Source: an uncultured Burkholderiales bacterium (GTDB taxonomy: Bacteria > Actinomycetota > Acidimicrobiia > IMCC26256 > JAGPDB01). From it: a stretch of 64,000 nucleotides of DNA. The stretch spans positions 99 to 64,098 of the forward strand of contig CAZLQP010000002.1 in NCBI GenBank assembly GCA_964561855.1. The letters run 5' to 3'. The notes below the pieces were generated by a model. The model was not told the DNA's origin. It did no database searches and saw only the letters and a program-made list of their open reading frames with translations. Below are positions 1-64,000 of this stretch, one piece after another. The position numbers and the translations under genes are program-made. The first letter of the stretch is position 1, and every line of letters starts with the position of its first letter.

Positions 1-771
1 GCATTCTCTAGACATCCTGGAGCTTTTTCTAGACGTGGAATCAGGTTTCACAACAAAGGAATCCAGATAGCTCGTAAAGAAGCATCAGCATTGATTGTTC
101 CTTCTCGATTTACACATGATGAACTTGTACGCGAAGGCGTTGATCCTGCCAGAATTCATGTGATACCCCATGGAATTGATATTGATGAAAATGTTGATAC
201 TTCAAACGATAAAAACATTATCGAATCTTTGGGAGTACCAACACGTTATGTTTTGGCTGTCGGAACAATAGAGCCTCGTAAGAACCTTCCGATGCTTGTG
301 CGCGCAATAGAGACAGTGCGCTCTCGTGGCGAAGATATCGCTTTGGTCCTCGTTGGTCCTCGAGGTTGGGGTGAAGTTACAGGTTTAGAAAGAGACTTTG
401 TTTACGAAACAGGACGAGTTTCGGATGAGATTTTGGATGCTCTCATGCGTCAAGCGATTGTCTATTGCGTCCCAAGCGTCTATGAAGGATTCGGAATGCC
501 TGCATTAGAAGCTATGGCTCGCAAAACTGCAGTCATCGCCTCTGGCGTAGCTTCTTTGCCTGAAGTGGTGGGCGATGCTGGAACACTTCTAGATCCACTC
601 GATTCTGCAGCATGGGCGTTAGCAATTGAACACGTCGCAACAGATGAAGAATTTCGCATGGAACAAGCAAACCGCGGCCTTACCCGCGCAAAAAGTTTTA
701 CATGGGAAGCTTCCGCTCGAGCGCACGTTGGTGCATATCGAGATGCGCTTCGCAACTGGCGTAAACATTAA
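1..771 (+). CDS. Glycosyltransferase (GT-B fold, GT4-like), 5' end cut by window edge
   Basis: Frame 1 is open from nt 1, and the listed ORF start at 91 is an internal TTG. C-terminal GT4 motifs are present: EPRKN and YEGFGMPALEAMA. Confidence 0.8.
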   Translation, partial: AFSRHPGAFSRRGIRFHNKGIQIARKEASALIVPSRFTHDELVREGVDPARIHVIPHGIDIDENVDTSNDKNIIESLGVPTRYVLAVGTIEPRKNLPMLVRAIETVRSRGEDIALVLVGPRGWGEVTGLERDFVYETGRVSDEILDALMRQAIVYCVPSVYEGFGMPALEAMARKTAVIASGVASLPEVVGDAGTLLDPLDSAAWALAIEHVATDEEFRMEQANRGLTRAKSFTWEASARAHVGAYRDALRNWRKH

Positions 772-780
772 AGGTTTTTG

Positions 781-1944
781 ATGTCAAAAAAGCGTGTCGC
801 GATTGATGCAACAGCTACACCCTTGGCTTTAACGGGTGCAGGATATTATGTTCAAGAGCTGATCAAACAGTTAGATGGTTCTGATGAAATTGAGCTTTTT
901 ATTATCACGAAAAAATGTGACTTAGATCGTTTTCAAGCGATTGCTCCAAATTCCAAGATTCTAAACAAAGGACCAAACAGTATTGTTGGGAGAGTGTTGT
1001 TTCAAACGTTTCAGCTTGGAAAGTTTGTTGATGATTTGAGTGTTGATCTTTTTCACGGACCTCATTATCAAGTTCCATTAAAAATGAAAACGAAAAGTGT
1101 TGTGACGATTCATGACATGACGATGATCACACATCCCGAAGTACATAAATTTACAAAGCGTTTGTATTTTACGAAGATGATTCCTTTTGCCATAAAAAAG
1201 TCAGAAGCAATCATAACGGTAAGCCAACACACAGCAGATGATGTTGCAAAATTAGGATTAGCGAACGAAAAAATAACAGTTGCTCCTCTAGGAGTAAACA
1301 CCTCCCGCTTCACTGCCAACACTCCGGGGGTCCGTCCCTACAAATCAGACAAAACCGACAGCAACCTTTTGAAGGGTCGAGGAATTGAAGGATCTTTCAT
1401 TGCGTTCTTAGGTCTGATCGAGCCAAGAAAATGTGTACCTACACTCGTCAGAGCTTTTTCGAAGATCGCTGAAGATTTTCCAGAACACAAACTCGTAATC
1501 GCTGGAGCTGAAGGCTGGGGAATCGACGAAGTTAGAACTGCTATTGCTGAAAGTAAGACCTCATCAAGGATCGTATTGCCAGGAAGACTTTCCGATGATG
1601 AAGTACCTGCGTTACTCAGAGAATGTGATGTATTTGTCTATCCTTCGATGTATGAGGGATTTGGAATGCCAGTGATTGAAGCTATGGCTTGTGGGGCCCC
1701 TGTGATCACAACACGATCTTCTTCTTTATCGGAAGTCGCGGGAGATGCAGCAACTTTGATTGAACCAAAAAATGAAATCGAGCTTTCAGAAGCGTTGTCG
1801 AAGTTGTTATCTGATGAGCAATTGAGAAAAGATTTTTCTGCTCGCAGCATAAAAAGAGCAAAAGAATTCACCTGGGAAAATTGCGCCAAGCATCATATTG
1901 ATGCTTTTGTTAACGCAATAGGGTCAGACCCTATTAGAGGCTAG
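781..1944 (+). CDS. Glycosyltransferase (GT4-like)
   Basis: 388-aa ORF with the motifs EPRKC and YEGFGMPVIEAMACGAPVI. The ATG at 781 follows the TTG at 778 and has an AAAGG 8 nt upstream. The last residues (GSDPIRG) are encoded by a palindromic repeat. Confidence 0.85.
   Translation: MSKKRVAIDATATPLALTGAGYYVQELIKQLDGSDEIELFIITKKCDLDRFQAIAPNSKILNKGPNSIVGRVLFQTFQLGKFVDDLSVDLFHGPHYQVPLKMKTKSVVTIHDMTMITHPEVHKFTKRLYFTKMIPFAIKKSEAIITVSQHTADDVAKLGLANEKITVAPLGVNTSRFTANTPGVRPYKSDKTDSNLLKGRGIEGSFIAFLGLIEPRKCVPTLVRAFSKIAEDFPEHKLVIAGAEGWGIDEVRTAIAESKTSSRIVLPGRLSDDEVPALLRECDVFVYPSMYEGFGMPVIEAMACGAPVITTRSSSLSEVAGDAATLIEPKNEIELSEALSKLLSDEQLRKDFSARSIKRAKEFTWENCAKHHIDAFVNAIGSDPIRG
1918..1934. repeat. Palindromic unit ATAGGGTCAGACCCTAT (family 1)
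   Basis: 17-nt odd palindrome that lies on the convergent 3' ends of genes 781..1944 and 1941..3005. The same unit recurs at 4364-4380 and twice in 5526-5565. Confidence 0.85.
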
Positions 1945-3005
1945 GGGATCTTCACAGTAGAAGTATCTCCTACCATTAGCCTATATGCGCTTGGCTGAAC
2001 ATCATCTTTAACGACAACTGCATTGCGTCCCATGAGAGTATCCACAAGTCGAGTTACTCCTCGCACAACACCATCTTCCATTAATACAGAATGCTCGAGT
2101 TCAGAATCAACGATCTCAACTCCAGAAGCTATCGAAGAATAAGGTCCAATATAACTTCGCTCGATGATTGCATTTGGACCAATAACTACAGGTCCGCGAA
2201 TAGTGGAATCGATAATCTTGGCGCCCTCAGAAATGATCACTCGACCTTCTATCCGACTTGGTTCATCAACAGAACCTTTAATTTCAGTTTCGATCAGATC
2301 CAACACAATCCGATTCGCTTCCAACATATCTTGTAGTTTCCCGGTATCGATCCAAGGCGTATCTATCGTGTGCTGTTTTACATTTAATCCTTGATCGATC
2401 AACCATTGAATCGCATCAGTGATTTCTAACTCACCACGCGCAGAAGGTTCAATAGATCTAACTGCCTCGTGGATCTCCTTATCAAAAAGATATACACCCA
2501 CTAAAGCAAGATTACTTGGGGGATCTTTTGGTTTTTCTACAAGTCGGATCAATGAACCATCATTTGCTACTTCAGCAACACCAAACTGCCGTGGATCATC
2601 AACACTATTTAGAAGAACCATTGCATTTGGATTTTGCGAATTAAATTCGTCTACAAAACCTGTAATGCCACCAAGAACAACATTGTCGCCAAGGTACATC
2701 ACGAATGGATCATCACCAAGAAAATCTCGCGCTATCAGAACAGTATGTGCAAGACCAGAAGGCGCATCTTGTTCGATATAAGTAACGTTGATACCAAGTT
2801 CACTTCCATCACCCACTGCAGCACGGATGTCGTCGCCAGTTTCTCCAATAATTATGCCGACTTCAGTAATTCCTGCATCACGAATTGCTTCGAGTCCATA
2901 AAACAAAACCGGTTTGTTCGCTAAAGGAACAAGCTGTTTTGCGCACGTATAAGTGATAGGTCTCAACCGTGAACCGGTTCCACCTGATAAAACCAATGCC
3001 TTCAT
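1941..3005 (-). CDS. Sugar-1-phosphate nucleotidyltransferase (glucose-1-phosphate thymidylyltransferase-like, long form with C-terminal left-handed beta-helix)
   Basis: 354 aa. The N-terminus LSGGTGSRLRPIT is the nucleotidyltransferase signature. The C-terminal hexapeptide-like repeats are typical of the long form. Confidence 0.8.
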   Translation of the reverse strand: MKALVLSGGTGSRLRPITYTCAKQLVPLANKPVLFYGLEAIRDAGITEVGIIIGETGDDIRAAVGDGSELGINVTYIEQDAPSGLAHTVLIARDFLGDDPFVMYLGDNVVLGGITGFVDEFNSQNPNAMVLLNSVDDPRQFGVAEVANDGSLIRLVEKPKDPPSNLALVGVYLFDKEIHEAVRSIEPSARGELEITDAIQWLIDQGLNVKQHTIDTPWIDTGKLQDMLEANRIVLDLIETEIKGSVDEPSRIEGRVIISEGAKIIDSTIRGPVVIGPNAIIERSYIGPYSSIASGVEIVDSELEHSVLMEDGVVRGVTRLVDTLMGRNAVVVKDDVQPSAYRLMVGDTSTVKIP

Positions 3006-3055
3006 ATCTACAGTCTAAAGCGTTAGCGCTCTCTAATTCGAAAAAGCTGTTATTT

Positions 3056-3844
3056 TCAGGTATTTAAAAGTTCTTCTGCAGACAAATCATCTTGAGGTCC
3101 TGATATGAATCTATCGAGCCACCCAAGCAAAGTAGCCACCGCTCTGGGGTCATAACGCAACCTATGTCCAGAAGTTGGGATAATGCGCTTCTCGCAGTTT
3201 TGACCTAACGCAGCTGCGAGATCATGCGCAGCTTGTACCGGCACCACATCATCTTCGTTTCCATGGATAAGCAACGTTGGTATCGACTGCAAACGAGAAT
3301 TAACATCCAGTGGATGTAACGCACGAAATTCCTGAATCCAAACATTAGGATCTGCTGGATATTCAGGATCATGCAGTAGTCCAACATTTCTCACGTGTGC
3401 TAGAAATTGCTTCGGGTTTTGTATCCACTCATCCAAAGTTGATGGACAAGAAATCAATACAAGGCCCTTCACTCTATTGTCACTTGCAGCATGCTCTAAT
3501 GCGAGAACTCCGCCAAGAGATGTACCAATAAGAATTACTGAATCAACATCTTCACGTTCAGTCATCGCATCTACTGCCGCGCGAATATCTCTTCTCCAGT
3601 TCGGCACAGAAAACTCTCCTGGAGAATCTCCAGTTCCTCGCATTAAGAAAAAGAGTGTCACAACGCCATTTTCTTGAGTTAGTCGATCGGCAAGTTCAGG
3701 ATATGAAGCAGCAAAAGTCGCACCACCATGTGAACCTACAGGGATACCATGAAGAATTATCACACCCACTTTACGAGTGTGTAGCTGTGGTTCGCTCCAG
3801 TGAGCTACCAAAGATACAGAGTCTGATTCGAGGAATGATTCCAT
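3056..3844 (-). CDS. Alpha/beta-fold hydrolase
   Basis: 262 aa with the nucleophile elbow GTSLGG, a C-terminal HG..D and an SGH motif. Confidence 0.7.
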   Translation of the reverse strand: MESFLESDSVSLVAHWSEPQLHTRKVGVIILHGIPVGSHGGATFAASYPELADRLTQENGVVTLFFLMRGTGDSPGEFSVPNWRRDIRAAVDAMTEREDVDSVILIGTSLGGVLALEHAASDNRVKGLVLISCPSTLDEWIQNPKQFLAHVRNVGLLHDPEYPADPNVWIQEFRALHPLDVNSRLQSIPTLLIHGNEDDVVPVQAAHDLAAALGQNCEKRIIPTSGHRLRYDPRAVATLLGWLDRFISGPQDDLSAEELLNT

Positions 3845-3878
3845 AATGTAATGCTATCGGAAACTGCTAGATGAATAT

Positions 3879-4301
3879 TTACACTTCTGTAATAATTGCA
3901 TTGATTTCTTCTAAATAGTTGAATGAATGGTCAATTATTTTGACTATTGATTCATAATCGACATCCAATTCTGGCTTGTGTGCTTTAATTTTTTCAGCAA
4001 TATCAGAGGACTTTAATTTTGTTTCTTTGTTGCTTTGATCGCTTTGATCCAATGACTCTTTTATTAGATTATGTTCACTTAATACATGCACAAAGGAATG
4101 AAGTATTTCATCGAGCTCTTTAGGTGTAACTTTTGAGCCTGTCTCTTCATCAAGTTTCTCAAAAATTACGTCATACATCCTGTCCATGTCGATTAATGGT
4201 GTTGGAGGATTCTGGGCAAATTGCTTCGCTTGTCTCGCTATCAAAAAAGAAGAAAGGACAATACTGATGATTATGATGACAACGATCAGGCTTATAGACA
4301 T
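3879..4301 (-). CDS. Hypothetical N-terminally membrane-anchored protein
   Basis: 140-aa ORF with one N-terminal hydrophobic helix (ISLIVVIIIISIVLSSFLI). I recognised no family. Confidence 0.5.
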   Translation of the reverse strand: MSISLIVVIIIISIVLSSFLIARQAKQFAQNPPTPLIDMDRMYDVIFEKLDEETGSKVTPKELDEILHSFVHVLSEHNLIKESLDQSDQSNKETKLKSSDIAEKIKAHKPELDVDYESIVKIIDHSFNYLEEINAIITEV

Positions 4302-4363
4302 ACCTACAATATAGCCTTACGATCTAGCGATTTACCTACCTGATGCATTTGTGTGACTTGTCT

Positions 4364-4380
4364 ATAGGGTCAGACCCTAT
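4364..4380. repeat. Palindromic unit ATAGGGTCAGACCCTAT (family 1)
   Basis: Exact copy of the 1918-1934 unit. It directly abuts the TAA stop (4381-4383) of the acyl-CoA dehydrogenase gene. Confidence 0.85.
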
Positions 4381-5508
4381 TTAGACACTCTGTCTGAGAT
4401 CTTCAGCTAATTGTTGGGCGTGTTTATGAGGTAAGCCTAGGTAGGCGTTCATGAATGCTGAGCGTTTGAAGTAAAGCTGAGCGTCATGTTCCATCGTAAA
4501 ACCGATACCACCATGAATCTGGATGTTCTCCCCTGCAGCGTGTGAAAATGCTTTAGAACAGTAGTATTTTGCCATGGAAGCAACGTGACTCAAATCATCT
4601 TGGAGATCATCACCTGCAAATCCTGCATCTTGACTTGCAAGCCAAGCACCATAGAGCGCAATCGATCTGGCACTTTGTGTTTCTAACAACATGTCAGCAC
4701 ACTTATGTTTGATTGCTTGAAAACTTCCTATTGGGCGACCAAATTGTTTCCGATCTTTGGCATATTGGACTGCCATATCGAGCACTGCCTGAGATGATCC
4801 AACAATTTCATTAGATAAAGCAACGGTCGTTCGTGCTAAAGCACGCAAATAATTCTTAGAGGAATCTCCGTCAGAAAGGATTTGTGCGTAAACACCTGTC
4901 AGATCGATTTTTGCTAGCGGTATAGTTTGATCAATAGATGGAACTATCGTTCTATTGACACCATCTTGATTCAAATCTACATATACAAAATCATTATTTT
5001 CGGTTGCGAAAAAATACAGTTTGTCAGCATCGAGACCAAAAGGAACTTGAGATAAAGTTGTACTCAATACCACTCCGCCACTTCCAGTATCTCTCGGAAG
5101 TGAATCTAAACCATCGCGATTTACTTCATCAGCAAATATAACCGTTGCTAGCTGATCCCCCGAAACTAATTCAGGTAAATGCTGTGCCTTTGCTTCATCT
5201 GTCGCACACTCCATTAAAGCGATCTGCGAAAAGATGTGAGCTCGAAATGGTGTCGGGGATAGGAAGTAGCCAAGTTGTTCTTGCGCAACAGAAATCTCAA
5301 CATCGCTCGCTCCGTAACCACCGTATTTTTCAGGAACCACTAATGAGGCCAATCCTAATTCAGTACACAATGCGGAATATAGTGCTTGGTCATATCCATT
5401 ATCCGAGACAATGGCTTGCCGAATTGCATCGCTCGTCGAACGTTTCGAAAGGAAGTCTTTAACAGCATCTTGTAGGGATAATTGTTCATCATTTAAAGCA
5501 AACTTCAC
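4381..5508 (-). CDS. Acyl-CoA dehydrogenase family protein
   Basis: 375 aa with an ACAD-like C-terminal domain (QIHGGIGFTMEHDAQLYFKR). The GTG start overlaps the upstream ACAD stop as GTGA. Confidence 0.8.
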   Translation of the reverse strand: MKFALNDEQLSLQDAVKDFLSKRSTSDAIRQAIVSDNGYDQALYSALCTELGLASLVVPEKYGGYGASDVEISVAQEQLGYFLSPTPFRAHIFSQIALMECATDEAKAQHLPELVSGDQLATVIFADEVNRDGLDSLPRDTGSGGVVLSTTLSQVPFGLDADKLYFFATENNDFVYVDLNQDGVNRTIVPSIDQTIPLAKIDLTGVYAQILSDGDSSKNYLRALARTTVALSNEIVGSSQAVLDMAVQYAKDRKQFGRPIGSFQAIKHKCADMLLETQSARSIALYGAWLASQDAGFAGDDLQDDLSHVASMAKYYCSKAFSHAAGENIQIHGGIGFTMEHDAQLYFKRSAFMNAYLGLPHKHAQQLAEDLRQSV

Positions 5509-6773
5509 TTTGAACCGCCTTCGTTAATAGGGTCTGACCCTTTGGACAAAGGGTCAGACCCTATTTGAGACGACGCGCGGAAGGGATCTTTGGGAAGTCC
5601 TAAGACTTGTTCGGCGAGAATGTTTTTTTGAATTTCGCTTGTTCCGGCATAAATAGTTTCCGAACGAGAAAACATAAAAATGCGTTGCAAGTCATTCACT
5701 TCATATTCATTCGGATCTTGATAGCTTGCACTAAGCCCATCAAGGCCGAGCACGTCCATTACTCTTTCGCCAAAAGTACGATGCCAAGAAGACCAATAAA
5801 GTTTTCCAATACTAGAAGCTGGACCTAGAACACCTTTGTCGACAAGTTCAGTAAGCATTCTCATTCCGTTATATTTCATGATCTGAACACCTACATAACT
5901 ATCAACTAGTTCCGCCATAATGGTGTCATCGTTTGCAGCGCCATTTTGTTTTGCGACTTCCAAAACAGTTTCAACTTCTCTCGCAAAACTCAGTTGCTGG
6001 GCTAAAAATGCAGTACCGCGCTCAAAACCAAGCGTCGCCATAGCTATTTTCCAGCCATCATTCACCTCACCCACAACATTGTCTTTATGAGTTCGTGCAT
6101 TGTTAAAAAACACTTCGTTAAATTCTTTTGTTCCTGTCATTTGAACTAGCGGACGAACTTCTACGCCTTCTTGATCTAAGGGAATCAACATATAGGTTAA
6201 GCCAGCTTGGGGTTTAACTTTTGCGGCTTCTTTGTCTGTGCGCACAACAGCAAAAATCCAGTTCGATTTATGAGCTAGAGTCGTCCAAGTTTTCTGACCG
6301 TTAATTACCCACTCATCACCATCGAGTTCAGCTGTCATTGCAATAGCTGCTAAATCACTTCCGGCATTTGGCTCGCTATATCCTTGACACCAGATATCTT
6401 CGCACTTTTGAATTCGAGGTAATAACTCCCTCTTTTGATCCTCAGTACCATATGCCAACAAAGTTGGAGCAAAAAGTCCTTCGCCGAAAAAACTCGCCCG
6501 AGCTGGAGCATTCGCGCGAACATATTCTTGATTGAATATCACTTGCTCCATAAATGAAGCGTTACGACCACCATATTCTTCAGGCCAGCTCATCCCAAGC
6601 CATTTAGCTTCACCAAGCTTTTTCTCCCAAGCCAGACGTTCTTCCCAATGCTGGTCATCAATCGCGCCACCTTTTCCACCAACAGCTTTAAACTCGTCTG
6701 TGAGGTTTTCATCTAGCCATAAGCGCACTTGGGCTCTAAATTCGGCATCTTGTTTTGAGTCGGTTAAATCCAC
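5505..6773 (-). CDS. Acyl-CoA dehydrogenase family protein (C-terminus extended through a palindromic repeat)
   Basis: 422 aa with the ACAD motifs WCQGYSEPNAGSD and IYAGTSEIQKNILAEQVLGLP. The last ~25 aa (..IGSDPLSKGSDPINEGGSK) are encoded by the 40-nt palindrome. Confidence 0.85.
   Translation of the reverse strand: MDLTDSKQDAEFRAQVRLWLDENLTDEFKAVGGKGGAIDDQHWEERLAWEKKLGEAKWLGMSWPEEYGGRNASFMEQVIFNQEYVRANAPARASFFGEGLFAPTLLAYGTEDQKRELLPRIQKCEDIWCQGYSEPNAGSDLAAIAMTAELDGDEWVINGQKTWTTLAHKSNWIFAVVRTDKEAAKVKPQAGLTYMLIPLDQEGVEVRPLVQMTGTKEFNEVFFNNARTHKDNVVGEVNDGWKIAMATLGFERGTAFLAQQLSFAREVETVLEVAKQNGAANDDTIMAELVDSYVGVQIMKYNGMRMLTELVDKGVLGPASSIGKLYWSSWHRTFGERVMDVLGLDGLSASYQDPNEYEVNDLQRIFMFSRSETIYAGTSEIQKNILAEQVLGLPKDPFRASSQIGSDPLSKGSDPINEGGSK
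5526..5565. repeat. Perfect 19+19-nt inverted repeat made of two family-1 units
   Basis: The sequence is AATAGGGTCTGACCCTTTG-GA-CAAAGGGTCAGACCCTATT. It lies inside the 3' end of CDS 5505..6773, just upstream of the coupled start of CDS 4381..5508. Confidence 0.9.
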
Positions 6774-6806
6774 AGTTATCTTTCGTCACTAGAATATAAA
6801 AACTAT

Positions 6807-7412
6807 ATGACTAAAGTATACGAGGATTCGACGGTATTGGTGGAGCATGTAGTCGTTGGACCCTTACAAAATAATGTATTTACCCTCACATGTACTCAAA
6901 CTGGTGAAGGCGTGCTTATCGACGCAGCAGACGAAGATGAGTTGTTACTTGATATGTGTAAACGCACAGGTGTACGAAAGGTGATCACTACTCATGGACA
7001 TTTCGATCATATTGGCGCTGTAGTTGCACTTCGAGACCAAGGTATAGATATCGGTATACATGATAACGATGCTTCAATGCTTCCAAGCTATGACTATATT
7101 TTGCACGATGAAGAAATAATAACTGTTGGTGAAATGAAACTTGAACTCATTCATACTCCAGGACATACTCCGGGATCGGTTTGCATACGAGTGAAAGACA
7201 CGCCGTTATTATTCAGTGGAGATACTCTTTTCCCAGGAGGTCCGGGTGCTACGCATTTTCCTGGAGGAGATTTCAAAACAATCATGGATTCAATCGAACG
7301 ACGTTTGATGACTTTGGATAAAGAGACGTTCGTGCTTCCAGGCCACGGAAGCTCAACAACGATTGAAAATGAAAGACCTTCAATCGAAATGTGGGCTCAA
7401 AGAGGTTGGTAA
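6807..7412 (+). CDS. MBL-fold metallo-hydrolase (glyoxalase II-like)
   Basis: 201 aa with the metal-binding motif THGHFDH and later HTPGHTPGS. Confidence 0.85.
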   Translation: MTKVYEDSTVLVEHVVVGPLQNNVFTLTCTQTGEGVLIDAADEDELLLDMCKRTGVRKVITTHGHFDHIGAVVALRDQGIDIGIHDNDASMLPSYDYILHDEEIITVGEMKLELIHTPGHTPGSVCIRVKDTPLLFSGDTLFPGGPGATHFPGGDFKTIMDSIERRLMTLDKETFVLPGHGSSTTIENERPSIEMWAQRGW

Positions 7413-7414
7413 AT

Positions 7415-8335
7415 CTAACTCATGCTTCTTGGCGGATTCCAGGGTTTTGGAACCTTTAAAAAATCATAAATCGACAAGCACACTACCGAAAGAGCAAAGC
7501 CAAATGCTGCAGCTCCAACCAGTCCAGGATTAAGACTAGATATTCCAGCTACGAGTGCAGTCAGAGAAATAGCACCAATCGCCATAAATAATGTCGGCAA
7601 TACAACTTTTTGTTTTACATACTTTCTAAAAAGTCGTTTCGCATATGACACAGTAAAGTTCTTTAACAATGCAGGAATCACTTTCTTAAGACTTATCCCC
7701 GAAACTTCATCACGATAAACGGCAGGTATCGGCACATCCAAAACAGGAATGTTATGTTCATTCAAACGAGTTAACATATCATTTTCGAACTCGTAACCTT
7801 TAGATATTGTCAGGTAGTCAATCTCATCAAGCAGATCGACGCGCAAAGCGGTGTAACCATTTTGCGGATCTGTTACATTCCAATATCCACCAACGGCTTT
7901 ATGCATATACGAAAGTACATAGTTTCCAAAAATACGATATTTCGGCATTCCGGAATGAGAGTTTCTCGAAAACAATCTATTGCCTTTTGTATACCCATAT
8001 AGTCCGTCAACTACAGGGTCGAGAAGTTTTGTAAGATAGTTGGGATCCATCTGACCATCGCCAGCAAAAACCGCGTTGATCTGACTACCTTGATTTTTAG
8101 CAACTTCGTGTGCAGTTAAAATTGCACCACCTACCCCAGTATTTACTTCGTGGCGGGTAACGAAAACTCTTTCATCTCCAGTAGACGATGCGATATCGAA
8201 AGTCGAATCAGAACTAGTGTCATCAGTGATTGCAATCACATCAACAATTTCAGGCATAGTAACAATTACTTCTTTAATGTGGTTTTCCTCATTGTGTGCA
8301 GGAACCACAGCAGCAATCTTTATGCCTCTATACAT
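7415..8335 (-). CDS. Family 2 glycosyltransferase with C-terminal transmembrane helices (polyprenyl-phosphate glycosyltransferase-like)
   Basis: 306 aa. The N-terminal GT-A region (AAVVPAHNEE, DD.SSD) is followed by two hydrophobic helices at the C-terminus. It overlaps the upstream gene by 8 nt. Confidence 0.8.
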   Translation of the reverse strand: MYRGIKIAAVVPAHNEENHIKEVIVTMPEIVDVIAITDDTSSDSTFDIASSTGDERVFVTRHEVNTGVGGAILTAHEVAKNQGSQINAVFAGDGQMDPNYLTKLLDPVVDGLYGYTKGNRLFSRNSHSGMPKYRIFGNYVLSYMHKAVGGYWNVTDPQNGYTALRVDLLDEIDYLTISKGYEFENDMLTRLNEHNIPVLDVPIPAVYRDEVSGISLKKVIPALLKNFTVSYAKRLFRKYVKQKVVLPTLFMAIGAISLTALVAGISSLNPGLVGAAAFGFALSVVCLSIYDFLKVPKPWNPPRSMS

Positions 8336-9299
8336 GCTGGATATCTTTCGTAAAAGTTATCGCTCCGTCAATTCTGAATGCCATATCCAATGCTTCAAGT
8401 GCGGTGCGGGGATTAACATTTGTTTTTCGGTTTTCTTTAATCGCAGCAACGAATTCTTGCTGTTCAAGCATTAGAGGTTCACCAAAGCGATCGATAAAAG
8501 GCAATTCCATCATTCCGTGCTGCTTAAATCTTGCTCCACCTTCAGTTGTGTATTCAACATGATCAACTCGCGAGATAACTATATCTTGGCGAAGCAAATC
8601 TGCATGCACTACTTCGTTCTTTTGCGACACTTCAATAGATCTTACTTTTTGCTGACCTATTCGAGATGCCACCAAAGATGCGGTGGTACCATCAACAAAT
8701 TCAATGAAAGCCGAAGCGAAATCCGCCCAATCGCTTAAAGGATTTTGACCGATGGCTTGGATATTTTTAATCTCTACTGGGTGCAGTGACCGTAAAAGCT
8801 CAAGGTCGTGAATCATAAGATCAGTCACGATGCTTTCTTTTACTCGATCAGAAAATGGGCTTATTCGTCGAAATTCGAAGTGCAATGGATCTTTTACATA
8901 TTGAGGCAATGCTAAAACTGCAGAGTTGAACCTTTCAACGTGACCTACTTGGAAAACCACATTATTCTTTTCGCTTAGTTCAACAAGTTCTCTACCTTGT
9001 TCAACAGTTTCAGTAATTGGCTTTTCCACCATGCAGGCAATGCCGTTTTCTAAAAACATTTTCGCAAGTTCATAATGACTACTTGTAGGAGTTGCAACAA
9101 TAACAGCATCAACAAGTCCGATTAATTCTGAAGGATTTGTAAGAATTGCAACATCATCTCGCAAAGCAAGCGCTTCAAGACGTGAAAGGTCACTATCACA
9201 AATAGCTGCAAGTTTTACATCACCATTTCTAAGAGCGACACGCATATGGTTTGAACCCATAATGCCAGCGCCAATAATTCCTAACTTAACTGGCTGCAT
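8328..9299 (-). CDS. Gfo/Idh/MocA-family NAD-dependent oxidoreductase (WbpB/WlbA-like sugar-nucleotide dehydrogenase)
   Basis: 323 aa with the Rossmann motif LGIIGAGIMGSNH. It sits in an operon with an aminotransferase and an acetyltransferase. Confidence 0.8.
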   Translation of the reverse strand: MQPVKLGIIGAGIMGSNHMRVALRNGDVKLAAICDSDLSRLEALALRDDVAILTNPSELIGLVDAVIVATPTSSHYELAKMFLENGIACMVEKPITETVEQGRELVELSEKNNVVFQVGHVERFNSAVLALPQYVKDPLHFEFRRISPFSDRVKESIVTDLMIHDLELLRSLHPVEIKNIQAIGQNPLSDWADFASAFIEFVDGTTASLVASRIGQQKVRSIEVSQKNEVVHADLLRQDIVISRVDHVEYTTEGGARFKQHGMMELPFIDRFGEPLMLEQQEFVAAIKENRKTNVNPRTALEALDMAFRIDGAITFTKDIQHV

Positions 9300-10422
9300 T
9301 TACGACTCCCTCAATTACACGAGATTTTTCTTCGTCTGACAAATAATGATGAACAGGTATAGAAAAAATAGTATTACAAACTTCCCTGGTAACAGCGTCA
9401 TTAGTGATCTTTACGCGATCATGAGACTGAAATATCGGATAATCATACACTGGTCGAGGATAATAAACGCCTGCACCTATATTTTGGGAATGCAGTGATT
9501 CGATAATTTTGTCTCTGCTTTTTTCATCTGTGGCTCGAAGACTGTACTGATGCCATACCGGACCAGCAAGATCTGCAACGAATGGTATTGTTAGCGACTC
9601 TATAGAGTCAAAGGCTTCGCTATACATTTGCGCTGTTTCATTTCGCGCTTTGTTCGAATCACTCAGAACTTCCATCTGAGGAATAGCAATAGCGGCTTGC
9701 AGGTCTGTCAAACGGAAATTCCAACCGACTCTTTCATACTTGTAGCGCTCAACCATTCCTTGGTTTCTTAGCAATCGAATGTTTTTTGCAATGTCGTCAT
9801 CGTTTGTAGTTACGACCCCACCTTCACCACTTCCAACATTTTTGGTTGTATAAAAACTAAATGAGCCAGTTCCGAACGAACCAATTGCTTTCGAATCCCA
9901 AGTAGCTCCGTGTGCTTGTGCTGCATCTTCAATTATTGCAAGATTATTTTCTGATGCGATTTGAACAATTTTTGTCATATCACAAGCTTGACCAAAAATA
10001 TGTACAGGCATAATTGCTTTAGTGTTTTGATTTACGGCTTTCGCAACTTCTTCGGGATTTAGATTGTAAGTATCTTTATCAATATCTACAAAAACTGCTT
10101 TGGCGCCAGTAAATAGAATTGCGTTTAGGGTCGCGACAAAAGTAAATGAAGAAGTGATCACTTCATCGCCTGGACCGATATCATGTGCCAATAATGCGGC
10201 AATCAGAGTTGCTGTACCATTTGATACTGCAACAGCATGTTTTGTTTGAGCCATTTCACAACAAAGTTCTTCAAGTCTTTCGACTTTTGGTCCTTGAGCT
10301 AATTGCCCACTTCGAACTACTTCTAAAACGAGATTTTCGGCTTCTGGAGTAGACCTATAAGTTGAGATTGGAATCATGGGAGCATTCGACATCAATTTGT
10401 ACCTTTTCGGGTGAATATTCAC
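9286..10422 (-). CDS. DegT/DnrJ/EryC1/StrS-family sugar aminotransferase (WbpE-like)
   Basis: 378 aa with a typical family layout (NGTATL.., FSFYTTKN with the PLP lysine). The true start may be an internal Met (10392 or 10377), because the listed start overlaps the upstream gene by 68 nt. Confidence 0.85.
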
Positions 10423-10909
10423 GATTTATAACCTCACCACAATAGCACACTTGCCCTACGATTCGTCCAGGAGACCCGACAACTAAGGCAAATTCGGGCA
10501 CATTCTTAGTCACAACTGCACCAGCTCCAATCATCGCATAGCGTCCAATGGTTATTCCGCACTTAATTGTTGAATTAGCGCCAATAGATACCCCCTTTTC
10601 AACCTTGGTTGGGGTTATCTTCCAATCTTGATTGAATGCTCGAGGATTAAGATCATTAGTGAAACAAACATGAGGCCCAATAAATACATCATCTTCTATT
10701 GTTACGCCATTATATATGCTGACTTTGTTTTGAATTTTTACTCGATCGCCAATGACAACATTTTCATCAACATAAGCACAATGACCCAAAATGCAACCAG
10801 CACCGATTTTTGATCCTCCACGTACATGCGAATAATGCCAAATCGAAGTACCTTCTCCAATTTCTGCACCTTCATCTACCGTTGCTGTTTCGTGAGCTTT
10901 GAAAGTCAT
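10355..10909 (-). CDS. Hexapeptide-repeat N-acetyltransferase (WbpD/WlbB-like)
   Basis: 184 aa with left-handed beta-helix repeats throughout ([13 protein letters not shown].., [13 protein letters not shown]..). Confidence 0.8.
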
Positions 10910-10936
10910 AAAAGGAGTATATCAATTGGGCTGATG

Positions 10937-11284
10937 TTATCTTTGCGATAACTGAGAACTTAGTTCGATGATATTTCCTTTAAGTATCTCCATAATTGCC
11001 TTGCCATCGATTTTCATCCCTTTTTTAGTATCTGGATCTAAAACCTGAAGTTTTCCATCATTATCTAATTCTTTTGCCAGTACCCTTAAAATATGGCGGA
11101 TGTCACTTATATTTGGCTTCAAAGGATATTGACTTTGCCCAAATGTAATCGAAACCTCAACAGTAGGATCTTGGCCATTTTCCAAACCGAGATCCAAAAA
11201 AATTGTCTCCCCGTTTCTTCTAGGTGGCCTTAACTCAAAGCGGCAAATCCGTTTTTCCGACATTTCTACTCCTACGCGCTCCAA
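10937..11284 (-). CDS. Hypothetical protein
   Basis: 115-aa ORF with no recognisable family. An internal Met at 11263 is an alternative start. Confidence 0.45.
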   Translation of the reverse strand: MERVGVEMSEKRICRFELRPPRRNGETIFLDLGLENGQDPTVEVSITFGQSQYPLKPNISDIRHILRVLAKELDNDGKLQVLDPDTKKGMKIDGKAIMEILKGNIIELSSQLSQR

Positions 11285-11335
11285 TGTTCAAGCTACGAGT
11301 AATCCTTTGTATGACTCAGCTCGTAGAATAGAAGC

Positions 11336-12097
11336 ATGTCTAGTTTAACTATTGAAAATCTGAGCGTAAAAGTTGAAAACAAAACTTTATTGTCTGATAT
11401 TACTATTGAGATACCCGCAGGAGAATCTCATGTACTAATGGGCCCTAATGGATCAGGAAAATCGACACTTTCAAATGTGCTCTTAGGCAATCCACAATAC
11501 GAAGTAATTTCTGGAACAATCAAACTTGGTGATACTGACATTTCAGATATGGACGTCGATGAGCGTGCTGGCGAAGGACTCTTTCTAGCATTCCAACATC
11601 CTGAATCTATTCCTGGAGTTAGAGTCACAAACTTTTTACGCCAATCAATGGCAAAACGTAAAAATGTTGAAGATTTTTCTGTATTAGAAGTTCGCCTTGC
11701 GGTAATGGACTGGGCCTCAAAGCTGGGTATGGATACGCAATTTATTGATAGGTATCTCAATGAAGGCTTTTCTGGTGGCGAGAAAAAACGAAATGAAATT
11801 CTACAAATGGCATTATTAGAACCTGAGGTAACAATCCTTGATGAGATTGATTCCGGTTTAGATATTGATGCTTTAGTGGCTGTAGGTAATGGATTGAAAA
11901 TTATTCGTGAGCAGAATCCAACGATGGCGCTATTGTGTATCACTCATTATCAGCGTATTCTGGAATACATGGAAATTGATAAAGTACATGTACTTTTGGA
12001 CGGAAAAATCGTAGCAACTGGCGACCAAAGCCTAGCTAAAAAGATTGAAGACATAGGATTCGATTTTCTGCGTGAATCAACAAAGGCTGTTTCTTAA
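11336..12097 (+). CDS. sufC: Fe-S cluster assembly ATPase SufC (paralog 1)
   Basis: 253 aa with Walker A GPNGSGKST, signature FSGGEKKR, Walker B LDEIDSGLD and H-loop ITHY. It is translationally coupled to sufS (TAATG). Confidence 0.85.
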   Translation: MSSLTIENLSVKVENKTLLSDITIEIPAGESHVLMGPNGSGKSTLSNVLLGNPQYEVISGTIKLGDTDISDMDVDERAGEGLFLAFQHPESIPGVRVTNFLRQSMAKRKNVEDFSVLEVRLAVMDWASKLGMDTQFIDRYLNEGFSGGEKKRNEILQMALLEPEVTILDEIDSGLDIDALVAVGNGLKIIREQNPTMALLCITHYQRILEYMEIDKVHVLLDGKIVATGDQSLAKKIEDIGFDFLRESTKAVS

Positions 12098-13341
12098 TGT
12101 TTGATGTCCAAACCATAAAAAAGGATTTTCCTGGACTATCCAGAGAAATAAACGGACACAAAATTACCTTTTTAGATTCGGGGGCATCTTCACAAACACC
12201 TACTCGCGTCTTAGATGTGATGAACGATGCATATAACAATTTCTACGCAAATGTTCATCGTGGTGTCTACACAACAGCACAAGAAATCTCTAATGCATAT
12301 GAAAATTCGCGCAAAGTTGTTGCAAAACACATAAATGCTTGGTCTCCGAATGAAGTGATCTATGTGAGAAACGCAACTGAAGCAATCAATCTTGTGGCAC
12401 GGTCTTGGGGAGATGATAACATCTCCGAAGGCGGCGTTATTTTGCTTTCGCATCTAGAACATCACGCCAATATCGTCCCTTGGCAACAGCTAGCGCATCG
12501 AACTGGTGCTGTTTTACGTTACATTCCACTTGACGACGAAACGCAACTGGATTTAACAGACTTCGATTCCTTGATTGAGGGTGTAAAATTATTAGCAATT
12601 ACAGCTGCGAGTAATGTGACTGGAACTGTAGTTGATGTCAAATCTTTAACTGAACGTGCGCATAAAGCTGGAGCCAAAGTTTTAGTGGACGCTTGCCAAT
12701 ATATCCCCCACTTTAAAACTGATGTACAAGATTGGGATGCGGATTTTGTTGCATTTTCAGCGCATAAAATGTTGGGTCCAACAGGAATTGGTGCTTTGTG
12801 GGCAAAAGAAGATTTGTTGAATGAAATGCCTCCATTTCTAGGAGGAGGTTCGATGATCACCGACGTAACCTTAGATGATTTCGAACCTGCTGAACTTCCT
12901 GCAAAATTCGAAGCTGGAACTCCAGCATTCATTGAAGCTATAGGATTTGCTGAAGCTTTTAAATATTTAGATGAAATCGGCTTTGACAACATTGCAAAAC
13001 ATGAGCAAGAAATAACAAAGTATGCACTTTCAAAATTCGAAGAGAATTTTGCAGACACAATTACTGTCCATGGGCCAAATAGTTTTGAAAATCGCTTAGC
13101 AATATTTAGTCTAAGCGTCGAGGGCGTTCATCCTCATGATGTGTCACAGATCCTGGATGAATACGGGGTATGCGTAAGAGCAGGACATCACTGTGCGAAA
13201 CCACTAATGCGTGTATTAAAGGTTGGAGACCAAGTTGGGATCGGAGCAACTTCTCGAGCGAGTGCATATGTTTATAACGACGATTCCGATATCGACAAAC
13301 TCTGCGAAGCTCTCCAAAACTGCATCACCTTCTTCAAATAA
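12097..13341 (+). CDS. sufS: Cysteine desulfurase SufS
   Basis: 414 aa with the PLP-lysine motif FSAHKMLGPTGIG and the catalytic Cys motif RAGHHCA. Confidence 0.9.
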   Translation: MFDVQTIKKDFPGLSREINGHKITFLDSGASSQTPTRVLDVMNDAYNNFYANVHRGVYTTAQEISNAYENSRKVVAKHINAWSPNEVIYVRNATEAINLVARSWGDDNISEGGVILLSHLEHHANIVPWQQLAHRTGAVLRYIPLDDETQLDLTDFDSLIEGVKLLAITAASNVTGTVVDVKSLTERAHKAGAKVLVDACQYIPHFKTDVQDWDADFVAFSAHKMLGPTGIGALWAKEDLLNEMPPFLGGGSMITDVTLDDFEPAELPAKFEAGTPAFIEAIGFAEAFKYLDEIGFDNIAKHEQEITKYALSKFEENFADTITVHGPNSFENRLAIFSLSVEGVHPHDVSQILDEYGVCVRAGHHCAKPLMRVLKVGDQVGIGATSRASAYVYNDDSDIDKLCEALQNCITFFK

Positions 13342-13343
13342 TT

Positions 13344-13462
13344 CCTCAAGTTGGCGGGAAAAACGATGCAAAACCAATCTTTTTTCACGCCAACTCGGCT
13401 TTAGCTTTTTAGATGGCGGGAAAAACGATGCAAAACCGATCCTTTTTCACGCCAACTTGAGG
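13344..13462. repeat. Two tandem family-4 hairpin repeats bracketed by an outer inverted repeat
   Basis: The two copies are GTTGGCGGGAAAAACGATGCAAAACC(A/G)ATC..TTTTTCACGCCAAC at 13350-13394 and 13413-13456. The outer arms are CCTCAAGTTGGCG and CGCCAACTTGAGG. The element fills the gap between the convergent sufS and hisE genes. Confidence 0.85.
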
Positions 13463-13768
13463 CTAATTGATGCGGCCTTCGAGAATGTCTTGGACATCTT
13501 GGAGAGAAACGCCTTCAGCACGAATTGCAACTAAGGCATGATAAAACAGATCAGCTGCTTCTTCTGCAATCGACAACTGATTTCTATCAACACATGCAAC
13601 CACTAATTCAGCAGATTCTTCACCGATCTTTTTCAGACGAAGATTTCGATCACTAAGCAAGTCATCGGTGTAACGATTTTGAGGATTATCTTTTCGCTCA
13701 GCAATAACTTCATCCAAGCGTTCCAAAGCAGATCTTTCGTTATTTGTCACTTTCAGCTCCCGCTTCAT
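13463..13768 (-). CDS. hisE: Phosphoribosyl-ATP pyrophosphatase
   Basis: 101 aa with a MazG-like HisE pattern (KKIGEESAELV..EEAADLFYH). It is the last gene of the his operon and overlaps hisI by 29 nt. Confidence 0.8.
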   Translation of the reverse strand: MKRELKVTNNERSALERLDEVIAERKDNPQNRYTDDLLSDRNLRLKKIGEESAELVVACVDRNQLSIAEEAADLFYHALVAIRAEGVSLQDVQDILEGRIN

Positions 13769-14111
13769 AAGATTTGTCGTTTACAAAACATGTTACCGTA
13801 CCGTTATGGCAAGCCGGCCCTCGAGGATTAACCAAAGCCAGAATCGTATCGTTATCGCAATCAAGATGTAGCGAAACGACCTCTTGAAAATTACCGCTGG
13901 TCTCGCCCTTATTCCAAAGTCCACGTTCACGAGATAAATACCACATAGTAGAGGTCTCTAGTGTCTTCTCAATTGCATGTCGATTTGCGAACGCTGTCAT
14001 CAAAACTTCTTTTGTTGAATAATCCTGTACAACAACGACGACAACGCCATTACTCTTTTCGAAATCTATTTGATCAATAAATTCGTTCTGATACTCAGTC
14101 AAATTATTCAC
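13740..14111 (-). CDS. hisI: Phosphoribosyl-AMP cyclohydrolase
   Basis: 123 aa with the motifs LWNKGETSGN and LDCDNDTILALV..GPACH. Confidence 0.85.
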   Translation of the reverse strand: MNNLTEYQNEFIDQIDFEKSNGVVVVVVQDYSTKEVLMTAFANRHAIEKTLETSTMWYLSRERGLWNKGETSGNFQEVVSLHLDCDNDTILALVNPRGPACHNGTVTCFVNDKSYEAGAESDK

Positions 14112-14890
14112 ATCAATTTTCCTCGATCACGCACAACAAAACCGCTATCTTTTAGTCCTGCTTTAATATCTGCAATCGAAGTAGTTCCATCGTGCAAAAT
14201 ACCAGCTAAAAGTGCGGCATCCGCTACACCTGTCTCATATACCTGGACAACATCAGAAATCTTCCCGGCTCCACCAGATGCAATCACAGGAACATTCACT
14301 GCATCCTTGACTGCTCTTAACATCTCGATGTCATATCCAATTCTTGTACCATCACGATCAATTGAAGTCAGTAAAACTTCGCCAGCACCTAGTCGAACTG
14401 CCTCTTTAGCCCACGAAACTGCATCTAACTCTGTAACTTGTGTTCCACTACGTACAACAACTTCATAGTGATCATTAACTTTGCGCGCATCTATAGAAAT
14501 CATAACGCATTGTGAACCAAAACGTTCTGCTAGTTCAGTAATAAGTTCCGCTCGAGCAACAGCAGCAGAATTCACTCCCACTTTTTCTGCGCCAGCCAAC
14601 AAGGCTCTAGTTGCATCTTCAACAGTTCTTATTCCGCCACCGATTCCAACGGGGATCGAAACGTTGTCAGAAATTTCTTGCATTACGTGAAAGAAATTGT
14701 TTCTCTCTTCTTGTGTCGCCGAGATATCTAACAAAATCAACTCATCGGCACCTTCTTCTTGATATCGACAAGCAAGCTCTACCGGATCACCAACATCTTT
14801 TAAATCAACGAAGTTTGTTCCTTTAACTACACGACCGTTTGCTAAATCTAAACATGGAATCAATCTGGTACACGTCAATGTATCAGTCAT
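14108..14890 (-). CDS. hisF: Imidazole glycerol phosphate synthase cyclase subunit
   Basis: The motif RLIPCLDLANGRVVKG starts right after the Met at 14890. The listed ORF start at 14983 is an upstream extension running inside hisB. ATG 14890 overlaps the hisB stop by 8 nt. Confidence 0.9.
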   Translation of the reverse strand: MTDTLTCTRLIPCLDLANGRVVKGTNFVDLKDVGDPVELACRYQEEGADELILLDISATQEERNNFFHVMQEISDNVSIPVGIGGGIRTVEDATRALLAGAEKVGVNSAAVARAELITELAERFGSQCVMISIDARKVNDHYEVVVRSGTQVTELDAVSWAKEAVRLGAGEVLLTSIDRDGTRIGYDIEMLRAVKDAVNVPVIASGGAGKISDVVQVYETGVADAALLAGILHDGTTSIADIKAGLKDSGFVVRDRGKLM

Positions 14891-15425
14891 CAAACGTCCA
14901 CTCTGCCGCACCTTTGGTGCTAAATACATCTCCCGAGTCTTGCAAAGCTTGACGCAAACACAGCCCCAAGCCTTTGAAAGCACCTTCGATTATGTGATGC
15001 TGGTCTACTCCACGTAAAACTCTAACGTGAATATTGCACTTGATATTTTCAGCAATCGATCTAAAGAAGTGTTCGAAATCTAAATCGGGCAATGGCCCTT
15101 CATAATAGTTTCGCTCGACAAGATCTAACGTTACCTCAATCAGTGCGTCATCCATTGAGACTCTTGCAGTTCCAAAACGTGCACATGTCTGAGGAGTGAC
15201 TCTTCTAATTGCAGCACCTAAAGTAATAGCAACATCTTCTGAAATATGGTGATCTAGATCACCTGTTGCGTTAACAGAAAAATTAAGTCCGCTATATCGT
15301 GAAAGCGTTACCAACATGTGGTCTAAAAATTCTATAGTTGTCGAGCACTCAATCGGAGTATTTTCGCCTTTGTCAGGAATGGTGACAACAATATTTGTTT
15401 CTTTCGTGTTTCGTTTTACTTGCAC
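14883..15425 (-). CDS. hisB: Imidazoleglycerol-phosphate dehydratase
   Basis: 180 aa with RNTKETNI at the N-terminus and HH..E metal motifs (DHHISED, DQHHIIEGAFK). Confidence 0.85.
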   Translation of the reverse strand: MQVKRNTKETNIVVTIPDKGENTPIECSTTIEFLDHMLVTLSRYSGLNFSVNATGDLDHHISEDVAITLGAAIRRVTPQTCARFGTARVSMDDALIEVTLDLVERNYYEGPLPDLDFEHFFRSIAENIKCNIHVRVLRGVDQHHIIEGAFKGLGLCLRQALQDSGDVFSTKGAAEWTFDD

Positions 15426-15448
15426 AATATGTCCTTTGGTTTATAACT

Positions 15449-16186
15449 TTAGTGTTTTCGACTTGTTAGCCCATTAGCTTGAAGCTCATATAACAATTCT
15501 TCGTTAGTATAAATTGCAGCTCCCATGACCACTTCGGCCACTCCTACCTGGGATAATGCAATAATATCGCTGAGATCTGTAACTCCGCCAGATGCAACCA
15601 CGCTTCTTGAAGTCCTATTTACGATACTCTCAAAAAGCTCAACGTCCGTACCCTGCATTCGGCCTTCTTTATGAATTGCAGTCACGAAAATTCCAGCAAT
15701 TTCTAAACGATCAAAACGCACTATCAATTCTTCAAGTGAAAATTCAGATGTTTCTTGCCATCCTTTTATCTTCACATCTCGGCCATCTACTTCTAGAGCT
15801 ACATAAATTCTTTGCGGATATTGAGCAACCATTTCTTCGAACCAATTTGGTTCAGCAATAGCTTGTGTTCCGATCACAACACTATTTGCTCCTGCGTCAA
15901 GTACTTCTACAAGTGAATCCGTGTTTCTTATCCCTCCGCCGACGCGAATATCTAGATCATTATTTTCAGATCCAATTTTGCATATCTCGCGAACTACCTC
16001 GATGTTATTTCCTTTTCCCGTCGCACGATCGAGATCAACTACATGAAGTTTCACAAACCCCTTAGTGATCCAGTCACCCGCAACTGCTTCAGGATCTGGC
16101 AGCCTAAGGAGTTCATTATCATATGAACCTCCAACAAGCTGAACACACTGTCCTTCTCGAATATCAACGGCTGGTCTAACAATCAC
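15449..16186 (-). CDS. hisA: ProFAR isomerase (HisA; could be a bifunctional PriA type)
   Basis: 245 aa with the (beta/alpha)8 HisA motifs RPAVDIREGQCVQLVGG and ASGGV. Confidence 0.85.
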   Translation of the reverse strand: MIVRPAVDIREGQCVQLVGGSYDNELLRLPDPEAVAGDWITKGFVKLHVVDLDRATGKGNNIEVVREICKIGSENNDLDIRVGGGIRNTDSLVEVLDAGANSVVIGTQAIAEPNWFEEMVAQYPQRIYVALEVDGRDVKIKGWQETSEFSLEELIVRFDRLEIAGIFVTAIHKEGRMQGTDVELFESIVNRTSRSVVASGGVTDLSDIIALSQVGVAEVVMGAAIYTNEELLYELQANGLTSRKH

Positions 16187-16791
16187 GATAAAACTTCCTT
16201 CAAAAACTTATGCACCAATGAAATCCCAACTACGTCACTTTTTTCAGGGTGAAACTGAGTTGCCAATAAGCTCGGAGTCCTCAAGATACTCGCAAACGTA
16301 TCATCTTCATAAGTAGTCATACCTGCAACAATTGAGTCATCCTTAGGTCGCACTGCGAAACTATGAGCGAAATAAGCCCAATCGATTATTTCGTATTGTG
16401 CATTCGCATGAGCAATTTTATTCCAACCCATCTCTGGGATTTGTTTTGCATTGAGTGTTGTAACATCTCCTTCGAAAACTCCAAGTCCTTTCCCGACACC
16501 TTCTTCGGAAGATTCGAACAGTAATTGCATTCCTAGACATACAGCAAATGTTGGCTTGCCGGACTTTATGAGATCTCTTAGATCGCTACTAAAGACTCCT
16601 AGATGTTCGCATGCAGCTCCCCAAGAACCAACTCCAGGAATTATTAAAAGATCAGCTTCATTCATCTCGTTAACGTCTTTCGAAAGACTGACTTTGACAT
16701 CTGTGCCGATGGTTTGACTTGAACTCTCCACGCAACGCTTTAAGGAACGGATATTTCCCACACCATAGTCAATAATCACTGCTTTTTTCAT
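16183..16791 (-). CDS. hisH: Imidazole glycerol phosphate synthase glutaminase subunit
   Basis: 202 aa with IIDYGVGNIRSL, the catalytic-Cys context AVCLGMQLL, and QFHPEKS. Confidence 0.9.
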   Translation of the reverse strand: MKKAVIIDYGVGNIRSLKRCVESSSQTIGTDVKVSLSKDVNEMNEADLLIIPGVGSWGAACEHLGVFSSDLRDLIKSGKPTFAVCLGMQLLFESSEEGVGKGLGVFEGDVTTLNAKQIPEMGWNKIAHANAQYEIIDWAYFAHSFAVRPKDDSIVAGMTTYEDDTFASILRTPSLLATQFHPEKSDVVGISLVHKFLKEVLS

Positions 16792-17852
16792 GAGTATTTC
16801 CTGATGATTTCGAGCATTGGCTCTAATACTTCTTTGGGTGCGATCGTGATTCGTGCACCTGTTCCAACAACAGGTAGTTCTTTAAACCAGCGAATCGAAT
16901 ATCCAGCTTTTTTGAACTCTGGCTTAAATTTTTCTTCATCAAGACCTGAAACATAGATGAAATTCGAGTCGCTATCTTCAATCTGATAACCCAAAAACCT
17001 CAATTCCATACTGAACCAATCTCTAACTCTCCTAGTCTCAGTTACCACCTGTTCATGAAAATCTCGAGCCCCAAACGATGCTTTGGCAGCTTCGATACCG
17101 ATTGTGTTGGCTTTAAACGGTCCTCTTATTGCCTCTACAGCATTGATCAGATCGCCATTTCCAAGAGCGTAGCCGATCCTTAATCCTGCTAAGCCATGTA
17201 GTTTTGACATCGTTCTCATAATGATCACTCTTTTGCAACGTCTTAAGAAATCAAGTGCATCAAGCTCTGCAAACTCTGCATATGCTTCATCAATAACGAT
17301 GAAACAATTCGTTTTTTCTATCAGTTCAGCAATATTTGAGTGAGGTATGCTTACACCTGTCGGATTATTCGGAGAGCATAAATAAATCAAATCTGGTTTG
17401 TATGACGAAATCTCTTCAACATTTATGGAACCATCTGAATCGAGCTCGCTACCCGTAACTCTCCGACCATTCACTTTAGAAAAATATCCTGCCATAGGAA
17501 AAGTCGGCATTGGCATAACGACTAAATCATTTTCATCTGTTACTGCCCGAATAATGCAATCAAGTACATCATCAGTACCATTTCCTACAACCACATTTGA
17601 TGTGTCATCAACAAACTTCGAATAGTGTTTAGCAATTACTTTCTTCAACTCAAGCGCATAGATATCTGGATACCTCGACAAGTTAACACTGCTGTCAGAT
17701 GAAAGTCTTTTCAAAACTGCTTGAACTTCATCAGCTATTCCCCATTGCGAAGTATTGTCACTAAGATCAAATTCAATTGGCGTTCTGCGCGGATCGTAAA
17801 CCTCTACATTTGAAAGACGCTTAGGTAAAAGATCTCTAATTTCTTGACTCAT
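16788..17852 (-). CDS. hisC: Histidinol-phosphate aminotransferase
   Basis: 354 aa with the PLP-lysine motif MSKLHGLAGLRIGY and SPNNPTG. Confidence 0.85.
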   Translation of the reverse strand: MSQEIRDLLPKRLSNVEVYDPRRTPIEFDLSDNTSQWGIADEVQAVLKRLSSDSSVNLSRYPDIYALELKKVIAKHYSKFVDDTSNVVVGNGTDDVLDCIIRAVTDENDLVVMPMPTFPMAGYFSKVNGRRVTGSELDSDGSINVEEISSYKPDLIYLCSPNNPTGVSIPHSNIAELIEKTNCFIVIDEAYAEFAELDALDFLRRCKRVIIMRTMSKLHGLAGLRIGYALGNGDLINAVEAIRGPFKANTIGIEAAKASFGARDFHEQVVTETRRVRDWFSMELRFLGYQIEDSDSNFIYVSGLDEEKFKPEFKKAGYSIRWFKELPVVGTGARITIAPKEVLEPMLEIIRKYS

Positions 17853-18745
17853 ACGATTAGCCTCTCAATATGAGTTACCAATATCCCACTTACCCCAAGC
17901 TCACGCAATTTTGGAACTACGACATTTAACTCTGAAGCTGGTAAAACTACATGTACCGCGACTCGATCAGTGTTTTCATAAAGATCCAAAACAGTAGGGC
18001 CATCAATTCCTGGTACTAGAGACTTCACTTCATCTAAAACATCTTTTGGTACATTCATCATCATGTAACGTTTTCCATTAGCAGTCAAAACCGAAACGAG
18101 AGCCTCACTGAAATTTTTTGCTTCTTGTGCTTTTGTAGATCCAGATTCAAGATCGAAATTTGGATCAGCAATAATGCAAGCGCTGACATTACATAGCGTC
18201 TCAATTTCGTGCAGACCATTTGTTCTCAACGTCGAGCCACTTTGAGTTAAGTCCACTATCGCATCAGCTATTTCTAGTCTTGGGGCAATCTCCACCGAAC
18301 CTGAAAGTGGTATCAAATGAATATCAATTCCTGCCTGCTTTGCCCAGCGAGCAGCTAAGCGAGGGAATGATGTAGCAACTCTTATCGAAGATGGTTTTGA
18401 TTTCTTATACTGGTCTTTAAACTTTTCTCGTGCAGCTAGTACAAGTCGACATTCAAACAGATCAAGAGGTGAGGCAACTTGAACATTAACACCTGCTTCA
18501 TCAACAACATCGGTTCCTGTTACACCTAGATCAACTACTCCATCTTCCACTAAAGCAGGAATGTCATCTGTACGCACAAACATAACCTCGACATTTGGAG
18601 TGAGTTTACCAATCAGTGCTTTAGTTTCTTCAGAACTTGGCCATGAATACCCTGCCTGTTTACACAATGGTTTTAGTTGTTCTGCAATCCTGCCTTTTCT
18701 AGGCATCGCAATTCTGAGAATTTCATCTTGTTTATCAATGGTCAT
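17849..18745 (-). CDS. hisG: ATP phosphoribosyltransferase, long form
   Basis: 298 aa with LRIAMPRKGRI at the N-terminus and a C-terminal regulatory-domain length. It shares 4-nt overlaps with hisD and hisC. Confidence 0.85.
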   Translation of the reverse strand: MTIDKQDEILRIAMPRKGRIAEQLKPLCKQAGYSWPSSEETKALIGKLTPNVEVMFVRTDDIPALVEDGVVDLGVTGTDVVDEAGVNVQVASPLDLFECRLVLAAREKFKDQYKKSKPSSIRVATSFPRLAARWAKQAGIDIHLIPLSGSVEIAPRLEIADAIVDLTQSGSTLRTNGLHEIETLCNVSACIIADPNFDLESGSTKAQEAKNFSEALVSVLTANGKRYMMMNVPKDVLDEVKSLVPGIDGPTVLDLYENTDRVAVHVVLPASELNVVVPKLRELGVSGILVTHIERLIV

Positions 18746-20049
18746 TTTTCCCCCAATTTATTTTCATCCATTCTTGCCACTGAACTCATCGCGTGACCAG
18801 TTAAGCCTTCCATTTCACCGAATACTGCTGACAAAGGTGCGAGTTTGAGATATGCCTCTTCGTTAATCTCAATTATTGATGTCCTTTTCATAAATGAATT
18901 GGCACTAAGACCTGATGTAAATCGTGCAGTTGAATTAGTTGGCAAAACATGACTTGGTCCAGCAACAAAATCTCCTAGCGGCTCAGCGGAATACTTTCCT
19001 ACGAACACTGCTCCAGCATTGAATACGTTTTGCGCATCTTGTGCTGCATTTTCTGTTATAACTTCAACGTGTTCTGGAGCACATTGATTTGTTATTTCGA
19101 TTGCTTGACTAATTTCATCGACCAAAACTAAATATATTGACTCTTTGAATACCTTTTCAAAGCCTGGATTGTCTTTTATCTTTGATTTCAACTCATTCAA
19201 TTTGGTCTCTGTTTCTTCGATTAGAGTCCGAGAGTTTGTAAGCAAAACTGATGATTCAAAACCTGAACCGTGTTCTGCCTGGGCTACAAGATCACATGCG
19301 ACACAATACGGATCAGCACTGTCATCGGCAATCACAAAGACTTCACTCGGACCTGCAACCATATCAATACCTACAGTTCCACAAAGAAGTTTCTTAGCAG
19401 TTGCCACGAAACTATTTCCTGGCCCACAAATGAAATCTGCCCGCTTTATGGTTTGGGTTCCATAAGCTAGTGCCGCTATTCCTTGTGCTCCTCCCACAAA
19501 CACAACTTCTGTAACTCCAGAAGCGTACGCAGCATAAGCAACTGCAGGATTCAGTTCTTGCTCTTTTGGAGAAGTTATCATCACGATTTCTTTTACTCCA
19601 ACAGCTTTTGCGATTGCTGCTGTGTGAATTGCAGTTGACACTAAAGGAAAGGAACCCTGCGGAACATAGCATGCAACTCTGTTAAATGGATAGAAATTCT
19701 CTCCTACAACTTGACCTTGAGCTGCGCTTTTCTTCCAGCTTCTCGGCATTGATTCAGAAGCTACGAAAGTAACATTTTCAATTGCTACATCTATCGCTTC
19801 TACTTCAATTTTTCTTAGTTGTGATTTAGTTCTTTGCACATACTCGCCAAGTTCTTCGCGATCCATAATTTGAGGTGAAGAAATCTCAATAGAATCGAAT
19901 TTCAATGTGTAATCACAAAGCGCTTTGTCTCCTTTGTTTCTGACATTTTGTAGAATTTCACTCACAGTTTCATCTACCACTGAACTGCTCGACGATCGCG
20001 TAAGCACTTCAAAAATCTCATTTGTGTTTTGTTTTTCAATAATTTTCAT
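18742..20049 (-). CDS. hisD: Histidinol dehydrogenase
   Basis: 435 aa with a typical HisD layout (GGAQGIAALAYGT, AQAEHG, GDFVAGPSHVLPT). A GGAG Shine-Dalgarno sits 8 nt upstream of the ATG. Confidence 0.9.
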   Translation of the reverse strand: MKIIEKQNTNEIFEVLTRSSSSSVVDETVSEILQNVRNKGDKALCDYTLKFDSIEISSPQIMDREELGEYVQRTKSQLRKIEVEAIDVAIENVTFVASESMPRSWKKSAAQGQVVGENFYPFNRVACYVPQGSFPLVSTAIHTAAIAKAVGVKEIVMITSPKEQELNPAVAYAAYASGVTEVVFVGGAQGIAALAYGTQTIKRADFICGPGNSFVATAKKLLCGTVGIDMVAGPSEVFVIADDSADPYCVACDLVAQAEHGSGFESSVLLTNSRTLIEETETKLNELKSKIKDNPGFEKVFKESIYLVLVDEISQAIEITNQCAPEHVEVITENAAQDAQNVFNAGAVFVGKYSAEPLGDFVAGPSHVLPTNSTARFTSGLSANSFMKRTSIIEINEEAYLKLAPLSAVFGEMEGLTGHAMSSVARMDENKLGEK

Positions 20050-20101
20050 CTAAATCTCCGGAATTAATAAACAGTCCTAATACGTTAGCGGGTATTTAGA
20101 T

Positions 20102-20129
20102 AAAAAAAGACCCGCCTATTTTGGCGGGC
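20102..20129 (-). terminator. Intrinsic terminator / attenuator hairpin of the his leader
   Basis: The minus strand reads GCCCGCC-AAAAUA-GGCGGGU followed by C and U7. It lies 26 nt after the leader-peptide stop and about 55 nt before the hisD ATG. Confidence 0.75.
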
Positions 20130-20158
20130 AATGTACACAGATATGCGAAGTTACCCAC

Positions 20159-20206
20159 CTAGTTATGGTGGTGATGATGAACTTCGGTGAAAAATGTCTG
20201 TGTCAT
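20159..20206 (-). CDS. Histidine operon leader peptide MTQTFFTEVHHHHHN (15 aa)
   Basis: The minus strand reads ATG ACA CAG ACA TTT TTC ACC GAA GUU CAT CAT CAC CAC CAT AAC TAG, with five consecutive His codons. It is below the 60-aa cutoff of the ORF track. It is positioned between a promoter and a terminator upstream of hisD. Confidence 0.7.
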   Translation of the reverse strand: MTQTFFTEVHHHHHN

Positions 20207-20214
20207 GGATTTCA

Positions 20215-20243
20215 AGTATAAGCCTCAACCTCACACCTGTCAA
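20215..20243 (-). promoter_or_regulatory. Sigma-70/SigA-type promoter of the his leader (TTGACA-17-TATACT)
   Basis: On the minus strand, TTGACA is at 20243-20238, followed by a 17-nt spacer and TATACT at 20220-20215. Only 8 nt without a Shine-Dalgarno precede the leader ATG, which implies a leaderless or near-leaderless transcript. Confidence 0.55.
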
Positions 20244-20251
20244 CCGGAGCA

Positions 20252-20318
20252 ACCGGAGGACTGACCCTCCAAATGCGACAAATCGCTTTTGTACCTTTTG
20301 GAGGGTCAGTCCTCCGGT
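20252..20318. repeat. Family-2 hairpin repeat (22-nt arms, 22-nt loop)
   Basis: The arms ACCGGAGGACTGACCCTCCAAA and TTTGGAGGGTCAGTCCTCCGGT are perfectly complementary. The right arm contains the last codons and the stop of xth (..PED*). Related copies lie at 39968-40035 and 59608-59642. Confidence 0.9.
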
Positions 20319-21112
20319 GAAGCGAGTTCGATGGAGACGGGGCAATGGTCTGATCCTTTTACATCCATATGAACTTGAGGATTGCTCACCTTATCTAAAA
20401 GGTCACTACTTACCATCCAATAGTCAATCCGCCAACCTACGTTTCGCTCTCTAGCCATCGCAAAGTGCGACCACCAAGAATAGACCTCTGTTACATCAGG
20501 ATTGAAATGTCTGTATGTATCTACAAAACCAGCTTCAACCAAATTAGTAAATCCTTGTCGCTCTTCATCTGTAAAACCATGTTTACCTACATTGCGTTTA
20601 GGGTTCGCCAAATCAATTTCTTGATGAGCAACGTTTAAATCTCCACAAAACAAAACGGGCTTTGCCATCTGTAGAAACTTCATGTACTCCAGAAATGCAC
20701 AATCCCAATGTTTCTCTCTTAAAACTAAACGGCCTAAATCTCCTTTGGCATTTGGAGTATAAACAGTCGTTACAAAGTAATCATCAAATTCTAAAGTTAA
20801 GACTCTTCCTTCAGAATTCGTATCTCCAAATTCATCAGCTAGTTGATACTTCGATGCAATTTCAATCGGAATGTCTCTAGAAACTGATATCGGTTTGACT
20901 TTAGTGAAAATTGCAGTACCGCTATATCCTTTTTTTTGAGCGCTGTTAAAATATTCGACATATTGTGGATAGTCGATGTCAACTTGGTCTCGATTAGCTT
21001 TGGTTTCTTGTAAGCATAAAATATCTGGATCATGAGCGTCTAAAAAGTCATCGAATGCACCTTTGTTAATTACTGCTCGAATTCCATTTACATTCCAAGA
21101 ATAAAGTTTCAT
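20306..21112 (-). CDS. xth: Exodeoxyribonuclease III
   Basis: 268 aa with LCLQETK, a GDLNVAH-type motif (CGDLNVAHQEID) and a C-terminal SDHCPV. Confidence 0.9.
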   Translation of the reverse strand: MKLYSWNVNGIRAVINKGAFDDFLDAHDPDILCLQETKANRDQVDIDYPQYVEYFNSAQKKGYSGTAIFTKVKPISVSRDIPIEIASKYQLADEFGDTNSEGRVLTLEFDDYFVTTVYTPNAKGDLGRLVLREKHWDCAFLEYMKFLQMAKPVLFCGDLNVAHQEIDLANPKRNVGKHGFTDEERQGFTNLVEAGFVDTYRHFNPDVTEVYSWWSHFAMARERNVGWRIDYWMVSSDLLDKVSNPQVHMDVKGSDHCPVSIELASPED

Positions 21113-21268
21113 TATCGGTCGCGATCCCTTCGACTATCAACACTTAGTCACGTTATAGGTTATCCGCTCTATCGCACCATTTACCGACAGAACGCGAAAA
21201 CAACTACATCGTGGCTTAATAGGAACCAGATATGGATTAAGCATGATGATTTAACCTACACTGACAAT

Positions 21269-21772
21269 ATGTCATCTTTGGAAGATCTATATCGCGAAGT
21301 TATTCTGGATCATTATCGTTCACCTAGAAATCGTGGGGAACTCGCAACTCCTCCTGCAATAAAGTCTGAAGGGAAAAATCCTGTTTGTGGTGACGAATTA
21401 ACTCTTTTCGTTGAGATCGAAAATGGAGTTGTTAAAGATGTAAAAATGTCCGGTGTAGGCTGCTCGATTTCACAAGCAAGTGCTTCAATGATGACCAATT
21501 CAATAAAAGGAAAAGACACCACCTATGCGAGAGATCTGATAAAAAAGTTCAAGACTCTGATGGACATCCATGAAACCAACCTCGACAGTGAAAATAAAAA
21601 ACCAGATACTCCGAATGAACTAGCAACAGAACTAGGTGAATTATCTGCGCTTACCGGTGTTGTTAAATTCCCTGTTCGCATAAAGTGCGCAACGTTATCT
21701 TTCAATACATTGTCCAACGCCTTAGAAGCTTACGAAAATGATTCGGACCCTCAGACAGCGTCAACAGAATGA
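21269..21772 (+). CDS. sufU: SUF-type Fe-S scaffold protein SufU/IscU-like
   Basis: 167 aa with YREVILDHYRSPRN, NPVCGD, GCSISQASAS and a C-terminal Cys (IKCATLS). Confidence 0.85.
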   Translation: MSSLEDLYREVILDHYRSPRNRGELATPPAIKSEGKNPVCGDELTLFVEIENGVVKDVKMSGVGCSISQASASMMTNSIKGKDTTYARDLIKKFKTLMDIHETNLDSENKKPDTPNELATELGELSALTGVVKFPVRIKCATLSFNTLSNALEAYENDSDPQTASTE

Positions 21773-21948
21773 CTTTTACCCGATTCACCCAGCTCAGGGG
21801 CTACTTTTCGTGAAATGTCGCATACGTGGAATAGCATGGTTATTATCAACGTTTTATGCAGAACTAATAAAAGTTCCAATTGACTATCGACAAAAAGGAC
21901 ATTTTGGTACAGAATAAAGACAACGCCCAACTAGAAAAGGACAGCGCT

Positions 21949-22113
21949 ATGGAAAATGCGACTCTGTTACTGCTCATCGATTCAAAACTAGATGAAATGA
22001 AAAGTAGAGAAATGGTTTCTGGCGCCGAAGTTGTAGATTTTCTTCTAGATCTTCGTAATGCAGCAAAATCTGCTCCACACGAAGATGTTCCTGGAGAGCT
22101 CATATCTAACTAA
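21949..22113 (+). CDS. Hypothetical small protein (54 aa; a 77-aa version from TTG 21880 is possible)
   Basis: The ORF is on the same strand as its neighbours. The ATG at 21949 has an AAGGA 9 nt upstream. The antisense Ser-rich ORF 21864..22103 looks spurious. No family recognised. Confidence 0.35.
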   Translation: MENATLLLLIDSKLDEMKSREMVSGAEVVDFLLDLRNAAKSAPHEDVPGELISN

Positions 22114-22156
22114 CAATCTCGGCTAACATAGGCTACGTAACTACGTCGCCTATGGA

Positions 22157-23176
22157 ATGATGCCGTTGAAAAAAGTTTTAAAAACTCGAATTTTTTGGGG
22201 TAGTACCTCTACTGCAATTGTTTTGATAGCAATTATTGCACTTGGCGTATTTTTAAGAGAGCCAGTTGCTGCACAAGATGATGAAATTGTAACAACTACT
22301 ACGCAAACATCCTCTACAACAACTACCACTACTCTCCCTCCGAAGTTTATCCAACCCGTACCAGCTAATCTTCCTTTGTTAGCAGAAGGAGAATCAATTG
22401 GGCCTGGTTCAAACAATCCCAATATCTCACTTTATGAACAAAGACTTTCAGATCTAAAAATTGATCCAGGACCAATAGACAATAAATATGACCAAAAAAC
22501 TGTTTATGCAATTCATGCAGTTCAAAAATTAAAAGGTTTAGAACGAAACGGTCGGATAAATAATGATGTTATAAAAGCATTGAATGAATTCCAATATGAT
22601 GAACCACTCATTAAAGATGGTGAAGCCAACCGCATGGAAGTAAACATCGAAAATCAAGTTGGTATTTATTATCACGACCATCAAGTTAGATTGATAACAT
22701 CAGTATCAACCGGACGTGGTGGACCATATAGTTACGTTTCCAAATCAACAGGACGACGTGTTAACTCTGTAGCGAATACTCCAACAGGAAGATTCGAGTT
22801 CCAACGCCAAATTAATGGATGGAGAGATGCAGATCTTGGAATGCTGTACAAGCCAATTTATTTCAAAGGTGGAATAGCTGTACACGGATATAAGTCTATT
22901 CCTACGACAGCTGCGAGCAGTGGCTGTGTAAGAATTCCGATGCATGTCGCGGAATACTTTTTAGATATCGCCTCTATTGGAGATGCAATATATGTAATTG
23001 CTAATCGAGATATTCCTTATGTCGCTGATCGAGTTGGTCCTGTAGTCACAACTGTGCCGCCTATTGAGACTGAACAAACTACAACAACTGTAAAATCGAC
23101 AACCACAAAGCCAGCTACAACAACGACTACCCCATCAACTTCTACGACTACAACTACTGAAGCTCCAACCCCATAG
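22157..23176 (+). CDS. L,D-transpeptidase (YkuD domain) with peptidoglycan-binding domain and Thr-rich linkers
   Basis: 339 aa with an N-terminal TM/signal anchor and the catalytic motif GIAVHGY...SSGCVRIP. Poly-Thr tracts flank the domains. Confidence 0.8.
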   Translation: MMPLKKVLKTRIFWGSTSTAIVLIAIIALGVFLREPVAAQDDEIVTTTTQTSSTTTTTTLPPKFIQPVPANLPLLAEGESIGPGSNNPNISLYEQRLSDLKIDPGPIDNKYDQKTVYAIHAVQKLKGLERNGRINNDVIKALNEFQYDEPLIKDGEANRMEVNIENQVGIYYHDHQVRLITSVSTGRGGPYSYVSKSTGRRVNSVANTPTGRFEFQRQINGWRDADLGMLYKPIYFKGGIAVHGYKSIPTTAASSGCVRIPMHVAEYFLDIASIGDAIYVIANRDIPYVADRVGPVVTTVPPIETEQTTTTVKSTTTKPATTTTTPSTSTTTTTEAPTP

Positions 23177-23177
23177 T

Positions 23178-23888
23178 CTAAGCATTTATTAGATTCTCAT
23201 ATCCTTGTTTCTCAAGCTGCTCTGCAAGTTCATAGCCTCCAGATTGAACAACTTTCCCTTGAGCAAAAATATGCACATGTGTCGGTTTAAGGTATTTAAG
23301 TAATCGGTCATAGTGAGTAATCGCAATCACGCCGAGCTGTCTTTGTTGCACTAAAGTATTAATTCTCTCAGCAATAATTTTCAAAGCATCTACATCTAGC
23401 CCTGAATCGATTTCGTCTAATATTGCATATTTAGCATTACTAACTGCAAGCTGTAGAGCTTCCATTCGTTTTCTTTCGCCACCAGAAAATTCATCATTGA
23501 CTCCTCTTTGCAAGAATGATTCTTCTAATTCAAGCTCTTTTGCCTCTGAATCAATCTGTTCTGAGACATCGCCATAAACGGCTCCCATTAAAGTCGCAAC
23601 AGGTACACCTGGAACTTCAACTGGATATTGCATTGTTGCAAAAATTCCATTTCTTGCCCTCTCGTGAGTAGGCATATTTTGGATTTCGGTTCCATCAACA
23701 AGAATCTTTCCGCTTGTAATTTCGTAGTTCGGATTTCCCATCACGGCGTGTGTGAGTGTCGATTTTCCAGATCCATTAGGCCCCATAACTGCATGAATTT
23801 CACCAGGGTTAACTCTTAAAGTCGTGCCATGTAGTAATTCTTTATCTTCATTTGCGAGCTTCACGTATAGATCATTTATTTCAAACAT
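23178..23888 (-). CDS. sufC: Fe-S cluster assembly ATPase SufC (paralog 2, shorter)
   Basis: 236 aa with Walker A GPNGSGKST, FSGGERKR, LDEIDSGLD and ITHY. It is the last gene of the sufB-sufD-Rieske-sufC cluster. Confidence 0.85.
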   Translation of the reverse strand: MFEINDLYVKLANEDKELLHGTTLRVNPGEIHAVMGPNGSGKSTLTHAVMGNPNYEITSGKILVDGTEIQNMPTHERARNGIFATMQYPVEVPGVPVATLMGAVYGDVSEQIDSEAKELELEESFLQRGVNDEFSGGERKRMEALQLAVSNAKYAILDEIDSGLDVDALKIIAERINTLVQQRQLGVIAITHYDRLLKYLKPTHVHIFAQGKVVQSGGYELAEQLEKQGYENLINA

Positions 23889-24198
23889 CGTCTTCTTCTT
23901 TCACGAAAATCTTTCCATCTTCAACTACAACGTCATAGCTAGATACAGGTTGCGTTGCCGGAAGCGATTTTGGATTTCCTGTCTTAACATCAAAAATGGC
24001 GCCGTGCTTAGGGCATTCGATTTCGCATTCATCGGTATCTAAAATACCTTCTGATAGTGAAAAATCTGCATGTGAACAACGATCATCAATTACATAAATA
24101 TCGCCTTCGATGTTAATTAAACATAATCTGTAGTTCTCTACATCTACTCTTTTTGACGTTCCTGATGGAATCTCTTCAATATTACAAAGTTCAATCAT
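23881..24198 (-). CDS. Rieske [2Fe-2S] ferredoxin-like protein
   Basis: 105 aa with the Rieske ligands CSH and CPKHG. It is embedded between sufD and sufC with overlapping stop and start codons. Confidence 0.8.
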   Translation of the reverse strand: MIELCNIEEIPSGTSKRVDVENYRLCLINIEGDIYVIDDRCSHADFSLSEGILDTDECEIECPKHGAIFDVKTGNPKSLPATQPVSSYDVVVEDGKIFVKEEDDV

Positions 24199-25544
24199 TT
24201 TTCTGTGGCCCTCTTAGCTTCTAACGAAGAGATTTTCTCATTAACACTTCGGCGTAGGGGCTCGATTAAAGCTGGGATACTTAATCTAGAAAAAACATCT
24301 TCAAAGAAACCAAGCACAATGATTTTCTCTGCATCTTGAGGTGTAACTCCTCTGGTTCCCAGATAGTACATTTGTTCTTCATCGATCGGACCGACAGTAG
24401 ATCCATGAGAGCACTGCACTTCATTGGCTTCAATCTTCAAATTAGGTATCGATTCTGCTTGCGCTCCATGATCTAAAACTAGGTTCTTGTTAGTTTGAAA
24501 CGCTTGAGTATGTTGAGCTTGGGGATGGATATGTATCAATCCTGAATAGACGCTTCGCGCTTGGTCTTCCACTGCACCTTTGAACAACAAGTTCGAATAA
24601 GTATGCTCCGCACGATGGTCTTGTAAAGTACGAAAATCAAGCATTTGTTCATTATTTCCATAATAAACAGCCATCACATCGCTTTGGGCACCTTTACCCT
24701 TTAGAACTACTTCTCCTCGATGGCGAGCATACTTACCACCTAAAGCTATAGTCGAAGATTGAAACTGAGCATCTCGATCAATTGAACTTCTATGAAGAGC
24801 AATATGAGTTGTGTCTTTTCCTTCTTCTTGTGATGTCAAATATTTGACTTGAGCATTTTGTTCGACAATTACTTCTGTGATTGAGCTAACTAATATTTTC
24901 TGGTCAGAGGATTCGAATCGCTCGATGACACTCACATTCGAATTTTCTTTAGCAACAACAATTGAACGAGGAAATACTGCAATATTCTCCCCATCAATCC
25001 AGTGAACCACAACAATTGGTTTCGGAACTACAACTGATTTGGGAATATTTACATACACTCCACCTGTATTAAGTATTTCGTTCAATAGTGTGAACGCATC
25101 TGAAGATTCGTCAGATAAAGTACCCAAATAGTTAAGTAACTCTTCACTTTGAGCATCATCTATTTCTTCAAGAGCGGAAACAATCACTCCCTTACCTTCA
25201 AGATCTGGATCCAATTTTTGATGAACCACTCGTCCGTCATGTACAACAACTAATGCAGAATGTTCACCTGCTTCCGCAGCAACAATCCCACCTCCAGGAG
25301 ATTTCTGTTCTCCAGGTTTACCGATATCATTAATATCTACAGGACGGTAATGGTTGATATCGAAATCATCGATCTGTGTATAACGCCAAAGTTCTTGAGA
25401 AGAACTAGGCCATTTCAAGTCCCGATTTTGATCTACATACTTTTGTCGCCTGGATTGCAACCAACTAGGACCTGGCAGTGCAACTGAAGCAGCCTCGATC
25501 TCAAACATTGAATCTGATTTGTTAATAGTATCTGGTGGCGTCAT
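24195..25544 (-). CDS. sufD: Fe-S cluster assembly protein SufD
   Basis: 449 aa. The SufD-like C-terminal beta-helix region ends in ..[23 protein letters not shown]. It overlaps sufB by 4 nt. Confidence 0.85.
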
Positions 25545-26941
25545 CCCACCGAACCTTCCATGTTCAGCTCGATCAATCGTGTGAGTTCAACAGCATATTC
25601 CATCGGTAAAGTTCGAGTTACTGGTTCAATAAATCCGTTAACAATCATCGCTGTCGCTTGCTGTTCACTTAATCCTCTAGACATCAAATAGAAGAGTTGA
25701 GCATCTCCTACCTTAGAAACGGTAGCTTCATGGCCGATCTTTGCATCCTTTTCTTCAACTTCCATATAAGGATAAGTATCGCTTCTGGAATCTTCATCCA
25801 AAATCAGCGCGTCACATCGAACATGTGATTTAACGTCGGTTGCACCTTCTTCTACTCGCACTAAACCTCTGTAGGTCGTTCTTCCACCATCTTTTGATAT
25901 AGATTTGGAATCAATAACAGATGTTGTTTCTGCAGCCGCGTGAGTCATCTTTGCACCAGCATCTTGATGCTGGTCTTTTCCTGCATATGCAATAGACAGA
26001 ACTTCGCCATGGGCTTTTCTTCCAGCCAAAACAACTGCGGGATATTTCATAGTAAGTTTTGAACCTAAGTTTCCATCAATCCATTCAACAGTTGCATCTT
26101 CATGAGCTAAAGCGCGTTTTGTAACCAGGTTGTAAACATTTGGTGACCAATTTTGGATTGTGGTGTATCTAATTCTCGCGCTCTTTTTAGCAATCAGTTC
26201 AACAACTGCTGAGTGAAGTGAATCAGTTGTATAAACAGGTGCAGAGCATCCTTCTACATAATGAACGTTAGATCCTTCATCTGCAATGATGAGAGTTCTT
26301 TCGAACTGTCCAGCATTTTCTGAATTGATTCTGAAATATGCTTGTAAAGGCATATCCACAGTGACCCCAGGAGGGACATAAATGAAAGATCCACCTGACC
26401 AAACTGAAGAATTGAGTGCAGCGAACTTATTGTCCCCTGGAGGAATTACTGTTGCAAAATGCTCTTTAACAATATCTTCATGTTCGCGAAGCGCTTGATC
26501 CATTGAACAGAAGATGACACCTTGTTCTTCTAATTCAGCAATGTTTTTATGCATCACAACTTCTGATTCATATTGCGCTGTTACACCTGCAAGATATTTC
26601 TGTTCGGCTTCAGGTAAACCAAGTCGTTCATAAGTAGTTTTCATTTCTTGAGGAAGATCATCCCATTCAGAAACTTGCTTATTCGTAGGTTTTAAGTAGT
26701 AGTAGATATCATCGAAATCAATATCGGGCATGTTTTGAGCAAACCATTTCAGCATTGGTTTTTTCTCAAAGCGCTCTAGGGACTTTAAACGAAAATCTGT
26801 CATCCATTTCGGTTCAGATTTTGAATGAGAAATTTCTTTAACAACTTCTGTGTTCAAGCCTTTTTTAGGCTTGATCTCATAGTCAACTTTGTCTGACCAC
26901 CCTAATTTGTACGATCCAAGATCGATATCAGCTTTTGCCAT
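25541..26941 (-). CDS. sufB: Fe-S cluster assembly protein SufB
   Basis: Highly conserved SufB sequence (..RCDALILD.., [20 protein letters not shown]). The ATG at 26941 has an AAGGGAAG Shine-Dalgarno. The listed GTG at 26959 is probably too far upstream. Confidence 0.9.
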
Positions 26942-27063
26942 AACTTCCCTTACCTTCACGTAAGTTCCTATTATCTGGCTTGTTATTTAACTTCCAGTAA
27001 GAATCTTCTCTTATATTGTAGTAGTTAAGCTTCTTGATATCTATACCAAGGCATACAAGAAAC

Positions 27064-30015
27064 CTATCTACTGTTAAGCTCATTGACAAGTGCGACCATT
27101 TCCTCCGCAGCTCGTTGCATAGCCCCTAAATCTACGTTGCGCTTAGCTTCTTCGTATCTTTGAGCTGCCTGGTTCAAGCGCTGAACCAGCTCTTGCTCGG
27201 CTACTCCATCCAATCCTGTTGAAGGCGTTGTTGTTGTAGTGGTAGTAGCTGGAGTCTGGTCATCTGGGATAACAGGCTGATCGGGGTCTGGTGTCGAATC
27301 TGGAATCACACCTGTTGTAGGAAATACATTTTGTGTAAAAGGAACACAAAGTGATCTTTCCGCCAATAATGCATCTACAGCTTGATCAATTGTTGGTGCA
27401 CAAACAGTTCGACCGCTAACAGAGACTGTTACAAATGTCAGTACTGGTCTTGCGTCCTCAGATGAACCCTTAACATATACTGGCTGGACATAGACCACAG
27501 TGTTAGCTACCGGAATGATCTGCAGATTACCCAAAAGCACTTCAGCACCTTGTTGGTCTAACAAAGTTTTTTGCCTTGCAAATTCATTTTCAGCATCAAT
27601 CTGACTTTGCATCATTGTCGGCGACAATGCAGAGGTATCACCATCGATCTTGAAGTTTAAGACACGTTTTTTACCGTAGTTTTCACCATCAGAACTTACG
27701 GATAAGAATGAATCCATCCTAAATGTTGTACTAATAGGAACAAAACTTCTCGTCAACAAAAATTCCGGCTTTTCCATCTGCGAATGAGCAACATACTGAT
27801 ACAAGGTTGGCAGAGGTACTCCCGTCTGAGTTGTTCTCTCTGCCCTACCACCTTGCACAGGCGCTGGTACTAATGTGTTTGCTGAAATCGGCTGGTCGAA
27901 CATCGAAGGCGCAACTTGAAGTCTCGCAGAACCTTCTAGCAGCACTCGAGGATCAGTAACATGATAATCACCGTAGATAAATGTTTGTACATCGAAAATG
28001 TCTTCTGGATATCTATAGTGCTTGACTATTTCTTCTGGAGCTTCATCTCCAGCTTTGAACAAGTCAGGAAAAGCACTGTCATATGCTTTGATTATTGGAT
28101 CCTTATCATCAACGATATATAGGTTTACTTCTCCAGTTCGTGCGCTGACTGTAGCTTTAACTGAATTCCGAACATAATTAAGATTCTTCCTCAAAGAGTT
28201 GCCTGCGGATAATCTCTGAGTATCCAAATATTGAGAATATGGATATTGATCAGATGATGTATAAGCATCTACAACCCATATGACTTCACCGTTAGTTACA
28301 ACTGGATAAGGATTAGAGTCAACGTCCAAAAATGGAGCTAATTTTTTAACTCTTTCCCTTGGATCTCTGACATAAAGGATCTGTGAATCATCCTTGATCA
28401 CATTTGTGATCAAAATGTTATAATCCCAAAACCTCAATGAAAACGCTGCTTGTTTGAAGAAATCTCCAACACCAACTCCATTAAGCTCATCAACATCCAA
28501 AGGTTCCTCTAATGGAGTATTTTCTTCTTGTGCAGATCCTACGAAAACATATTCTTCTAAACCTTCACCGAAATAATTTCGAGCCTTATTAGTATTCAAC
28601 CTCAATGACTCTAAAGCATTTTCTCGCCCTTCAGTTGGGAGCTCCGAAACCAAATAGTCTGGCTCGTTACCAGTTATTACTTGCGATGCAGAAGCAATAG
28701 CTGCGCCAAAACCATGTGTGTAAACTGCATGTCGGCTAGGCCAAGATCTGTCAGGTAATTGGCTTGGAGGTACCACTTCTCTTGCTGCAACAAAGACTGG
28801 TAGCGTCCTATCTCCAACTTGGTATCTGTCTCTATCTGCTGTTGTAAAAGCAAATGTCTGCTCACCTCGTTTTTGTTGAACCCAAGGCCCAAAAGATGCC
28901 TCGGTCCAAAGTAAAGGATCCTTTAAAGCAGCCTTGACTTCGTCAGCATTTTCTTCGGTTATTCCTTGCTCAAAATCGATCTCTTCATTTTCGACATCGT
29001 TTAATGCGTAAGCAGCTCGAGTCGCTTCAATATTCCTTTCAGCGTAAGGACGCTCTTTTGTATTACGCGAAGGATTTACTGAAAAGTTTTGAATAATTAA
29101 CGGATAGATTGTTGCAACTACTAACACGACAATCATCCAAAGCGCAATAGCAACAAGAGGTAAAACAATTCCTTTTCGATATACATTTACTAGAAACAAT
29201 ACTGATGCAATAATCGCTACGAAAATCAAAAATCTATTTGCAGGTAGGCGGGCCATTACATCTGTATATGCTGCGCCATCTACTGCTCCGCGCGTGGAAT
29301 GAACAAGTGCGAATCTTTCAAAATAATACTGCGCCGCTTTGGCTAGACCTGCAAGTGCGCAAAGCACCGACAGATGAATTTTTGCAGCCGTTGAGATATG
29401 TCGCCGTGTTTTTTCTAGCGCTATAGATCCATTTATATAGTGAGCAACAGCCGATACGATCAATAGCAAAACAAATGCGCCGAATATCCAACCTGAAAGC
29501 AATCTCAAAAATGGTAATTCGAATACGAAAAAGCCAATGTCTTTGTTAAACAATGGATCTCTTACACCAAACGTTTTGGCGTTGGTAAACAAGATCCATT
29601 CTTGATAAAAACCAAAAGTGGAAGATGCAAAAAACAACGAAATTAGAACTGTTGAAACTATATGAAACGGTCTCGGGCGCTTACGAAATGCCTGCGAAAC
29701 CGGGACCACCCACTCGTCAAAGTCTTTAAGGAAAGAATTCTTTTGGCCAGTTTTAATCGCAATTGCAATCATTGCATATATTGAAACCAACATAATTATC
29801 AAAACGATCAGTGGCACAAAAATTTGTGATGTAATTAGAGATGTAAAAGTGTCGCTTTGATTTAATGTTTTAAATAACAACCAATCGGTATAAAACGTAG
29901 CAATGCTTCTCAGACTTGAACCGATCAAAAACAAAACTACTAGTGCAACAAGTATGCCGATAGTTTTTTTAGAAGGTGGTTTGAATTCTGCTTGTTTAGG
30001 AGGAGCTTGAGTCAT
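27064..30015 (-). CDS. UPF0182-family large membrane protein
   Basis: 983 aa with about 7 N-terminal TM helices and then a large extracytoplasmic domain. The FYTDWLLF motif near the N-terminus is typical of actinobacterial UPF0182. A Thr-rich tract lies near the C-terminus. Confidence 0.85.
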   Translation of the reverse strand: MTQAPPKQAEFKPPSKKTIGILVALVVLFLIGSSLRSIATFYTDWLLFKTLNQSDTFTSLITSQIFVPLIVLIIMLVSIYAMIAIAIKTGQKNSFLKDFDEWVVPVSQAFRKRPRPFHIVSTVLISLFFASSTFGFYQEWILFTNAKTFGVRDPLFNKDIGFFVFELPFLRLLSGWIFGAFVLLLIVSAVAHYINGSIALEKTRRHISTAAKIHLSVLCALAGLAKAAQYYFERFALVHSTRGAVDGAAYTDVMARLPANRFLIFVAIIASVLFLVNVYRKGIVLPLVAIALWMIVVLVVATIYPLIIQNFSVNPSRNTKERPYAERNIEATRAAYALNDVENEEIDFEQGITEENADEVKAALKDPLLWTEASFGPWVQQKRGEQTFAFTTADRDRYQVGDRTLPVFVAAREVVPPSQLPDRSWPSRHAVYTHGFGAAIASASQVITGNEPDYLVSELPTEGRENALESLRLNTNKARNYFGEGLEEYVFVGSAQEENTPLEEPLDVDELNGVGVGDFFKQAAFSLRFWDYNILITNVIKDDSQILYVRDPRERVKKLAPFLDVDSNPYPVVTNGEVIWVVDAYTSSDQYPYSQYLDTQRLSAGNSLRKNLNYVRNSVKATVSARTGEVNLYIVDDKDPIIKAYDSAFPDLFKAGDEAPEEIVKHYRYPEDIFDVQTFIYGDYHVTDPRVLLEGSARLQVAPSMFDQPISANTLVPAPVQGGRAERTTQTGVPLPTLYQYVAHSQMEKPEFLLTRSFVPISTTFRMDSFLSVSSDGENYGKKRVLNFKIDGDTSALSPTMMQSQIDAENEFARQKTLLDQQGAEVLLGNLQIIPVANTVVYVQPVYVKGSSEDARPVLTFVTVSVSGRTVCAPTIDQAVDALLAERSLCVPFTQNVFPTTGVIPDSTPDPDQPVIPDDQTPATTTTTTTPSTGLDGVAEQELVQRLNQAAQRYEEAKRNVDLGAMQRAAEEMVALVNELNSR

Positions 30016-30025
30016 GCCTACTATG

Positions 30026-31924
30026 TTAGGCGACTACCAATACACATTTGCACCCGGAATGAGCCGGAGGTGCAATTTGCCCAGTAGGGAAATTCTCACC
30101 TAGAGATGTAGGCTCCAACGCATTGTCATCGCAATCAGGACATCTTCCTTGCTTTTCAACTTCCCACTTCAAAGTTGCATCTTTATCAGCACTAGCAATT
30201 ACACCATTGTTATAAGCACTAGACATTGCATCATACAGAGAGGTCTTTAATTCAGTATTTCGCCACTCCCGATATTTTGCACCAACTCTAGCGCTTGCTT
30301 CGGCTTGATCGCCTTCTTCAATAGCAAGTTTTAGGCTCTCTCTAAGTGGTGTAATGATCCAACTAATTGCCTCATGAAGCGCTTCTTGAGAATACTTAGG
30401 CTTCTTATTGGATACGCTCTTTGCACCAGAAGTAAATATTTCATTCAAGTCGTCATGTAACGCCTCTTGCCAGATTTTTATCTGTGTATTTTCATCTGGA
30501 AGAACTGCTTGAGCTTCGATCTTTTTTGTCTTAACTGTTCGCAAATTATCTAGCAACTCATTTTGTTCATCTTGAAGTTGTTTTTTTGCCAACTTTAAGA
30601 TCGCTGGAGTAATTTCCTCAAATAACTCATTTCGTTTTTCAATTGCAGTCGCTTTTTTCTTTTTAGCCTTTTTTGGTTTTTCATCTATCTTGGCAGCAGC
30701 ATCTTGAATCTCTTCGTTGTTTTTATTATCTTCTTTATCAACCGATTTTGGTTCTTTTTGTTCTTTTAATGTTTTAAACAACTCGCCAACATCTTTTTTA
30801 GCCTCTAGTGGTTTTTGTTGTTCCGTATCATTTTTTTGTTCTTCTTTTTCTGCTGGAGTCTCCACTATTTTTATCGCGATAGAATCTTCAGATATATCGT
30901 TCTTTACTTCATCTGGATTGATTACTTGTGGCTTCGGTTCATCACTTACACCTAAAGCATCTTTCATATATCCTTTAATGCCTCGCTTTTTGTCTGCAAC
31001 ACCTACTGATGAAACTTGAGCCGCGTTTTGCTGTGCCCCAACGCTCGCCATTACTTTTTCATCATTAGGTATCTCGTTAGCTTGAACAGCATTCTCAGCT
31101 TCATTCAAATCTAGATTGTCGTCAGTAAGATCAATCTCTTGAGACGGTAGCTTATGATCTTTTTCTAATGTCTGTGGGAGCTCCACAGGGCTTTTTAGAA
31201 GTTCATCTACATCTATTTGTTGGGTCATAAGTTCAGTAGATGCTTTTTCTTCGACTGCATGTAAAGAATCTGTAGCTTTTTGGAAACTTCCTTTAACGAT
31301 CTTGTAAGATTCGAGAAGCTCCTCACGACCTTTTCGAAGTTCATCGATTTGTTCTAACAAAAGATCTCTTCGACGAAGCAAGTCTTTAAGAATCTTTTCT
31401 CTAACAATGACTGCATCTTGAAAAATTTCTCGACCTAAGGTTCTTGCTTCATCAATTAACGTTTCAACATCGCGTTCAGCACTTTGATGCAATGAACGAA
31501 TCCGTGCATGGACGTTCTCCATTTTCTCATCAGAATCCTGTTGCGCCGTTGTCAATATAAGATCAGATTTTTCTTGCGCATCTTTGAGCATCTTTTCTGA
31601 AGCTTCTTTTGCTTCAGTAATCATTTTCTCCGCTGCTTCTTCAGCATTAGTTAGAACTCTCGCGGTTTCTTCACCGAGACTTTCAAGCAGTTCGTGTTTC
31701 GTCACTTTTGGGCGATTTTCGAGGCTATGTTCGAGCTGTCGGATTTGTTCTAAAAGTTGCTCTTCTCTTGTTTCTAGTTTTTCGAAATCTTCAGCAATTC
31801 TCCGCAAAAATGATCTCACCTCAGATTCAGAAATCCCTCGAACCTTCGTTGGAAATGCTCGCTGTAAAATTTCATCAGACGAAATTCGTGTCGACTTTGT
31901 TCCGATAATATCCGCTTCAGACAC
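30026..31924 (-). CDS. DivIVA-domain protein with long acidic coiled-coil/disordered centre and Mu-F-like C-terminal Cys/His module
   Basis: The N-terminus F..KVRGISESEVRSFLRRIAEDFEKL matches the DivIVA domain pattern. The C-terminus GRCPDCDDN...PPAHSGCKCVLV matches the CxxC...PPxHxxCxC end of the phage Mu F / SPP1 gp7 family. Confidence 0.75.
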   Translation of the reverse strand: MSEADIIGTKSTRISSDEILQRAFPTKVRGISESEVRSFLRRIAEDFEKLETREEQLLEQIRQLEHSLENRPKVTKHELLESLGEETARVLTNAEEAAEKMITEAKEASEKMLKDAQEKSDLILTTAQQDSDEKMENVHARIRSLHQSAERDVETLIDEARTLGREIFQDAVIVREKILKDLLRRRDLLLEQIDELRKGREELLESYKIVKGSFQKATDSLHAVEEKASTELMTQQIDVDELLKSPVELPQTLEKDHKLPSQEIDLTDDNLDLNEAENAVQANEIPNDEKVMASVGAQQNAAQVSSVGVADKKRGIKGYMKDALGVSDEPKPQVINPDEVKNDISEDSIAIKIVETPAEKEEQKNDTEQQKPLEAKKDVGELFKTLKEQKEPKSVDKEDNKNNEEIQDAAAKIDEKPKKAKKKKATAIEKRNELFEEITPAILKLAKKQLQDEQNELLDNLRTVKTKKIEAQAVLPDENTQIKIWQEALHDDLNEIFTSGAKSVSNKKPKYSQEALHEAISWIITPLRESLKLAIEEGDQAEASARVGAKYREWRNTELKTSLYDAMSSAYNNGVIASADKDATLKWEVEKQGRCPDCDDNALEPTSLGENFPTGQIAPPAHSGCKCVLVVA

Positions 31925-31963
31925 GTGATGCCTCCTTGGTACAAACTAGTTCAAACTAGTCTA

Positions 31964-33058
31964 CTAGGAACTAGGGCATGTCTGCATCTGCGACAGTGGA
32001 TCCCCACCATTTTCAGCTAAGACTTTGAGTGCTTCATCAATTGTTGACACTTCATAGACCGGCATATTTCCTGCAGTTTGCCGAGCAATTGGACCTTCTC
32101 CCGATGGCACTAGCATTAAATCGGCACCAGCTTCTCTAGCAGCAATTGCCTTTTGTTTTACTCCACCTACTCGATTAACAGAGCCATCTAAACCTATCTC
32201 GCCAGTAGCCGCAACTTTATTTGAACCCCCTAGATCTCCTGGGGTTAGTTCATCGATAATCTGCATAGTAAATGCAAGTCCTGCTGAAGGACCTGATACT
32301 GCACCTGCATCAAATTTGATATCAACAGGATACTTAAATTTTAAATCTCGAGTTGCAAGATACACTCCCAAAAAACCATTTGATTTTTCTTCGTCCGGAT
32401 GCACATCAAGTGTAACTTTCGTCGTAACTATTTTTTCATCAGGACTAGTTTCGAACTCAACTTCAATTTCTTCTCCTGGATCAAATTTTTCAATCTCTGT
32501 GACTGCGTCTACATCAAGTGTTACCGTTTGCCCATTTATTTTTTTGATCGTATCTCCAACTTTTAATTGCGATTTTTCTGCTGGCGAATCCGGTTCAATT
32601 GCACGAATGATCGCACCAGTTCCAGTTCTAGGAACTTCACAACCGAGTTTTTCTAATGCAACAGAAGATGCAGCACCTTGAGATGAAAGCATTAGAGCAC
32701 GATTCAAATCTGCGCTTACTTCAGGACTTAAATCACCATTAATATCTTGCCAGTCAAATATCTCATTGTCTTTTTCAATAAATCTGGCATTGAGATAAGC
32801 AATCAAGGTTGGTCGATTGGCAGAAACTAAAACTGTAAGGAATCTAATCTCACTTTTAGAATCATAAGTCTGGACACCGTTTATTGAAATCGATTCTGAG
32901 GTTGGCACGGCAGATCCCGGTTCCAGTATTACTTTATCTACACGGATTGTAACTAAGGCAAATAATGAGGAGATAAAAACAAGGATAAAGATCCCTAAAA
33001 AGACTCTATATTTCGGAAACTTTTTTGAAGGTTCTACAATGACAGGATTATTGTACAT
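31964..33058 (-). CDS. PDZ-domain / Lon-type (S16) serine protease-like membrane protein (YlbL-like)
   Basis: 364 aa with an N-terminal TM helix, a central PDZ region and a Lon C-terminal motif SGPSAGLAFT with a downstream Lys. Confidence 0.8.
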   Translation of the reverse strand: MYNNPVIVEPSKKFPKYRVFLGIFILVFISSLFALVTIRVDKVILEPGSAVPTSESISINGVQTYDSKSEIRFLTVLVSANRPTLIAYLNARFIEKDNEIFDWQDINGDLSPEVSADLNRALMLSSQGAASSVALEKLGCEVPRTGTGAIIRAIEPDSPAEKSQLKVGDTIKKINGQTVTLDVDAVTEIEKFDPGEEIEVEFETSPDEKIVTTKVTLDVHPDEEKSNGFLGVYLATRDLKFKYPVDIKFDAGAVSGPSAGLAFTMQIIDELTPGDLGGSNKVAATGEIGLDGSVNRVGGVKQKAIAAREAGADLMLVPSGEGPIARQTAGNMPVYEVSTIDEALKVLAENGGDPLSQMQTCPSS

Positions 33059-33063
33059 ATTGA

Positions 33064-33711
33064 TTATACGTTAGCGTCTATTTCAAAGGGTTTATCGACA
33101 AGTTCTCCATAAATCACATACCTTTGCGCAGCTGATCCAGGAGGATGACAAGCAAACAAGGTTATTGTAAAACCAGGTTTCTGGTCGACTATCCATATAT
33201 CTTCAGGATAAACGATGTCACGTCCTGTTACTTTATACACGTGTGATCCCGTGTCAGTATTTACGATGATTTCATCGCCATCTTTTAGTTGATCCATATT
33301 TCTAAAAGGTCGAGTATGTGTAACTCGATGACCTGCAATAACTGTATTACCGTACTCTCCAGGTAATGCAGTTCCAGGCCAATGTGATGGTCCTACATTT
33401 AATACTGTTAGTGAAACACCGGTGTATAGTTCGTGATTTAGACCAATCGCTGGAATTTCTATTGATCCGATTCCAACAATTGGAACATCTTCATATGGAT
33501 CTTCAGGAGGATTTTCTGGTTGAGGCAGTTCTGGCAAAGTAGAAGGAGTCGATGAAGTAGTGCTTGGTGATGTTACATTTGCTATAGGATTTTCGACTTG
33601 AGCTTGCGCGTTATTTGTTGAATAAAAAAACACTGCCGCACTTAATGCAACCACAGCGGTAATTGAAACAACAATGATTGATTTTTTCGACCTCAAGTTT
33701 AATTTCATCAT
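33064..33711 (-). CDS. Class E sortase
   Basis: 215 aa with an N-terminal TM anchor, a Ser/Thr/Pro linker, the catalytic His (IAGHR), the Cys motif TLFACHP and a downstream Arg. Confidence 0.8.
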   Translation of the reverse strand: MMKLNLRSKKSIIVVSITAVVALSAAVFFYSTNNAQAQVENPIANVTSPSTTSSTPSTLPELPQPENPPEDPYEDVPIVGIGSIEIPAIGLNHELYTGVSLTVLNVGPSHWPGTALPGEYGNTVIAGHRVTHTRPFRNMDQLKDGDEIIVNTDTGSHVYKVTGRDIVYPEDIWIVDQKPGFTITLFACHPPGSAAQRYVIYGELVDKPFEIDANV

Positions 33712-33754
33712 GGTCCTAATAGTGTCGACAACAAATCTACTTTAGTTTAACGAA

Positions 33755-34768
33755 TTAAGAATGAACAGAAGGCTTACCCATAAACATGTCTTTAAGCGAA
33801 TCAAAAGCTTCTAAACACCTGCCTGCACCCAACACTACAGACTCCAACGGCTGTTCGACTATATGAACAGGTAGATTAGTTTCATTAGAAATTCTTTGAT
33901 CCAATCCGCGCAATAATCCACCACCACCAACCAAGTGAATTCCCCTAATGATCAAATCTTGTGCAAGTTCTGGAGGAGTTTGAGATAAAGCAGTAACAAC
34001 TGCATCACAGATTTCTTTGACTTGTTCTTCTATGGCCTCGCGTATCTCTTCAGGTGTCAAAATGACGGTCCTAGGCAGACCCGACATTAAATCTCGGCCT
34101 CTAACTTCAGCATTGCATTCATCCGGTGTTGGATAAGCCGACCCAATTGCCAATTTAATCTCTTCTGCGGTGCGCTCTCCGATTGCAACACCATGCACTT
34201 TTCGCACATGAGTTTGAATCGCTGCATCTATATCGAAACTTCCAACTCGTCGAGCTTCAAGAGCAACAATTCCTCCAAGTGAAATTACTGCAACCTCTGA
34301 AGTTCCTCCACCAACGTCTATAACCATATTCCCGATTGGCTCGTGAATATCAAGTCCAGCTCCGATCGCTGCAGCCATTGGCTGTTCAATCAAGTACGTT
34401 GCAGCAGCTCCAGCTCGTCGCGCAGCTTCTAACACTGCTCGCTGTTCAACATGAGTAATAGCGGAAGGAACACAAATCAAAACTCTTGAGCGATTCATCC
34501 TTGATACACCAACACGTTGAAACAAAAGTCGAATCATTCTTTGCGTAACTTCAAAATCAGTAATTGCTCCACCGCGCAATGGACGAGCAGCAACAATATA
34601 GCTTGGAGTCCTACCTATCATTTGCCAAGCTTCATGGCCCATTGCAAGAACATCTTTATTTTGTTGGTTCAAAGCAATAACTGTAGGCTCGTTTAATACT
34701 ATGCCCTTGCCGCGGGCATACACAAGAGTGTTTGCTGTACCTAAATCGATTGCGAGATCACGTGCCAT
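33755..34768 (-). CDS. mreB: Rod-shape determining actin homolog MreB
   Basis: 337 aa with DLGTANTLVY, DVGGGTSEVAVISLGG and LVGGGGLLRGLD. Confidence 0.9.
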   Translation of the reverse strand: MARDLAIDLGTANTLVYARGKGIVLNEPTVIALNQQNKDVLAMGHEAWQMIGRTPSYIVAARPLRGGAITDFEVTQRMIRLLFQRVGVSRMNRSRVLICVPSAITHVEQRAVLEAARRAGAAATYLIEQPMAAAIGAGLDIHEPIGNMVIDVGGGTSEVAVISLGGIVALEARRVGSFDIDAAIQTHVRKVHGVAIGERTAEEIKLAIGSAYPTPDECNAEVRGRDLMSGLPRTVILTPEEIREAIEEQVKEICDAVVTALSQTPPELAQDLIIRGIHLVGGGGLLRGLDQRISNETNLPVHIVEQPLESVVLGAGRCLEAFDSLKDMFMGKPSVHS

Positions 34769-34788
34769 ATCGTCCCTGACATCTTCCT

Positions 34789-34956
34789 CTATGAACGACG
34801 TCTACGTCTAGTTGGCGCCAAAACTTCTCTTTTTTGGCTGAATGAATCAATGCTCGAATTCATAGACTTCGGCGTTCGATGACGGAAATGAATAATTATA
34901 TAGCCAATCACGCAAACAACAAATGCTATTAATAAGAACCACATATTTAGATACAT
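34789..34956 (-). CDS. Possible small membrane protein (55 aa) upstream of mreB
   Basis: Unlisted ORF MYLNMWFLLIAFVVCVIGYIIIHFRHRTPKSMNSSIDSFSQKREVLAPTRRRRRS. It has one TM helix plus a basic tail and ends 20 nt before the mreB ATG. I have no homology evidence. Confidence 0.3.
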   Translation of the reverse strand: MYLNMWFLLIAFVVCVIGYIIIHFRHRTPKSMNSSIDSFSQKREVLAPTRRRRRS

Positions 34957-34990
34957 GCTACTAGCGTCAAGGCCTTTACTTCCACCCGGT

Positions 34991-35082
34991 CGAGAAAGGG
35001 TCCGTCCTTTTCCTAGTAAAGGTCCGTCCTTTTTCGATTGAGGGTCCGACCTTTTCCAAAGAAAAGGTCGGACCCTTTCTCG
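34991..35082. repeat. Composite family-3 repeat cluster (GGTCCGTCC / GGTCCGACC units)
   Basis: Direct units AAAGGGTCCGTCCTTTT and AAAGGTCCGTCCTTTTT. An inner perfect hairpin AGGGTCCGACCTTTTC-CAAA-GAAAAGGTCGGACCCT lies at 35041-35076. The outer arms are CGAGAAAGGGTCCG and CGGACCCTTTCTCG. Confidence 0.85.
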
Positions 35083-35109
35083 AAGCCTTCTTCTTCGGGG
35101 ACCAAATTC

Positions 35110-35137
35110 TTGAAACTATGACAGAATCTGAGACAAT
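35110..35137 (+). promoter_or_regulatory. Candidate promoter TTGAAA-16-GACAAT, 6 nt before the ATG (leaderless geometry)
   Basis: Read by eye only. The -10 is weak and the call is tentative. Confidence 0.3.
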
Positions 35138-35143
35138 ATAGGT

Positions 35144-36193
35144 ATGGACATTACAGAACGTCAAAAACAATTGTTAAATGAAGTGCAATGGTCTTTTCCA
35201 ATGGTTGCACAACCGTACAAAGCCTTAGCTGAAAAACTAGAAATCTCAGAAGAAGATGTCATTGAAGATCTTCGAACAGTAAAAGAATTGGGAATCTTGA
35301 GACAGTTAAGCGCAATATTTGACACCAGACACCTTGGTTACACTTCTGCACTCGTAGCAGCAAAAGTAGACGACGACAAGATCGATGAAGCAGCAAACAT
35401 GATTAACGCTCATCCAGGTGTAAGCCACAACTACAAGCGTAACCATGACTACAACCTTTGGTACACAGTTGCTGTACCACCTGGACAATCTTTAGATGCC
35501 CACATTGATTTACTCCACGAATTGAGCGGTTCGAATATCACTAGAAAATTACCAACACTTAAGCTCTACAAAATAGGTGTGAAATTAGACATGACAGGTA
35601 AATCAAAGCCTGGAGACAAATCTGAAGTTTTACCTCACGAAAAACCATATCGAGCAGCAGTGATGGACGTTCCTGAATTTAGCGAACAAGAACTCGCGAT
35701 AATTAGAGAAGCGCAAGAGGATCTACCTTTAGTCGCGAATCCCTTTGCTGCAATTGCGATTGAGGCACAGTGTTCTGAAATTGATGTTTTACAGACTTTA
35801 GAGAGATTCAAAGAAAAGTCTTACATGCGTCGATTTGCAGCTGTAATGAATCATCGACACGCTGGATATAAAGCTAATGCTATGGGAGTTTGGGCTGTTG
35901 ACGAAGATAAGTGCGAAGAAATTGGACCAATAATGGCAGGGTTTTCAGCAGTAAGCCATTGCTACAAACGACCTACCTACGAAGATTGGCCGTATTCAAT
36001 TTTCACGATGGTTCATGCACACAATGCAAGCGATATTGAAGAAACTATTTCAGCTATTGCGAATGAAACTGGAATCGATCAATACACATTGCTTTGGTCA
36101 ATTAAAGAATACAAAAAAGTAAGAGTTCGCTATTTCACACCAGAGTGGGATGCATACATTGCAAAATATTCTGATTCATTAGTCGCTAGTTAA
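35144..36193 (+). CDS. Fused double AsnC/Lrp-like protein of the siroheme decarboxylase (AhbA/AhbB, NirD/L) type
   Basis: 349 aa made of two tandem halves. Each half has an N-terminal wHTH plus a ligand-domain motif ..HPGVSHNYKRNHDYNLWYT.. / ..FSAVSHCYKRP.. Confidence 0.65.
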   Translation: MDITERQKQLLNEVQWSFPMVAQPYKALAEKLEISEEDVIEDLRTVKELGILRQLSAIFDTRHLGYTSALVAAKVDDDKIDEAANMINAHPGVSHNYKRNHDYNLWYTVAVPPGQSLDAHIDLLHELSGSNITRKLPTLKLYKIGVKLDMTGKSKPGDKSEVLPHEKPYRAAVMDVPEFSEQELAIIREAQEDLPLVANPFAAIAIEAQCSEIDVLQTLERFKEKSYMRRFAAVMNHRHAGYKANAMGVWAVDEDKCEEIGPIMAGFSAVSHCYKRPTYEDWPYSIFTMVHAHNASDIEETISAIANETGIDQYTLLWSIKEYKKVRVRYFTPEWDAYIAKYSDSLVAS

Positions 36194-36211
36194 TTAAAAG
36201 CTAAAACACTT

Positions 36212-36715
36212 TTAATCCGAAACTGATCGACCTCTTAATTCAGATACGTCAATGATTTGCGCCCGTCTCAAATCATGATTCACAGGAGTATTTGGTCGAA
36301 CAACTGTATTTGCTAATTCACGCTGTCGAGCAACTTCACCTTGAGCGACTTCTATTTCAATATCGATTCCTTCAACAATATGTTCAACTAACGCATCTTG
36401 TTCACGATCAGATTGTTCGCTAAAAGGACCTCTTCTCAAAACACTCGTTCTCTCAATTTGTTCTTGAACATAGTGCGCCAATTCATCAAAATCAGCTTGT
36501 ACGGCCAAGTCATCTCCTAGACGGGCCGAAAGAACTTCTGGAATATGAATGTTTCTCATAAATGCCTCATGCAAAGTAATACCTTCTATATGCGACAATG
36601 CATCAATGGCTTGTACAAAATTTTTAAGTGCTTCTTTAGCCCAAATCTTCTTATGCTCAATAGTGTCCTGAGCTAAAAGCGCTACAAGCATTTGACGAGG
36701 TGATAAATCTTCCAT
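36212..36715 (-). CDS. Hypothetical protein
   Basis: The ORF is listed as 36212..36724. The Met at 36715 is preferred because a TTGACA-16-TAAAAT promoter overlaps the first ATG. No family recognised. Confidence 0.55.
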   Translation of the reverse strand: MEDLSPRQMLVALLAQDTIEHKKIWAKEALKNFVQAIDALSHIEGITLHEAFMRNIHIPEVLSARLGDDLAVQADFDELAHYVQEQIERTSVLRRGPFSEQSDREQDALVEHIVEGIDIEIEVAQGEVARQRELANTVVRPNTPVNHDLRRAQIIDVSELRGRSVSD

Positions 36716-36722
36716 GATGTCC

Positions 36723-36750
36723 ATTTTACGCTATTTGCGTAGATTGTCAA
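36723..36750 (-). promoter_or_regulatory. Promoter TTGACA-16-TAAAAT, 7 nt before ATG 36715 (leaderless geometry)
   Basis: On the minus strand, TTGACA is at 36750-36745 and TAAAAT at 36728-36723. No Shine-Dalgarno lies before the ATG at 36715. Confidence 0.5.
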
Positions 36751-36781
36751 ACCTGTATTTCCTGGTAAATCAGCCTTTTTG

Positions 36782-38473
36782 TTAAAACTCAACGTCGATT
36801 GAAGTCGTCGCTTGATTAAAGTCAGTCAGATTTAGTTCAGCTTTAATTGTCCAGGTACCTTCTTTGGGAATATCGATTAGAGCAGAGAAATGATTAAATC
36901 CTTGAAACCTCATCGGAACCATGATTGGCTCTATTCCTTTTTCCTTATTTTCGATACTCAAAGCAAGAATTTGTTGATCGAGTCTCCGGTCAGTTCTTTC
37001 TAACTGCATTGGCTGAGAATTAATATCGAGGATGTAAACGTGTATTTCTGTTCTGCCTGGCTTTGGAGGATCAACAATAAATTCGAACGTTGCTAACTCA
37101 GTAGGTGAACTTATTGTTATAGGTGAATCGTAAGCTTGTTTTGCTGGAATCGTATTTACCAAAACAGAGCTCAGTGCATAAACACAGAGAATGATTAAAA
37201 GTTCTGCAATTACAAACTTTCTTATTTGAGATCGAAGCATCACAGAATCTTTCTTAATCAAAGCCCTGGTGTAAATTCGAGAGAACAATGCTATTAATAC
37301 AATCAAAAGAAACAAAAGCACTTTCGAGCTAAGCAATTGACCAAATGTTGTTTCTCTTAATGCTTCAAAAGATCCAACTTGTCGGACCCAAGCGAATATA
37401 CCGCTAATGAAAATACCAACTACACAAACAAGCGAGATGTTTGATATCTTTTTAACTTTTTCAATCTCAAAATCTCTATGAATTGAAGTAGCTAAGATCA
37501 CCAATCCCCCAAGCCATATCGAAATCGAGATAATGTGAACAAAACTTAAAACTATTGCCAGAAGTACATAATCTCCGACTCTTGCATGTCCAGCTAAAGC
37601 AGGTGTAAATGCAAGTGCCACGACCGAAGAGATGAGAACATATCCATAAAGACTTTTTTCTCTATGTTTCCAAAGAAATAAGATAGCTACAGCCAATAAA
37701 ATACGCGATATTCCGACAAGTCCGAAAACCGATTCAATTTCATATCGAATAACGGAAAAATTAAAGACCTCCGAGGCTTGAAGACCTTGAGAAGATTTAG
37801 CATGGAGCAATATCGATGCAACTGCACTGACAATTAACACTAAGCAGCTATAAAATACTGTTTTATCTAAGGTTTCGGTAGTGGGAATTTTCAAAAAAAC
37901 TAAATAATGAAAAATGATTGCTATCAAAGCTGAAATCGATACAAAAATCAAGAAAGTAAATAGGTAATTGATGCCTTTTTCTGCCGAGCTTTCTTGCTGA
38001 GCACTAATCACACTTTCGATCAGTTCCCGATCAGTTTTTGGATTTGAATCGCTCATTTGAGACGTCGTTTGTGTAGAAGGTTCCGGTTGATTAATTACAA
38101 AGCTAAATGCTCCTCTAATCGGATGCGTATCTGGAGAGACCACGTTCCAAGTGACAATATATCTACCGGGCGCAAGATCTTCCAAGTCAGCTTTCACTTC
38201 TTTGCCCTCTAAATACGGAAGATTACCTACATTTACTTTTTTAGCATTCTCGTCATATACCCGTATTGAAGTTGGAAACACGTCCACTTCGGTATTAAAA
38301 AGCAAAACAATCTGCTCGGGAGTATCATCAAAGTTTTGGCCTGGAGAAGGTTGCGTTGAAATGATCTCAGAGTGAGCATCGGCATTTTTCAATGTCATAA
38401 ATGACATGCTCAGAACAGTCACAAAGATAGCAATGAAAGATAATAAAAGGTATTTAACAGTTCTCGTGAACAT
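36782..38473 (-). CDS. Copper resistance protein, CopC-CopD fusion
   Basis: 563 aa with a signal/TM segment and a CopC-like N-domain starting at HSEIISTQPSPGQ. About 8 TM helices (CopD-like) follow, then a C-terminal beta-rich domain. Confidence 0.8.
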   Translation of the reverse strand: MFTRTVKYLLLSFIAIFVTVLSMSFMTLKNADAHSEIISTQPSPGQNFDDTPEQIVLLFNTEVDVFPTSIRVYDENAKKVNVGNLPYLEGKEVKADLEDLAPGRYIVTWNVVSPDTHPIRGAFSFVINQPEPSTQTTSQMSDSNPKTDRELIESVISAQQESSAEKGINYLFTFLIFVSISALIAIIFHYLVFLKIPTTETLDKTVFYSCLVLIVSAVASILLHAKSSQGLQASEVFNFSVIRYEIESVFGLVGISRILLAVAILFLWKHREKSLYGYVLISSVVALAFTPALAGHARVGDYVLLAIVLSFVHIISISIWLGGLVILATSIHRDFEIEKVKKISNISLVCVVGIFISGIFAWVRQVGSFEALRETTFGQLLSSKVLLFLLIVLIALFSRIYTRALIKKDSVMLRSQIRKFVIAELLIILCVYALSSVLVNTIPAKQAYDSPITISSPTELATFEFIVDPPKPGRTEIHVYILDINSQPMQLERTDRRLDQQILALSIENKEKGIEPIMVPMRFQGFNHFSALIDIPKEGTWTIKAELNLTDFNQATTSIDVEF

Positions 38474-38567
38474 TAAGATCCCCTAGAGATTTCATATCAA
38501 AAAGCTAGCATCAAAACCACCTTAATCAATAAAGGAATAAAGCTCGACTGCGATTTGTTTCTAATGG

Positions 38568-39977
38568 TTGAATACATATGCCACTAGTGGAGTTTTTGTT
38601 GAAAAAAGCTTAGAATACGAAGAGATGTCAGATAACAATAATTCAAACCCTTTCAATCAAGATGATGAAGAAAGTCAAAACAACCCATATGGTTTTGACT
38701 TTGATCCCAACGCCTTATCATCGATGTTCTCCGAGATTTTCAACAACCAAGGCGCTGGCGGATTCGCAATTCCAAATTTGAATCAAGGACCAATGGAAGT
38801 TGCGGAAAAAGTCGCAGCCGACATTGCTTCTAAAGAAATAAATGAAAACGAAATCATTGAAAATGCAGAAGGATCTCCTGTTCAGGATCCTATGGCGGAA
38901 ATCATGCAAATAATGAAAATCATGGCAATGGGTTCGGGCGTCACAAAACCTTTGCATGTCGACTCAACATTTTCTGCACGTTGTGAACAGATTTATCCTG
39001 CAGCACAGAGTTACTTGATTAACAATACGGCAAATGAAGAAATCACTAACATTCCACTCGTAGTGACAGATCGTGTTAGTTGGACAAAAGACTACATCAC
39101 ATCTTTACAAGGTCCTTTAGGTGCCGCTTCAAAAAGTTTAAACCCAACCATAGGTTTTGATGAAGAAAATGAATTCTCATCTGATCAAGGATTGAATATC
39201 CAGTCTCTTATCGCAAAAACGGTTGGGCCAATGTTGTTTGGCGTGCAAGCTGGAACGATGGTTGGATACCTGAGCCACAGAGCCTACGGCGATGATGACG
39301 TATTGTTGCCTACTCAGTTGCCAGACCGAGTTGGCTTAATTGCATCGGCAGTGCAGAAATTCTCTCAAGATTGGAGTATCTCCGTAGACGAAGCAATCTT
39401 GTACTTCTTAATTCTTCAAACGTTACGAGCACATTTACGAAGTAAAGGTTGGTTAACAAAGAGACTTGATGATTTGTGTACCCAATACGTCGCGGCATAT
39501 GAACTTGATCCACATAAGTTAGAAGAATTAATGGGTGAAATCGATACTTCGTCAGAAAATCCAGTGATGGCGGTAAATGTAACTCCAGAACAAATGTTTG
39601 AAGCACTAAGGACTCCTCGACATGATGTTTTAGATGAAGAGATTGGAAGAATTTCTTCTTTACATGAAGCATATGTTGAATGGGTTTTACATAAAGACTT
39701 AGAACCTCTATTACCTAACTATCGAATTATCCAAGAGGCAAGAAAGCGTGTTGATGTATCGACTTCCGATGCTGATCGTTTTGTTGAGCAACTTTTTGGC
39801 GTTGCTATCACACCGCAGTTCAGAGAGAAGGCTCAAGCATTCATTGACGGTGTCGTAGAGCGTGGAGAAGAAGCTAAACTTCATCAGCTTTGGCACAAGG
39901 AAGAAATGATTCCTACTGAATCCGAATTCGCAGCACCCGGCCTCTGGCTCGCTCGACTCGAAGTCCTGGGGGTCTGA
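38568..39977 (+). CDS. DUF2342 / 'zinc-dependent metalloprotease'-family protein, apparently without HExxH
   Basis: Family-like segments are present: GTMVGYLSHRAYGDDDVLLP, LHEAYVEWV, and a C-terminal LWHKEEMIPTESEFAAPGLWLARL. A more likely start is the ATG at 38625 (MSDNNN..). The stop codon lies inside a family-2 repeat arm. Confidence 0.6.
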   Translation: MNTYATSGVFVEKSLEYEEMSDNNNSNPFNQDDEESQNNPYGFDFDPNALSSMFSEIFNNQGAGGFAIPNLNQGPMEVAEKVAADIASKEINENEIIENAEGSPVQDPMAEIMQIMKIMAMGSGVTKPLHVDSTFSARCEQIYPAAQSYLINNTANEEITNIPLVVTDRVSWTKDYITSLQGPLGAASKSLNPTIGFDEENEFSSDQGLNIQSLIAKTVGPMLFGVQAGTMVGYLSHRAYGDDDVLLPTQLPDRVGLIASAVQKFSQDWSISVDEAILYFLILQTLRAHLRSKGWLTKRLDDLCTQYVAAYELDPHKLEELMGEIDTSSENPVMAVNVTPEQMFEALRTPRHDVLDEEIGRISSLHEAYVEWVLHKDLEPLLPNYRIIQEARKRVDVSTSDADRFVEQLFGVAITPQFREKAQAFIDGVVERGEEAKLHQLWHKEEMIPTESEFAAPGLWLARLEVLGV

Positions 39978-40035
39978 TCCCCCAAAAGGGACTAATCAGC
40001 CAGGCGTTTTGTACCTTTTGGGGGATCAGACCCCC
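39968..40035. repeat. Family-2 hairpin repeat, variant arms
   Basis: The arms GGGGGTCTGATCCCCCAAAAGG and CCTTTTGGGGGATCAGACCCCC are perfectly complementary (22 nt). The loop ends in GCGTTTTGTA, like the copy at 20252-20318. Confidence 0.9.
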
Positions 40036-40080
40036 AGCAATGGGCTCCAGCGGTAGGGGTTTGATGCCGATAAAGCCCCT

Positions 40081-42150
40081 ATGGCTTTGGAATTTTTAGA
40101 TCGTGATTCATCGTGGATGGATTTCAACGATCGGATTTTGCATTTAGCAAACGATCCAACTGTTCCGCTGTTAGAACGCGTCAATTTTCTAAGTATAACT
40201 TCAAGCAACCTTGATGAATTCTTCCAAGTCAGAATAGCAGGACTTCTAGAAGAAATAAACGCTGATGAAAATTCAACTCTTGAACAAAGAAATATTCTCG
40301 TCAACTCTTTGATTGAAAAGACAAAGCATTTCAATCAAAAACAGGATCAAACATTTGTTCAATTACTTAGAGAATTACAAAATCACAATATAAGCATTGA
40401 AAATGTAGACGATTTAGAATCTCAAGAAGTTCTTTGGCTCAGCGAATATTTCGAAGAACATGTCTATCCTGTATTAACACCGCTAGCTGTTGATCCAGCA
40501 CATCCATTCCCATGGATTTCATCTTTAAGTGTTAATCTCGCATTTATTCTTCGCGAACCAAAAACCGAAGTTGCACGGTTTGCACGTGTAAAAATTCCAA
40601 CAAATCTACAAAGATTTATTCGAATCGGAGGATCCAATAGGTTTATTCCATTAGAAAAAGTAATCCAGCATTTTTGGGAACGTCTTTTCCCTGGATACGA
40701 TATCGAATCTCACTTCTTGTTCAGAATAACAAGATCAAGCCAGTATCAACTTGAAGATAATCCAAATCTATTAGATGCAATGACTTCAATGATTAGAAGG
40801 AGCAAGAAATTTGGACGCGCTGTCCGGCTGGAAATCGAAAAAGGAATAGATTCATCCTGGACAGAGCTTTTACAAAATGAGATCACTCTAGATTCGTCTC
40901 GAATTATTGAAGTAGAAAACTTCATAGATTTCACAGGTCTTGCACAACTTACAGAAATTGATGTTCCAGAACTTAAATATCCAAAATGGCATCCAAGAAC
41001 TCCTAACAGAATAAACAGATTCAAAGAAACAAAACCTGATCTATTTTCTATCATTCGAGAAAGAGATCTTCTGATCCATCGACCATACGAAAGCTATGAA
41101 GATACCGTCTTAGAACTTATTAAACAAGCAGCCAAAGACGATGATGTATTGGCCATCAAACAAACTATCTATCGAGCAGCAGATGTAAACTCAAAAACCG
41201 TACAAGCTCTTTGCTCTGCCGCTGAAAGTGGCAAGCAAGTGGTAGCGCTAGTAGAACTAAAGGCGCGATTTGATGAACAGCTAAATATTAAAAGGGCTAA
41301 GAAACTTGAGCAATCAGGAGTGCATGTTGTCTATGGAAAAGTTGGATTGAAGACTCATGCGAAGCTATTGCACATTGTCAGAGAAGAAGGAAAAGGACTT
41401 CGATATTATTCTCACATCTCTACAGGAAACTACAATTCAAATACTGCAACCATTTACGAAGACTTTGATCTTTTCACTGCAGATGAAAGAATAGGTAGAG
41501 ATGTTGGTGATGTATTTAATGACTTGACTGGATATAGCACCTTTAAAAATTATCGAGAACTTATAGTTGCCCCAATTTCAATGAGAACTCAGCTACTAGA
41601 ACTTATTGAGGAACAAAGCAATGAATTTGGATCCATATCCATTAAATGTAACAACTTAGTAGACAAGGAAATATTGCAAGCTCTTTATCGAGCAGGCGAG
41701 AAAGGCGCTCAAGTAAGACTTGCAGTTCGAACTTCGTGCGGTTTCACTCACGAGCATATTACGAACAACAAAAATCTCAAAGTGAGGTCAATTGTTGGCC
41801 GGTTTTTAGAACACTCAAGATTGTACAAATTTGGCAATTCCGAAGATGCAAAACTTTTCATCGGTTCTGCAGATTTAATGTCAAGAAATCTCGACAATAG
41901 AGTTGAGGTCCTTGTACCTATTTATGCAGTGAACACAAGAACTTATCTAAACGACACTCTTAATGAAATGTTTAGTTCAGATATTGAACACTGGAGTCTT
42001 ACTACTAACGGGTGGCAACACAATGCAAGAAGCACCAAAGTGCATTCTATATTCATGGATATGGCAGACTTAAGATCTAGACCAGTTCGCCTTAGCGATA
42101 CTCAAAGAAATATGCCTGAGAATCTAATGAATGAGGATGATCAAGTTTAG
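40081..42150 (+). CDS. ppk: Polyphosphate kinase 1
   Basis: 689 aa. The N-terminus DRDSSWMDFNDRIL and SNLDEFFQVRIAG match PPK1, as do the two PLD-like HKD regions (LKTHAKLL, GRFLEHSR). Confidence 0.9.
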   Translation: MALEFLDRDSSWMDFNDRILHLANDPTVPLLERVNFLSITSSNLDEFFQVRIAGLLEEINADENSTLEQRNILVNSLIEKTKHFNQKQDQTFVQLLRELQNHNISIENVDDLESQEVLWLSEYFEEHVYPVLTPLAVDPAHPFPWISSLSVNLAFILREPKTEVARFARVKIPTNLQRFIRIGGSNRFIPLEKVIQHFWERLFPGYDIESHFLFRITRSSQYQLEDNPNLLDAMTSMIRRSKKFGRAVRLEIEKGIDSSWTELLQNEITLDSSRIIEVENFIDFTGLAQLTEIDVPELKYPKWHPRTPNRINRFKETKPDLFSIIRERDLLIHRPYESYEDTVLELIKQAAKDDDVLAIKQTIYRAADVNSKTVQALCSAAESGKQVVALVELKARFDEQLNIKRAKKLEQSGVHVVYGKVGLKTHAKLLHIVREEGKGLRYYSHISTGNYNSNTATIYEDFDLFTADERIGRDVGDVFNDLTGYSTFKNYRELIVAPISMRTQLLELIEEQSNEFGSISIKCNNLVDKEILQALYRAGEKGAQVRLAVRTSCGFTHEHITNNKNLKVRSIVGRFLEHSRLYKFGNSEDAKLFIGSADLMSRNLDNRVEVLVPIYAVNTRTYLNDTLNEMFSSDIEHWSLTTNGWQHNARSTKVHSIFMDMADLRSRPVRLSDTQRNMPENLMNEDDQV

Positions 42151-42419
42151 TTTTCTGGTTCTTCGTCGAAACCTAGATCCCACTCGAGCTTAATTCCTTC
42201 TCTCTCGGCATCTTTGATAACACGTTCACGATTACGTCGAAATTGAGGGTCATGCGGCGGGACAAAATTAAGTCTTGCAGCTACACGAACTTTGAAGGCT
42301 TCGATTACTGAATCTTCACCAAATATCTTCTCAATTCCCCAATGCGGGTGAACTGGGCCATAATAAACAATCTTTGCGTGGCCAATGGTTGGGATTACTT
42401 CTGGTTCTGTAGATGTCAT
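42147..42419 (-). CDS. Hypothetical conserved-looking small protein
   Basis: 90-aa ORF convergent with ppk (4-nt overlap). No family recognised. Confidence 0.5.
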   Translation of the reverse strand: MTSTEPEVIPTIGHAKIVYYGPVHPHWGIEKIFGEDSVIEAFKVRVAARLNFVPPHDPQFRRNRERVIKDAEREGIKLEWDLGFDEEPEN

Positions 42420-42428
42420 CCCTACAGT

Positions 42429-43751
42429 CTACAACGGACGCTCTACCAACGTCACTTCGGTAGAAAGTTCCTCGCCAGAGCGGTTAAACACTATCTCTAC
42501 GCGCTCGCCTGGCTTTCGCGTTCTGATGGCAGAAACCATATCGTTGGCTGTTCTTATCCTGTCAGAACCTATTCGAACGATAACGTCTTCTAATCTCAAA
42601 TCGCTATCAGCCGCTGGAGATCCTGGTTGAATCTCTACAATTAGTGCTCCTTCTTGAACATTAAGTGAAAGTTCTCGAGCAATTCTTTCATTAACATCTT
42701 GAGCTGCGACACCCAGAAAGGCAATCTGTCTATCTATACCAGTTTTAAGATCTTCAATTATTGGTTTAGCCCTATCTATTGCAATGGCAAACCCAACATT
42801 TTGAGCAAACGAAGGATCAGCAATTGCTGTATTGATTCCGATAACTTCACCTTTTGAATTAACAAGAGGTCCACCAGAGTTTCCTCTGTTGATGGCAGCA
42901 TCTGTTTGGATGATTCCTTGAAGTTGTGTTTGCAACTCAGTGTCAATTGTGCGATCCAATCCAGAAACTATTCCACGAGTAACACTAAGTCCGCCTTCGA
43001 GAGCGAGAGCATTACCAATTGCTACGACATCATCTCCAACTTTAATATCTGAAGAATTTCCTAATTTTGCAACAGGTAAACCTTGCACATCAACTTTCAG
43101 TACCGCAAGATCTTCTAGAGGATCTCTACCCAACAATGATGCTTCAAGTGTTCGACCATCAGAAAGTGTCACAAGAATCTGTTGTTCTCCATTTCCTAGA
43201 ACATGATTATTTGTGACAATTACACCAGTATCGTCATATACAAAACCAGTACCGGCACTACCGCCTCGCTGCAAACCTCCACCAATTGAAACAGCAACTG
43301 TTGCAGGTTCAATTCGAGCTAATAACTCTTGAATGTCTCCAGGCTCAGCTAGGACCGAAGAATTTCGTTGAATTTCGTATGTATAGGTATTTTCGTTTAA
43401 ATAAAACCACATTGAAGCAACAAGTAATGCACCAATTACTAGGCCACCAAATAATGCAATGGCAATGGAAGTTCTGGGTTGGTTATCTACAACTATTGCA
43501 GCAGGAGCATTTTGAGAATTAGCAATACTTGGTGCAGGCGGTAGAAATCTTTTTTGTGGTTCTTGAGGAACAGATTGGGGTTGCGAAAATGCTGCATCTG
43601 CTTGGGGCTGTTGTGCCGTTACGAAACTCGGATCAGTTGCGTCTTGGCTTGAAGGTGTAACAGGATTTCCATTTTGGTCAAACGTATTTTGCCCATTATC
43701 ATTTGAAAAATTTTGACTTTGATTATTAACCTGATCGCTATCTTCATTCAT
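42429..43751 (-). CDS. HtrA/DegP-family serine protease with PDZ domain
   Basis: 440 aa with a Q/N/P-rich N-terminus and a TM helix. The trypsin-like triad context is present (TNNHV, DLAVLK, GNSGGPLV), followed by a C-terminal PDZ. Confidence 0.85.
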   Translation of the reverse strand: MNEDSDQVNNQSQNFSNDNGQNTFDQNGNPVTPSSQDATDPSFVTAQQPQADAAFSQPQSVPQEPQKRFLPPAPSIANSQNAPAAIVVDNQPRTSIAIALFGGLVIGALLVASMWFYLNENTYTYEIQRNSSVLAEPGDIQELLARIEPATVAVSIGGGLQRGGSAGTGFVYDDTGVIVTNNHVLGNGEQQILVTLSDGRTLEASLLGRDPLEDLAVLKVDVQGLPVAKLGNSSDIKVGDDVVAIGNALALEGGLSVTRGIVSGLDRTIDTELQTQLQGIIQTDAAINRGNSGGPLVNSKGEVIGINTAIADPSFAQNVGFAIAIDRAKPIIEDLKTGIDRQIAFLGVAAQDVNERIARELSLNVQEGALIVEIQPGSPAADSDLRLEDVIVRIGSDRIRTANDMVSAIRTRKPGERVEIVFNRSGEELSTEVTLVERPL

Positions 43752-43809
43752 ATGAATAGACTAGCTCGAATAGGTAATAGAGATTAAAAAGAAGATACTA
43801 AAAATAAAG

Positions 43810-43998
43810 CTACTTTTCTTTAGGTTCATCATCTGACTTAGATGCTTCTTTTTCGCCTTCTTCGAAACCTTTTTCAAACTCTTTTTTCGCTTGTCCTAGC
43901 CCTTTAGCAAACTTTGGCAATGCAGTTGCTCCAAAAAGTAGAACGATGATTCCTGCGATAATTGCGAGTTCTGGTACTCCTAAACCTATTGCCAACAT
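43810..43998 (-). CDS. tatA: Twin-arginine translocase subunit TatA/E
   Basis: 62 aa with a TM helix followed by an FG hinge and an amphipathic helix (LLFGATALPKFAKGLGQAKKEF). Confidence 0.85.
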   Translation of the reverse strand: MLAIGLGVPELAIIAGIIVLLFGATALPKFAKGLGQAKKEFEKGFEEGEKEASKSDDEPKEK

Positions 43999-44058
43999 TT
44001 CGTGCCTTTCGATCTTTGTATATTTGATTATCTTAGCGTTTTGTTTTGCTCCTAGAGA

Positions 44059-45072
44059 TTATATGTCAGCCATTTCTTTAGCTTTTGCTAAAGAAGCTCC
44101 GATTTCTCCAATAATCTCATCTGAACCGATGTGAAATGGCGCAAAACCAGGATTTATGACTATTTCATCTACTCCGAGTTTCGCCCAATTCGCGATTTGT
44201 TCAGAAACTTCTTCAACAGTTCCGACTAGATGAGCATCTCTCCAATTTTCCAATGTCTTGCCATCTGCTACACCTTTTGGTGACAGCTCTGCGATTTTGT
44301 TGAACATATCTTTGAGATCGTTTTCGCTTTGAGCAACCAGACCATAAAGACCGAGTGACTTATAAACACTTGCAGGATCGCGATCATATTTTTCACAAGA
44401 AAAGCTAAGTGAATTCAGCCGATCCTGATAAGCCTCAGGAGTCCATGCCCAACATGTATTCCAACCATCAGCGTAGCGAGCGACGATACTTAAAAGTCGA
44501 TCACCTTTACCTCCAACGATAAGCTTCACTTTATTTGAAATAGCATTTCCAGGAGTTGTTAACATCGCATTTTTAGAAGAATAGTATTTGCCGTCAAAAT
44601 TTGAAACTTCTCCATTTAACATGGGTCCGATTATCTGCAATGACTCACTTAATCGTGTCATCCTTTCACCAATAGCTGGCATTTCATGACCATAAATTTG
44701 ATAATCAGGATTATGCCAACCAGCACCTAATCCGAGTGTAAATTGTCTTCCTGCAACGTCAGCAATAGTTTGTGCCGAAACCGCGCTATTAACCGGATGG
44801 CGCAATGCCTCGCACAAAACAAGAGTTCCCAGCTCTATATCTATATTCATCGAGGCAAGTGCAGCAGCCAAAGCCAGTGGATCAAAACTACGATAGGGCG
44901 TGTCATCTCCTCCGTATTTAGCAATGTCTAAAGTTGGATGATCAGAAATATAGGCAATATCGAAACCTGATTTGGATGCTATCTCTAAAGTTTTCGAAAC
45001 TTGTTTAAAAGCAATAGGGGCATTTTGATCATAGCTGTAATCGTAATGTGCAAGTGTAATTCCAAATTTCAT
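44059..45072 (-). CDS. LLM-class (luciferase-like) flavin/F420-dependent oxidoreductase
   Basis: 337 aa with a typical LLM TIM-barrel sequence pattern (FGITL.., LGLGAGW..). Confidence 0.8.
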   Translation of the reverse strand: MKFGITLAHYDYSYDQNAPIAFKQVSKTLEIASKSGFDIAYISDHPTLDIAKYGGDDTPYRSFDPLALAAALASMNIDIELGTLVLCEALRHPVNSAVSAQTIADVAGRQFTLGLGAGWHNPDYQIYGHEMPAIGERMTRLSESLQIIGPMLNGEVSNFDGKYYSSKNAMLTTPGNAISNKVKLIVGGKGDRLLSIVARYADGWNTCWAWTPEAYQDRLNSLSFSCEKYDRDPASVYKSLGLYGLVAQSENDLKDMFNKIAELSPKGVADGKTLENWRDAHLVGTVEEVSEQIANWAKLGVDEIVINPGFAPFHIGSDEIIGEIGASLAKAKEMADI

Positions 45073-45089
45073 GGCACCAGCTTAGAACG

Positions 45090-45980
45090 TTGACTCATCT
45101 ATGGAAGAATATAGAAGTGATTTATGAATGCGTGATTAATGTATCAATCGCCAAAGAAAAAGCGCTTTTGGATAGGGTTATCGATTCAGCAGGCGATGAA
45201 TGCATTGATGTACATCAGGATTTAGATCATAATCGCAGTGTCATAACCTTGGGATCTTATAGCCTAAGTAATGTTGCGGAGTCCGCTTATAACGTTGTCG
45301 AAGCATCAATTGAAAAATATGAAATAGCTAACCACAAAGGAGTTCATCCTCGATTAGGTATCGTCGATGTCGTACCTTTTATTTCATATGATGAAACTTC
45401 AGTCAAGCCGACAGCCGAAACAATACTTGCTTCGCATGAGATTGGAAGCAAAGTACACGAAAACTTCAATATCCCGATTTTTTATTATGACTATGCAAGC
45501 GAACTGAAAACAACTTTGCCCTACATCCGTAAAAATGCATTCGATAAGATCAAACCCGACCTAGGTGAAAATTCAGCTAATGAAAAATTTGGAACAATAT
45601 GCATCGGCGCAAGAGAACCTTTAATTGCCATCAACGTCAATTTTGATGCAAATGATTTAACCTTGGCAAAAAAACTAGCTAAGAATGTTCGTGAGAGTAC
45701 CGGCGGTTTTAAGGGAGTTCGCGCTATTGGGTTAGAGCTATACAGTCAGAACAAGTCGCAAGTTTCAATGAACATCGTGGATACGAAGAACGTTAACTTA
45801 GAAGAAGTTTTAAATCACATCATCGATTCATCAGATGAATTGGATATCAAAAGCGAAGTCGAGCTTGTTGGCTTGATGCCTCAATATGTGTTCGAAACAC
45901 TTTCATCAGATTTTCGCAACGATCACGGATTTTCTGCAAAAGACACCGTCGAATACCGCCTCTCCGCCGAGTTGGCGTGA
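45090..45980 (+). CDS. Glutamate formimidoyltransferase-like protein (FtcD N-terminal domain)
   Basis: 296 aa with ECVINVS near the N-terminus and HPRLGIVDVVPF, which is typical of formiminotransferase. The stop codon lies inside a family-4 repeat arm. Confidence 0.7.
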   Translation: MTHLWKNIEVIYECVINVSIAKEKALLDRVIDSAGDECIDVHQDLDHNRSVITLGSYSLSNVAESAYNVVEASIEKYEIANHKGVHPRLGIVDVVPFISYDETSVKPTAETILASHEIGSKVHENFNIPIFYYDYASELKTTLPYIRKNAFDKIKPDLGENSANEKFGTICIGAREPLIAINVNFDANDLTLAKKLAKNVRESTGGFKGVRAIGLELYSQNKSQVSMNIVDTKNVNLEEVLNHIIDSSDELDIKSEVELVGLMPQYVFETLSSDFRNDHGFSAKDTVEYRLSAELA

Positions 45981-46015
45981 ATAACGATGCAAAACCGATC
46001 CCTTTTCCCGCCATC
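45971..46015. repeat. Family-4 hairpin repeat, arms swapped relative to copies at 13350-13456
   Basis: The sequence is GTTGGCGTGAATAACGATGCAAAACCGATCCCTTTTCCCGCCATC. It has the same loop (ACGATGCAAAACCGATC), but the CGTG and CCCGCC arms are on opposite sides. Confidence 0.8.
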
Positions 46016-46037
46016 TCGAGATAGGAAGAAAAAGTAA

Positions 46038-46061
46038 AAGGCCCCTCAGTTGAGGGGCCTT
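46038..46061 (-). terminator. Intrinsic terminator downstream of the WhiB-family gene
   Basis: The minus strand reads AAGGCCCCUC-AACU-GAGGGGCCUU followed by UUACUUUUU, 7 nt after the TAA stop. Confidence 0.7.
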
Positions 46062-46067
46062 AAGGAC

Positions 46068-46385
46068 TTAAGCAGTTTGTGAAGCTAGAGCAACTTGCTC
46101 TTGCTGCTCTTGCTCCGCAGCTTTGCGAGCAAGTGCACGTTCTCTGCGTAAACGACGACGTTCTCTTTCAGAGAGACCTCCCCAAATGCCGAACTTTTCC
46201 CCATTGCTTAGAGCATATTCAAGACATTCCGCCTTGACCTCACATCCAGCGCAAACAGATTTCGCTTCCTTAGTTGAAGCACCTCGTTCCGGAAAGAACA
46301 GGTCTGGATCAACCCCGAGGCAGTTTGCTCTCGTCTGCCATCGATTAGGATCCTTGTTTACTTGTTGTTGGAGCATTTCTATCAT
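46068..46385 (-). CDS. WhiB-family (Wbl) [4Fe-4S] transcription factor
   Basis: 105 aa with four Cys in the Wbl pattern (C-x22-C-x2-C-x5-C), the GIWGG turn and a basic tail RERRRLRR. Confidence 0.9.
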   Translation of the reverse strand: MIEMLQQQVNKDPNRWQTRANCLGVDPDLFFPERGASTKEAKSVCAGCEVKAECLEYALSNGEKFGIWGGLSERERRRLRRERALARKAAEQEQQEQVALASQTA

Positions 46386-46607
46386 GTGTCCCCCTTGCTC
46401 ACGAACTGATCTTAATAACAGCCGTGAAATTACAGACGTGTAACTTTGCTTCGTTTTACCTGTTCAATGCAAGGTCGATGGGCGATATGTCCTTTATTTC
46501 TTCACATTAGCCACGCAGAATAACTTTTGGAGAGGTTATTGCCACCCTTTGCAACGCGATCGGCTCAATTGAAAAATGTTGCTGACCAGTAATTATCCTT
46601 GTAAATA

Positions 46608-47006
46608 ATGAAAACTCTAGATAAAAGTAAAACCAAAATCTTCCTTATCATCTCAATTTTCTTATTCATCGGAATTCTCGCTGTCTCATTGATGAACAGG
46701 AGTGCAACAAATACTCAAGAGCCTCCAAGCGATGAACTATCAAGCTCATATTGTCAGAAATATATAGAGTTCGATGAACAAGTTGCAATTCTCGAATACT
46801 CTCAACAACTTGAAAAAATAGAAGAATTAACTAGAACATCTGATTTTCCCAATGAATTGCAACAACAATATGAAACAATAATTGCCGGCTATAAAAAGGC
46901 TTTGAGTGGTCAAGATGTGTCTGACAATGAAGAAGAAAATCTCCAAGCATACGAAGACATTGCACGTCACGCTCGCGACAATTGCGAACTCTACTCGCGA
47001 AATTAA
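46608..47006 (+). CDS. Hypothetical membrane-anchored/secreted protein
   Basis: 132 aa with one N-terminal TM helix. No family recognised. Confidence 0.5.
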   Translation: MKTLDKSKTKIFLIISIFLFIGILAVSLMNRSATNTQEPPSDELSSSYCQKYIEFDEQVAILEYSQQLEKIEELTRTSDFPNELQQQYETIIAGYKKALSGQDVSDNEEENLQAYEDIARHARDNCELYSRN

Positions 47007-47112
47007 GTACTTAAAATCACAATCACAGCCATACTTCGGCTCCGTTTCGGCAAAAAGCATTTTTTTCGGTGTAGTCTTTAAGGATTATTAGCACAATGCG
47101 CCCGGAGGAAAA

Positions 47113-47889
47113 ATGACCCCAACAGTGCAAGAAGTATCTTCAGCAAGCGTTGCAAAGAAACGTGGACAAGCTGAACCTATTCGAAAAAAACCTGCAAATA
47201 AGTTGCTTTGGCCAATTGCCTTTTATCGCACTTCAGTAGGTAAGAAGTGGGCAATGGCAGTTTCTGGTGTTGCCTTGATGGGATTTGTTTTTGCACACAT
47301 GGTCGGAAACTTGAAAATGTATTTCGGAGAATCCGACTACAACAGCTATGCACACTTTTTGCGTGAAATGGGTTATCCAATATTGCCAGAAACAGTTTTA
47401 TTGTGGGGTATGAGAATTGGACTGATTGCAGCATTCGGGATTCACATGCATGCGGCATATTCACTAACAATGCAAAACCGAAAAGCGCGCAAAACAAAAT
47501 ATCAATCACAACGTGATTACATTGCAGCAAGTTTTGCTTCTCGAACCATGCGTTGGACAGGTACGATCGTTGCGCTTTTCATCTTGTGGCATTTAGCTGA
47601 TCTGACTTGGGGAGTAGAAGCAGTTAATCCAGACTATGTAAAAGGTGAAGTTTACGACAATGTCGTTGCTTCCCTCTCGAGAGCTCCAGTAACAGCACTC
47701 TACATAATCGCCAACTTGGCTTTAGGTTTTCACTTATATCATGGAGCTTGGTCATTGTTTCAGTCTTTAGGAATCAATAACCCTAAGTACAATGCAGCTC
47801 GCAGATATTTTGCACAGGGATTCGCAGCAGTTGTTGTAATAGGAAATATAAGCTTTCCAGTTTCTATAGCACTCGGAATTGTGAGTTAG
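47113..47889 (+). CDS. sdhC: Succinate dehydrogenase/fumarate reductase cytochrome b subunit (b558 type)
   Basis: 258 aa with 5 predicted TM helices carrying conserved His. It sits immediately upstream of sdhA-sdhB and has a GGAGG Shine-Dalgarno. Confidence 0.8.
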   Translation: MTPTVQEVSSASVAKKRGQAEPIRKKPANKLLWPIAFYRTSVGKKWAMAVSGVALMGFVFAHMVGNLKMYFGESDYNSYAHFLREMGYPILPETVLLWGMRIGLIAAFGIHMHAAYSLTMQNRKARKTKYQSQRDYIAASFASRTMRWTGTIVALFILWHLADLTWGVEAVNPDYVKGEVYDNVVASLSRAPVTALYIIANLALGFHLYHGAWSLFQSLGINNPKYNAARRYFAQGFAAVVVIGNISFPVSIALGIVS

Positions 47890-47901
47890 GAATTATTTGA
47901 A

Positions 47902-49827
47902 ATGACAAAAAAAGTTTTAGATGCAAAAATCCCGCAAGGATCAATGGCAGAAAAATGGGATAACCATAAGTTCAACATTAAGTTGGTAAACCCAGCCAAT
48001 AAAAGAAAATTTGAAGTTATCGTTGTAGGTACTGGATTAGCTGGAGCTTCAGCTGCTGCTTCAATGGCTGAACTTGGATACAAAGTGAAAGCATTTTGTT
48101 ACCAAGATTCTCCTCGTCGTGCGCACTCTATTGCTGCACAAGGTGGTATCAATGCTGCCAAGAACTACAAAAATGATGGCGACAGTATCCATCGTTTATT
48201 TTACGACACAGTAAAAGGTGGAGACTTCAGAGCGCGAGAAGCAAATGTACATCGTTTAGCTCAATTAAGTCTTAATGTTATTGACCAATGTGTTGCTCAA
48301 GGCGTTCCTTTTGCGCGCGAATACGGCGGACTTTTAGACAACAGATCGTTCGGTGGAGCTCAAGTATCGAGAACCTTTTATGCTCGAGGTCAAACAGGAC
48401 AACAACTACTACTGGGAGCGTATCAAGCACTTTGTCATCAGATTGATCTTGGTAATGTTGAGATGTTTCCTCGCACCGAAATGTTAGATGTCGTCGTAAA
48501 AGATGGACGAGCTGTTGGAATCGTTGTTCGAGACATGATTACTGGAGACATTCGTTCTCACTCTGCTCATGCTGTCGTGTTAGCAACTGGTGGATATTCG
48601 AATGCGTTTTATCTTTCTACGAATGCAGTTGGATGCAACGTGACTGCAACGTGGCGTGCACATAAAAAGGGCGCATATTTTGCAAACCCTTGCTATACAC
48701 AAATTCACCCAACATGTATCCCTGCTAGTGATGAATTCCAATCAAAACTGACGCTGATGAGTGAATCATTGCGTAACGATGGACGTATTTGGGTTCCCAA
48801 AGCTGTTGGCGAGGAACGCGAACCACATGAAATTCCTGAAGAAGAACGAGATTATTATCTAGAACGAAAATACCCTGCTTTTGGAAACTTGGTTCCTCGC
48901 GATATTGCTTCGAGAAATGCAAAAACAGTTGTAGATGAAGGACGAGGAGTTGGACCACTTAAAAATGGTGTATATCTCGACTTCTCTGATGCTATAGAAC
49001 GACTAGGTGAAAATGTTGTCAAAGAACGTTATGGCAACCTATTCGATATGTATGCTCGAATCACTGGCGAAAATCCATATAAGACACCAATGAGAATCTA
49101 TCCTGCGCTTCATTACACAATGGGTGGATTGTGGGTTGACTATAACTTACAAAGCACAATCGATGGAATGTTTGTCATTGGTGAAGCAAACTTTTCTGAT
49201 CATGGTGCGAACAGACTAGGAGCTTCTGCTTTAATGCAAGGTCTTGTCGATGGCTATTTTGTTCTGCCGTATACCATCGGAGATTACCTTGCGCCTCTGC
49301 TTGGAGAAAAGCCTGTTTCTGTTGACGATCCTGCATTTGTTGATGCAGAACAAGAAGTTATCGACAGAGTTGACAACCTAATGTCTATCCAAGGTAACCG
49401 CTCCCCTGACGATTTCCACCGTGAACTAGGAAAAATTCTTTGGGATAACTGTGGTATGGAACGATCGAAAGAATCATTAGAAACTGCTTTAGATGAAATT
49501 CCAAGATTACGCGACGAATTCTATAAAGACCTAAGAATTCTTGGCTCTGGTGAAGAGTTAAATGTGATGCTTGAAAAAGCAGGCCGTGTTGCAGACTTTT
49601 TAGAGTTTGGCGAACTAATGGTAAAAGATGCCCTTCATCGTGAAGAAAGCTGCGGAGGTCACTTCAGGGTAGAACATCAAACTGAAGAAGGTGAAGCAAA
49701 ACGAGATGATGAGAACTTCGCTTATGTTGCAGCTTGGGAATATACGGGAGATTTAGCAAGGCCTGAGCTTCATAAAGAAGATCTCGTATTTGAAGAAGTG
49801 AAGTTATCACAGAGAAGTTACAAGTAA
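47902..49827 (+). CDS. sdhA: Succinate dehydrogenase flavoprotein subunit
   Basis: 641 aa with the FAD motif [12 protein letters not shown], the covalent-FAD His context [14 protein letters not shown], and HYTMGG. Confidence 0.9.
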
Positions 49828-49844
49828 TTCCACTAGGAGAAAAA

Positions 49845-50606
49845 ATGCAGATTACTTTAAATGTATGGCGACAAAAAGCAAATAGCGATAGTGGTCATTT
49901 TGAAACGTATGAGATCGACGATATCAGCGAAGATATGTCTTTTTTAGAGATGTTTGACATTCTCAACGAGAGACTGATTGCGAAAAATCTAGAACCCGTA
50001 GCTTTTGATTCGGATTGTCGTGAAGGTATCTGCGGCATGTGCTCAATGATGATCAATGGACAAGCACACGGACCAGAAACTGGAACTGCTACCTGTCAGC
50101 TGCATATGCGCACCTTTAACGATGGTGATGTAATCACAGTAGAACCTTTTAGAGCAACATCATTCCCTGTAGTAAAAGACCTGACCGTTGATCGCTCACC
50201 TCTAGATCGTATTGTAGAAGCTGGAGGTTATATCCAAGCTCCTACGGGCACTGCTGGAGATGCAAACCTCACTTTAATTCCAAAAGCAGTAGCAGATACA
50301 GCAATGGATGCTGCTCAATGTATAGGTTGCGGCGCATGTGTTGCAGCTTGTCCCAATGGTGCAGCGAGTTTGTTTACCGCTGCGAAAATGATGCACTTGA
50401 ATTTATTACCTCAAGGTCAACCACAGCGTTACGATCGTGCAATCAATATGGTTGAAACAATGGATTCTTTCTTTGGGTCTTGCACAAATCATGGTGAATG
50501 CCAAGAAGCATGCCCGAAAGAGATATCTATTGACTTCATTGCATTAATGAACCGTGATTATGTAAAAGCACAGTTAAAAAATCGTGCGACTGTTTCGCAG
50601 AAATAG
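49845..50606 (+). CDS. sdhB: Succinate dehydrogenase iron-sulfur subunit
   Basis: 253 aa with the Cys clusters CREGICGMC, CIGCGACVAACP and CTNHGECQEACP. Confidence 0.9.
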   Translation: MQITLNVWRQKANSDSGHFETYEIDDISEDMSFLEMFDILNERLIAKNLEPVAFDSDCREGICGMCSMMINGQAHGPETGTATCQLHMRTFNDGDVITVEPFRATSFPVVKDLTVDRSPLDRIVEAGGYIQAPTGTAGDANLTLIPKAVADTAMDAAQCIGCGACVAACPNGAASLFTAAKMMHLNLLPQGQPQRYDRAINMVETMDSFFGSCTNHGECQEACPKEISIDFIALMNRDYVKAQLKNRATVSQK

Positions 50607-50609
50607 GTT

Positions 50610-51134
50610 TTAATCTCTACTGAAAATTGCATAGGTAGCTTTAACCCGTGCTTGCTGTTCAACAGTAATACCCATTCCTGTTTTGCCGTTTCTGAATCTA
50701 TACATTTGCGGGGTTACTTCAGCTCCCTCTATCAGCTTTCTAATAGTCTTTCGTGTGCTAGAACAACTTGCAGCAATCTGGCCCAATGAATTTACATCTT
50801 CACCCGCAAAGGGAATATCTGGAAAATCGCTGTAGAACTCTTTTACGTGTGTAAATTCATCAGGAGTAATACACAGACCTAAACTTTTCCCTTTCGCACT
50901 AAATAAAAGATCTCGAGGTGTGACCCCTGCACCAACGATGAGCTCAAAGAGAGTTTCGTAAGCAACATGGTTAGTCCTAGCTAACGTATTTACTAGTAAT
51001 GGTTGATATGATTTTTTCTCTTGAAGAGCTTTTTCGAGAATTTCAATCTGATCAAGTGTATAACCATTTCCAAGCACACCACGAAAACGATATTTTTGAG
51101 GAGACACTTCGGTTTCTCTAAGCAACATAGCCAA
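50610..51134 (-). CDS. Tandem-repeat HTH-like protein, downstream part (annotated TTG start truncates the first repeat)
   Basis: 174 aa with 2.5 copies of a ~55-aa module. The 5'-adjacent 57+ nt in the same frame encode the missing half-module but contain no ATG/GTG/TTG. Confidence 0.55.
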   Translation of the reverse strand: MAMLLRETEVSPQKYRFRGVLGNGYTLDQIEILEKALQEKKSYQPLLVNTLARTNHVAYETLFELIVGAGVTPRDLLFSAKGKSLGLCITPDEFTHVKEFYSDFPDIPFAGEDVNSLGQIAASCSSTRKTIRKLIEGAEVTPQMYRFRNGKTGMGITVEQQARVKATYAIFSRD

Positions 51135-51217
51135 TTTGTCTTTTCCAATTCCAAGCTTTTCTAGTAATCGAAATTCGCTTATTACGCCTTCAGTAGCGTT
51201 TTCTCTGGACCTAGTAT

Positions 51218-51835
51218 TTAAAAAGGTTCTAGTAATTGTAAGTCGCTTTCAGTCAACCCACGACCCATTGCTGAGCCAAATTGGTATTCTTTCAACTCAA
51301 GTCCGAGCCTTTGTATTTCTTTTTCGAGGGTATTGGCATGTAACTTATATTGTCGAAGTATCTTTGAGACTGGAGTAATGCCTTTTGTGGCTTTCATCTC
51401 TCGTCGCTTTTCTAATAAAGGAATTATTAACTCGAGTTGTGCAAGCGTGTACGCTTCTACCCTATGCACTTTTCTAAACATGTAAATGCAGGGTTCGATT
51501 CCTAATGATCTAGCAATACTTTTGATAGTTTTTGGCGCCATCTCAAATCTTTGCGATAGCTTACTGACGGTTATCGTATCTTCTGTAAGATCTCTTGGAC
51601 GATACGCTTCTTCAATTTGTTGAATTTCTTGTGCAGTTAAGCCCTGCAGTCTTTTTCGACCGTTGCCATTAACATGTGATCCGAAACTCTGAACCAGTTG
51701 CCACCGAAGCTCAATATTTAAACCTCTAGCTAGTTCTTTCCAATCTCTAGAAGATAATTGAGGAAATTCTTCTTTTAGGTCTTCTAGTGTAAAAAAATCA
51801 TCTTCGTCCGAAAGGCCAATTTCATCTCGCGTCAC
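51218..51835 (-). CDS. Tandem-repeat HTH-like protein, upstream part
   Basis: 205 aa with three ~55-aa modules of the pattern I..v..L......a.kTI.k....LGI.P..Y.F........GLT..Q...IE..Y. Confidence 0.6.
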   Translation of the reverse strand: MTRDEIGLSDEDDFFTLEDLKEEFPQLSSRDWKELARGLNIELRWQLVQSFGSHVNGNGRKRLQGLTAQEIQQIEEAYRPRDLTEDTITVSKLSQRFEMAPKTIKSIARSLGIEPCIYMFRKVHRVEAYTLAQLELIIPLLEKRREMKATKGITPVSKILRQYKLHANTLEKEIQRLGLELKEYQFGSAMGRGLTESDLQLLEPF

Positions 51836-51962
51836 TAATTTTCCAATCCTTTTTCGAAATTAAGCAAGTTAATAATTCTAGATCAGATCTCACAAGCGAC
51901 CAAAACCGATGCCTACAAATATAAGCATGACTGCGTATCCTTCATAACACTATGATGCTTAG

Positions 51963-52832
51963 GTGCTTTCAATATTAATGGCAGCTATTGCTGGACTTAG
52001 CTGGAGTGTTGCTTCTTTTTCTTCTGGGCGTGCATCTAGATTCATGTCGGCTCCGCTTTTAACTGCATCTTTTAATTTCACTGGTGTAATCCTTTTTGCA
52101 TCCCTGTTTGCATTAAGCGACGAATCTAAAGATCTAACCTCAACTATTACTACTGATGCGATCGTTTCAGGAATCCTTGGAGGTTTAGGTTTCTCGCTTG
52201 GCCTCGTGTGTATTGCTAGAGGTATGTCTAGGGGTAGAGCTGGTGTGATAAGCCCATTGATTGGCGCAGTCAGTATTGTCATTCCGTTAATATTCGTAAC
52301 CTTGTTTAGGGAACGACCATCAAACTTGGCATTTATTGGAATTATGATTCTTCTGGCAGTTCCGTGGCTGGCTTCTAGGTCAAAAGTAAATGCTGCAGCC
52401 CATGTGTCGCGCTCCATTTTCGGAGATGTGATCTTTGGCGTTGCGTCAGGGGCAGGGTTTGGAATCTACTTCATTGCTCTAATACTTGCTCCTGATAGCG
52501 CTCAGCTTCTAATGCTGCTTATTTTGCAATTTACTTCTATGGTAGTGATGCTCGCTGCACATGTCATTTCAAAAGCTACTTGGAAAATATCTAAAGAAGC
52601 TAAAAACTTCTTCATCATTTTTATAATATTCGAGTTAATTGGAGTTATATTCTTGAGGTGGTCGCTAAATATAGGGTCGCCAGCATCAATATCTGCAGTT
52701 TCTGGAACATTAGATCCAGTAGGAATCTTGATTTTATCTGCGGTGTTTAACAAAGAGGTTTTTACAAAGCCACAACTATTGAGCTTTTTCTTTTTGACTA
52801 TCGGAATTGCTTTAGCTGCACTGGGTAACTAA
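51963..52832 (+). CDS. EamA/DMT-superfamily transporter
   Basis: 289 aa with about 10 TM helices in two similar halves and a GTG start. The antisense ORF 51959..52417 is judged spurious. Confidence 0.7.
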   Translation: MLSILMAAIAGLSWSVASFSSGRASRFMSAPLLTASFNFTGVILFASLFALSDESKDLTSTITTDAIVSGILGGLGFSLGLVCIARGMSRGRAGVISPLIGAVSIVIPLIFVTLFRERPSNLAFIGIMILLAVPWLASRSKVNAAAHVSRSIFGDVIFGVASGAGFGIYFIALILAPDSAQLLMLLILQFTSMVVMLAAHVISKATWKISKEAKNFFIIFIIFELIGVIFLRWSLNIGSPASISAVSGTLDPVGILILSAVFNKEVFTKPQLLSFFFLTIGIALAALGN

Positions 52833-53461
52833 TCCAAAGGTTTAAAGGATTGCAATAACATCGGGAGTAACCCCAAAAGTGCACTTGATTGCTTCATTTT
52901 TTCTAGTGAATCGCCAACTTTTTGTTCATATCCGGGAATTGATGCCAGGAATTGAACACCTAAAAGCATAGAAACTAAAGCAATAGAGATATCGGTAATA
53001 TCTAAATCATTAGGTAAACTTATTTCGCCTAGGGTTCGTTCAAGACAATCTTGCGTCAATAAAACCCAACTTGTAAAAACAGTGTCTACCGCGCTCGCAA
53101 TTTCCTCGTTATTTCTAGCGCCAGAGACAAACTGACTTAGAACTTGAAAAGAGCAATCTTCTCTATCCTCCTCAAAAATTTGGAAAAAAGTGGTGGCCAA
53201 TTCTTGAAGAGTTTCACATTTTCCAAGCTGCGATTTATAGAGTTCATATCTTGTTCCACTCATCTGGGTTACTGCTTGTACAACAAGATTCGTAACTGAG
53301 CCAAAATAGTAAAAAACGAGAGCTTGATTTACTCCCGCTCTATCTGCAATAGCTCGAGCAGTTGCTGCATCTATACCTTTTTCTGCAATAACATCCAAAG
53401 TTGCCTGTATAAGATGTTGTTGAGTTTCGTTTTCCTCTTGAGGTGTTTTTTTCCTGCCCAT
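52829..53461 (-). CDS. TetR/AcrR-family transcriptional regulator
   Basis: 210 aa. The N-terminal HTH is LIQATLDVIAEKGIDAATARAIADRAGVNQALVFYYFGS. Confidence 0.85.
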   Translation of the reverse strand: MGRKKTPQEENETQQHLIQATLDVIAEKGIDAATARAIADRAGVNQALVFYYFGSVTNLVVQAVTQMSGTRYELYKSQLGKCETLQELATTFFQIFEEDREDCSFQVLSQFVSGARNNEEIASAVDTVFTSWVLLTQDCLERTLGEISLPNDLDITDISIALVSMLLGVQFLASIPGYEQKVGDSLEKMKQSSALLGLLPMLLQSFKPLD

Positions 53462-53506
53462 ATTTTCCGTCCAATTCAGATCAATAGTTTAGCTATCTAT
53501 TACTAG

Positions 53507-53890
53507 TTATACTCCACCGAAAATAAGAGGAACAATAAACAAATAAAGCCCAATACCCATTGGAATCAAGAATACAATACTCATATCAATTCCAAACAAC
53601 CAGTAGTTGATTTTTCTTATGATTAATTCTTCTCCGGGAGAATTCAAAAATCCAGTTGCAACGATACTTGATGTAAAAGGTATGGCCAATATAAATACCA
53701 GCGACGATAGCAGAGTGATTAGTCCAAAATACCCATAATATATGTGGCTGATAAGCAAGTATATTAAAAGTCCGGGTGCGACAAAAGCGATAAGAACAAC
53801 AGCTAACAGAAGTAGCGCATGTAATCCTATTGCAAAATAACCTAGTATTTTTCCGAATTGGATGTCCTTGAAAAAAGTTGATGATTTCAT
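53507..53890 (-). CDS. Hypothetical integral membrane protein
   Basis: 127 aa with about 4 TM helices and an AAGGAGG Shine-Dalgarno 6 nt upstream. Confidence 0.55.
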   Translation of the reverse strand: MKSSTFFKDIQFGKILGYFAIGLHALLLLAVVLIAFVAPGLLIYLLISHIYYGYFGLITLLSSLVFILAIPFTSSIVATGFLNSPGEELIIRKINYWLFGIDMSIVFLIPMGIGLYLFIVPLIFGGV

Positions 53891-53906
53891 TTCATCCTCC
53901 TTTTAA

Positions 53907-53932
53907 AAGGGGCTGATAATTGCCAGCCCCTT
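53907..53932 (-). terminator. Hairpin between two membrane-protein genes (possible partial terminator)
   Basis: The minus strand reads AAGGGGCUG-GCAAUUAU-CAGCCCCUU followed by UUAAAAGGAGG. The U-tract is short and runs straight into the next Shine-Dalgarno. Confidence 0.4.
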
Positions 53933-53940
53933 AACTTTAC

Positions 53941-54426
53941 CTATTGTGCTGGTGTTGCACCTGGGTTGTTTTTTAGGTAGTGCTCGTTGTATTTTTTGAG
54001 CATTTCTTCGTAGCTTTCACTTGGATTTGGATTGTTTAATTGTGGAGACTTACGTTCTGCGTTTTTTCTCATTGAGTTAAGAACAAACATGTTGATGAAG
54101 TGTGCAATTGCTAGCACGATTAACAACGTTCCAAACTTTTTGGTGCTTGTTTCAAATGCCTCAGCCACGGTAGCAGCGTTACCACCCGTAACTGTCAAAG
54201 AGGCATATCCTAGGCTGAACATAATAAAGCCAGTTACCAATAATCTGTTTACAGCCTTTGCCAGGATTTCATTATCTCTAAAAACCACATTGAGAAAGTG
54301 CTTGCCATTGCTGAAAAGGATGAAAGCTAACCAGCCAATTAAAACTACAGACAAAATCACGTATATCGTATATACATTGACGATGTAATCGTTTTGTACT
54401 GGTTCGGTAATTATCGTGTCATACAT
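53941..54426 (-). CDS. Hypothetical integral membrane protein
   Basis: About 161 aa from the ATG at 54426, which has AAGGAGG 7 nt upstream. The listed start at 54444 lacks a Shine-Dalgarno. It has 3-4 TM helices and a polar C-terminal tail. Confidence 0.55.
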   Translation of the reverse strand: MYDTIITEPVQNDYIVNVYTIYVILSVVLIGWLAFILFSNGKHFLNVVFRDNEILAKAVNRLLVTGFIMFSLGYASLTVTGGNAATVAEAFETSTKKFGTLLIVLAIAHFINMFVLNSMRKNAERKSPQLNNPNPSESYEEMLKKYNEHYLKNNPGATPAQ

Positions 54427-54470
54427 TGTGACCTCCTTGGTCATTTGTTTATTTCTTAAGCGTATGCTTA

Positions 54471-54499
54471 ATATAAACCAAGGAGGCGCTATTTGTCAA
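54471..54499 (-). promoter_or_regulatory. Promoter TTGACA-17-TTATAT with overlapping operator-like repeats
   Basis: On the minus strand, TTGACA is at 54499-54494 and TTATAT at 54476-54471. The 10-nt palindrome CAAGCGCTTG (54497-54506) overlaps the -35. An 11-nt direct repeat TGCTTAATATA lies at 54465-54475 (over the -10) and at 54518-54528. Confidence 0.5.
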
Positions 54500-54567
54500 G
54501 CGCTTGCTTAAAGTATTTGCTTAATATACTCCTGAGCTGGGAAAATAGCTCTATGTTTAAAAAATGC

Positions 54568-54906
54568 CTAAAACAACAGTCCACCGATAGGAACAGGCTT
54601 CCCCGGTTCGACCAGCACAACATTGCCATTTTCATCAGGTACACCAAGAGTCAATACTTCGCTCATAAATGGACCAATCTGGCGTGGAGGAAAGTTAACG
54701 ACGCCGAGAATTTGTTTACCCAATAGATCATTTCGTTGATAATTCTCGGTAATTTGTGCAGAAGATTTTTTTATTTCTAAATCTTCACCAAAATCGATAG
54801 TTAGCTTATATGCAGGTTTTCGCGCTTGAGGAAAATCATCTACTGCAATAATTTTTCCAACCGCGATTTTTACTTTATCGAAATCTTCATACACAATTTC
54901 ATCCAC
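54568..54906 (-). CDS. tRNA-binding domain protein (CsaA-like)
   Basis: 112 aa with F.KV.I.VGKI..V..FP.ARKPAYKL.IDFG... and an OB-fold tRNA-binding-domain pattern. Confidence 0.8.
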   Translation of the reverse strand: MDEIVYEDFDKVKIAVGKIIAVDDFPQARKPAYKLTIDFGEDLEIKKSSAQITENYQRNDLLGKQILGVVNFPPRQIGPFMSEVLTLGVPDENGNVVLVEPGKPVPIGGLLF

Positions 54907-54908
54907 AA

Positions 54909-55124
54909 CTAATCCTTTGGTGTTAAAACATTTTCGATCTCAAACCTAACTGCTTCTACCCTCTTTTGACAAAAGTCAATCAACACATGTGCTCTTTTAA
55001 CTTTTTCACTAAGCAAATCAATATCGACATCACGTTGATCTATCTCTTCAACTATGGTTTCTAATTCTTCCATAGCCTCTTTATAATTTTTTGGTAAGTC
55101 ATCTTTTTTCTTTGTTGCTGGCAT
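54909..55124 (-). CDS. xseB: Exodeoxyribonuclease VII small subunit
   Basis: 71 aa with YKEAMEELETIVEEID, typical of XseB. It directly follows xseA. Confidence 0.85.
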   Translation of the reverse strand: MPATKKKDDLPKNYKEAMEELETIVEEIDQRDVDIDLLSEKVKRAHVLIDFCQKRVEAVRFEIENVLTPKD

Positions 55125-56407
55125 TATTTTTCCTTTATTTCTTTCACATTTGAAACAAGTTCAAAGTCTGCGAGTTTGGTAATTATTTCTGAATCGATCT
55201 CAAGATCTTCCTTAGAACGAAGTACTTTGCCTTGTGAATCTGTTGTCAATGAGTAACCCCTCTCTAACACTCGTTGTGGGTCATGTGCTCTAACAATTTG
55301 TTTAGTTGAAGTCAGATATTGAGAAGCTGAAGAAATTTGATTATGAAATGCTGTAATCATTGTTTTTTCAATATTTGAAACATGCAACTGATATTTTTCT
55401 AACACGTTCTCGCTATCGCTTAATCGTTGAGTAAGAAAACCGAGATTTGTTTGAATGCTGTTTAAATTCTCATTAACTCTGTTTATAATTTGCTGACTAA
55501 GTTGTTCAACTTCCTCAATCGATCCAGCTACACGATCGATCAAAAACTGTGCACAAGCTGTAGGGGTTTTGAAGCTAGAGTGCGCCACAATATCTGCAAC
55601 AGATACATCAATTTGATGTCCAAGTCCGGTAATAACAGCAGCTTTAGAACCACAAATCGCACGAGCAATAGTTTCAGAATCGAACGAAACTAGATCAGAT
55701 TTTGCACCGCCACCTCTACAAAGCAAAATTACATCTGTATCAATAGTGTTTGCAATTTCCAATGCTTTAGATACAGATTCGACTGAACCCGAACCTTGCA
55801 TCAAAGCATTAATTACTTTAATTTGAAAACCAAAACCTGAAGCTTTAAGTTGATCAGTGACATCATGATATGCGGCAGAATCCAATGCTGTAATTAGGAC
55901 TAGATTCATCGGTAATTCATTGATTTCGTGGACAGCATTAGAACGCAAAATTCCTTCACGTTCTAATTTTTCTAAAAGCTTACGTCGCGCAATTGCAATC
56001 TGGCCCAATGTAAAATCAGTATCAACATCACTTACAACTAGTGACATCTTTCCGTATGGAGCATAAAAATTTGGTTTGACTTTAAGACGCACTTCACGAT
56101 CTTCAGCCAAAACTTCTCTTAAGTCTGCTTTAATCTTGCTCGCACTAAACTTAAACAAACTTACTGGTATGGTGGAATTCGATCCTCTATCCGAGTCGCA
56201 GAGATTGAAGTAAATATGACCGCTTGAATGAAAATTGAGCCTTTGAATTTCTCCCTTTACCCAAACTTCTTCAGGAAATGATGCAGAGATAGCGTCAGAT
56301 ATTGCTTCGTTAATTTCACTAACACTTAATGTCATCTCGGATTCCGAACTTTTTCCAAGGTAGTCAAATAGTTCTGATGTTTCCGAGTAGAGGTCAGTAT
56401 TTTCCAC
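55124..56407 (-). CDS. xseA: Exodeoxyribonuclease VII large subunit
   Basis: 427 aa with an N-terminal OB fold (VWVKGEIQRLNFHSSGHIYFNL), a catalytic region (RGGG..DL..F) and a C-terminal coiled coil. GTG start. Confidence 0.85.
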   Translation of the reverse strand: MENTDLYSETSELFDYLGKSSESEMTLSVSEINEAISDAISASFPEEVWVKGEIQRLNFHSSGHIYFNLCDSDRGSNSTIPVSLFKFSASKIKADLREVLAEDREVRLKVKPNFYAPYGKMSLVVSDVDTDFTLGQIAIARRKLLEKLEREGILRSNAVHEINELPMNLVLITALDSAAYHDVTDQLKASGFGFQIKVINALMQGSGSVESVSKALEIANTIDTDVILLCRGGGAKSDLVSFDSETIARAICGSKAAVITGLGHQIDVSVADIVAHSSFKTPTACAQFLIDRVAGSIEEVEQLSQQIINRVNENLNSIQTNLGFLTQRLSDSENVLEKYQLHVSNIEKTMITAFHNQISSASQYLTSTKQIVRAHDPQRVLERGYSLTTDSQGKVLRSKEDLEIDSEIITKLADFELVSNVKEIKEK

Positions 56408-56430
56408 CGTATTAGACTAACCGATCAGCT

Positions 56431-57207
56431 ATGAATTCCGCTCTTTTTCTACATGCCCATCCTGATGATGAATCTATATTTACAGGCGGAACTATCTCGC
56501 TACTCGCAAAGCTGGGACACGAAATCACACTGGTTTTCGCAACAGGTGGAGAATTAGGTATCGACACGGACGATGAATTTGAGTTAGTGCATCATCGACA
56601 AAAAGAAGCGCGAAACTCAGCAAAAATCTTGGGAGTGGACAATGTATATTTTTTGGACTTTCACGATAGCGGCTTAGATGCTAAGAATTTTCCAGCTAAT
56701 GCTTTCGCTACTTGCGATGTTGGGTCAGCTGCAAGGAAACTTAACCAGATCGTGGAAAATCACAATGTGGACTCACTGTTTTGCGATGACTCTTTTGGAG
56801 TTTACGGCCATCCCGACCACCTTCAAGCTCATCAAGTAGCAACCAAAGCCGCTGAAATCGGAAGAATCGATGAACTCTACTTTCATACAGTTGATCGAGA
56901 GTATCTACATTTTGTAGAGACTCATCTTGTCGAAGAAGCTCACTTATCCCACCCTCATGAAAGCGAAGCCAAGCAGGGTCATATCGGAATGTCGAGTATA
57001 GAAATCACCCACACTATAGATATTGCGAGTGAGATTGACACAAAACGTGCTTCTATGACAGCGCATAGATCTCAGATTTCTGATACTTCTTCGGCTTTTT
57101 CTTTAAATGATAGTGACTTTCGAAATGTATATGGATATGAATGGTTCGTTTGCGCAAAAAGCCCTAAAGACTCTGAAAGAATTCTCGACAATCTGCCTCG
57201 ACGCTAG
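56431..57207 (+). CDS. PIG-L/LmbE-family N-acetylglucosaminyl deacetylase (MshB/Mca-like)
   Basis: 258 aa with AHPDDESIFTGG and HPDH zinc-ligand motifs. Confidence 0.8.
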   Translation: MNSALFLHAHPDDESIFTGGTISLLAKLGHEITLVFATGGELGIDTDDEFELVHHRQKEARNSAKILGVDNVYFLDFHDSGLDAKNFPANAFATCDVGSAARKLNQIVENHNVDSLFCDDSFGVYGHPDHLQAHQVATKAAEIGRIDELYFHTVDREYLHFVETHLVEEAHLSHPHESEAKQGHIGMSSIEITHTIDIASEIDTKRASMTAHRSQISDTSSAFSLNDSDFRNVYGYEWFVCAKSPKDSERILDNLPRR

Positions 57208-57228
57208 CCATTGGCATAGAATGAAGCT

Positions 57229-57564
57229 ATGGAAATTGAAGAAGTAGATGTAAAAACTGCACTCGCAGAGATGAACAACGGTGCGATGTTACTTGATGTC
57301 AGAGAAGACAATGAATACGTCGCTGGGCATGCAGATGGCGCAGTTTCTATCCCATTGAGTGAACTCGAGTACCGATTAGATGATGTTCCGATGGATCAAG
57401 AGATCTATTGCATTTGTCGATCTGGTGGAAGAAGTGGCCAAGCCGCTGCAGCACTGAGAGAAGTCGGTTATCACGCGATAAATGTAATGGGAGGCTCTCT
57501 AGAATGGCATGCTCAGGGTCTACCTTTCGTTTCCGAAGACGACTCCAAACCCCAAGTCCTCTAA
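57229..57564 (+). CDS. Rhodanese-domain sulfurtransferase
   Basis: 111 aa with the active-site loop CRSGGRSG. Confidence 0.85.
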   Translation: MEIEEVDVKTALAEMNNGAMLLDVREDNEYVAGHADGAVSIPLSELEYRLDDVPMDQEIYCICRSGGRSGQAAAALREVGYHAINVMGGSLEWHAQGLPFVSEDDSKPQVL

Positions 57565-57671
57565 GAAAAGGTCCGTCCTCTGCAGAAAAGCAGAAAAGGT
57601 CCGTCCTCTGAATCTTGCGATAAATTGCATGAGTACAAGATAATACAAGATTCAGAGGACGGACCTTTTCT
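57564..57671. repeat. Family-3 repeat cluster forming a 26-bp-stem hairpin
   Basis: AGAAAAGGTCCGTCCTCTG occurs at 57564-57582 and within 57592-57617. The inverted copy CAAGATTCAGAGGACGGACCTTTTCT lies at 57646-57671. The element sits between convergent genes, and the minus-strand stop at 57652-57654 lies inside one arm. Confidence 0.9.
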
Positions 57672-58098
57672 CGAAATGGGTGATTGAGTTTGGGAAATCG
57701 ATTGTATCTTTGGCAATAAAAATTTCACCGCTTAAGAACCAACCTTTACCTTCTTTAACTAAATCCAATTCATAACCGAATGGAATCCTCTCACCGATTA
57801 ACTCGCCCTTTGTTGAAAAAAAATCTTGATGGTCCATTCTCAATGCGAATGACTCGAGAGAAAAACTCCAATGTCCGTCTTTAATTTCTTCATTTATATC
57901 TGACCAAACTCCATCAGCTCGAATTTCATAAGTTTTACCCAGTGGTAAATCCTCATCAAGAAAAACAACTAGATTATTTTCAGATTCTGCAAATACTATT
58001 TCTAAATTTCTTGAATCTATGTCTTGACGATATTCAAACTTAAACGTTTCAATATCACCTCGCATATCTTGAGTGCTGATGCTTATAAAGTTATACAT
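57652..58098 (-). CDS. Hypothetical protein
   Basis: 148-aa ORF with no family recognised. The C-terminal residues KRSVL and the stop are encoded by the repeat. Confidence 0.5.
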   Translation of the reverse strand: MYNFISISTQDMRGDIETFKFEYRQDIDSRNLEIVFAESENNLVVFLDEDLPLGKTYEIRADGVWSDINEEIKDGHWSFSLESFALRMDHQDFFSTKGELIGERIPFGYELDLVKEGKGWFLSGEIFIAKDTIDFPNSITHFEKRSVL

Positions 58099-58100
58099 TT

Positions 58101-58613
58101 CTAAATTGCACCTTCATGATGGAGCAACCACTTCTTCATTTGCATGTTATCTTCACCGTTACCCATATAGCCTCCAAGTCCACCATCGGCCGATATGACT
58201 CTATGACATGGAACAATAATTGGTAGAGGATTTTTACGCATTGCTGTACCTACTGCTCTAGCCGCCAAGGGAGATCCGGCAAGCTCTGCTAGTTCGGAAT
58301 ATGAAACCATCTGTGACACTTCAACTCCTGAGACAAGTGATTCATACGCATTTGCATGAAAACTACTCACTTGACTCAAAGCATGCTTAAATCCACTGAA
58401 TCTCACGAGTAACTCCCAGCTAGTTTTAACACTTACTAAAGAATCTGCTGCAAAATAATCCTCAAAAAGCCCAGACAACTTTTCTTCAAATTCATTCTTG
58501 CTATCTCGAGAAAGTACCTCTATATCAGCACGCCAACCTGGCAGTAAAATCTCTTGGACATATCCATCACCAGTGAAAACCCTTATGTCTCCTATTGGCG
58601 ATTGAATAATCAT
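58101..58613 (-). CDS. ogt: Methylated-DNA--protein-cysteine methyltransferase
   Basis: 170 aa with the active site IIVPCHRVI and YSELA..AG.P.AARAVG. Confidence 0.85.
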   Translation of the reverse strand: MIIQSPIGDIRVFTGDGYVQEILLPGWRADIEVLSRDSKNEFEEKLSGLFEDYFAADSLVSVKTSWELLVRFSGFKHALSQVSSFHANAYESLVSGVEVSQMVSYSELAELAGSPLAARAVGTAMRKNPLPIIVPCHRVISADGGLGGYMGNGEDNMQMKKWLLHHEGAI

Positions 58614-59543
58614 TTATGCAAACTGCTTTACATCCTCTTGTTTTGCTCTTACAGCGTCAGCAGCTGCAAGCAATTCTGCTTGTTCAGAAATATCCAAAGG
58701 AAGTTCTACAATCTTTTCGACGCCTTTTGCACCAATAACTGCGGGAACACCTAAGTAAACATCGCTAATGCCATACTCGCCATTCATTGAAGCACAAACC
58801 GGCATCTCTTCTTTTGTATCTTGAGCTATTGCTTCTACCATTTTTGCAGCAGCAGAAGACGGTGCGTAATATGCTGATCCAGTTTTTAGAAGACCAACAA
58901 TTTCTGCTCCGCCATCACGAGTCTTTTGAACTAACTCTTCGATATCGTTAGCTGGTAACACATTAACAAGTGCTTTGCCTTGTACTTTAACCAAAGAAGG
59001 AACTGGGACCATCGTCTCTCCGTGAGACCCAAGTGTGAGAGCTTCAACTTCTTGAGGTCGCACACCGGCTTTTTCAGCTACAAAATGCTTAAAGCGAGCA
59101 GTGTCTAACATTCCCGCTTGACCCATTACTTTTTCTGGGGAAAATCCACTGACCATTGATGCCAATGCAGTCATTTCATCAAGCGGATTAGAAACAACGA
59201 CCAAAATAGCGTTCGGAGAATGTTCGGCCAATGATTTAGTTACTGCTGAGACAATTCCAGCATTAACTTCCAATAAATCCATTCGACTCATGCCAGGCTT
59301 TCGAGGCAGCCCAGCTGTAATTACACAAATATCGGAACCAGCAGTCTCTTCGTAGCCATTAGTACCGATAATTCGGGTATCAAAATCTTCGATACTGCGA
59401 GATTGCATCATATCTAGAGCTAAACCTTGCGGTTTTCCTTCGATAATGTCAACGATCACTACTTCATCAGCGTAGTTTGCTTCTGCAATTCTTTGAGCAG
59501 TAGTAGAACCATAAAATCCAGCGCCTACAACAGTAATTTTCAT
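58614..59543 (-). CDS. mdh: Malate dehydrogenase (LDH-like family)
   Basis: 309 aa with the Rossmann motif KITVVGAGFYGSTTA, GLPRKPGMSR, and the catalytic His context LGSHGETMVP. Confidence 0.9.
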   Translation of the reverse strand: MKITVVGAGFYGSTTAQRIAEANYADEVVIVDIIEGKPQGLALDMMQSRSIEDFDTRIIGTNGYEETAGSDICVITAGLPRKPGMSRMDLLEVNAGIVSAVTKSLAEHSPNAILVVVSNPLDEMTALASMVSGFSPEKVMGQAGMLDTARFKHFVAEKAGVRPQEVEALTLGSHGETMVPVPSLVKVQGKALVNVLPANDIEELVQKTRDGGAEIVGLLKTGSAYYAPSSAAAKMVEAIAQDTKEEMPVCASMNGEYGISDVYLGVPAVIGAKGVEKIVELPLDISEQAELLAAADAVRAKQEDVKQFA

Positions 59544-59607
59544 ATCTCTCCTCTTTCGTTGTCAAAATCATTCTAATTAACGAAAGCAAGACAATACTCA
59601 TCGCATG

Positions 59608-59642
59608 TCCGTTTTGTGAAAAATGGAGGGTCAGTCCTCCGG
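59608..59642. repeat. Half copy of family-2 repeat (loop 3' part plus right arm)
   Basis: CCGTTTTGTGAAAAATGGAGGGTCAGTCCTCCGG aligns with CGCTTTTGTACCTTTTGGAGGGTCAGTCCTCCGG at 20284-20317. It supplies ..PED* to CDS 59631..60620. Confidence 0.8.
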
Positions 59643-60620
59643 GAGGGGTTCGTTGCGGTAACTGTCTACGAATGCGCTAACGACCAATGCACCAGGTACA
59701 GCGAACAATGCTCCTACGAAACCGAACAAAGCGCTACCGACCAACAACGACAAGATAATTGCGATTGGATGAAGTTTGACGGTTTTTCCCATGAGTATCG
59801 GTGAAAGGATATAACCTTCCAACTGTTGAATAACTGTATAGACAACTGCTACAACAATTCCCTTTTGCACAGATTCTGTCAACCCGATCAATACTGCAGG
59901 GATTGCTGCGACTATCGGTCCAATCGTTGGAATAATTTCTAAAAGAGCGGCAATAATCCCCAAAGCGCCAGCATAAGGAAGACCCAATATAGTTGCAGCT
60001 AACCAAGTCACTATTCCGACTGCTGCTGAAATCAAAACCTGACCATACACCCAACGACCTAATCGTTGTTCGATTCGATCCCAAATATCTTTTGCTCTGT
60101 CTTGCTGATCTTTAGGAATATACGTGACCAGAGTCTCCTTTATTCGATCGTAGCTACTCAACCAATAAGCGGCAATCACAACAACCATTACAACTCCGAT
60201 AATGCCGACCACGATAGATGCTCCATATCCAAGCGCTATTTGTGAAACATCTTCAGGAGAACTAGAAATGTAATCCTGTAACTGTTCGACGTCAAGATTG
60301 AAGTCATCTAAAAACGAAAGCTCTTGAATTTTTTCATCGATAACATCGACCAGAATTGAAAACTCATTTCTAATGGCTGGGACCAAATAAAACCCGACTG
60401 CAGTCAGTAATCCGCTCAATGCAGCAACAGGAAACAAAACAGCAAAACCTGCGGGAATGTGAAATTTTTTCAAGTACCTAACGAGGGGCAAGAGAATTAT
60501 GGTCACCATAAAAGATACAAACATCAGAATTGCAACAAATCTCAATTGCCAAAAGATAAAAGCAACCGCTAAAGCCAGAACAATCGTTAAAGGCGAAAAA
60601 AGTTGCTTCTTTTCTGACAT
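59631..60620 (-). CDS. AI-2E (PerM/YhhT) family transporter
   Basis: 329 aa with about 8 TM helices and the conserved EIIPTIGP-type motif (LEIIPTIGPIVAAIP). Confidence 0.8.
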   Translation of the reverse strand: MSEKKQLFSPLTIVLALAVAFIFWQLRFVAILMFVSFMVTIILLPLVRYLKKFHIPAGFAVLFPVAALSGLLTAVGFYLVPAIRNEFSILVDVIDEKIQELSFLDDFNLDVEQLQDYISSSPEDVSQIALGYGASIVVGIIGVVMVVVIAAYWLSSYDRIKETLVTYIPKDQQDRAKDIWDRIEQRLGRWVYGQVLISAAVGIVTWLAATILGLPYAGALGIIAALLEIIPTIGPIVAAIPAVLIGLTESVQKGIVVAVVYTVIQQLEGYILSPILMGKTVKLHPIAIILSLLVGSALFGFVGALFAVPGALVVSAFVDSYRNEPLPED

Positions 60621-61825
60621 TACATCCTTTGTGTCATGGCCTGAGCGAACTCAAGTGTTCCAACTTCTGTTGCATTTTCCATTGCTCTAGCAAAATCGTA
60701 GGTAACAATTCTTTCTTCAATAGTTTGAGCTAACGAATTCGTGATCAGTTCAGCTGCTTCAAACCATCCCAAATGTTCAAACATCAATACTCCTGAGAGG
60801 ATCACTGATCCAGGATTTACTTTGTTTTGTCCTGCATACTTTGGCGCAGTACCATGGGTTGCCTCAAAAATGCCGTGACCTGTTGTGTAGTTAATATTTC
60901 CACCAGGAGCTATGCCAATACCGCCAACTTGTGCAGCCAATGCATCTGAAAGATAGTCTCCATTTAAATTACAGGTAGCTAATACATCAAACTGAGATGG
61001 ATTAAGTAAAGCTTGTTGAAATGCATTATCTGCAATCACATCCTGTACCAAAATTTTATCTCCAGGATCTCCTCCACAATCTTCCCAAGAAATATGTGTA
61101 TCAGAGAACTCTTCCTTTACAAGGTCATAGCCCCACTGCATGAATGCACCCTCAGTAAATTTTTGAATGTTCCCTTTATGAATAAGTGAAACACTTCGTC
61201 TATTTCTTTCAACAGAATATTTCAATGCTGCTCTTATAAGTCTTTTAGAACCAGTAACTGATACAGGTTTGATTCCCACACCTGAATCTTCTCTTATTTT
61301 CCATCCATAAGTGTCGTACAAAAACTCGATCAACTTCTTAACTGCAGGAGTGTTGTATTCAAGCTCCATACCGGCATATATATCTTCTGTATTTTCTCGA
61401 AAGATAACCATATCCACATCAGATGGGTTTTTAACAGGAGAAGGTACACCATTGAAATACTTAACAGGTCTTAAGCAAACGTATAAATCGAGCAGTTGTC
61501 TTAAAGCGACATTGAGACTTCGAATTCCACCACCAACAGGTGTGGTTAAAGGACCTTTAATTCCAACTAGATATTTCTGAAAAGCATCAACAGTAGCTTG
61601 AGGCAGCCACTCACCAGTTTCATCAAAAGCAGCTTGCCCTGCTAAAACTTTCTCCCAAGCTACTTTCTTTGCACCCCCATAAGCCTTTTCTAAAGCTGTA
61701 TCGAAAACTAATTGAGCTGCAGGCCATATATCGATTCCAATACCATCACCTTCGATATAAGGAATTATTGGATCATTAGGAACATTTAGAGAGAGGTCAT
61801 CATTCAGCGTGAGTGCTGTTGCCAT
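60620..61825 (-). CDS. icd: NADP-dependent isocitrate dehydrogenase (homodimeric type)
   Basis: 401 aa with [24 protein letters not shown] and HGTAPKYAG. Confidence 0.9.
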
Positions 61826-61846
61826 TTAAAATCCTTTGAAAAAATT

Positions 61847-62107
61847 CTAGCGTGCGATTAGAACTGCAATAATCGTAGCAATATATACTGCTGAGACTGT
61901 AACACCGAAAATTGCAATGTCTTTAGTTCTAGGAAATTTGGTTACGGGCTGCTTATAGCCACAGTGGTTGCATCCAACAAAACCACTATCTTTTACAGTT
62001 GGATCAATTTTTGAATATGTGATTTCTCTGAGACACAAGTGGCATTGAATACTGGTCAGATCTTCTGCGCTATTGCCGTCGGGCATTTGACTAAAAGCTT
62101 CTGTCAT
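61847..62107 (-). CDS. Hypothetical zinc-ribbon protein with C-terminal TM helix
   Basis: 86 aa with the CxxC...CxxC pattern (CHLCLRE, CNHCGY) followed by one hydrophobic helix. Confidence 0.5.
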   Translation of the reverse strand: MTEAFSQMPDGNSAEDLTSIQCHLCLREITYSKIDPTVKDSGFVGCNHCGYKQPVTKFPRTKDIAIFGVTVSAVYIATIIAVLIAR

Positions 62108-62210
62108 GGAGCTATATTTTTACACAAAAGGAACCAATAACCTTCGATCTAACCACCTTGAGTGGATTGGAAGTACACCTGTTCGCATATAGAACTAAGC
62201 CAGTGCATCT

Positions 62211-63068
62211 CTATACAATTCTTTGTGCAGCCCTAACGCAGTTGCGAAGTAACATTGCGATTGTTGTAGGTCCTACTCCTCCAATGCGGGGTGTCATATA
62301 AGATGCAACCTCTGCGCAATCCTCTGAAATATCAGGTACAAGTTTTCTCCCATCGGTAAATGTCATTCCTGCTGAAACCAATACCGCACCGGGCTTAACC
62401 ATATCTTTTGTTACCGTGTTTGGAGAGCCAACAGCTGCAATAACTACATCTGCTTGTTTAGTGTAAGACGCAATATCTTTAGTACCTGTATGAACAACCG
62501 TAACTGTTGCATTCGCATTAGTTTCTTTTAGTGTCAGAAGATTAGCTATTGGTCTACCAATGGTTAACCCTCTTCCAATCACAACTACATGTTTTCCATT
62601 GAGGTCTATTCCATTTTCCGCAAGTAATGCTTGGATTCCTAGAGGCGTACAGGGACGAGGAGCATCTGCACCCATTACAAGTTTTCCTAAATTAACTGGA
62701 TGTAAACCATCTGCGTCTTTATTAGGATCGATTGCCAATAATACTTCGAGCTCATTACATTGCTTTGGTAGTGGCAGCTGTACAATAAACGCGTGAACAT
62801 TTGGATCCTCGTTCATATTCTTTACAGCTTGTAATACCTGCTCTTGAGTTGAATCGCCGGCTAATTCAACATGAATATTTTCAATGCCCACTTCATGGCA
62901 CGCTTTTTGTTTACGTCGAATGTAGCTCTGTGAATTCGGATCTTCTCCAACAAGTATTGTTCCTAGACCTGGAGTGACTCCTGCTTCAGCAAGAAGTTTG
63001 ATCTTCTCTTGAAGTCGAGCTTTTTCTGCTTCTAGAAAATCTGTGCCACTTAATAATTTTGCCGTCAT
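62211..63068 (-). CDS. folD: Bifunctional methylenetetrahydrofolate dehydrogenase/cyclohydrolase
   Basis: 285 aa with SQSYIRRKQKAC, PLP.., DGLHP.N.G, TPLG and GGVGPTTIAML. Confidence 0.9.
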   Translation of the reverse strand: MTAKLLSGTDFLEAEKARLQEKIKLLAEAGVTPGLGTILVGEDPNSQSYIRRKQKACHEVGIENIHVELAGDSTQEQVLQAVKNMNEDPNVHAFIVQLPLPKQCNELEVLLAIDPNKDADGLHPVNLGKLVMGADAPRPCTPLGIQALLAENGIDLNGKHVVVIGRGLTIGRPIANLLTLKETNANATVTVVHTGTKDIASYTKQADVVIAAVGSPNTVTKDMVKPGAVLVSAGMTFTDGRKLVPDISEDCAEVASYMTPRIGGVGPTTIAMLLRNCVRAAQRIV

Positions 63069-63077
63069 AGCAATACT

Positions 63078-64000
63078 CTAATGTCTGAAGTGCCTAGTGC
63101 CAGTAAATATCATTGCGATGCCATGTTCATTTGCAGCCTCTATGACTTCTTCATCTCTCATAGAGCCTCCTGGCTGAATCACGACACTAACTCCTGTTTC
63201 TGCAGCTGCGTCTATCCCGTCTCTGAATGGAAAGAATGCATCAGAGGCACATGCTCCACCCTTTGCCCTATCTCCAGCCTTTTTTGCAGCTATTTCAGCA
63301 GAATGTACACGGCTCTGTTGTCCTGCGCCAATCCCAACTGCTTGAAAATTATTAGCCAGAACTATCGCATTTGAGTTTGTTGCTGCACATACTTTCCAAG
63401 CAAAAATTGCTTGTAACATTTCTTCATCAGTTGGCTTTCGGTCAGTAACCACTTTCCAATCATCTTGATTGTCAAAAAAATCATCTGCATCTTGAAACAA
63501 AAATGCGCCATCGATATGTTTAATATCCCAAGCGACCTTCGAAGGCTTGTCTGCTGAGATGACACGAACATTCTTTTTAGTAGAGAAAAGATCTAGCGCT
63601 TCTTTGGAAAAGCTAGGTGCAATAACCACTTCAGTAAAAGCAGAGATCACCTCTTTAGCTGTTTGCTCATCAACTTCAGCATTCAATGCAACTACTCCGC
63701 CAAAAGCAGATACATCATCACAAGCGAACGCGTTTTTATATGCATCATAAATGTTATCTGCGCTAGCTACCCCACAAGGATTTGCGTGTTTGACTATCAC
63801 ACAAGAATGTTGATCAAACTGATTCACTAATGACCATGAAGCTTGAATATCTAGATAGTTGATATAACTCAGCTCTTTCCCTTGATGGACTTCCATCGAT
63901 TGAGGCCACGATGGAGCATGATTCACAGACTCATAAAGAGCTGCTTTTTGATGAGGGTTCTCACCGTATCGCAAATCTCGAATTTTTCTTAGAGATAGCG
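63078..64000 (-). CDS. purH: Bifunctional AICAR transformylase/IMP cyclohydrolase, 5' end beyond window
   Basis: The C-terminal AICARFT domain is present (LRYGENPHQ, ..[13 protein letters not shown].., FTGTRHFRH). The frame stays open through nt 64000 upstream of the listed TTG at 63974. Confidence 0.9.

Follow-up and report, generated by a model that had tools for sequence, protein, structure and literature searches.

Why does one 17-nt palindrome recur at gene 3′ ends in this locus, and what placed it there? A scan of the window (the whole 64,000-nt stretch of DNA that was analysed) located four units of this family, F1, at exactly the positions given by a sequence-only reading, against 0.01 matches expected by chance in shuffled sequence. 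Two are singlets of identical sequence, ATAGGGTCAGACCCTAT, and two, ATAGGGTCTGACCCTTT (5527-5543) and AAAGGGTCAGACCCTAT (5548-5564), make up an inverted doublet (Table 1). The 19-mers 5526-5544 and 5547-5565 proved to be perfectly complementary across a 2-nt gap, as had been proposed, and the gene context was also as described, with units on the convergent ends of a glycosyltransferase and a nucleotidyltransferase gene and against the stop of an acyl-CoA dehydrogenase gene (ACAD1). The analysis described below leads us to conclude, with a probability of roughly 0.8, that F1 is a minimal, non-autonomous hairpin element of the REP/REPIN type, the kind that is spread by RAYT transposases.

Table 1. 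Repeat units and genes of the window, and the two transposase genes found elsewhere in the genome (G000).
Feature	Position	Strand	Details
GT4 glycosyltransferase	778..1944	+	C-terminus ..AIGSDPIRG-stop; IGSDPIRG and stop supplied by, or following from, the F1 unit
F1 singlet	1918..1934	.	ATAGGGTCAGACCCTAT; within last 9 codons of glycosyltransferase; convergent nucleotidyltransferase stop 6 nt off
NTP_transferase (nucleotidyltransferase)	1941..3005	-	convergent; stop overlaps glycosyltransferase stop by 4 nt
F1 singlet	4364..4380	.	ATAGGGTCAGACCCTAT; adjoins TAA stop (4381-4383) of ACAD1; palindrome extends TGTCTA..TAGACA, 2-nt bulge
ACAD1	4381..5508	-	GTG start overlaps ACAD2 stop (GTGA)
ACAD2	5505..6773	-	C-terminus ..QIGSDPLSKGSDPINEGGSK-stop; 31-residue tail past Pfam domain, mostly F1-doublet-encoded
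F1 inverted doublet	5526..5565	.	T-centred unit 5527-5543, A-centred unit 5548-5564
F2 REPIN	20252..20318	.	GGAGGACTGACCCTCC with CAAA..ACAAA arms; F2 brackets RAYT-A
F3-type REPIN cluster	34990..35083	.	exact GGTC-N-GACC cores at 35043 and 35066
F4 REPIN	39966..40037	.	GGGGGTCTGATCCCCC and CAAAAGGGACTAA; F2 variant, concerted stem changes
F3 REPIN	57592..57671	.	AAAAGGTCCGTCCTCT..; F3 brackets RAYT-B
F2 half copy	59610..59642	.	
RAYT-A	G000:C4:26323-26922		bracketed by inverted F2 copies
RAYT-B	G000:C14:19727-20335		bracketed by inverted F3 copies

The F1 unit can be read as coding sequence in either direction: ATA GGG TCW GAC CCT encodes I-G-S-D-P on both strands, which bears out an earlier claim about GSDP. 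The second frame opens with TAG, and the third gives TGA if the central base is T. With one frame open and the other two leading to TAG or TGA, a copy at a gene end gives either a short tail or a new stop codon. In the window, the doublet is translated as codons ..IGSDPLSKGSDPI.. of ACAD2, whose Pfam ACAD domain stops at residue 391 of 422, and the start-stop overlap listed in Table 1 implies that ACAD1 and ACAD2 are translationally coupled. Genome-wide, F1 provides C-terminal tails (IGSDP...) of a glycosyltransferase, an ACAD and NuoF, the TGA stop codons of three genes, and an in-frame loop in HemD (..FPDS-IGSDPIA-QKVV..). Copies also lie before the nuoG ribosome-binding site and separate the ilvB attenuator from ilvB.

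A search for further copies added 32 units to those in the window. The resulting 36 units make up 21 elements (15 are inverted doublets, 6 are singlets), and 27 of the 36 carry the perfect 17-mer. The unit is a perfect palindrome of 17-23 nt, (TCT)ATAGGGTC-W-GACCCTAT(AGA), in which the tip GG-TC-N-G-A-CC is the conserved part and the core of 11 bp is invariant. Its consensus, TCTATAGGGTCWGACCCTATAGA, contains ATAG; the GTAG/GT(A/G)G head of classical proteobacterial REPs is absent. The distribution relative to genes is strongly non-random, with 15 of 21 elements on, or no more than 13 nt from, a gene 3′ end, as compared with ∼10% expected (p ∼5e-12). In Rfam the sole match to F1 was a sub-threshold one to a plastid 3′-UTR hairpin (26.9 bits vs. 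a gathering threshold of 53.1, E 0.09). An integron attC reading was rejected, as there is no cassette structure and ordinary housekeeping genes lie on both sides. Separately, a 151-aa protein encoded at C4:53470, next to a palindromic flank, was found to have one homologue, 35% identical.

A single unit is predicted to form a 7-8 bp stem closed by a C-W-G triloop, contrary to the initial argument that a one-base centre is too tight for a hairpin within one unit. The doublet at 5526..5565 is predicted to fold into a hairpin of 18 bp closed by a 4-nt loop; the T/A changes at positions 16 and 2 of its units spoil each unit's own palindrome and pair with each other. Across the genome, doublets of 38-41 nt are predicted to form hairpins of 18-24 bp, and in three of them substitutions are compensated between units, so that the long inter-unit hairpin is kept and the small intra-unit one is not. 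The sequence-only reading had offered a cruciform or a dimeric protein as the explanation of the geometry. The cruciform part gained support, as doublets keep a long inter-unit hairpin or cruciform, while the premise that single units cannot fold did not survive. We consider it highly improbable that F1 is an operator or binding site of a dimeric duplex-binding protein, such as a transcription factor, a nucleoid protein or a restriction-modification-type enzyme. A perfect dyad of 17-23 bp whose 11-bp core is invariant and whose centre is 1 nt would suit a dimer, but the compensated arm changes indicate intrastrand pairing, and the sites lie at 3′ ends and not at promoters, divergent or 5′ regions containing just 3 of the 21 elements. 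The motif is also absent from six congeners with shared gene content, and in other organisms it is accompanied by RAYT genes.

The same structures raise the question of whether the F1 hairpins are host-selected RNA elements (terminators, Rho-assisting structures or blocks to 3′-exonucleases) kept for function and not for mobility. Classical REPs have secondary roles in transcript termination or 3′-end protection, and the tight association with 3′ ends, the very stable RNA hairpins predicted for the doublets (-31 to -46 kcal/mol), the compensated changes in the long stem and its continuation into locus-specific flanks in 5 of 15 doublets are all in keeping with such a role. We nevertheless find it improbable as the origin of the family. 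A terminator scan reported no intrinsic terminator at the window F1 sites and the listed F1 flanks lack a T-run, and termination would be harmful at several copies: between the coupled ACADs, before the nuoG ribosome-binding site, within hemD and in the stretch from the ilvB attenuator to its gene. It is implausible that 27 identical 17-mers arose independently, congeners manage without a hairpin at the same sites, and transposase genes elsewhere are bracketed by the same 17-mer. Any effect of F1 on the host, such as termination or protection of transcript 3′ ends, would be secondary.

Orthologous loci in congeners were either empty or occupied by other repeats, and the units do not persist there as ordinary coding sequence. 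G004 lacks a repeat at all three window sites: the glycosyltransferase ends ..KSAIS-stop, followed by a spacer of ∼20 nt without a repeat, the two genes at the 4364 site are 9 nt apart, also without a repeat, and ACAD2 ends ..LGLPR-stop with a 23-nt spacer. At the 1918 site, G002 and G001 have other hairpin repeats instead, and the ACAD2 junction carries an in-frame F4-like singlet in G001 and another REPIN in G002. Of 20 repeat sites of relatives, at least 14 are empty in G000. In hemD, the loop is 3-4 residues shorter and without a repeat in 5 of 6 congeners, and G001 has a palindrome of its own. None of 40 relatives carries the F1 15-mer, including six congeners that share gene content, and among 301 Acidimicrobiia genomes AGGGTCWGACCCT is multicopy only in G000 (33) and G005 (9). 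Chance and ordinary coding sequence are excluded as sources of the family by this absence together with the shuffled expectation.

Insertion of ready-made doublets may not be the whole account. Doublet spacers are variable (4-7 nt, once 15) while the arms are near-invariant, both T..A (n = 9) and A..T (n = 6) topologies occur, and singlets are as well conserved as doublets; with such spacers and topologies, a single transposing master doublet provides no explanation. Singlets could have been turned into doublets on the spot by fold-back (template-switch) synthesis, with orthologous copies overwritten in place and much of the uniformity due to templated repair or conversion instead of transposition. 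This proposal is one of mechanism alone and would agree with a REP origin; we regard it as possible, if doubtful. It accounts for the topologies, for the compensated arm changes and for the 5 of 15 doublets in which the stem runs on into complementary, locus-specific flanks of 6-8 nt, variable and partly coding. G000 and G001, moreover, have their own species-specific palindromes at shared positions, namely one hemD codon, the site behind the pyrB-like stop and the ilvB leader. Against this, a streamlined genome offers few permissive sites and the same junctions are hit by clearly different families, so that the sharing of sites is explained by repeated independent insertion. The hemD tree gives no sister relationship of G000 and G001, and a TTACA-type spacer is common to four doublets, as expected of copies of one master.

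The REP/REPIN reading of F1 gains from the company that it keeps. Four related families, F1-F4, carry the hairpin tip GG-TC-N-G-(A/T)-CC and are the source of the commonest 12-mers in the 1.73-Mb genome, which is 92% coding. Together they number ∼175 elements and rewrite the 3′ ends of ∼42 genes (∼2.6%). The proposal that other families in the window share the GGTC-N-GACC core held for a related tip and not for the exact core, which in the window is confined, outside F1, to the F3-type cluster; other listed families have the one-base variants GGGTCAGTCC, GGGTCTGATCC and GGTCCGTCC.

A RAYT/IS200-like gene, which the sequence-only reading had proposed to look for, was found twice, bracketed in each case by a sister family and in neither by F1. 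These single-copy genes, RAYT-A and RAYT-B, encode Y1/HUH RAYT-like transposases that match PF01797 (Y1_Tnp) at 46 and 33 bits (cut-off 23). The best NCBIfam match of both is REP_Tyr_transpos, at 48 and 36 bits, under the equivalog cut-off of 80. The HUH motif NHFHF and the tyrosine motif RYIH.NP are present. A structure model of RAYT-A matched IS608 and ISDra2 TnpA and E. coli RAYT in a fold search (2VJV, 2XO6 and 4ER8, the last being the E. coli RAYT-REP structure); a PDB sequence-profile search with the RAYT alignment gave no match. All congener RAYTs examined have, on either side, repeats with a tip of this kind, the one common to F1-F4. This 38-contig assembly contains no F1-flanked RAYT, the nearest F1 copy lying 21 kb from a RAYT, and neither a Pfam search nor tblastn detected a third RAYT or remnant in it, so that analogy and other genomes are the basis for linking F1 to an enzyme.

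At least 120 unrelated metagenome contigs, ranging from 29 to 71% GC, contain the exact F1 17-mer; the viral contigs searched had no copy. Among 80 of these metagenome contigs, extra palindromic flanks were seen in 38, a second unit close by in 38 and a RAYT ORF adjoining the motif in 8. The 17-mer stands on both sides of the RAYT ORF in L095, L106 and L107, and F1-type units flank a RAYT in these contigs and in L149. The RAYTs that adjoin the exact 17-mer belong to a clade other than that of the two resident enzymes. A profile search with the RAYT alignment, run on genome contigs from outside the window's own genus, identified the RAYT clade in CPR bacteria and others, and ∼10 of 80 RAYT loci (CPR bacteria, an archaeon, others) lie between GG(G)TC-N-GACC(C) palindromes. 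The occurrence of the 17-mer next to RAYTs in very different organisms suggests that it is a conserved recognition hairpin of some RAYT lineages and, if this is true, it would provide a defined substrate for biochemistry. A bolder version, which we think rather unlikely, is that the ATAGGGTC-W-GACCCTAT hairpin is no species-specific repeat but a recognition module with deep conservation in certain RAYT lineages, which would carry it along or create it anew across phyla and from 29% to 71% GC, and that F1 here is an orphan population kept uniform not by ongoing transposition but by templated DNA repair or conversion, through local fold-back doubling and in-place overwriting at a small set of permissive sites, among them in-frame ones inside proteins such as the hemD codon that G001 shares.

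Taken together, each check proposed with the initial REP-like interpretation (copy number, position relative to genes, orthologous loci and a RAYT gene) came out in its favour. F1 belongs to a known kind of element that has been little described in this lineage. By analogy with the sister families, we suggest that F1 is moved, or was until recently, by a RAYT, either a resident one acting in trans or a third that has since been lost or falls in an assembly gap. Such a Y1/HUH (IS200-like) transposase would act on single-stranded DNA to spread short hairpin repeats. The tip common to F1, its three sister families and the RAYT-bracketing repeats of the genus is the conserved part, and the long inter-unit hairpin of the REPIN-like doublets is the structure that is maintained. 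Copies persist almost exclusively at places that tolerate insertion, on stop codons or immediately behind them.

Nearly all that is understood of REP/REPIN-RAYT systems comes from Gammaproteobacteria. Here, a streamlined 1.7-Mb genome has acquired stereotyped C-terminal tails and stop codons from four related families. For annotation, the tails ..IGSDP.., ..PED-stop, ..EKRSVL-stop and ..LGV-stop are repeat-derived and not functional motifs, and differences in gene ends between species often amount to repeat turnover. Abundant and uniform, with no cognate enzyme in the assembly, F1 offers a test case for REP persistence or mobilisation in trans.

Several known systems bear comparison with F1. 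In Neisseria, DUS in inverted pairs and Correia elements are short, abundant repeats, often paired in inverted orientation directly behind genes, where they form terminator-like hairpins; DUS occur in thousands of copies and function in uptake through the competence pilus. F1 differs in having only 36 units and an association with transposases, and a DNA-uptake-sequence reading was rejected on these grounds. Rickettsia palindromic elements (∼100-150 nt, with no known transposase) are inserted in frame and translated, as is F1 in the HemD loop (DSIGSDPIAQ) and in the tails of the glycosyltransferase, ACAD2 and NuoF, but F1, at 17-40 nt and mostly extragenic or terminal, differs in size and family. 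IS200/IS605 elements (IS608 and ISDra2 TnpA) share the enzyme fold, recognition of subterminal hairpins and single-strand chemistry. In this genome, by contrast, the transposase genes are single-copy, the repeats are far more numerous than the gene and do not contain it, and its flanks are inverted copies of one repeat, not distinct left and right ends. Closest are the REP/REPIN-RAYT systems of Enterobacteria and Pseudomonas (PMC3116915, PMC5581495), whose repeats are, like F1, short, palindromic, extragenic and abundant, mostly inverted hairpin doublets with a less conserved spacer and a lineage-specific sequence. Their single-copy Y1/HUH gene is boxed by inverted copies, an arrangement seen here for F2 and F3 and, in metagenome contigs, for F1-type units. 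So far, abundant REPINs have been connected with gammaproteobacterial RAYTs of groups 2 and 3 (PMC5581495). F1 departs from this pattern in lacking a flanking RAYT in this genome and a GTAG head; its doublets are shorter than Pseudomonas REPINs (38-41 vs. 71-110 nt), its 17-23-nt unit is itself a palindrome, and, unlike in Pseudomonas, its singlets are conserved as well as its doublets. Finally, classical REPs are species-specific, whereas the F1 17-mer recurs in organisms of 29-71% GC.

All four F1 units (copies of the 17-nt palindromic repeat) that had been claimed for the window were found in place, against a chance expectation of 0.01 matches in dinucleotide-preserving shuffles, and the gene names that had been assigned agree with the open reading frames and their Pfam domains. 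Segments 5526-5544 and 5547-5565 show perfect complementarity, and the ACAD2 tail ..QIGSDPLSKGSDPINEGGSK* is a translation through this doublet; its end overlaps the start of the next gene (GTGA). On both strands, one frame of an F1 unit encodes I-G-S-D-P; the second frame begins with TAG, and the third carries TGA if the central base is T.

Features of the window and of other contigs of the same assembly
Feature	Position	Strand	Remarks
F1 singlet	1918-1934		ATAGGGTCAGACCCTAT
F1 singlet	4364-4380		ATAGGGTCAGACCCTAT
F1 doublet, first unit	5527-5543		ATAGGGTCTGACCCTTT
F1 doublet, second unit	5548-5564		AAAGGGTCAGACCCTAT
GT4 glycosyltransferase (GT)	778-1944	+	C-terminus ..AIGSDPIRG*
NTP_transferase gene	1941-3005	-	convergent with GT; stop overlaps GT by 4 nt
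ACAD1 (acyl-CoA dehydrogenase)	4381-5508	-	TAA abuts F1 unit at 4364-4380
ACAD2 (acyl-CoA dehydrogenase)	5505-6773	-	Pfam domain ends at residue 391/422
47-nt repeat	13349-13457; 45970-46016		AGTTGGCGGGAAAAACGATGCAAAACC..TTTTTCACGCCAACT
ilvB upstream region	C6:8152-8420
hemD/cobA fusion	C9:17992-19467
F1 singlet in hemD/cobA	C9:18365-18381
RAYT-A	C4:26323-26922
RAYT-B	C14:19727-20335
RAYT-B end, with F3 repeat	C14:20280-20335

The sequence-only reading had proposed a genome-wide search. With two mismatches allowed, the assembly (G000; 1.73 Mb, 38 contigs, 40.4% GC), in which the window occupies C2:99-64098, contains 36 F1 units in 21 elements, 15 of them inverted doublets and 6 singlets. Doublet spacers are 4-7 nt, with one of 15, and 27/36 units are perfect; the central 11 nt are near-invariant and the extended consensus is TCTATAGGGTCWGACCCTATAGA. 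The commonest 12-mers of the genome all derive from four related families: F2 (GGAGGGTCAGTCCTCC, ~83 copies), F3 (AAAGGTCCGTCCTTT, ~80), F1 (~33 by 12-mer count) and F4 (GGGGGATCAGACCCCC, ~25), which together form ~175 elements. What these share is a hairpin tip, GG-TC-N-G-(A/T)-CC, rather than the exact GGTC-N-GACC core proposed for them, which non-F1 sequence of the window contains only at 35043 and 35066. Another over-represented word, CTGAATCAACTAA (~20 copies), lies outside F1-F4, and ..CCTCTGAATCTTG often adjoins the hairpin in F3 copies. The window also contains a 47-nt repeat of unrelated sequence; two of its copies are neighbours, another lies at a distance of 32 kb, and they form inverted pairs.

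As had been suspected, placement relative to genes is not random. In a simple gene call (1616 genes, 92% coding), 15/21 F1 elements overlap a gene 3′ end or come within 13 nt of one, as would be expected of only 9-10% of random intergenic positions (binomial p ~5e-12); three elements occupy divergent or 5′ regions, and a single one is intragenic. A terminator scan detected no T-run at any window copy, and no Rfam family matched F1. Approximately 42 genes of the genome (~2.6%) end within an F1-F4 unit, for example at 20252-20318 and 59610-59642 in the window, and have stereotyped C-termini: ..PED* from F2 (~8 genes), ..EKRSVL* from F3 (6), ..LGV* from F4 (9) and, from F1, either ..RV*, with the central TGA as stop codon (3), or IGSDP-type tails (3: GT, ACAD2 and NuoF). 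In the hemD/cobA fusion an F1 unit is translated within the uroporphyrinogen-III synthase domain (..FPDSIGSDPIAQKVV..), yielding an in-frame loop, DSIGSDPIAQ, where five congeners are shorter by 3-4 residues.

A single unit had been considered too tight for a hairpin. It is predicted to fold into a stem of 7-8 bp capped by a C-W-G triloop (DNA -4.4 to -6.8, RNA -6.9 to -12.2 kcal/mol), so this objection does not hold. Doublets are predicted to fold into 18-24-bp hairpins (DNA -19 to -27, RNA -31 to -46 kcal/mol). In three of them (the window's own, C3:79491 and C2:77936) substitutions that break a unit's own palindrome are compensated so that pairing with the partner unit is restored, and the long inter-unit hairpin is thus the structure that is kept. 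Pairing runs 6-8 nt further, into locus-specific flanks, in 5/15 doublets, and enters coding sequence in NuoF and at C4:53915. Two doublet topologies occur, T..A (n=9) and A..T (n=6), which inversion cannot interconvert; doublets may have been transposed or made locally.

None of 40 relatives, six of them congeners, has the F1 15-mer, and among 301 Acidimicrobiia AGGGTCWGACCCT is present in multiple copies only in G000 (33) and G005 (9). The congeners carry their own perfect-palindrome families built around the same core, such as TGTACAGGGTCSGACCCTGTACA in G001 and TTTGCAGGGTCWGACCCTGCAAA in G005. Comparison of orthologous loci, proposed earlier as a search for empty sites, revealed sites that are repeat-free or differently occupied. 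The GT/nucleotidyltransferase spacer is ~20 nt without a repeat in G004 (GT ends ..KSAIS*), holds another REPIN (inverted REP doublet) in G002 and a different hairpin in G001, and was not found in G006. At the ACAD1 3′ end, the orthologous next gene follows at 9 nt in G004, synteny differs in G002 and G001, and the contig ends in G006. The ACAD2/ACAD1 junction is a 23-nt spacer after ..LGLPR* in G004, and contains another REPIN in G002, an in-frame F4-like singlet (tail ..KSGSDPRTKGTK*) in G001 and a related remnant in G006. Conversely, at least 14/20 relatives' sites with syntenic flanks are empty in G000.

The NuoF tail junction is a further site struck by different families in different species, and F1 and the G001 palindrome coincide at three positions: the identical hemD codon (GTACAGGGTCCGACCCTGTAC in G001), a site 7-9 nt past a pyrB-like stop, and the leader of ilvB. 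These coincidences may reflect either repeated insertion into the few permissive sites or overwriting in place; a hemD tree neither supported nor refuted a G000-G001 sister relation. Upstream of ilvB, in G000 and at G001 locus L231, a conserved short ORF (ATGACAAACAACCTCGTGGT.., MTNNLVV..) is followed by a GC-rich hairpin (CCCTCCnnnnGGAGGG), an arrangement resembling a leader peptide and attenuator for branched-chain amino acids; between this candidate and ilvB lies the F1 doublet.

The RAYT/IS200-like gene (RAYT, REP-associated tyrosine transposase) anticipated by the sequence-only reading exists twice, although neither copy is flanked by F1. RAYT-A and RAYT-B, the two PF01797 (Y1_Tnp) genes, are 42% identical, exceed the Pfam cut-off and carry HUH (NHFHF) and Tyr (RYIH.NP) motifs; for both, the best NCBIfam match is the REP-associated tyrosine transposase model, under its equivalog cut-off. 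The predicted RAYT-A model (pLDDT 65.5) matches IS608 and ISDra2 TnpA and the E. coli RAYT-REP complex 4ER8. Inverted F2 units bracket RAYT-A and inverted F3 units RAYT-B, and in six congeners every RAYT examined is likewise bracketed by its own species' repeat. RAYT-B ends in ~10 residues (..QEEKDGPFL*) whose codons lie in its flanking F3 repeat; the stretch coding this peptide gives dozens of weak tblastn matches across G000. Codon usage of both genes is atypical for G000, and they scored too low in a codon-usage gene call for which the long ORFs of this genome were the training set.

The G000 assembly contains no F1-flanked RAYT, and a third RAYT gene or remnant was not found there, even with RAYT queries from F1-bearing contigs. 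G000 also lacks a RAYT lineage of the genus that occurs in G001, G002 and G005. Contig ends often hold repeats (8 F2 and 4 F3 elements; also C9:33-70), so assembly breaks were probably caused by repeats, and a gene flanked by them could be absent from the assembly.

Beyond the genus, at least 120 metagenome contigs contain the exact 17-mer. GC content spans 29% to 71% across the 80 analysed, none of which shows similarity to G000. An extra palindromic flank of ≥3 bp, typically AAATAGGG..CCCTATTT, is present in 38/80, and a second unit ≤70 nt away in 38/80. In 8/80 (L095, L106, L107, L111, L121, L136, L149, L167) a RAYT ORF adjoins the 17-mer, which lies on both sides of the ORF in L095, L106 and L107; the L095 protein ends ..EIGSDPIF*. 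These RAYTs form a clade apart from the genus enzymes. Among 80 RAYT loci in named genomes (CPR bacteria, a Bathyarchaeia MAG and others), ~10 lie between GG(G)TC-N-GACC(C) palindromes. In JACCD* contigs the 17-mer alternates with ATGGGGTCWGACCCCAT in arrays of 22-nt period. The 17-mer was not found in viral contigs, nor was a description of the motif in the literature searched.

Taken together, the evidence fits the REP-like reading, with F1 as a non-autonomous element of the REP/REPIN type linked to Y1 transposases; as to which enzyme moves it, we can only infer. A more specific proposal, to which we assign about one chance in four, is that F1 represents a conserved RAYT recognition hairpin, here an orphan population whose uniformity would come from templated repair. 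REP/REPIN-type elements are a known kind (PMC3116915, PMC5581495) that is little described in this host lineage. F1 differs from textbook examples in that it is without a cognate RAYT in the G000 assembly and lacks a GTAG head, that its perfectly palindromic unit spans just 17-23 nt, that singlets and doublets are equally uniform, and that its sequence also occurs in distant organisms.

Follow-up and report, generated by a model that had tools for sequence, protein, structure and literature searches.

Our analysis of a 64,000-nt stretch of DNA (hereafter, the window) reveals a leader element directly upstream of a complete histidine biosynthesis operon, which we read, with a probability of about 0.8, as a ribosome-mediated transcription attenuator of hisDGCHABFI driven by a leaderless, His-rich leader peptide. 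The element is real and conserved, and its most likely role is to turn on the operon under histidine shortage, by a mechanism that is familiar and has not previously been reported for his genes in this phylum.

An initial annotation of the window had described a promoter (TTGACA, 17 nt, TATACT) followed after 8 nt by an ATG at 20206, an ORF with five His codons, a 9-bp pairing between regions 2 and 3 with two G·U pairs, and a terminator at 20129-20102. Base-by-base re-reading on the minus strand found all of these parts at exactly those coordinates. Together with the features added here, they are arranged as follows.

20238..20243, minus strand: −35 hexamer TTGACA, which with the −10 box matches the consensus at 11 of 12 positions, with a 17-nt spacer; most of the relatives show an aligned TTGAC-like hexamer
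20215..20220, minus strand: −10 hexamer TATACT, ending 8 nt 5′ of the ATG (leaderless geometry)
20159..20206, minus strand: leader ORF, MTQTFFTEVHHHHHN and a stop, 15 codons plus stop, with ATG at 20206 and TAG at 20161-20159
20180..20206, minus strand: 5′ coding part of the leader ORF, extending region 1 and predicted in the minimum free energy (MFE) fold to pair with the spacer, sequestering the 5′ AUG
20206-20197, minus strand: AUGACACAGA, in the 5′ coding part, partner of UCUGUGUACAU
20186-20180, minus strand: CGAAGUU, in the 5′ coding part, partner of AACUUCG
20165..20179, minus strand: five consecutive His codons, CAT CAT CAC CAC CAT, the proposed sensor
20171-20167, minus strand: CCACC, the core of region 1, inside the His codons
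20151..20159, minus strand: region 2, GGUGGGUAA, the 5′ arm of the antiterminator, whose first base is the G of the UAG stop
20159-20151, minus strand: GGTGGGTAA, complementary to TTGCCCGCC at 20131-20123 (9 bp, two of them G·U)
20131..20150, minus strand: spacer between regions 2 and 3, holding the partners of the 5′ coding segment
20152-20146, minus strand: AACUUCG, spacer partner of CGAAGUU, overlapping region 2 by 2 nt
20141-20131, minus strand: UCUGUGUACAU, spacer partner of AUGACACAGA
20123..20131, minus strand: region 3, UUGCCCGCC, the 3′ arm of the antiterminator
20129-20123, minus strand: GCCCGCC, within region 3, the 5′ arm of the terminator
20110..20116, minus strand: region 4, GGCGGGU, the 3′ arm of the terminator
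20129-20102, minus strand: intrinsic terminator GCCCGCC/AAAATA/GGCGGGT/C/T7, with a 7-bp stem (6 G-C), a 6-nt loop and U7
20102..20108, minus strand: U7 tract, the expected 3′ end of an attenuated RNA of ~100 nt
20087..20093, minus strand: region 5, ACCCGCU, able to form 7 bp with region 4 (−12.5 kcal/mol)
20056..20059, minus strand: hisD Shine-Dalgarno (SD) sequence GGAG, read from the sequence
20049, minus strand: hisD ATG, read from the sequence
13740..20049, minus strand: complete his operon, hisD-hisG-hisC-hisH-hisA-hisB-hisF-hisI (NCBIfam assignments)

The terminator is separated from hisD by 52 nt. Runs of at least four His codons occur, on both strands of the 64-kb window, only in the leader ORF. 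The match to the promoter consensus is by itself not significant, with one found against 1.5 expected in shuffles of an 800-nt region; the promoter is credible because it is conserved in the relatives described below, not because of its match score.

The 120-nt leader folds at −34.8 kcal/mol, with z = −4.7 against dinucleotide shuffles. Since the 9-bp 2:3 helix and the terminator share GCCCGCC, the two are mutually exclusive. The 2:3 duplex is predicted at −14.2 kcal/mol, and the comparison of helix energies that the initial annotation had proposed gives −16.1 kcal/mol for the 2..3 segment and −13.8 kcal/mol for the 3:4 hairpin. The same annotation had drawn the 1:2 helix as CCACC:GGUGG. That helix is indeed present in the MFE structure of the window's leader and in the consensus of the ten leaders, but the window's 1:2 structure is much larger, as it also includes CGAAGUU:AACUUCG and AUGACACAGA:UCUGUGUACAU, which bury the 5′ AUG. 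These pairings between the 5′ coding part and the spacer have a z of −3.7.

Nine distinct related loci, all from metagenome-assembled genomes (MAGs) of uncultured Acidimicrobiia and encoding HisD proteins 57-68% identical to the window's, were compared with the window, giving ten leaders in total. In all nine, the element lies directly upstream of hisDGC with its parts in the same order, so that the search for conserved His-run ORFs and terminators suggested by the initial annotation has a positive outcome. The −10 box (TATAMT or TAATAT) ends 7-9 nt 5′ of the ATG in all ten leaders, in agreement with the rule for Corynebacterium glutamicum, where a TANNNT box is found 7 ± 1 nt upstream of the transcription start (PMC3896937). 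A transcript predicted to start near the ATG has no room for an SD sequence. The leaderless start proposed in the initial annotation is thus supported, short of proof, by the spacing of the −10 box and the ATG.

The orthologous leader ORFs of the relatives have 12-21 codons, with 3-5 consecutive His codons, and their peptides include MTRTHTHGHHHH, MNTFTSYAHLHHHHILVGA and MTTRFVSAHAHHHHILVGA, each followed by a stop. Among the ten leaders the His codons vary synonymously (CAT/CAC), and every ORF has an in-frame stop. Indels inside the ORF are 6, 6 and 3 nt long, all multiples of three, while indels in the spacer are of arbitrary lengths. The preserved frame and the synonymous His-codon changes, like the fixed distance from the −10 box to the ATG and the in-frame stops, indirectly suggest that the ORF is translated. 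Outside the His run, the amino-acid sequence of the peptide is poorly conserved. Region 2 is coding (I-L-V-G-A) in eight relatives but follows the stop codon in L020 and the window. This C-terminal ILVGA is dispensable in two lineages, and region 2 is conserved as RNA, not as amino acids.

The pairing segments themselves are nearly invariant. CCCGCC in region 3 and GGCGGG in region 4 are identical in all ten leaders, a T-run follows the terminator hairpin in every relative, and region 2 keeps GG(U/C)GGGU in eight of the ten, with one substitution each in L108 (GGUGUGU) and L113 (GGCGAGU). The RNAalifold consensus of the ten sequences consists of a (U)CACC:GGUG(G) helix and the terminator. For the ten sequences taken together, the antiterminator register has 82.5% of its cells paired, versus 34-49% in slid registers. 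The extended coding:spacer helices are significant in five of the ten leaders; helices comparable to those of the window, with different sequences, are found in L105, L108, L109 and L110. Because the arms are nearly invariant, compensatory covariation in the helices is minimal among the ten leaders and covariation tests add little, and the support for the predicted structures is complementarity and conservation rather than covariation.

A further segment, region 5, follows the U-tract and had been missed in the initial annotation. In all ten leaders, a segment complementary to GGCGGG is present after the U-tract, with z between −0.7 and −3.9 (mean −2.0).

Where hisD has a different upstream neighbour, including loci without an adjacent xth, the leader is still found in front of it; in L108 that neighbour encodes a 567-aa protein for which no Pfam hit is recorded, and L113 has an additional ACT-domain gene. 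The leader is absent from P0022 (52% identical) and P0025 (46%), more distant homologues of hisD that are stand-alone genes in other contexts. The GC content of the host DNA is ~40%; the assignment to an actinobacterial host nevertheless holds, because the named homologues of HisD and of a UPF0182 protein all come from Acidimicrobiia, Acidimicrobiales or Actinomycetota MAGs.

These features are consistent with the following sequence of events. A σA-type promoter would start the RNA at the AUG or within a couple of nucleotides of it, and a ribosome would load on the 5′ end once it has emerged and then follow RNA polymerase. With ample His-tRNA, the ribosome would pass the five His codons and reach the UAG, where it would bury region 2, which begins with the final G of that stop codon; region 3 (GCCCGCC) and region 4 (GGCGGGU) would then form a hairpin that, together with U7, would end an RNA of ~100 nt. 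With scarce His-tRNA, the ribosome would stall at the first His codons and cover region 1, leaving region 2 free to pair with UUGCCCGCC before region 4 is made, so that no terminator would form and the polymerase would enter hisD. If the RNA is not translated, a long 1:2 hairpin would join the coding region to region 2 and the spacer and also hide the 5′ AUG, and the terminator would form, making off the default state. The sequence parts, their complementarity and conservation, the preserved frame and the in-silico switch are shown by the analysis; the transcription start, translation of the ORF, in vivo termination and a histidine response are inferred.

Folding with segments masked by a ribosome reproduces this switch in most leaders. 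The terminator forms in nine of ten leaders when the RNA is free and in all ten when a ribosome sits at the stop codon; with the ribosome stalled on an early His codon, eight of ten adopt the antiterminator. L108 and L113, both of which carry a mismatch in region 2, never switch in silico. For the window's leader, the equilibrium MFE structure contains the antiterminator at one modelled stall only, with the A-site on His3 and everything 5′ of it masked; with a 28-nt ribosome footprint, equilibrium folding gives no switch, because the helix between the 5′ end and the spacer competes. The window's switch is therefore marginal at equilibrium, and kinetic (co-transcriptional) control must be assumed.

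Leader-peptide attenuators combine a short ORF rich in end-product codons ahead of a biosynthetic operon, an intrinsic terminator that lies past this ORF and before the first structural gene, an antiterminator exposed only by stalling at the regulatory codons, and an anti-antiterminator that contains the regulatory codons. In the window, five of the 15 leader codons are His, the terminator lies between the ORF and hisD, the computed antiterminator excludes the terminator, with the marginal equilibrium switch just described, and the 1:2 helix includes the His codons in both the MFE and the RNAalifold structures. The hisL-type logic that the initial annotation had proposed thus holds up: the His-run ORF, the 1:2, 2:3 and 3:4 pairings and the terminator are all conserved, and the masking folds give the switch.

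Region 5 and the buried AUG allow a more elaborate version, which we advance only tentatively: a leaderless attenuator of five segments with a spacer-hidden 5′ AUG, a role for region 5, and His attenuation that arose independently in Actinomycetota. Once ~75 nt have been transcribed, the spacer would sequester the 5′ AUG, so that only a single pioneer ribosome, loaded at the 5′ end and tightly coupled to the polymerase, could read the sensor. In read-through RNA, pairing of region 5 with region 4 would lock the ON fold or, alternatively, couple it to later steps, for example mRNA stability or hisD translation. Neither AUG sequestration nor region 5 is part of the textbook hisL model. Together they hint at how ribosome loading might be synchronised with transcription without a Shine-Dalgarno sequence.

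The conservation of region 5 and its complementarity to region 4 would also fit a translational or dual attenuator, in which the ribosome on the leader ORF would govern access to the hisD ribosome-binding site through 3:4, 4:5 and 5:SD pairings, instead of or besides termination. Mycobacterial leaderless poly-Cys small ORFs (sORFs) act translationally (10.1101/834739), and in the window a segment formed by the U-tract and region 5 (20106-20089) could base-pair with 20060-20043, which holds the SD and AUG of hisD (18 nt, 83% complementary, −16.5 kcal/mol, z = −3.2). Against this reading, which we consider unlikely, the SD-sequestering helix is missing in all nine relatives (z about 0), and the textbook terminator with its U-tract is invariant in the ten leaders. 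The helix 20106-20089:20060-20043, attractive at first as an explanation of region 5, is specific to the window and was rejected as a conserved feature.

It is less probable still that the ORF and terminator constitute an independent small-protein or sRNA gene, whose product might be a His-rich peptide that binds metal or a leader RNA that acts in trans, with hisD expressed by constitutive read-through. The terminated RNA of ~100 nt would be a stable, structured transcript, and trans-acting attenuator RNAs and peptides have a precedent in Sinorhizobium. Among the related loci, however, the element is always found with hisD and never alone, no second promoter-like site was found between the terminator and hisD, the peptide is poorly conserved beyond its His run, with ILVGA dispensable in two lineages, and the 2:3 complementarity would have no role in such a gene.

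A leader whose ORF is not translated, and which reads tRNA-His in the manner of a T-box or binds a CAY-recognising regulator protein, is very improbable, even though a T-box-like element has been proposed for C. glutamicum hisD (PMC3896937). The frame-keeping indels, the constant spacing of −10 box and ATG, and the in-frame stops of the ten leaders argue for translation. Moreover, the T-box model (RF00230) gives no match at E ≤ 10 in 19500-20800, and no Rfam family, T-box included, matches the element at the gathering threshold in the whole window or the nine related loci. In a permissive search, RprA (25.7 bits versus a threshold of 70) and Thr_leader (15.2 versus 55) were rejected as chance-level hits. 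Finally, a chance co-occurrence of hexamers, ORF and hairpin, or a hairpin that merely terminates the upstream xth, is refuted by the conservation of the arrangement in ten lineages whose HisD proteins are 57-68% identical to the window's, despite the promoter-like match being no commoner than in shuffles, and xth has its own hairpin upstream of the leader promoter and is not adjacent at some of the loci that have the leader.

The attenuator reading places the element beside enterobacterial hisL (RF00514), with which it shares a short His-run ORF followed by mutually exclusive anti-antiterminator, antiterminator and terminator before the first his gene, His codons within the first pairing segment, and the same logic, in which a stall would give read-through and either a ribosome at the stop or no translation would give termination. 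The two have no homology in sequence or structure, as RF00514 gives no match even at E ≤ 10 in 19500-20800. Unlike hisL, which has seven His codons, the element has five (3-5 in relatives); it has a putatively leaderless geometry, with no Shine-Dalgarno sequence and no predicted 5′ UTR, precedes hisD instead of hisG, carries an extra conserved segment after the U-tract and occurs in Actinomycetota.

His attenuators have also been predicted in Firmicutes, in the B. cereus group, Peptostreptococcaceae and Lutispora, and Erysipelotrichales (PMC9413887, PMC2965389). They likewise combine a His-run uORF (3-5 His in a row) with a terminator and antiterminator and are independent of RF00514. As a control, our scan for uORFs with terminators recovers the predicted Firmicutes attenuators in Lutispora (L010) and Tepidibacter (L003, L005, L013) (PMC9413887). 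Their helices (GCCATGTAGGTATA...) are unrelated to the CCCGCC/GGCGGG of the element, and the leaders lie ~1.7-1.9 kb upstream of hisD in L003, L004, L005, L010 and L013, presumably before hisZ or hisG.

A scan of GTDB genomes with the window's HisD returned only loci 36-42% identical, almost all from Firmicutes and with no close relatives, and a metagenome scan with a HisD alignment, using generic degenerate patterns, gave HisD loci 36-46% identical among the matches listed. Loci from both scans served as outgroups. A covariance model, R1, was built from the Acidimicrobiia leaders (seed alignment A3); its search found no second copy in the window and no match in 99 outgroup loci, and it matches none of the Firmicutes leaders. 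A3 and R1 provide a ready seed alignment and model for a new cis-regulatory RNA family.

Within the phylum, the closest parallels are the leaderless trpL, ilvL, leuL, thrL, metL and alaL attenuators of Streptomyces lividans (PMC8079986) and the leaderless trp, ilvB and leuA attenuators of Corynebacterium (PMC1262725, PMC11857589). In these, as probably in the element, the RNA starts at the leader start codon, and the ORFs have 12-20 codons including regulatory codons, followed by hairpins and a U-rich stretch. In C. glutamicum ilvB, the first hairpin blocks leaderless initiation and acts as an anti-antiterminator, resembling the predicted helix between the 5′ AUG and the spacer. These attenuators have other amino-acid specificities, with no His member reported in those surveys, and their Streptomyces and Corynebacterium hosts differ from the low-GC, uncultured Acidimicrobiia clade of the element. 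The mycobacterial polycysteine sORFs, which sequester a downstream SD, have no intrinsic terminator, in contrast to the invariant terminator here (10.1101/834739). The 5′ UTR of C. glutamicum hisD is alike in placing RNA-level control upstream of an actinobacterial hisD-first operon (PMC3896937). It has an SD and no His-rich ORF, on which grounds translation-coupled attenuation was explicitly excluded (PMC3896937), whereas in the element the ORF is central and no T-box match was obtained.

Leaderless attenuators of trp, ilv and leu in Actinobacteria and His attenuators in Proteobacteria and Firmicutes are already known. Literature searches on actinobacterial hisL and on attenuators of Acidimicrobiia had no hits, and the literature consulted reports no His leader peptide in Actinobacteria. 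A 2015 conference paper by Korolev et al. reportedly searched for His-containing leader peptides in Actinobacteria. In comparative surveys, no element for RNA-level regulation was found ahead of the his operons of Actinobacteria (PMC1262725), and the only case studied, C. glutamicum, has an ambiguous T-box-like UTR (PMC3896937). The view in the initial annotation that His attenuation had not been described for actinobacterial his operons agrees with these sources and with PMC9413887; the leaderless geometry, which it described as fitting Actinobacteria, is established for leader peptides there (PMC8079986) and hence not new. The element fills a stated gap in actinobacterial his regulation and supplies annotation with a small ORF that had been missed. 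Conceptually it is unsurprising, as it follows a textbook mechanism and leader peptides on leaderless transcripts are known in the phylum. It would also represent convergence, in that hisL logic would have re-arisen on a leaderless transcript in low-GC Acidimicrobiia, besides its independent origins in Proteobacteria and Firmicutes.

Canonical terminators are generally rare in Actinobacteria (PMC2965389). They are rare in the window as well, where four canonical hairpin-plus-T-run terminators are found, yet one of the four lies in the 5′ leader of hisD.

The his leader lies upstream of hisD on the minus strand of the window and comprises a promoter, an ORF with a run of His codons, and alternative hairpins. 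Region 1 (the His codons and 5′ coding sequence) pairs with region 2 as the anti-antiterminator, regions 2 and 3 form the antiterminator, and regions 3 and 4 form the terminator. The positions that the initial annotation had assigned to the promoter, ORF, His codons, pairing segments, terminator, and hisD start all match the minus-strand reading.

Features of the his leader
20243–20238, minus strand: −35 hexamer TTGACA, 17-nt spacer to the −10 box
20220–20215, minus strand: −10 box TATACT, followed by eight nt and the ATG
20206 (ATG) to 20161–20159 (TAG), minus strand: leader ORF, MTQTFFTEVHHHHHN and stop, from the reading of 19900–20500
20179–20165, minus strand: five His codons inside the leader ORF
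20159–20151, minus strand: region 2, GGTGGGTAA, read from the sequence
20131–20123, minus strand: region 3, TTGCCCGCC, read from the sequence
20129–20102, minus strand: terminator GCCCGCC-AAAATA-GGCGGGT-C-T7, hairpin plus T-run
20206–20197 with 20141–20131, minus strand: predicted helix of the 5′ AUG and first codons with the spacer
20093–20087, minus strand: region 5, ACCCGCU, 7 bp with region 4 (−12.5 kcal/mol)
20059–20056, minus strand: Shine-Dalgarno sequence GGAG of hisD, read from the sequence
20049, minus strand: ATG of hisD, read from the sequence

The leader is preceded by xth, encoding exodeoxyribonuclease III, and followed by hisD, hisG (long form), hisC, hisH, hisA, hisB, hisF, and hisI. 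The promoter matches the consensus at 11 of 12 positions and is the sole promoter-like site within 19800–20600; the match alone is not above chance (1 found versus 1.5 expected). A chance origin of the leader is disfavoured by the uniqueness of its His run (neither strand of the 64-kb window has another run of at least four), by the scarcity of terminators (a simple scan of the 64 kb for canonical hairpins with a T-run gives four: this one, listed at 20129–20101 on the minus strand, and others at 25956–25982 on the plus strand and at 46061–46029 and 53339–53306 on the minus strand), and by the fold of the 120-nt leader (−34.8 kcal/mol, z = −4.7).

The leader is a real, conserved cis-regulatory element. 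In nine distinct related loci (L020, L021, L105, L107, L108, L109, L110, L112, and L113), a search that the initial annotation had proposed finds a conserved His-run ORF and terminator upstream of hisD in 9/9, with the leader directly upstream of hisD-hisG-hisC and its parts in the same order. The usual upstream neighbours are MMPL-xth; in L108 a different gene precedes the leader and in L113 an additional ACT-domain gene intervenes, so the leader travels with hisD, not with xth. The −35 hexamer is TTGAC-like in most loci, and the −10 box is TATAMT or TAATAT, ending 7–9 nt from the ATG. The ORFs of the relatives have 12–21 codons with 3–5 consecutive His codons, often with additional His codons just upstream; peptides in the set include MTRTHTHGHHHH, MNTFTSYAHLHHHHILVGA, MTTRFVSAHAHHHHILVGA, MTRLFVSAHHAHHHMLVCA, and MKRINTAPSNSLHHHHIVASA. 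About 5 nt 3′ of the His run stands GG(U/C)GGGU(G), with a single substitution in L108 and in L113, followed by a variable spacer between regions 2 and 3, and by the invariant hairpin (A/G)CCCGCC-loop-GGCGGGU and 5–7 U. Indels within the ORF measure 6, 6, and 3 nt, while those in the spacer are of arbitrary length, and synonymous exchange of CAT and CAC occurs among the His codons. Furthermore, region 2 (GGUGGGUG) is translated as I-L-V-G-A in eight relatives and lies 3′ of the stop codon in the window and L020, indicating that its nucleotides are kept, not its amino acids. These patterns speak for translation of the leader ORF and for a function of region 2 as RNA. The hisD homologues next in similarity (52% and 46% identical; L116–L118 and L119–L121) are stand-alone, outside a his operon, and have no leader; one adjoins S-Me-THD-domain genes, and the other sits between PIN and antitoxin gene pairs.

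The window has a GC content of ~40%, unexpected for an actinobacterium, and its relatives have 37–49%. Where named, the sources of the nearest HisD proteins (57–68% identical) are all 'Acidimicrobiia bacterium' MAGs, and the named matches of a 983-aa UPF0182 protein of the window, which share contigs with the HisD relatives, are all Acidimicrobiia, Acidimicrobiales, or Actinomycetota. Because the two sets of matches agree, the window comes from an uncultured low-GC Acidimicrobiia clade, and the label 'actinobacterial' was right despite the GC content.

The steps that follow, from the start of transcription and the reading of the ORF to termination in the cell and the response to histidine, are inferred. 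Transcription would start at or next to the AUG of the leader ORF, since the −10-to-ATG spacing is conserved; this spacing fits the rule of Corynebacterium glutamicum, in which a TANNNT box lies 7 ± 1 nt upstream of the start site (PMC3896937). A ribosome would load at the RNA 5′ end and trail the polymerase. With plentiful His-tRNA it would reach the stop codon, which overlaps region 2, so that region 2 would be masked, 3:4 would pair, and transcription would stop at U7. With scarce His-tRNA, a stall on the first His codons would cover region 1 and leave region 2 free, the 2:3 helix would form, and the polymerase would continue into hisDGCHABFI. Without translation, 1:2 would form, and then the terminator.

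The minimum free energy (MFE) fold of the window leader contains the terminator and a long anti-antiterminator hairpin. The previously proposed 1:2 helix, CCACC:GGUGG, is present in this fold, but its extent was understated: the hairpin includes two more helices, CGAAGUU:AACUUCG and AUGACACAGA:UCUGUGUACAU, the last of which buries the 5′ AUG. Across the ten leaders, RNAalifold finds two consensus helices and no more: (U)CACC:GGUG(G) and the terminator. The 2:3 antiterminator is paired in 82.5% of cells, versus 34–49% for registers slid by 1–3 columns. Since the arms are nearly invariant, there is little compensatory change, as expected where one segment must match two partners; the structural evidence is thus one of complementarity and conservation, not covariation.

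To model ribosome occupancy, all bases as far as 13 nt past the first base of the A-site codon were kept unpaired. In this masking model, the terminator forms in 9/10 leaders as free RNA and in 10/10 with a ribosome at the stop codon, while a stall on an early His codon makes the antiterminator the MFE fold in 8/10, which, with the conservation of the parts, supports the original hisL-style attenuator reading. L108 and L113, with a region 2 mismatch, show no switch in silico at any point. In the window, the free-energy comparison suggested earlier gives −16.1 kcal/mol for the 2..3 segment, slightly stabler than the terminator hairpin at −13.8 kcal/mol; the equilibrium switch is limited to a stall at His3, and with a 28-nt footprint and free 5′ end the window leader shows no switch. 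The attenuation decision must then be kinetic, as it is for the classical trp and his attenuators, with 2:3 forming before region 4 is transcribed.

Region 5, a short segment 3′ of the U-tract, is complementary to the terminator 3′ arm GGCGGG in 10/10 leaders (z −0.7 to −3.9 against shuffles, mean −2.0), reading GCCCGC in most relatives and UUCGCC in L113. As it lies beyond the termination point, it cannot affect whether transcription terminates; possible roles are to fix the read-through fold, with 2:3 and 4:5 paired, or to favour pausing as a GC-rich downstream-DNA element. The predicted helix of the 5′ coding sequence with the spacer (z: window −3.7, L108 −4.0, L109 −2.8, L105 −2.6, L110 −2.4) is built from different sequences in different lineages, which suggests selection for hiding the 5′ AUG; such pairing may leave only the earliest stage of transcription open to ribosome loading. 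A similar structure is hairpin H1 of the ilvB attenuator in C. glutamicum (PMC11857589). The window leader can also form an 18-nt helix, 83% complementary, between the U-tract plus region 5 (20089–20106) and the hisD Shine-Dalgarno sequence and AUG (20043–20060; −16.5 kcal/mol, z = −3.2); 9/9 relatives lack it, so it is specific to this lineage or due to chance.

Neither the window nor its relatives match RF00514 or any other Rfam family; across the whole 64-kb window, nothing reaches the gathering threshold of an Rfam family, and no tRNA gene was found. The leader falls outside the proteobacterial His_leader family (RF00514), though it would work alike. PMC9413887 and PMC2965389 report predicted His-leader attenuators in the B. 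cereus group, Peptostreptococcaceae and Lutispora, and Erysipelotrichales. Our scan of outgroup loci recovers those of Lutispora (L010) and Tepidibacter (L003, L005, L013), each a His-run uORF and terminator upstream of his genes, and one likewise built in a Ca. Izemoplasmatales MAG (L004, 1249–1395; uORF MIIMNTNVYYQAHHHKT); PMC9413887, in its accessible part, names Lutispora and the family Peptostreptococcaceae, not Tepidibacter or the Izemoplasmatales case. These Firmicutes-type leaders are unrelated in sequence to those of Acidimicrobiia, and R1, a covariance model from the Acidimicrobiia leaders, matched 0/99 outgroup loci and, within the window, nothing besides the leader itself.

For Actinobacteria, Seliverstov et al. 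saw no RNA structure conserved in front of the histidine operons (PMC1262725), and the C. glutamicum hisD UTR has no His-rich ORF (PMC3896937), whereas the window leader has one. A start-site-based catalogue of S. lividans lists leaderless leuL, trpL, ilvL, alaL, metL, and thrL, and no hisL (PMC8079986); mycobacterial leaderless poly-Cys sORFs act translationally (10.1101/834739). The leader is best classed as a His-specific addition to the leaderless leader-peptide transcription attenuators already known from Actinobacteria, and as a case of convergence with enterobacterial hisL. The proposed mechanism follows the textbook, and leaderless leader peptides are familiar in the phylum; the leader family itself, from uncultured low-GC Acidimicrobiia and with a conserved fifth segment and predicted 5′ AUG sequestration, is undescribed in the available sources, though an earlier description may conceivably exist.

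Immediately upstream of the −35 hexamer, an inverted repeat (20252–20318; 31-nt arms, 90% complementary, 5-nt loop, no T-run) overlaps the xth stop codon. Its 18-mer GGAGGGTCAGTCCTCCGG has an exact third copy at 59625–59642, again over the 3′ end of a gene, and both genes end in P-E-D-stop followed by CCCTCC; the repeat may represent either a terminator without U residues or a small repetitive element. Within the operon, the first-start-codon ORFs of hisB (14883–15425) and hisF (14108–14983) overlap by ~100 nt, which makes a later start for hisF probable. The final gene (in the 13740–15425 region) encodes 123 aa matching the HisI cyclohydrolase half only, and hisE must therefore lie elsewhere.

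Follow-up and report, generated by a model that had tools for sequence, protein, structure and literature searches.

A predicted array of six winged helix-turn-helix modules, encoded by a split accessory gene, and its relatives fused to helicases

Introduction

In the window, as we refer to the whole 64,000-nucleotide stretch of DNA analyzed here, two adjacent open reading frames (ORF A and ORF B) lie between sdhB and the divergent gene for an EamA transporter. The original prediction, which was made from the sequence and its translations, held that they encode six copies of one small helix-turn-helix (HTH)-like module. This locus raises the questions of whether the repeat is real, whether the two frames are in fact two genes, to which family and fold the module belongs, and what a protein built from a chain of such modules may do. 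In the present study, these questions were addressed by sequence comparisons, structural modeling, and surveys of related genomes and proteins. The coordinates of the features discussed are summarized in Table 1.

Table 1. Features of the locus and of the six modules (AF2, AlphaFold2; aa, residues of the frame named)
Feature	Position	Strand	Description
Genome-specific segment	50607–51962		1.36 kb, between sdhB and the EamA gene
ORF A	51218–51835	minus	205 aa; GTG start, TAA stop 51220–51218; N-terminal half, modules 1–3
ORF B frame	50610–51248	minus	-1 relative to ORF A; open for 212 codons; C-terminal half, modules 4–6
T5 homopolymer	51220–51224	minus (A5 on the plus strand)	Within CCTTTTTAAAT; frame A stops, frame B continues
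Module 1	51602–51796	minus	A aa 14–78; N-terminal variant with long hairpin; AF2 and hhalign; AF2 elements E14-16 H17-23 H29-38 E44-49 E60-67 H68-78
Module 2	51413–51577	minus	A aa 87–141; HMM match and AF2; AF2 elements E87-89 H90-97 H101-110 E116-120 E124-130 H131-146
Module 3	51221–51379	minus	A aa 153–205; HMM match and AF2; AF2 elements E153-155 H156-163 H167-177 E182-186 E189-195 H196-202
Module 4 (B1)	51024–51185	minus	B-frame aa 16–69; HMM 62.5 bits
Module 5	50832–50999	minus	B-frame aa 78–133; HMM 56.3 bits
Module 6	50631–50795	minus	B-frame aa 146–200; HMM 68.9 bits; AF2 pLDDT 89.1

Results

Gene layout and genomic neighborhood

The start codon of ORF A is preceded, approximately 11 nt upstream, by a Shine-Dalgarno-like AAGGA motif, and a public protein collection carries this frame as the 205-aa protein P0002. 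The ORF B frame ends with a stop codon at 50610–50612, and its upstream end overlaps the end of ORF A. The first canonical start codons in this frame are TTG at 51134 and ATG at 51128, both of which are located within module 4; the public gene call for ORF B (P0011, 172 aa) starts from this ATG.

The setting had been described as accessory-looking, and the comparison with relatives bore this out. Three nucleotides (50607–50609) separate the stop codon of ORF B from that of the convergent sdhB, and the divergent neighbor was identified as an EamA transporter gene (Pfam E 4e-16). In four congeners (G001, G002, G005, and G006), sdhB is followed directly by the EamA gene. The distance from the sdhB stop to the EamA start is roughly a dozen bases in G001, G002, and G005, and the gap in G006 is approximately 160 nt and contains a palindromic hairpin. 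Beyond EamA, the congeners keep the gene order of the window, namely, TetR, a 167-aa membrane protein, a 112-aa ORF, and xseA; in G002, the TetR and 167-aa membrane protein genes are missing from this otherwise conserved order. Since the flanks keep their synteny in the four congeners, the 1.36-kb segment alone is specific to this genome. It contains a lineage-specific accessory gene, inserted between sdhB and EamA. Neither a target-site duplication nor terminal repeats were seen at the borders of the segment, the GC content of which is 0.39 versus 0.405 overall.

Elsewhere in the genus, genes of the array family are located within a variable island flanked by trpS and guaB, where they adjoin a conserved 356–359-aa protein of unknown function. 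The genome containing the window has this island on another contig, and no array-family gene is present there.

Six copies of one module

The six strings quoted in the original prediction were all found verbatim in the translations, and the six copies extend over both ORFs. The modules were compared with each other using Smith-Waterman z-scores against shuffled sequences. The scores obtained were 11.1 for B1–B3, 9.7 for B2–B3, 6.8 for A2–B1, 6.0 for A2–A3, 5.2 for A1–A2, and 5.1 for A3–B1 (A1–A3 and B1–B3 are modules 1–3 and 4–6, respectively); being above chance, they connect all six modules. Furthermore, an HMM built from the six modules of the window only gave 5–8 periodic matches, spaced by approximately 65 aa, in four proteins from two related genomes, which served as an independent check of the periodicity. 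These results confirmed that the six-module repeat is real and beyond chance.

The iterated module consensus, based on an alignment of 25 modules, covers 52 positions. Its first half reads S-I-x-x-x-A-x-x-x-x-I-x-x-x-x-L-x-x-L-x-x-x-x and its second half G-I-x-P-x-x-Y-x-F-x-x-x-x-G-x-G-x-T-x-x-Q, with a conserved P..Y.F....G.G motif in the hairpin region. The weakest copy, module 1 (A1), is the conserved head of a family of stand-alone arrays (hereafter class 1) and carries the motif F..[FL].[ED]L...[YF]P......W..LA. When a head profile constructed from 12 class-1 proteins was compared with the profile of the canonical module, the alignment covered all 52 columns (hhalign probability 93.7%, P 1.9e-7). 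The head motif is present in ORF A, which aligns with 11 further members of class 1.

A single gene split by a frameshift

The description of the locus as two adjacent ORFs did not hold. As judged from the reading frames and the homologs, ORF A and ORF B are almost certainly one gene of approximately 408 residues that is broken by a one-base frameshift at the T5 run. The TAA stop codon of ORF A sits within CCT TTT TAA AT; the addition of one T to the T5 run gives CCT TTT TTA AAT, which reads P F L N. If one T is read twice or T6 is restored, the two frames join as ...LLEPF-LNTRSRENATEGVISEF... in a 408-aa product. This fused product is colinear, module by module, with an intact 406-aa protein encoded by a single ORF in the congener G006, and the junction EPF/LNT of the fused reading aligns with QPFLTD of that protein. 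The fused product also shows the class-1 pattern of a head followed by 3–7 modules, with a head and five canonical modules. The homologs of class 1 (G003 and G006 with two each, and the cluster representatives P0003, P0008, P0010, P0013, P0015, P0024, and P0027) are all single ORFs with a length of 290–630 aa, as are all 10 class-1 cluster representatives, and the copy in the window is the sole member split in two. Moreover, module 4 begins 17–19 codons ahead of the first in-frame ATG, GTG, or TTG, and its first strand and helix precede every canonical start codon. Because B1 has no canonical start ahead of it, the two ORFs are best read as a broken single ORF.

Among both mutations and assembly errors, the loss of one base from a homopolymer is the most frequent type. 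A generally indel-prone assembly was considered and rejected: strong matches of relatives' ORFs to this genome revealed no other split candidate (0 of 49), and the T5 run is, therefore, probably real. We consider a genuine one-base deletion to be the probable origin of the frameshift; an assembly error is less likely, though it deserves to be kept in mind, and a programmed frameshift is quite unlikely. The copy in this genome may no longer be functional. Since the frames of ORF A and ORF B are otherwise without stops, any inactivation is recent. Translational bypassing between two 22-nt repeats around the stop codon was also considered and rejected because the homologs conserve the linker and the initial elements of module 4, both of which the product would lack.

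The two ORFs may alternatively be expressed as they stand, either as two proteins or through programmed -1 slippage, which we regard as improbable. Open frames on both sides of the junction and a T5 run that is probably real are what this explanation expects; however, no homolog is split, and homopolymers commonly lose a base. For slippage, tRNA-Phe would slip by -1 on U UUU UAA. The Phe-tRNA in the P site would re-pair perfectly one base back, with the stop codon then in the A site, but the T5 junction does not contain a canonical X XXY YYZ slippery heptamer, and RNA structure in the 100 nt downstream was no better than that of shuffled sequences (z -0.29). For two proteins, ORF B would have to start at TTG 51134, ATG 51128, or a non-canonical codon. 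Family members with just 3–4 modules occur, which would fit this explanation; however, a start at the TTG or ATG would lose β1, α1, and half of α2 of module 4.

Sequence family

The original prediction could not place the module in a named family, and the profile searches agree. Neither ORF matched any Pfam or NCBIfam model above the threshold, and this was the case even at E ≤ 10. No HMM match to the MerR regulators (PF13411 / PF00376) was obtained for either ORF, nor was one obtained to HTH_17 (PF12728) or the excisionase model TIGR01764; HTH_17 was also absent from a per-module scan, in which single modules gave scattered weak matches to many HTH families of Pfam. A profile search of PDB sequences yielded designed repeat proteins and scattered HTH matches only. 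Matches to PHROG were marginal (an HNH endonuclease, E 0.0017; a D5-like regulator, E 0.015), and PADLOC found nothing for the proteins of the window or for the conserved neighbors of the relatives' copies.

Two relatives that are fused to helicases had summed E-values of 2e-9 and 1e-10 for IF2_N (PF04760), and a direct profile-profile comparison was, therefore, made. The IF2_N profile was built from the infB domains of this clade, and a profile for HTH_17 from 12 domains of relatives. The module profile aligned with IF2_N at an hhalign probability of 81% (P 1.2e-5, 44 columns), whereas the maximum probability among 30 column-shuffled controls was 1.6%. In contrast, the comparison with HTH_17 gave a probability of 7% (P 0.005), which was no better than column-shuffled controls. 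With the cut-off of the IF2_N HMM at 25.3 bits, only the two infB copies scored above it in the genome of the window, and no array module did; the best array module anywhere reached 14.2 bits, in G003.

Predicted fold

An AlphaFold2 model of module 6, based on the 25-module alignment, had a mean pLDDT of 89.1 and the order of elements H-H-E-E-H. The model of ORF A, based on an alignment of 12 N-termini of the family, had a mean pLDDT of 86.4 and a pTM of 0.59 and consisted of three units, each with the topology β1-α1-α2-β2-β3-α3. A pLDDT below 50 was confined to the first 10 residues, and the long hairpin of module 1 was also modeled with less confidence near its tip (mean 55, residues 51–60). 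The models agree with the arrangement first proposed for each module, namely, a helix-turn-helix followed by a hairpin and a helix. The modules end in a helix of 7–16 residues, after which a linker leads into the next module, with neither a coiled coil nor an effector domain in the model.

Foldseek gave no match at E ≤ 0.001 for the modules against PDB and viral models. A domain of approximately 53 residues is too small for a Foldseek E-value, and the fold call, thus, relies on TM-scores and on the agreement among the matches. The PDB chains that best fitted a single module, at E-values that were not significant, were all MerR-like winged HTH DNA-binding domains: pSK1 Par on centromere DNA (8csh; TM 0.76, rmsd 2.6 Å, 52 columns), the RacA-DNA complex (5i44; TM 0.63, probability 0.92), and, also among the best fits, Xis of mycobacteriophage Pukovnik and BldC-DNA (TM about 0.5). 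The sequence identity of Par and RacA to the module was 12–16%. Among viral models, the top matches were excisionases, PrtN, and HTH proteins labeled "MerR-like" or "SinI-like" (TM 0.55–0.67; not significant by E). These models support the assignment of the modules as small winged HTH domains.

The excisionase/MerR-like nature suggested for the module in the original prediction was, thus, upheld for the fold but not for the sequence profile, the nearest of which was IF2_N and not HTH_17. The module is nearest to IF2_N by sequence and, according to the model, to the MerR/Xis winged HTH domains by structure; the 50 fold matches listed did not include the IF2 N1 structure (PDB 1ND9). In SCOP, IF2_N and the MerR/Xis domains belong to one superfamily, a.6.1 ("putative DNA-binding domain"), and this common placement would bring the sequence and structure comparisons into line. 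If they share this small fold, sequence similarity does not discriminate function.

Distribution and helicase fusions

The module profile found matches in three of the seven species of the uncultured Acidimicrobiia genus to which the window belongs and in no others among 201 genomes of the order. One marginal match was found in 400 further genomes of the phylum. A word-indexed homology search with ORF A returned ORF A alone, and a search for related loci with the head-module alignment retrieved two relatives that were already known and no more. In an exhaustive search of 1.84 billion cluster representatives, HMMER identified 314 proteins at E ≤ 0.001, including 103 at E ≤ 1e-10.

Architectures were surveyed in the best 150 of these 314 matches. 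Ten had a head module and 3–7 modules, which is the family of the window. In at least 45, the array is C-terminal to a superfamily 2 (SF2) helicase (ResIII + Helicase_C); these helicase-fused arrays contain 2–8 modules at a domain E ≤ 0.01 and up to 10 stretches as counted in the HMMER search itself. In most of the others, the array follows an N-terminal part of approximately 270–420 aa with no Pfam match, and the rest are array-only fragments. The fused helicase cores resemble the motors of type I and type IV restriction systems, PbeA, RadD, and XPB. Ten representatives that were looked up belong to clusters of 1–2 sequences, all metagenomic, and the sole name given for them was "superfamily II DNA or RNA helicase".

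The module is, thus, not confined to this locus, a point absent from the original prediction; it also forms C-terminal arrays on SF2 helicases elsewhere. The module family is rare and unnamed, has no Pfam or NCBIfam model, and falls within a known fold class. The new element is the tandem-array architecture, both stand-alone and fused to helicases.

Discussion

Proposed function of the array

We consider it probable that a single gene at this locus specifies a winged HTH array that acts as a multivalent DNA binder. According to this explanation, an accessory gene of approximately 408 codons would encode a soluble cytoplasmic protein with six tandem winged HTH modules of approximately 52–65 aa, joined by linkers of approximately 12 aa. 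Each module is predicted to adopt the β1-α1-α2-β2-β3-α3 fold of the MerR / excisionase / RacA / BldC / IF2-N1 group. Module 1 would be the head variant that defines the stand-alone family, and modules 2–6 would represent the generic unit. The chain may bind nucleic acid at multiple points, with double-stranded DNA as the most likely ligand: α2 of each module would enter the major groove, the basic hairpin would contact the backbone or minor groove, and the array would read or coat an extended or repeated DNA site. In this respect, it may resemble the head-to-tail filaments of single-domain BldC/Xis-type proteins on direct repeats, but with the units already joined covalently. The copy in this genome would have been interrupted when a T6 run lost one T, and the assembled sequence would yield a complete 205-aa N-terminal product (the head and two modules) and, at best, also a truncated C-terminal product.

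The fold, the HTH-like turn, the basic columns of the hairpin, and the fusions to DNA translocases together suggest nucleic-acid binding, most likely to double-stranded DNA. The loop between α1 and α2 reads like an HTH turn (LG[IV][SGD]), and Lys and Arg are enriched in the hairpin columns. The isoelectric points count against DNA binding: the fused form has a pI of 8.25 and ORF A one of 6.4, and the values in the family are near neutral (5.3–9.3). On balance, we think that the modeled array probably binds DNA. A survey using TRF over the whole genome and of repeats around the gene revealed no short direct-repeat array of a suitable period, and nothing in it ties the gene to REP-like palindromes; the lack of a candidate target also counts against DNA binding.

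The modules may instead mediate protein-protein contacts in the manner of IF2-N1, with the array acting as a scaffold or adaptor that tethers, for example, transcription or translation factors or brings the fused helicases to a partner protein. We consider this unlikely, though worth weighing. The IF2 N1 domain is a protein-interaction domain that binds NusA in Escherichia coli (PMC12297416), and IF2_N is the family closest to the module by profile, at a score far above that of the controls, with HTH_17 at control level; the summed IF2_N matches of the helicase-fused relatives point the same way. The near-neutral pI of the family also fits a scaffold, as does the presence among the fold matches of CbpM, which has a MerR-like fold and binds the J-domain of CbpA. 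However, the best superpositions were with DNA-bound winged HTH domains, the fusion partners are DNA translocases, and IF2_N remained below the threshold on every module of the window. If IF2_N and the MerR/Xis domains share one small fold, the similarity to IF2_N is not telling. RNA has also to be considered as the ligand, with the array resembling a multi-KH binder. In a Foldseek search with three modules, tandem KH proteins (Nova, IMP, and FBP) ranked first (E 0.02–0.2), and the b-a-a-b-b-a topology is identical to that of type I KH domains. However, these tandem matches had a TM of 0.14–0.22 and an rmsd above 14 Å, a single module reached a TM of 0.32–0.38 to KH versus 0.63–0.76 to MerR-like domains, and the 25-module alignment does not contain a conserved GXXG between α1 and α2. 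We, therefore, regard RNA binding as very unlikely and favor double-stranded DNA as the ligand.

A more far-reaching interpretation, which we put forward tentatively, is that the modules constitute an undescribed domain family in which a programmable number of units (3–10) would form a covalently concatenated, BldC/Xis-like DNA-coating array, serving as an organizer of chromosomal or accessory DNA when alone and as a DNA-recognition tail when attached to restriction-type SF2 translocases. If true, this would be a new way to aim a defense or repair motor at extended DNA features. It would also offer a natural model of multivalent DNA recognition and give annotation pipelines a new domain, which would be useful because the members are all labeled "hypothetical" or just "helicase". 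We found no description, in the literature searched, of joined arrays of 3–10 such domains that occur repeatedly on helicase motors. For the present genome, the significance is minor; the gene is a lineage-specific accessory gene that was probably inactivated recently.

Comparison with known systems

BldC of Streptomyces is a single MerR-like domain that multimerizes head-to-tail on direct repeats, the number of which varies (PMC5859096), and the Xis/RDF proteins act as oligomers on DNA (PMC11963761). Their fold is similar to that of the modules (an HTH, a two-stranded wing, and a helix; TM about 0.5), and, like the modules, they lack the coiled coil and effector domain of MerR. However, these proteins are single domains of 50–70 aa that form non-covalent oligomers, whereas 3–10 domains are joined in one chain in the predicted binders described here. 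TraN of plasmid pIP501, which was among the fold matches (4pm3), has two excisionase-like HTH domains in one chain, an "internal dimer", and binds double-stranded DNA (PMC6158623). TraN has two domains only, belongs to another sequence family, and is encoded in a conjugation operon. RacA and pSK1 Par, which gave the best superpositions, are MerR-like winged HTH proteins that coat repeated chromosomal or centromere sites. In contrast to the tandem array, each has one DNA-binding domain and a coiled coil.

IF2_N is the nearest named family by profile. It is located at the N terminus of IF2, which has one or two copies on flexible linkers, whereas the present module has a longer hairpin with the conserved P..Y.F....G.G motif. 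IF2 N1 reportedly has a b-a-a-b-b-a topology (Laursen et al. 2003, cited in PMC12297416), and this is also the topology of the module in the AlphaFold2 model.

The design of the helicase-fused relatives, in which a motor or catalytic domain is followed by small binding modules, has parallels in the NUMOD1 repeats of homing endonucleases and the (HhH)2 repeats of topoisomerase V. These belong to other folds and families, and the likeness is one of design only. Weak matches to NUMOD1 and to the NUMOD-like part of I-HmuI were observed within the helicase-fused arrays.

Direct repeat and 3' end of the array gene

The frameshift site of the six-module winged-HTH array gene (T5 run, 51220-51224) was found to be bracketed by the two copies of a 22-nt direct repeat, which are 68 nt apart and identical at 19 of 22 bases. 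The copies are translated in two different frames: one encodes S-E-F-R-L-L-E at the start of module 4 and the other S-D-L-Q-L-L-E at the end of module 3. By a rough estimate, the chance expectation of such a repeat in the region around the frameshift site is approximately 0.01-0.02.

Immediately 3' of the array gene stop, within the final codons of sdhB, lies a hairpin that resembles a terminator and is succeeded by a T-run. This hairpin could serve both of these convergent genes.

Features of the window described in this section
Feature	Position	Strand	Remarks
Terminator-like hairpin, then T-run	50585-50599	minus	
22-nt direct repeat, module 4 copy	51159-51180		S-E-F-R-L-L-E
22-nt direct repeat, module 3 copy	51227-51248		S-D-L-Q-L-L-E
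Predicted membrane protein gene, 127 aa	53507-53890	minus	flanked by the genes for TetR and the 167-aa membrane protein

Comparison with relatives

In the relative G006 (L093, G006:C77), the position of the array gene is taken by a 160-nt spacer, approximately 60-220 nt past the sdhB stop. A long perfect palindrome within this spacer, GGGGTTGAACCTTACAA ... TTGTAAGGTTCAACCCC, recalls the REP-like hairpins observed at other sites in this clade.

The predicted 127-aa membrane protein had no counterpart in the syntenic regions of the four relatives, in which the TetR and 167-aa membrane-protein genes, where both are present, are approximately 120 nt apart. The 127-aa gene may be a second small insertion specific to the genome of the window.

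Other array architectures and the trpS-guaB island

A third architecture (P0019, P0021, P0022, P0026, P0029, and others) consists of an N-terminal region of approximately 280-420 aa followed by the module array. No Pfam domain was detected in this region, which may be another uncharacterised domain that shares the array. In the longest family members, P0003 and G006_617 (L012:7146-8999), a segment of approximately 80 aa separates the head module (the conserved N-terminal variant) from the remaining array; it has many E, A, Q, and R residues and looks like a coiled coil.

A variable island of the genus lies between trpS and guaB (C4:53988-59281 in the genome of the window; also L010, L012, and L048). 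Each of these islands encodes a conserved protein of 356-359 aa, for which no match was obtained in Pfam, NCBIfam, or PADLOC. The remaining content varies by genome and includes array-family genes, unknown proteins of 408 and 591 aa, and a beta-helix protein; the island in the genome of the window encodes a 533-aa protein with a hydrophobic segment at its N-terminus.
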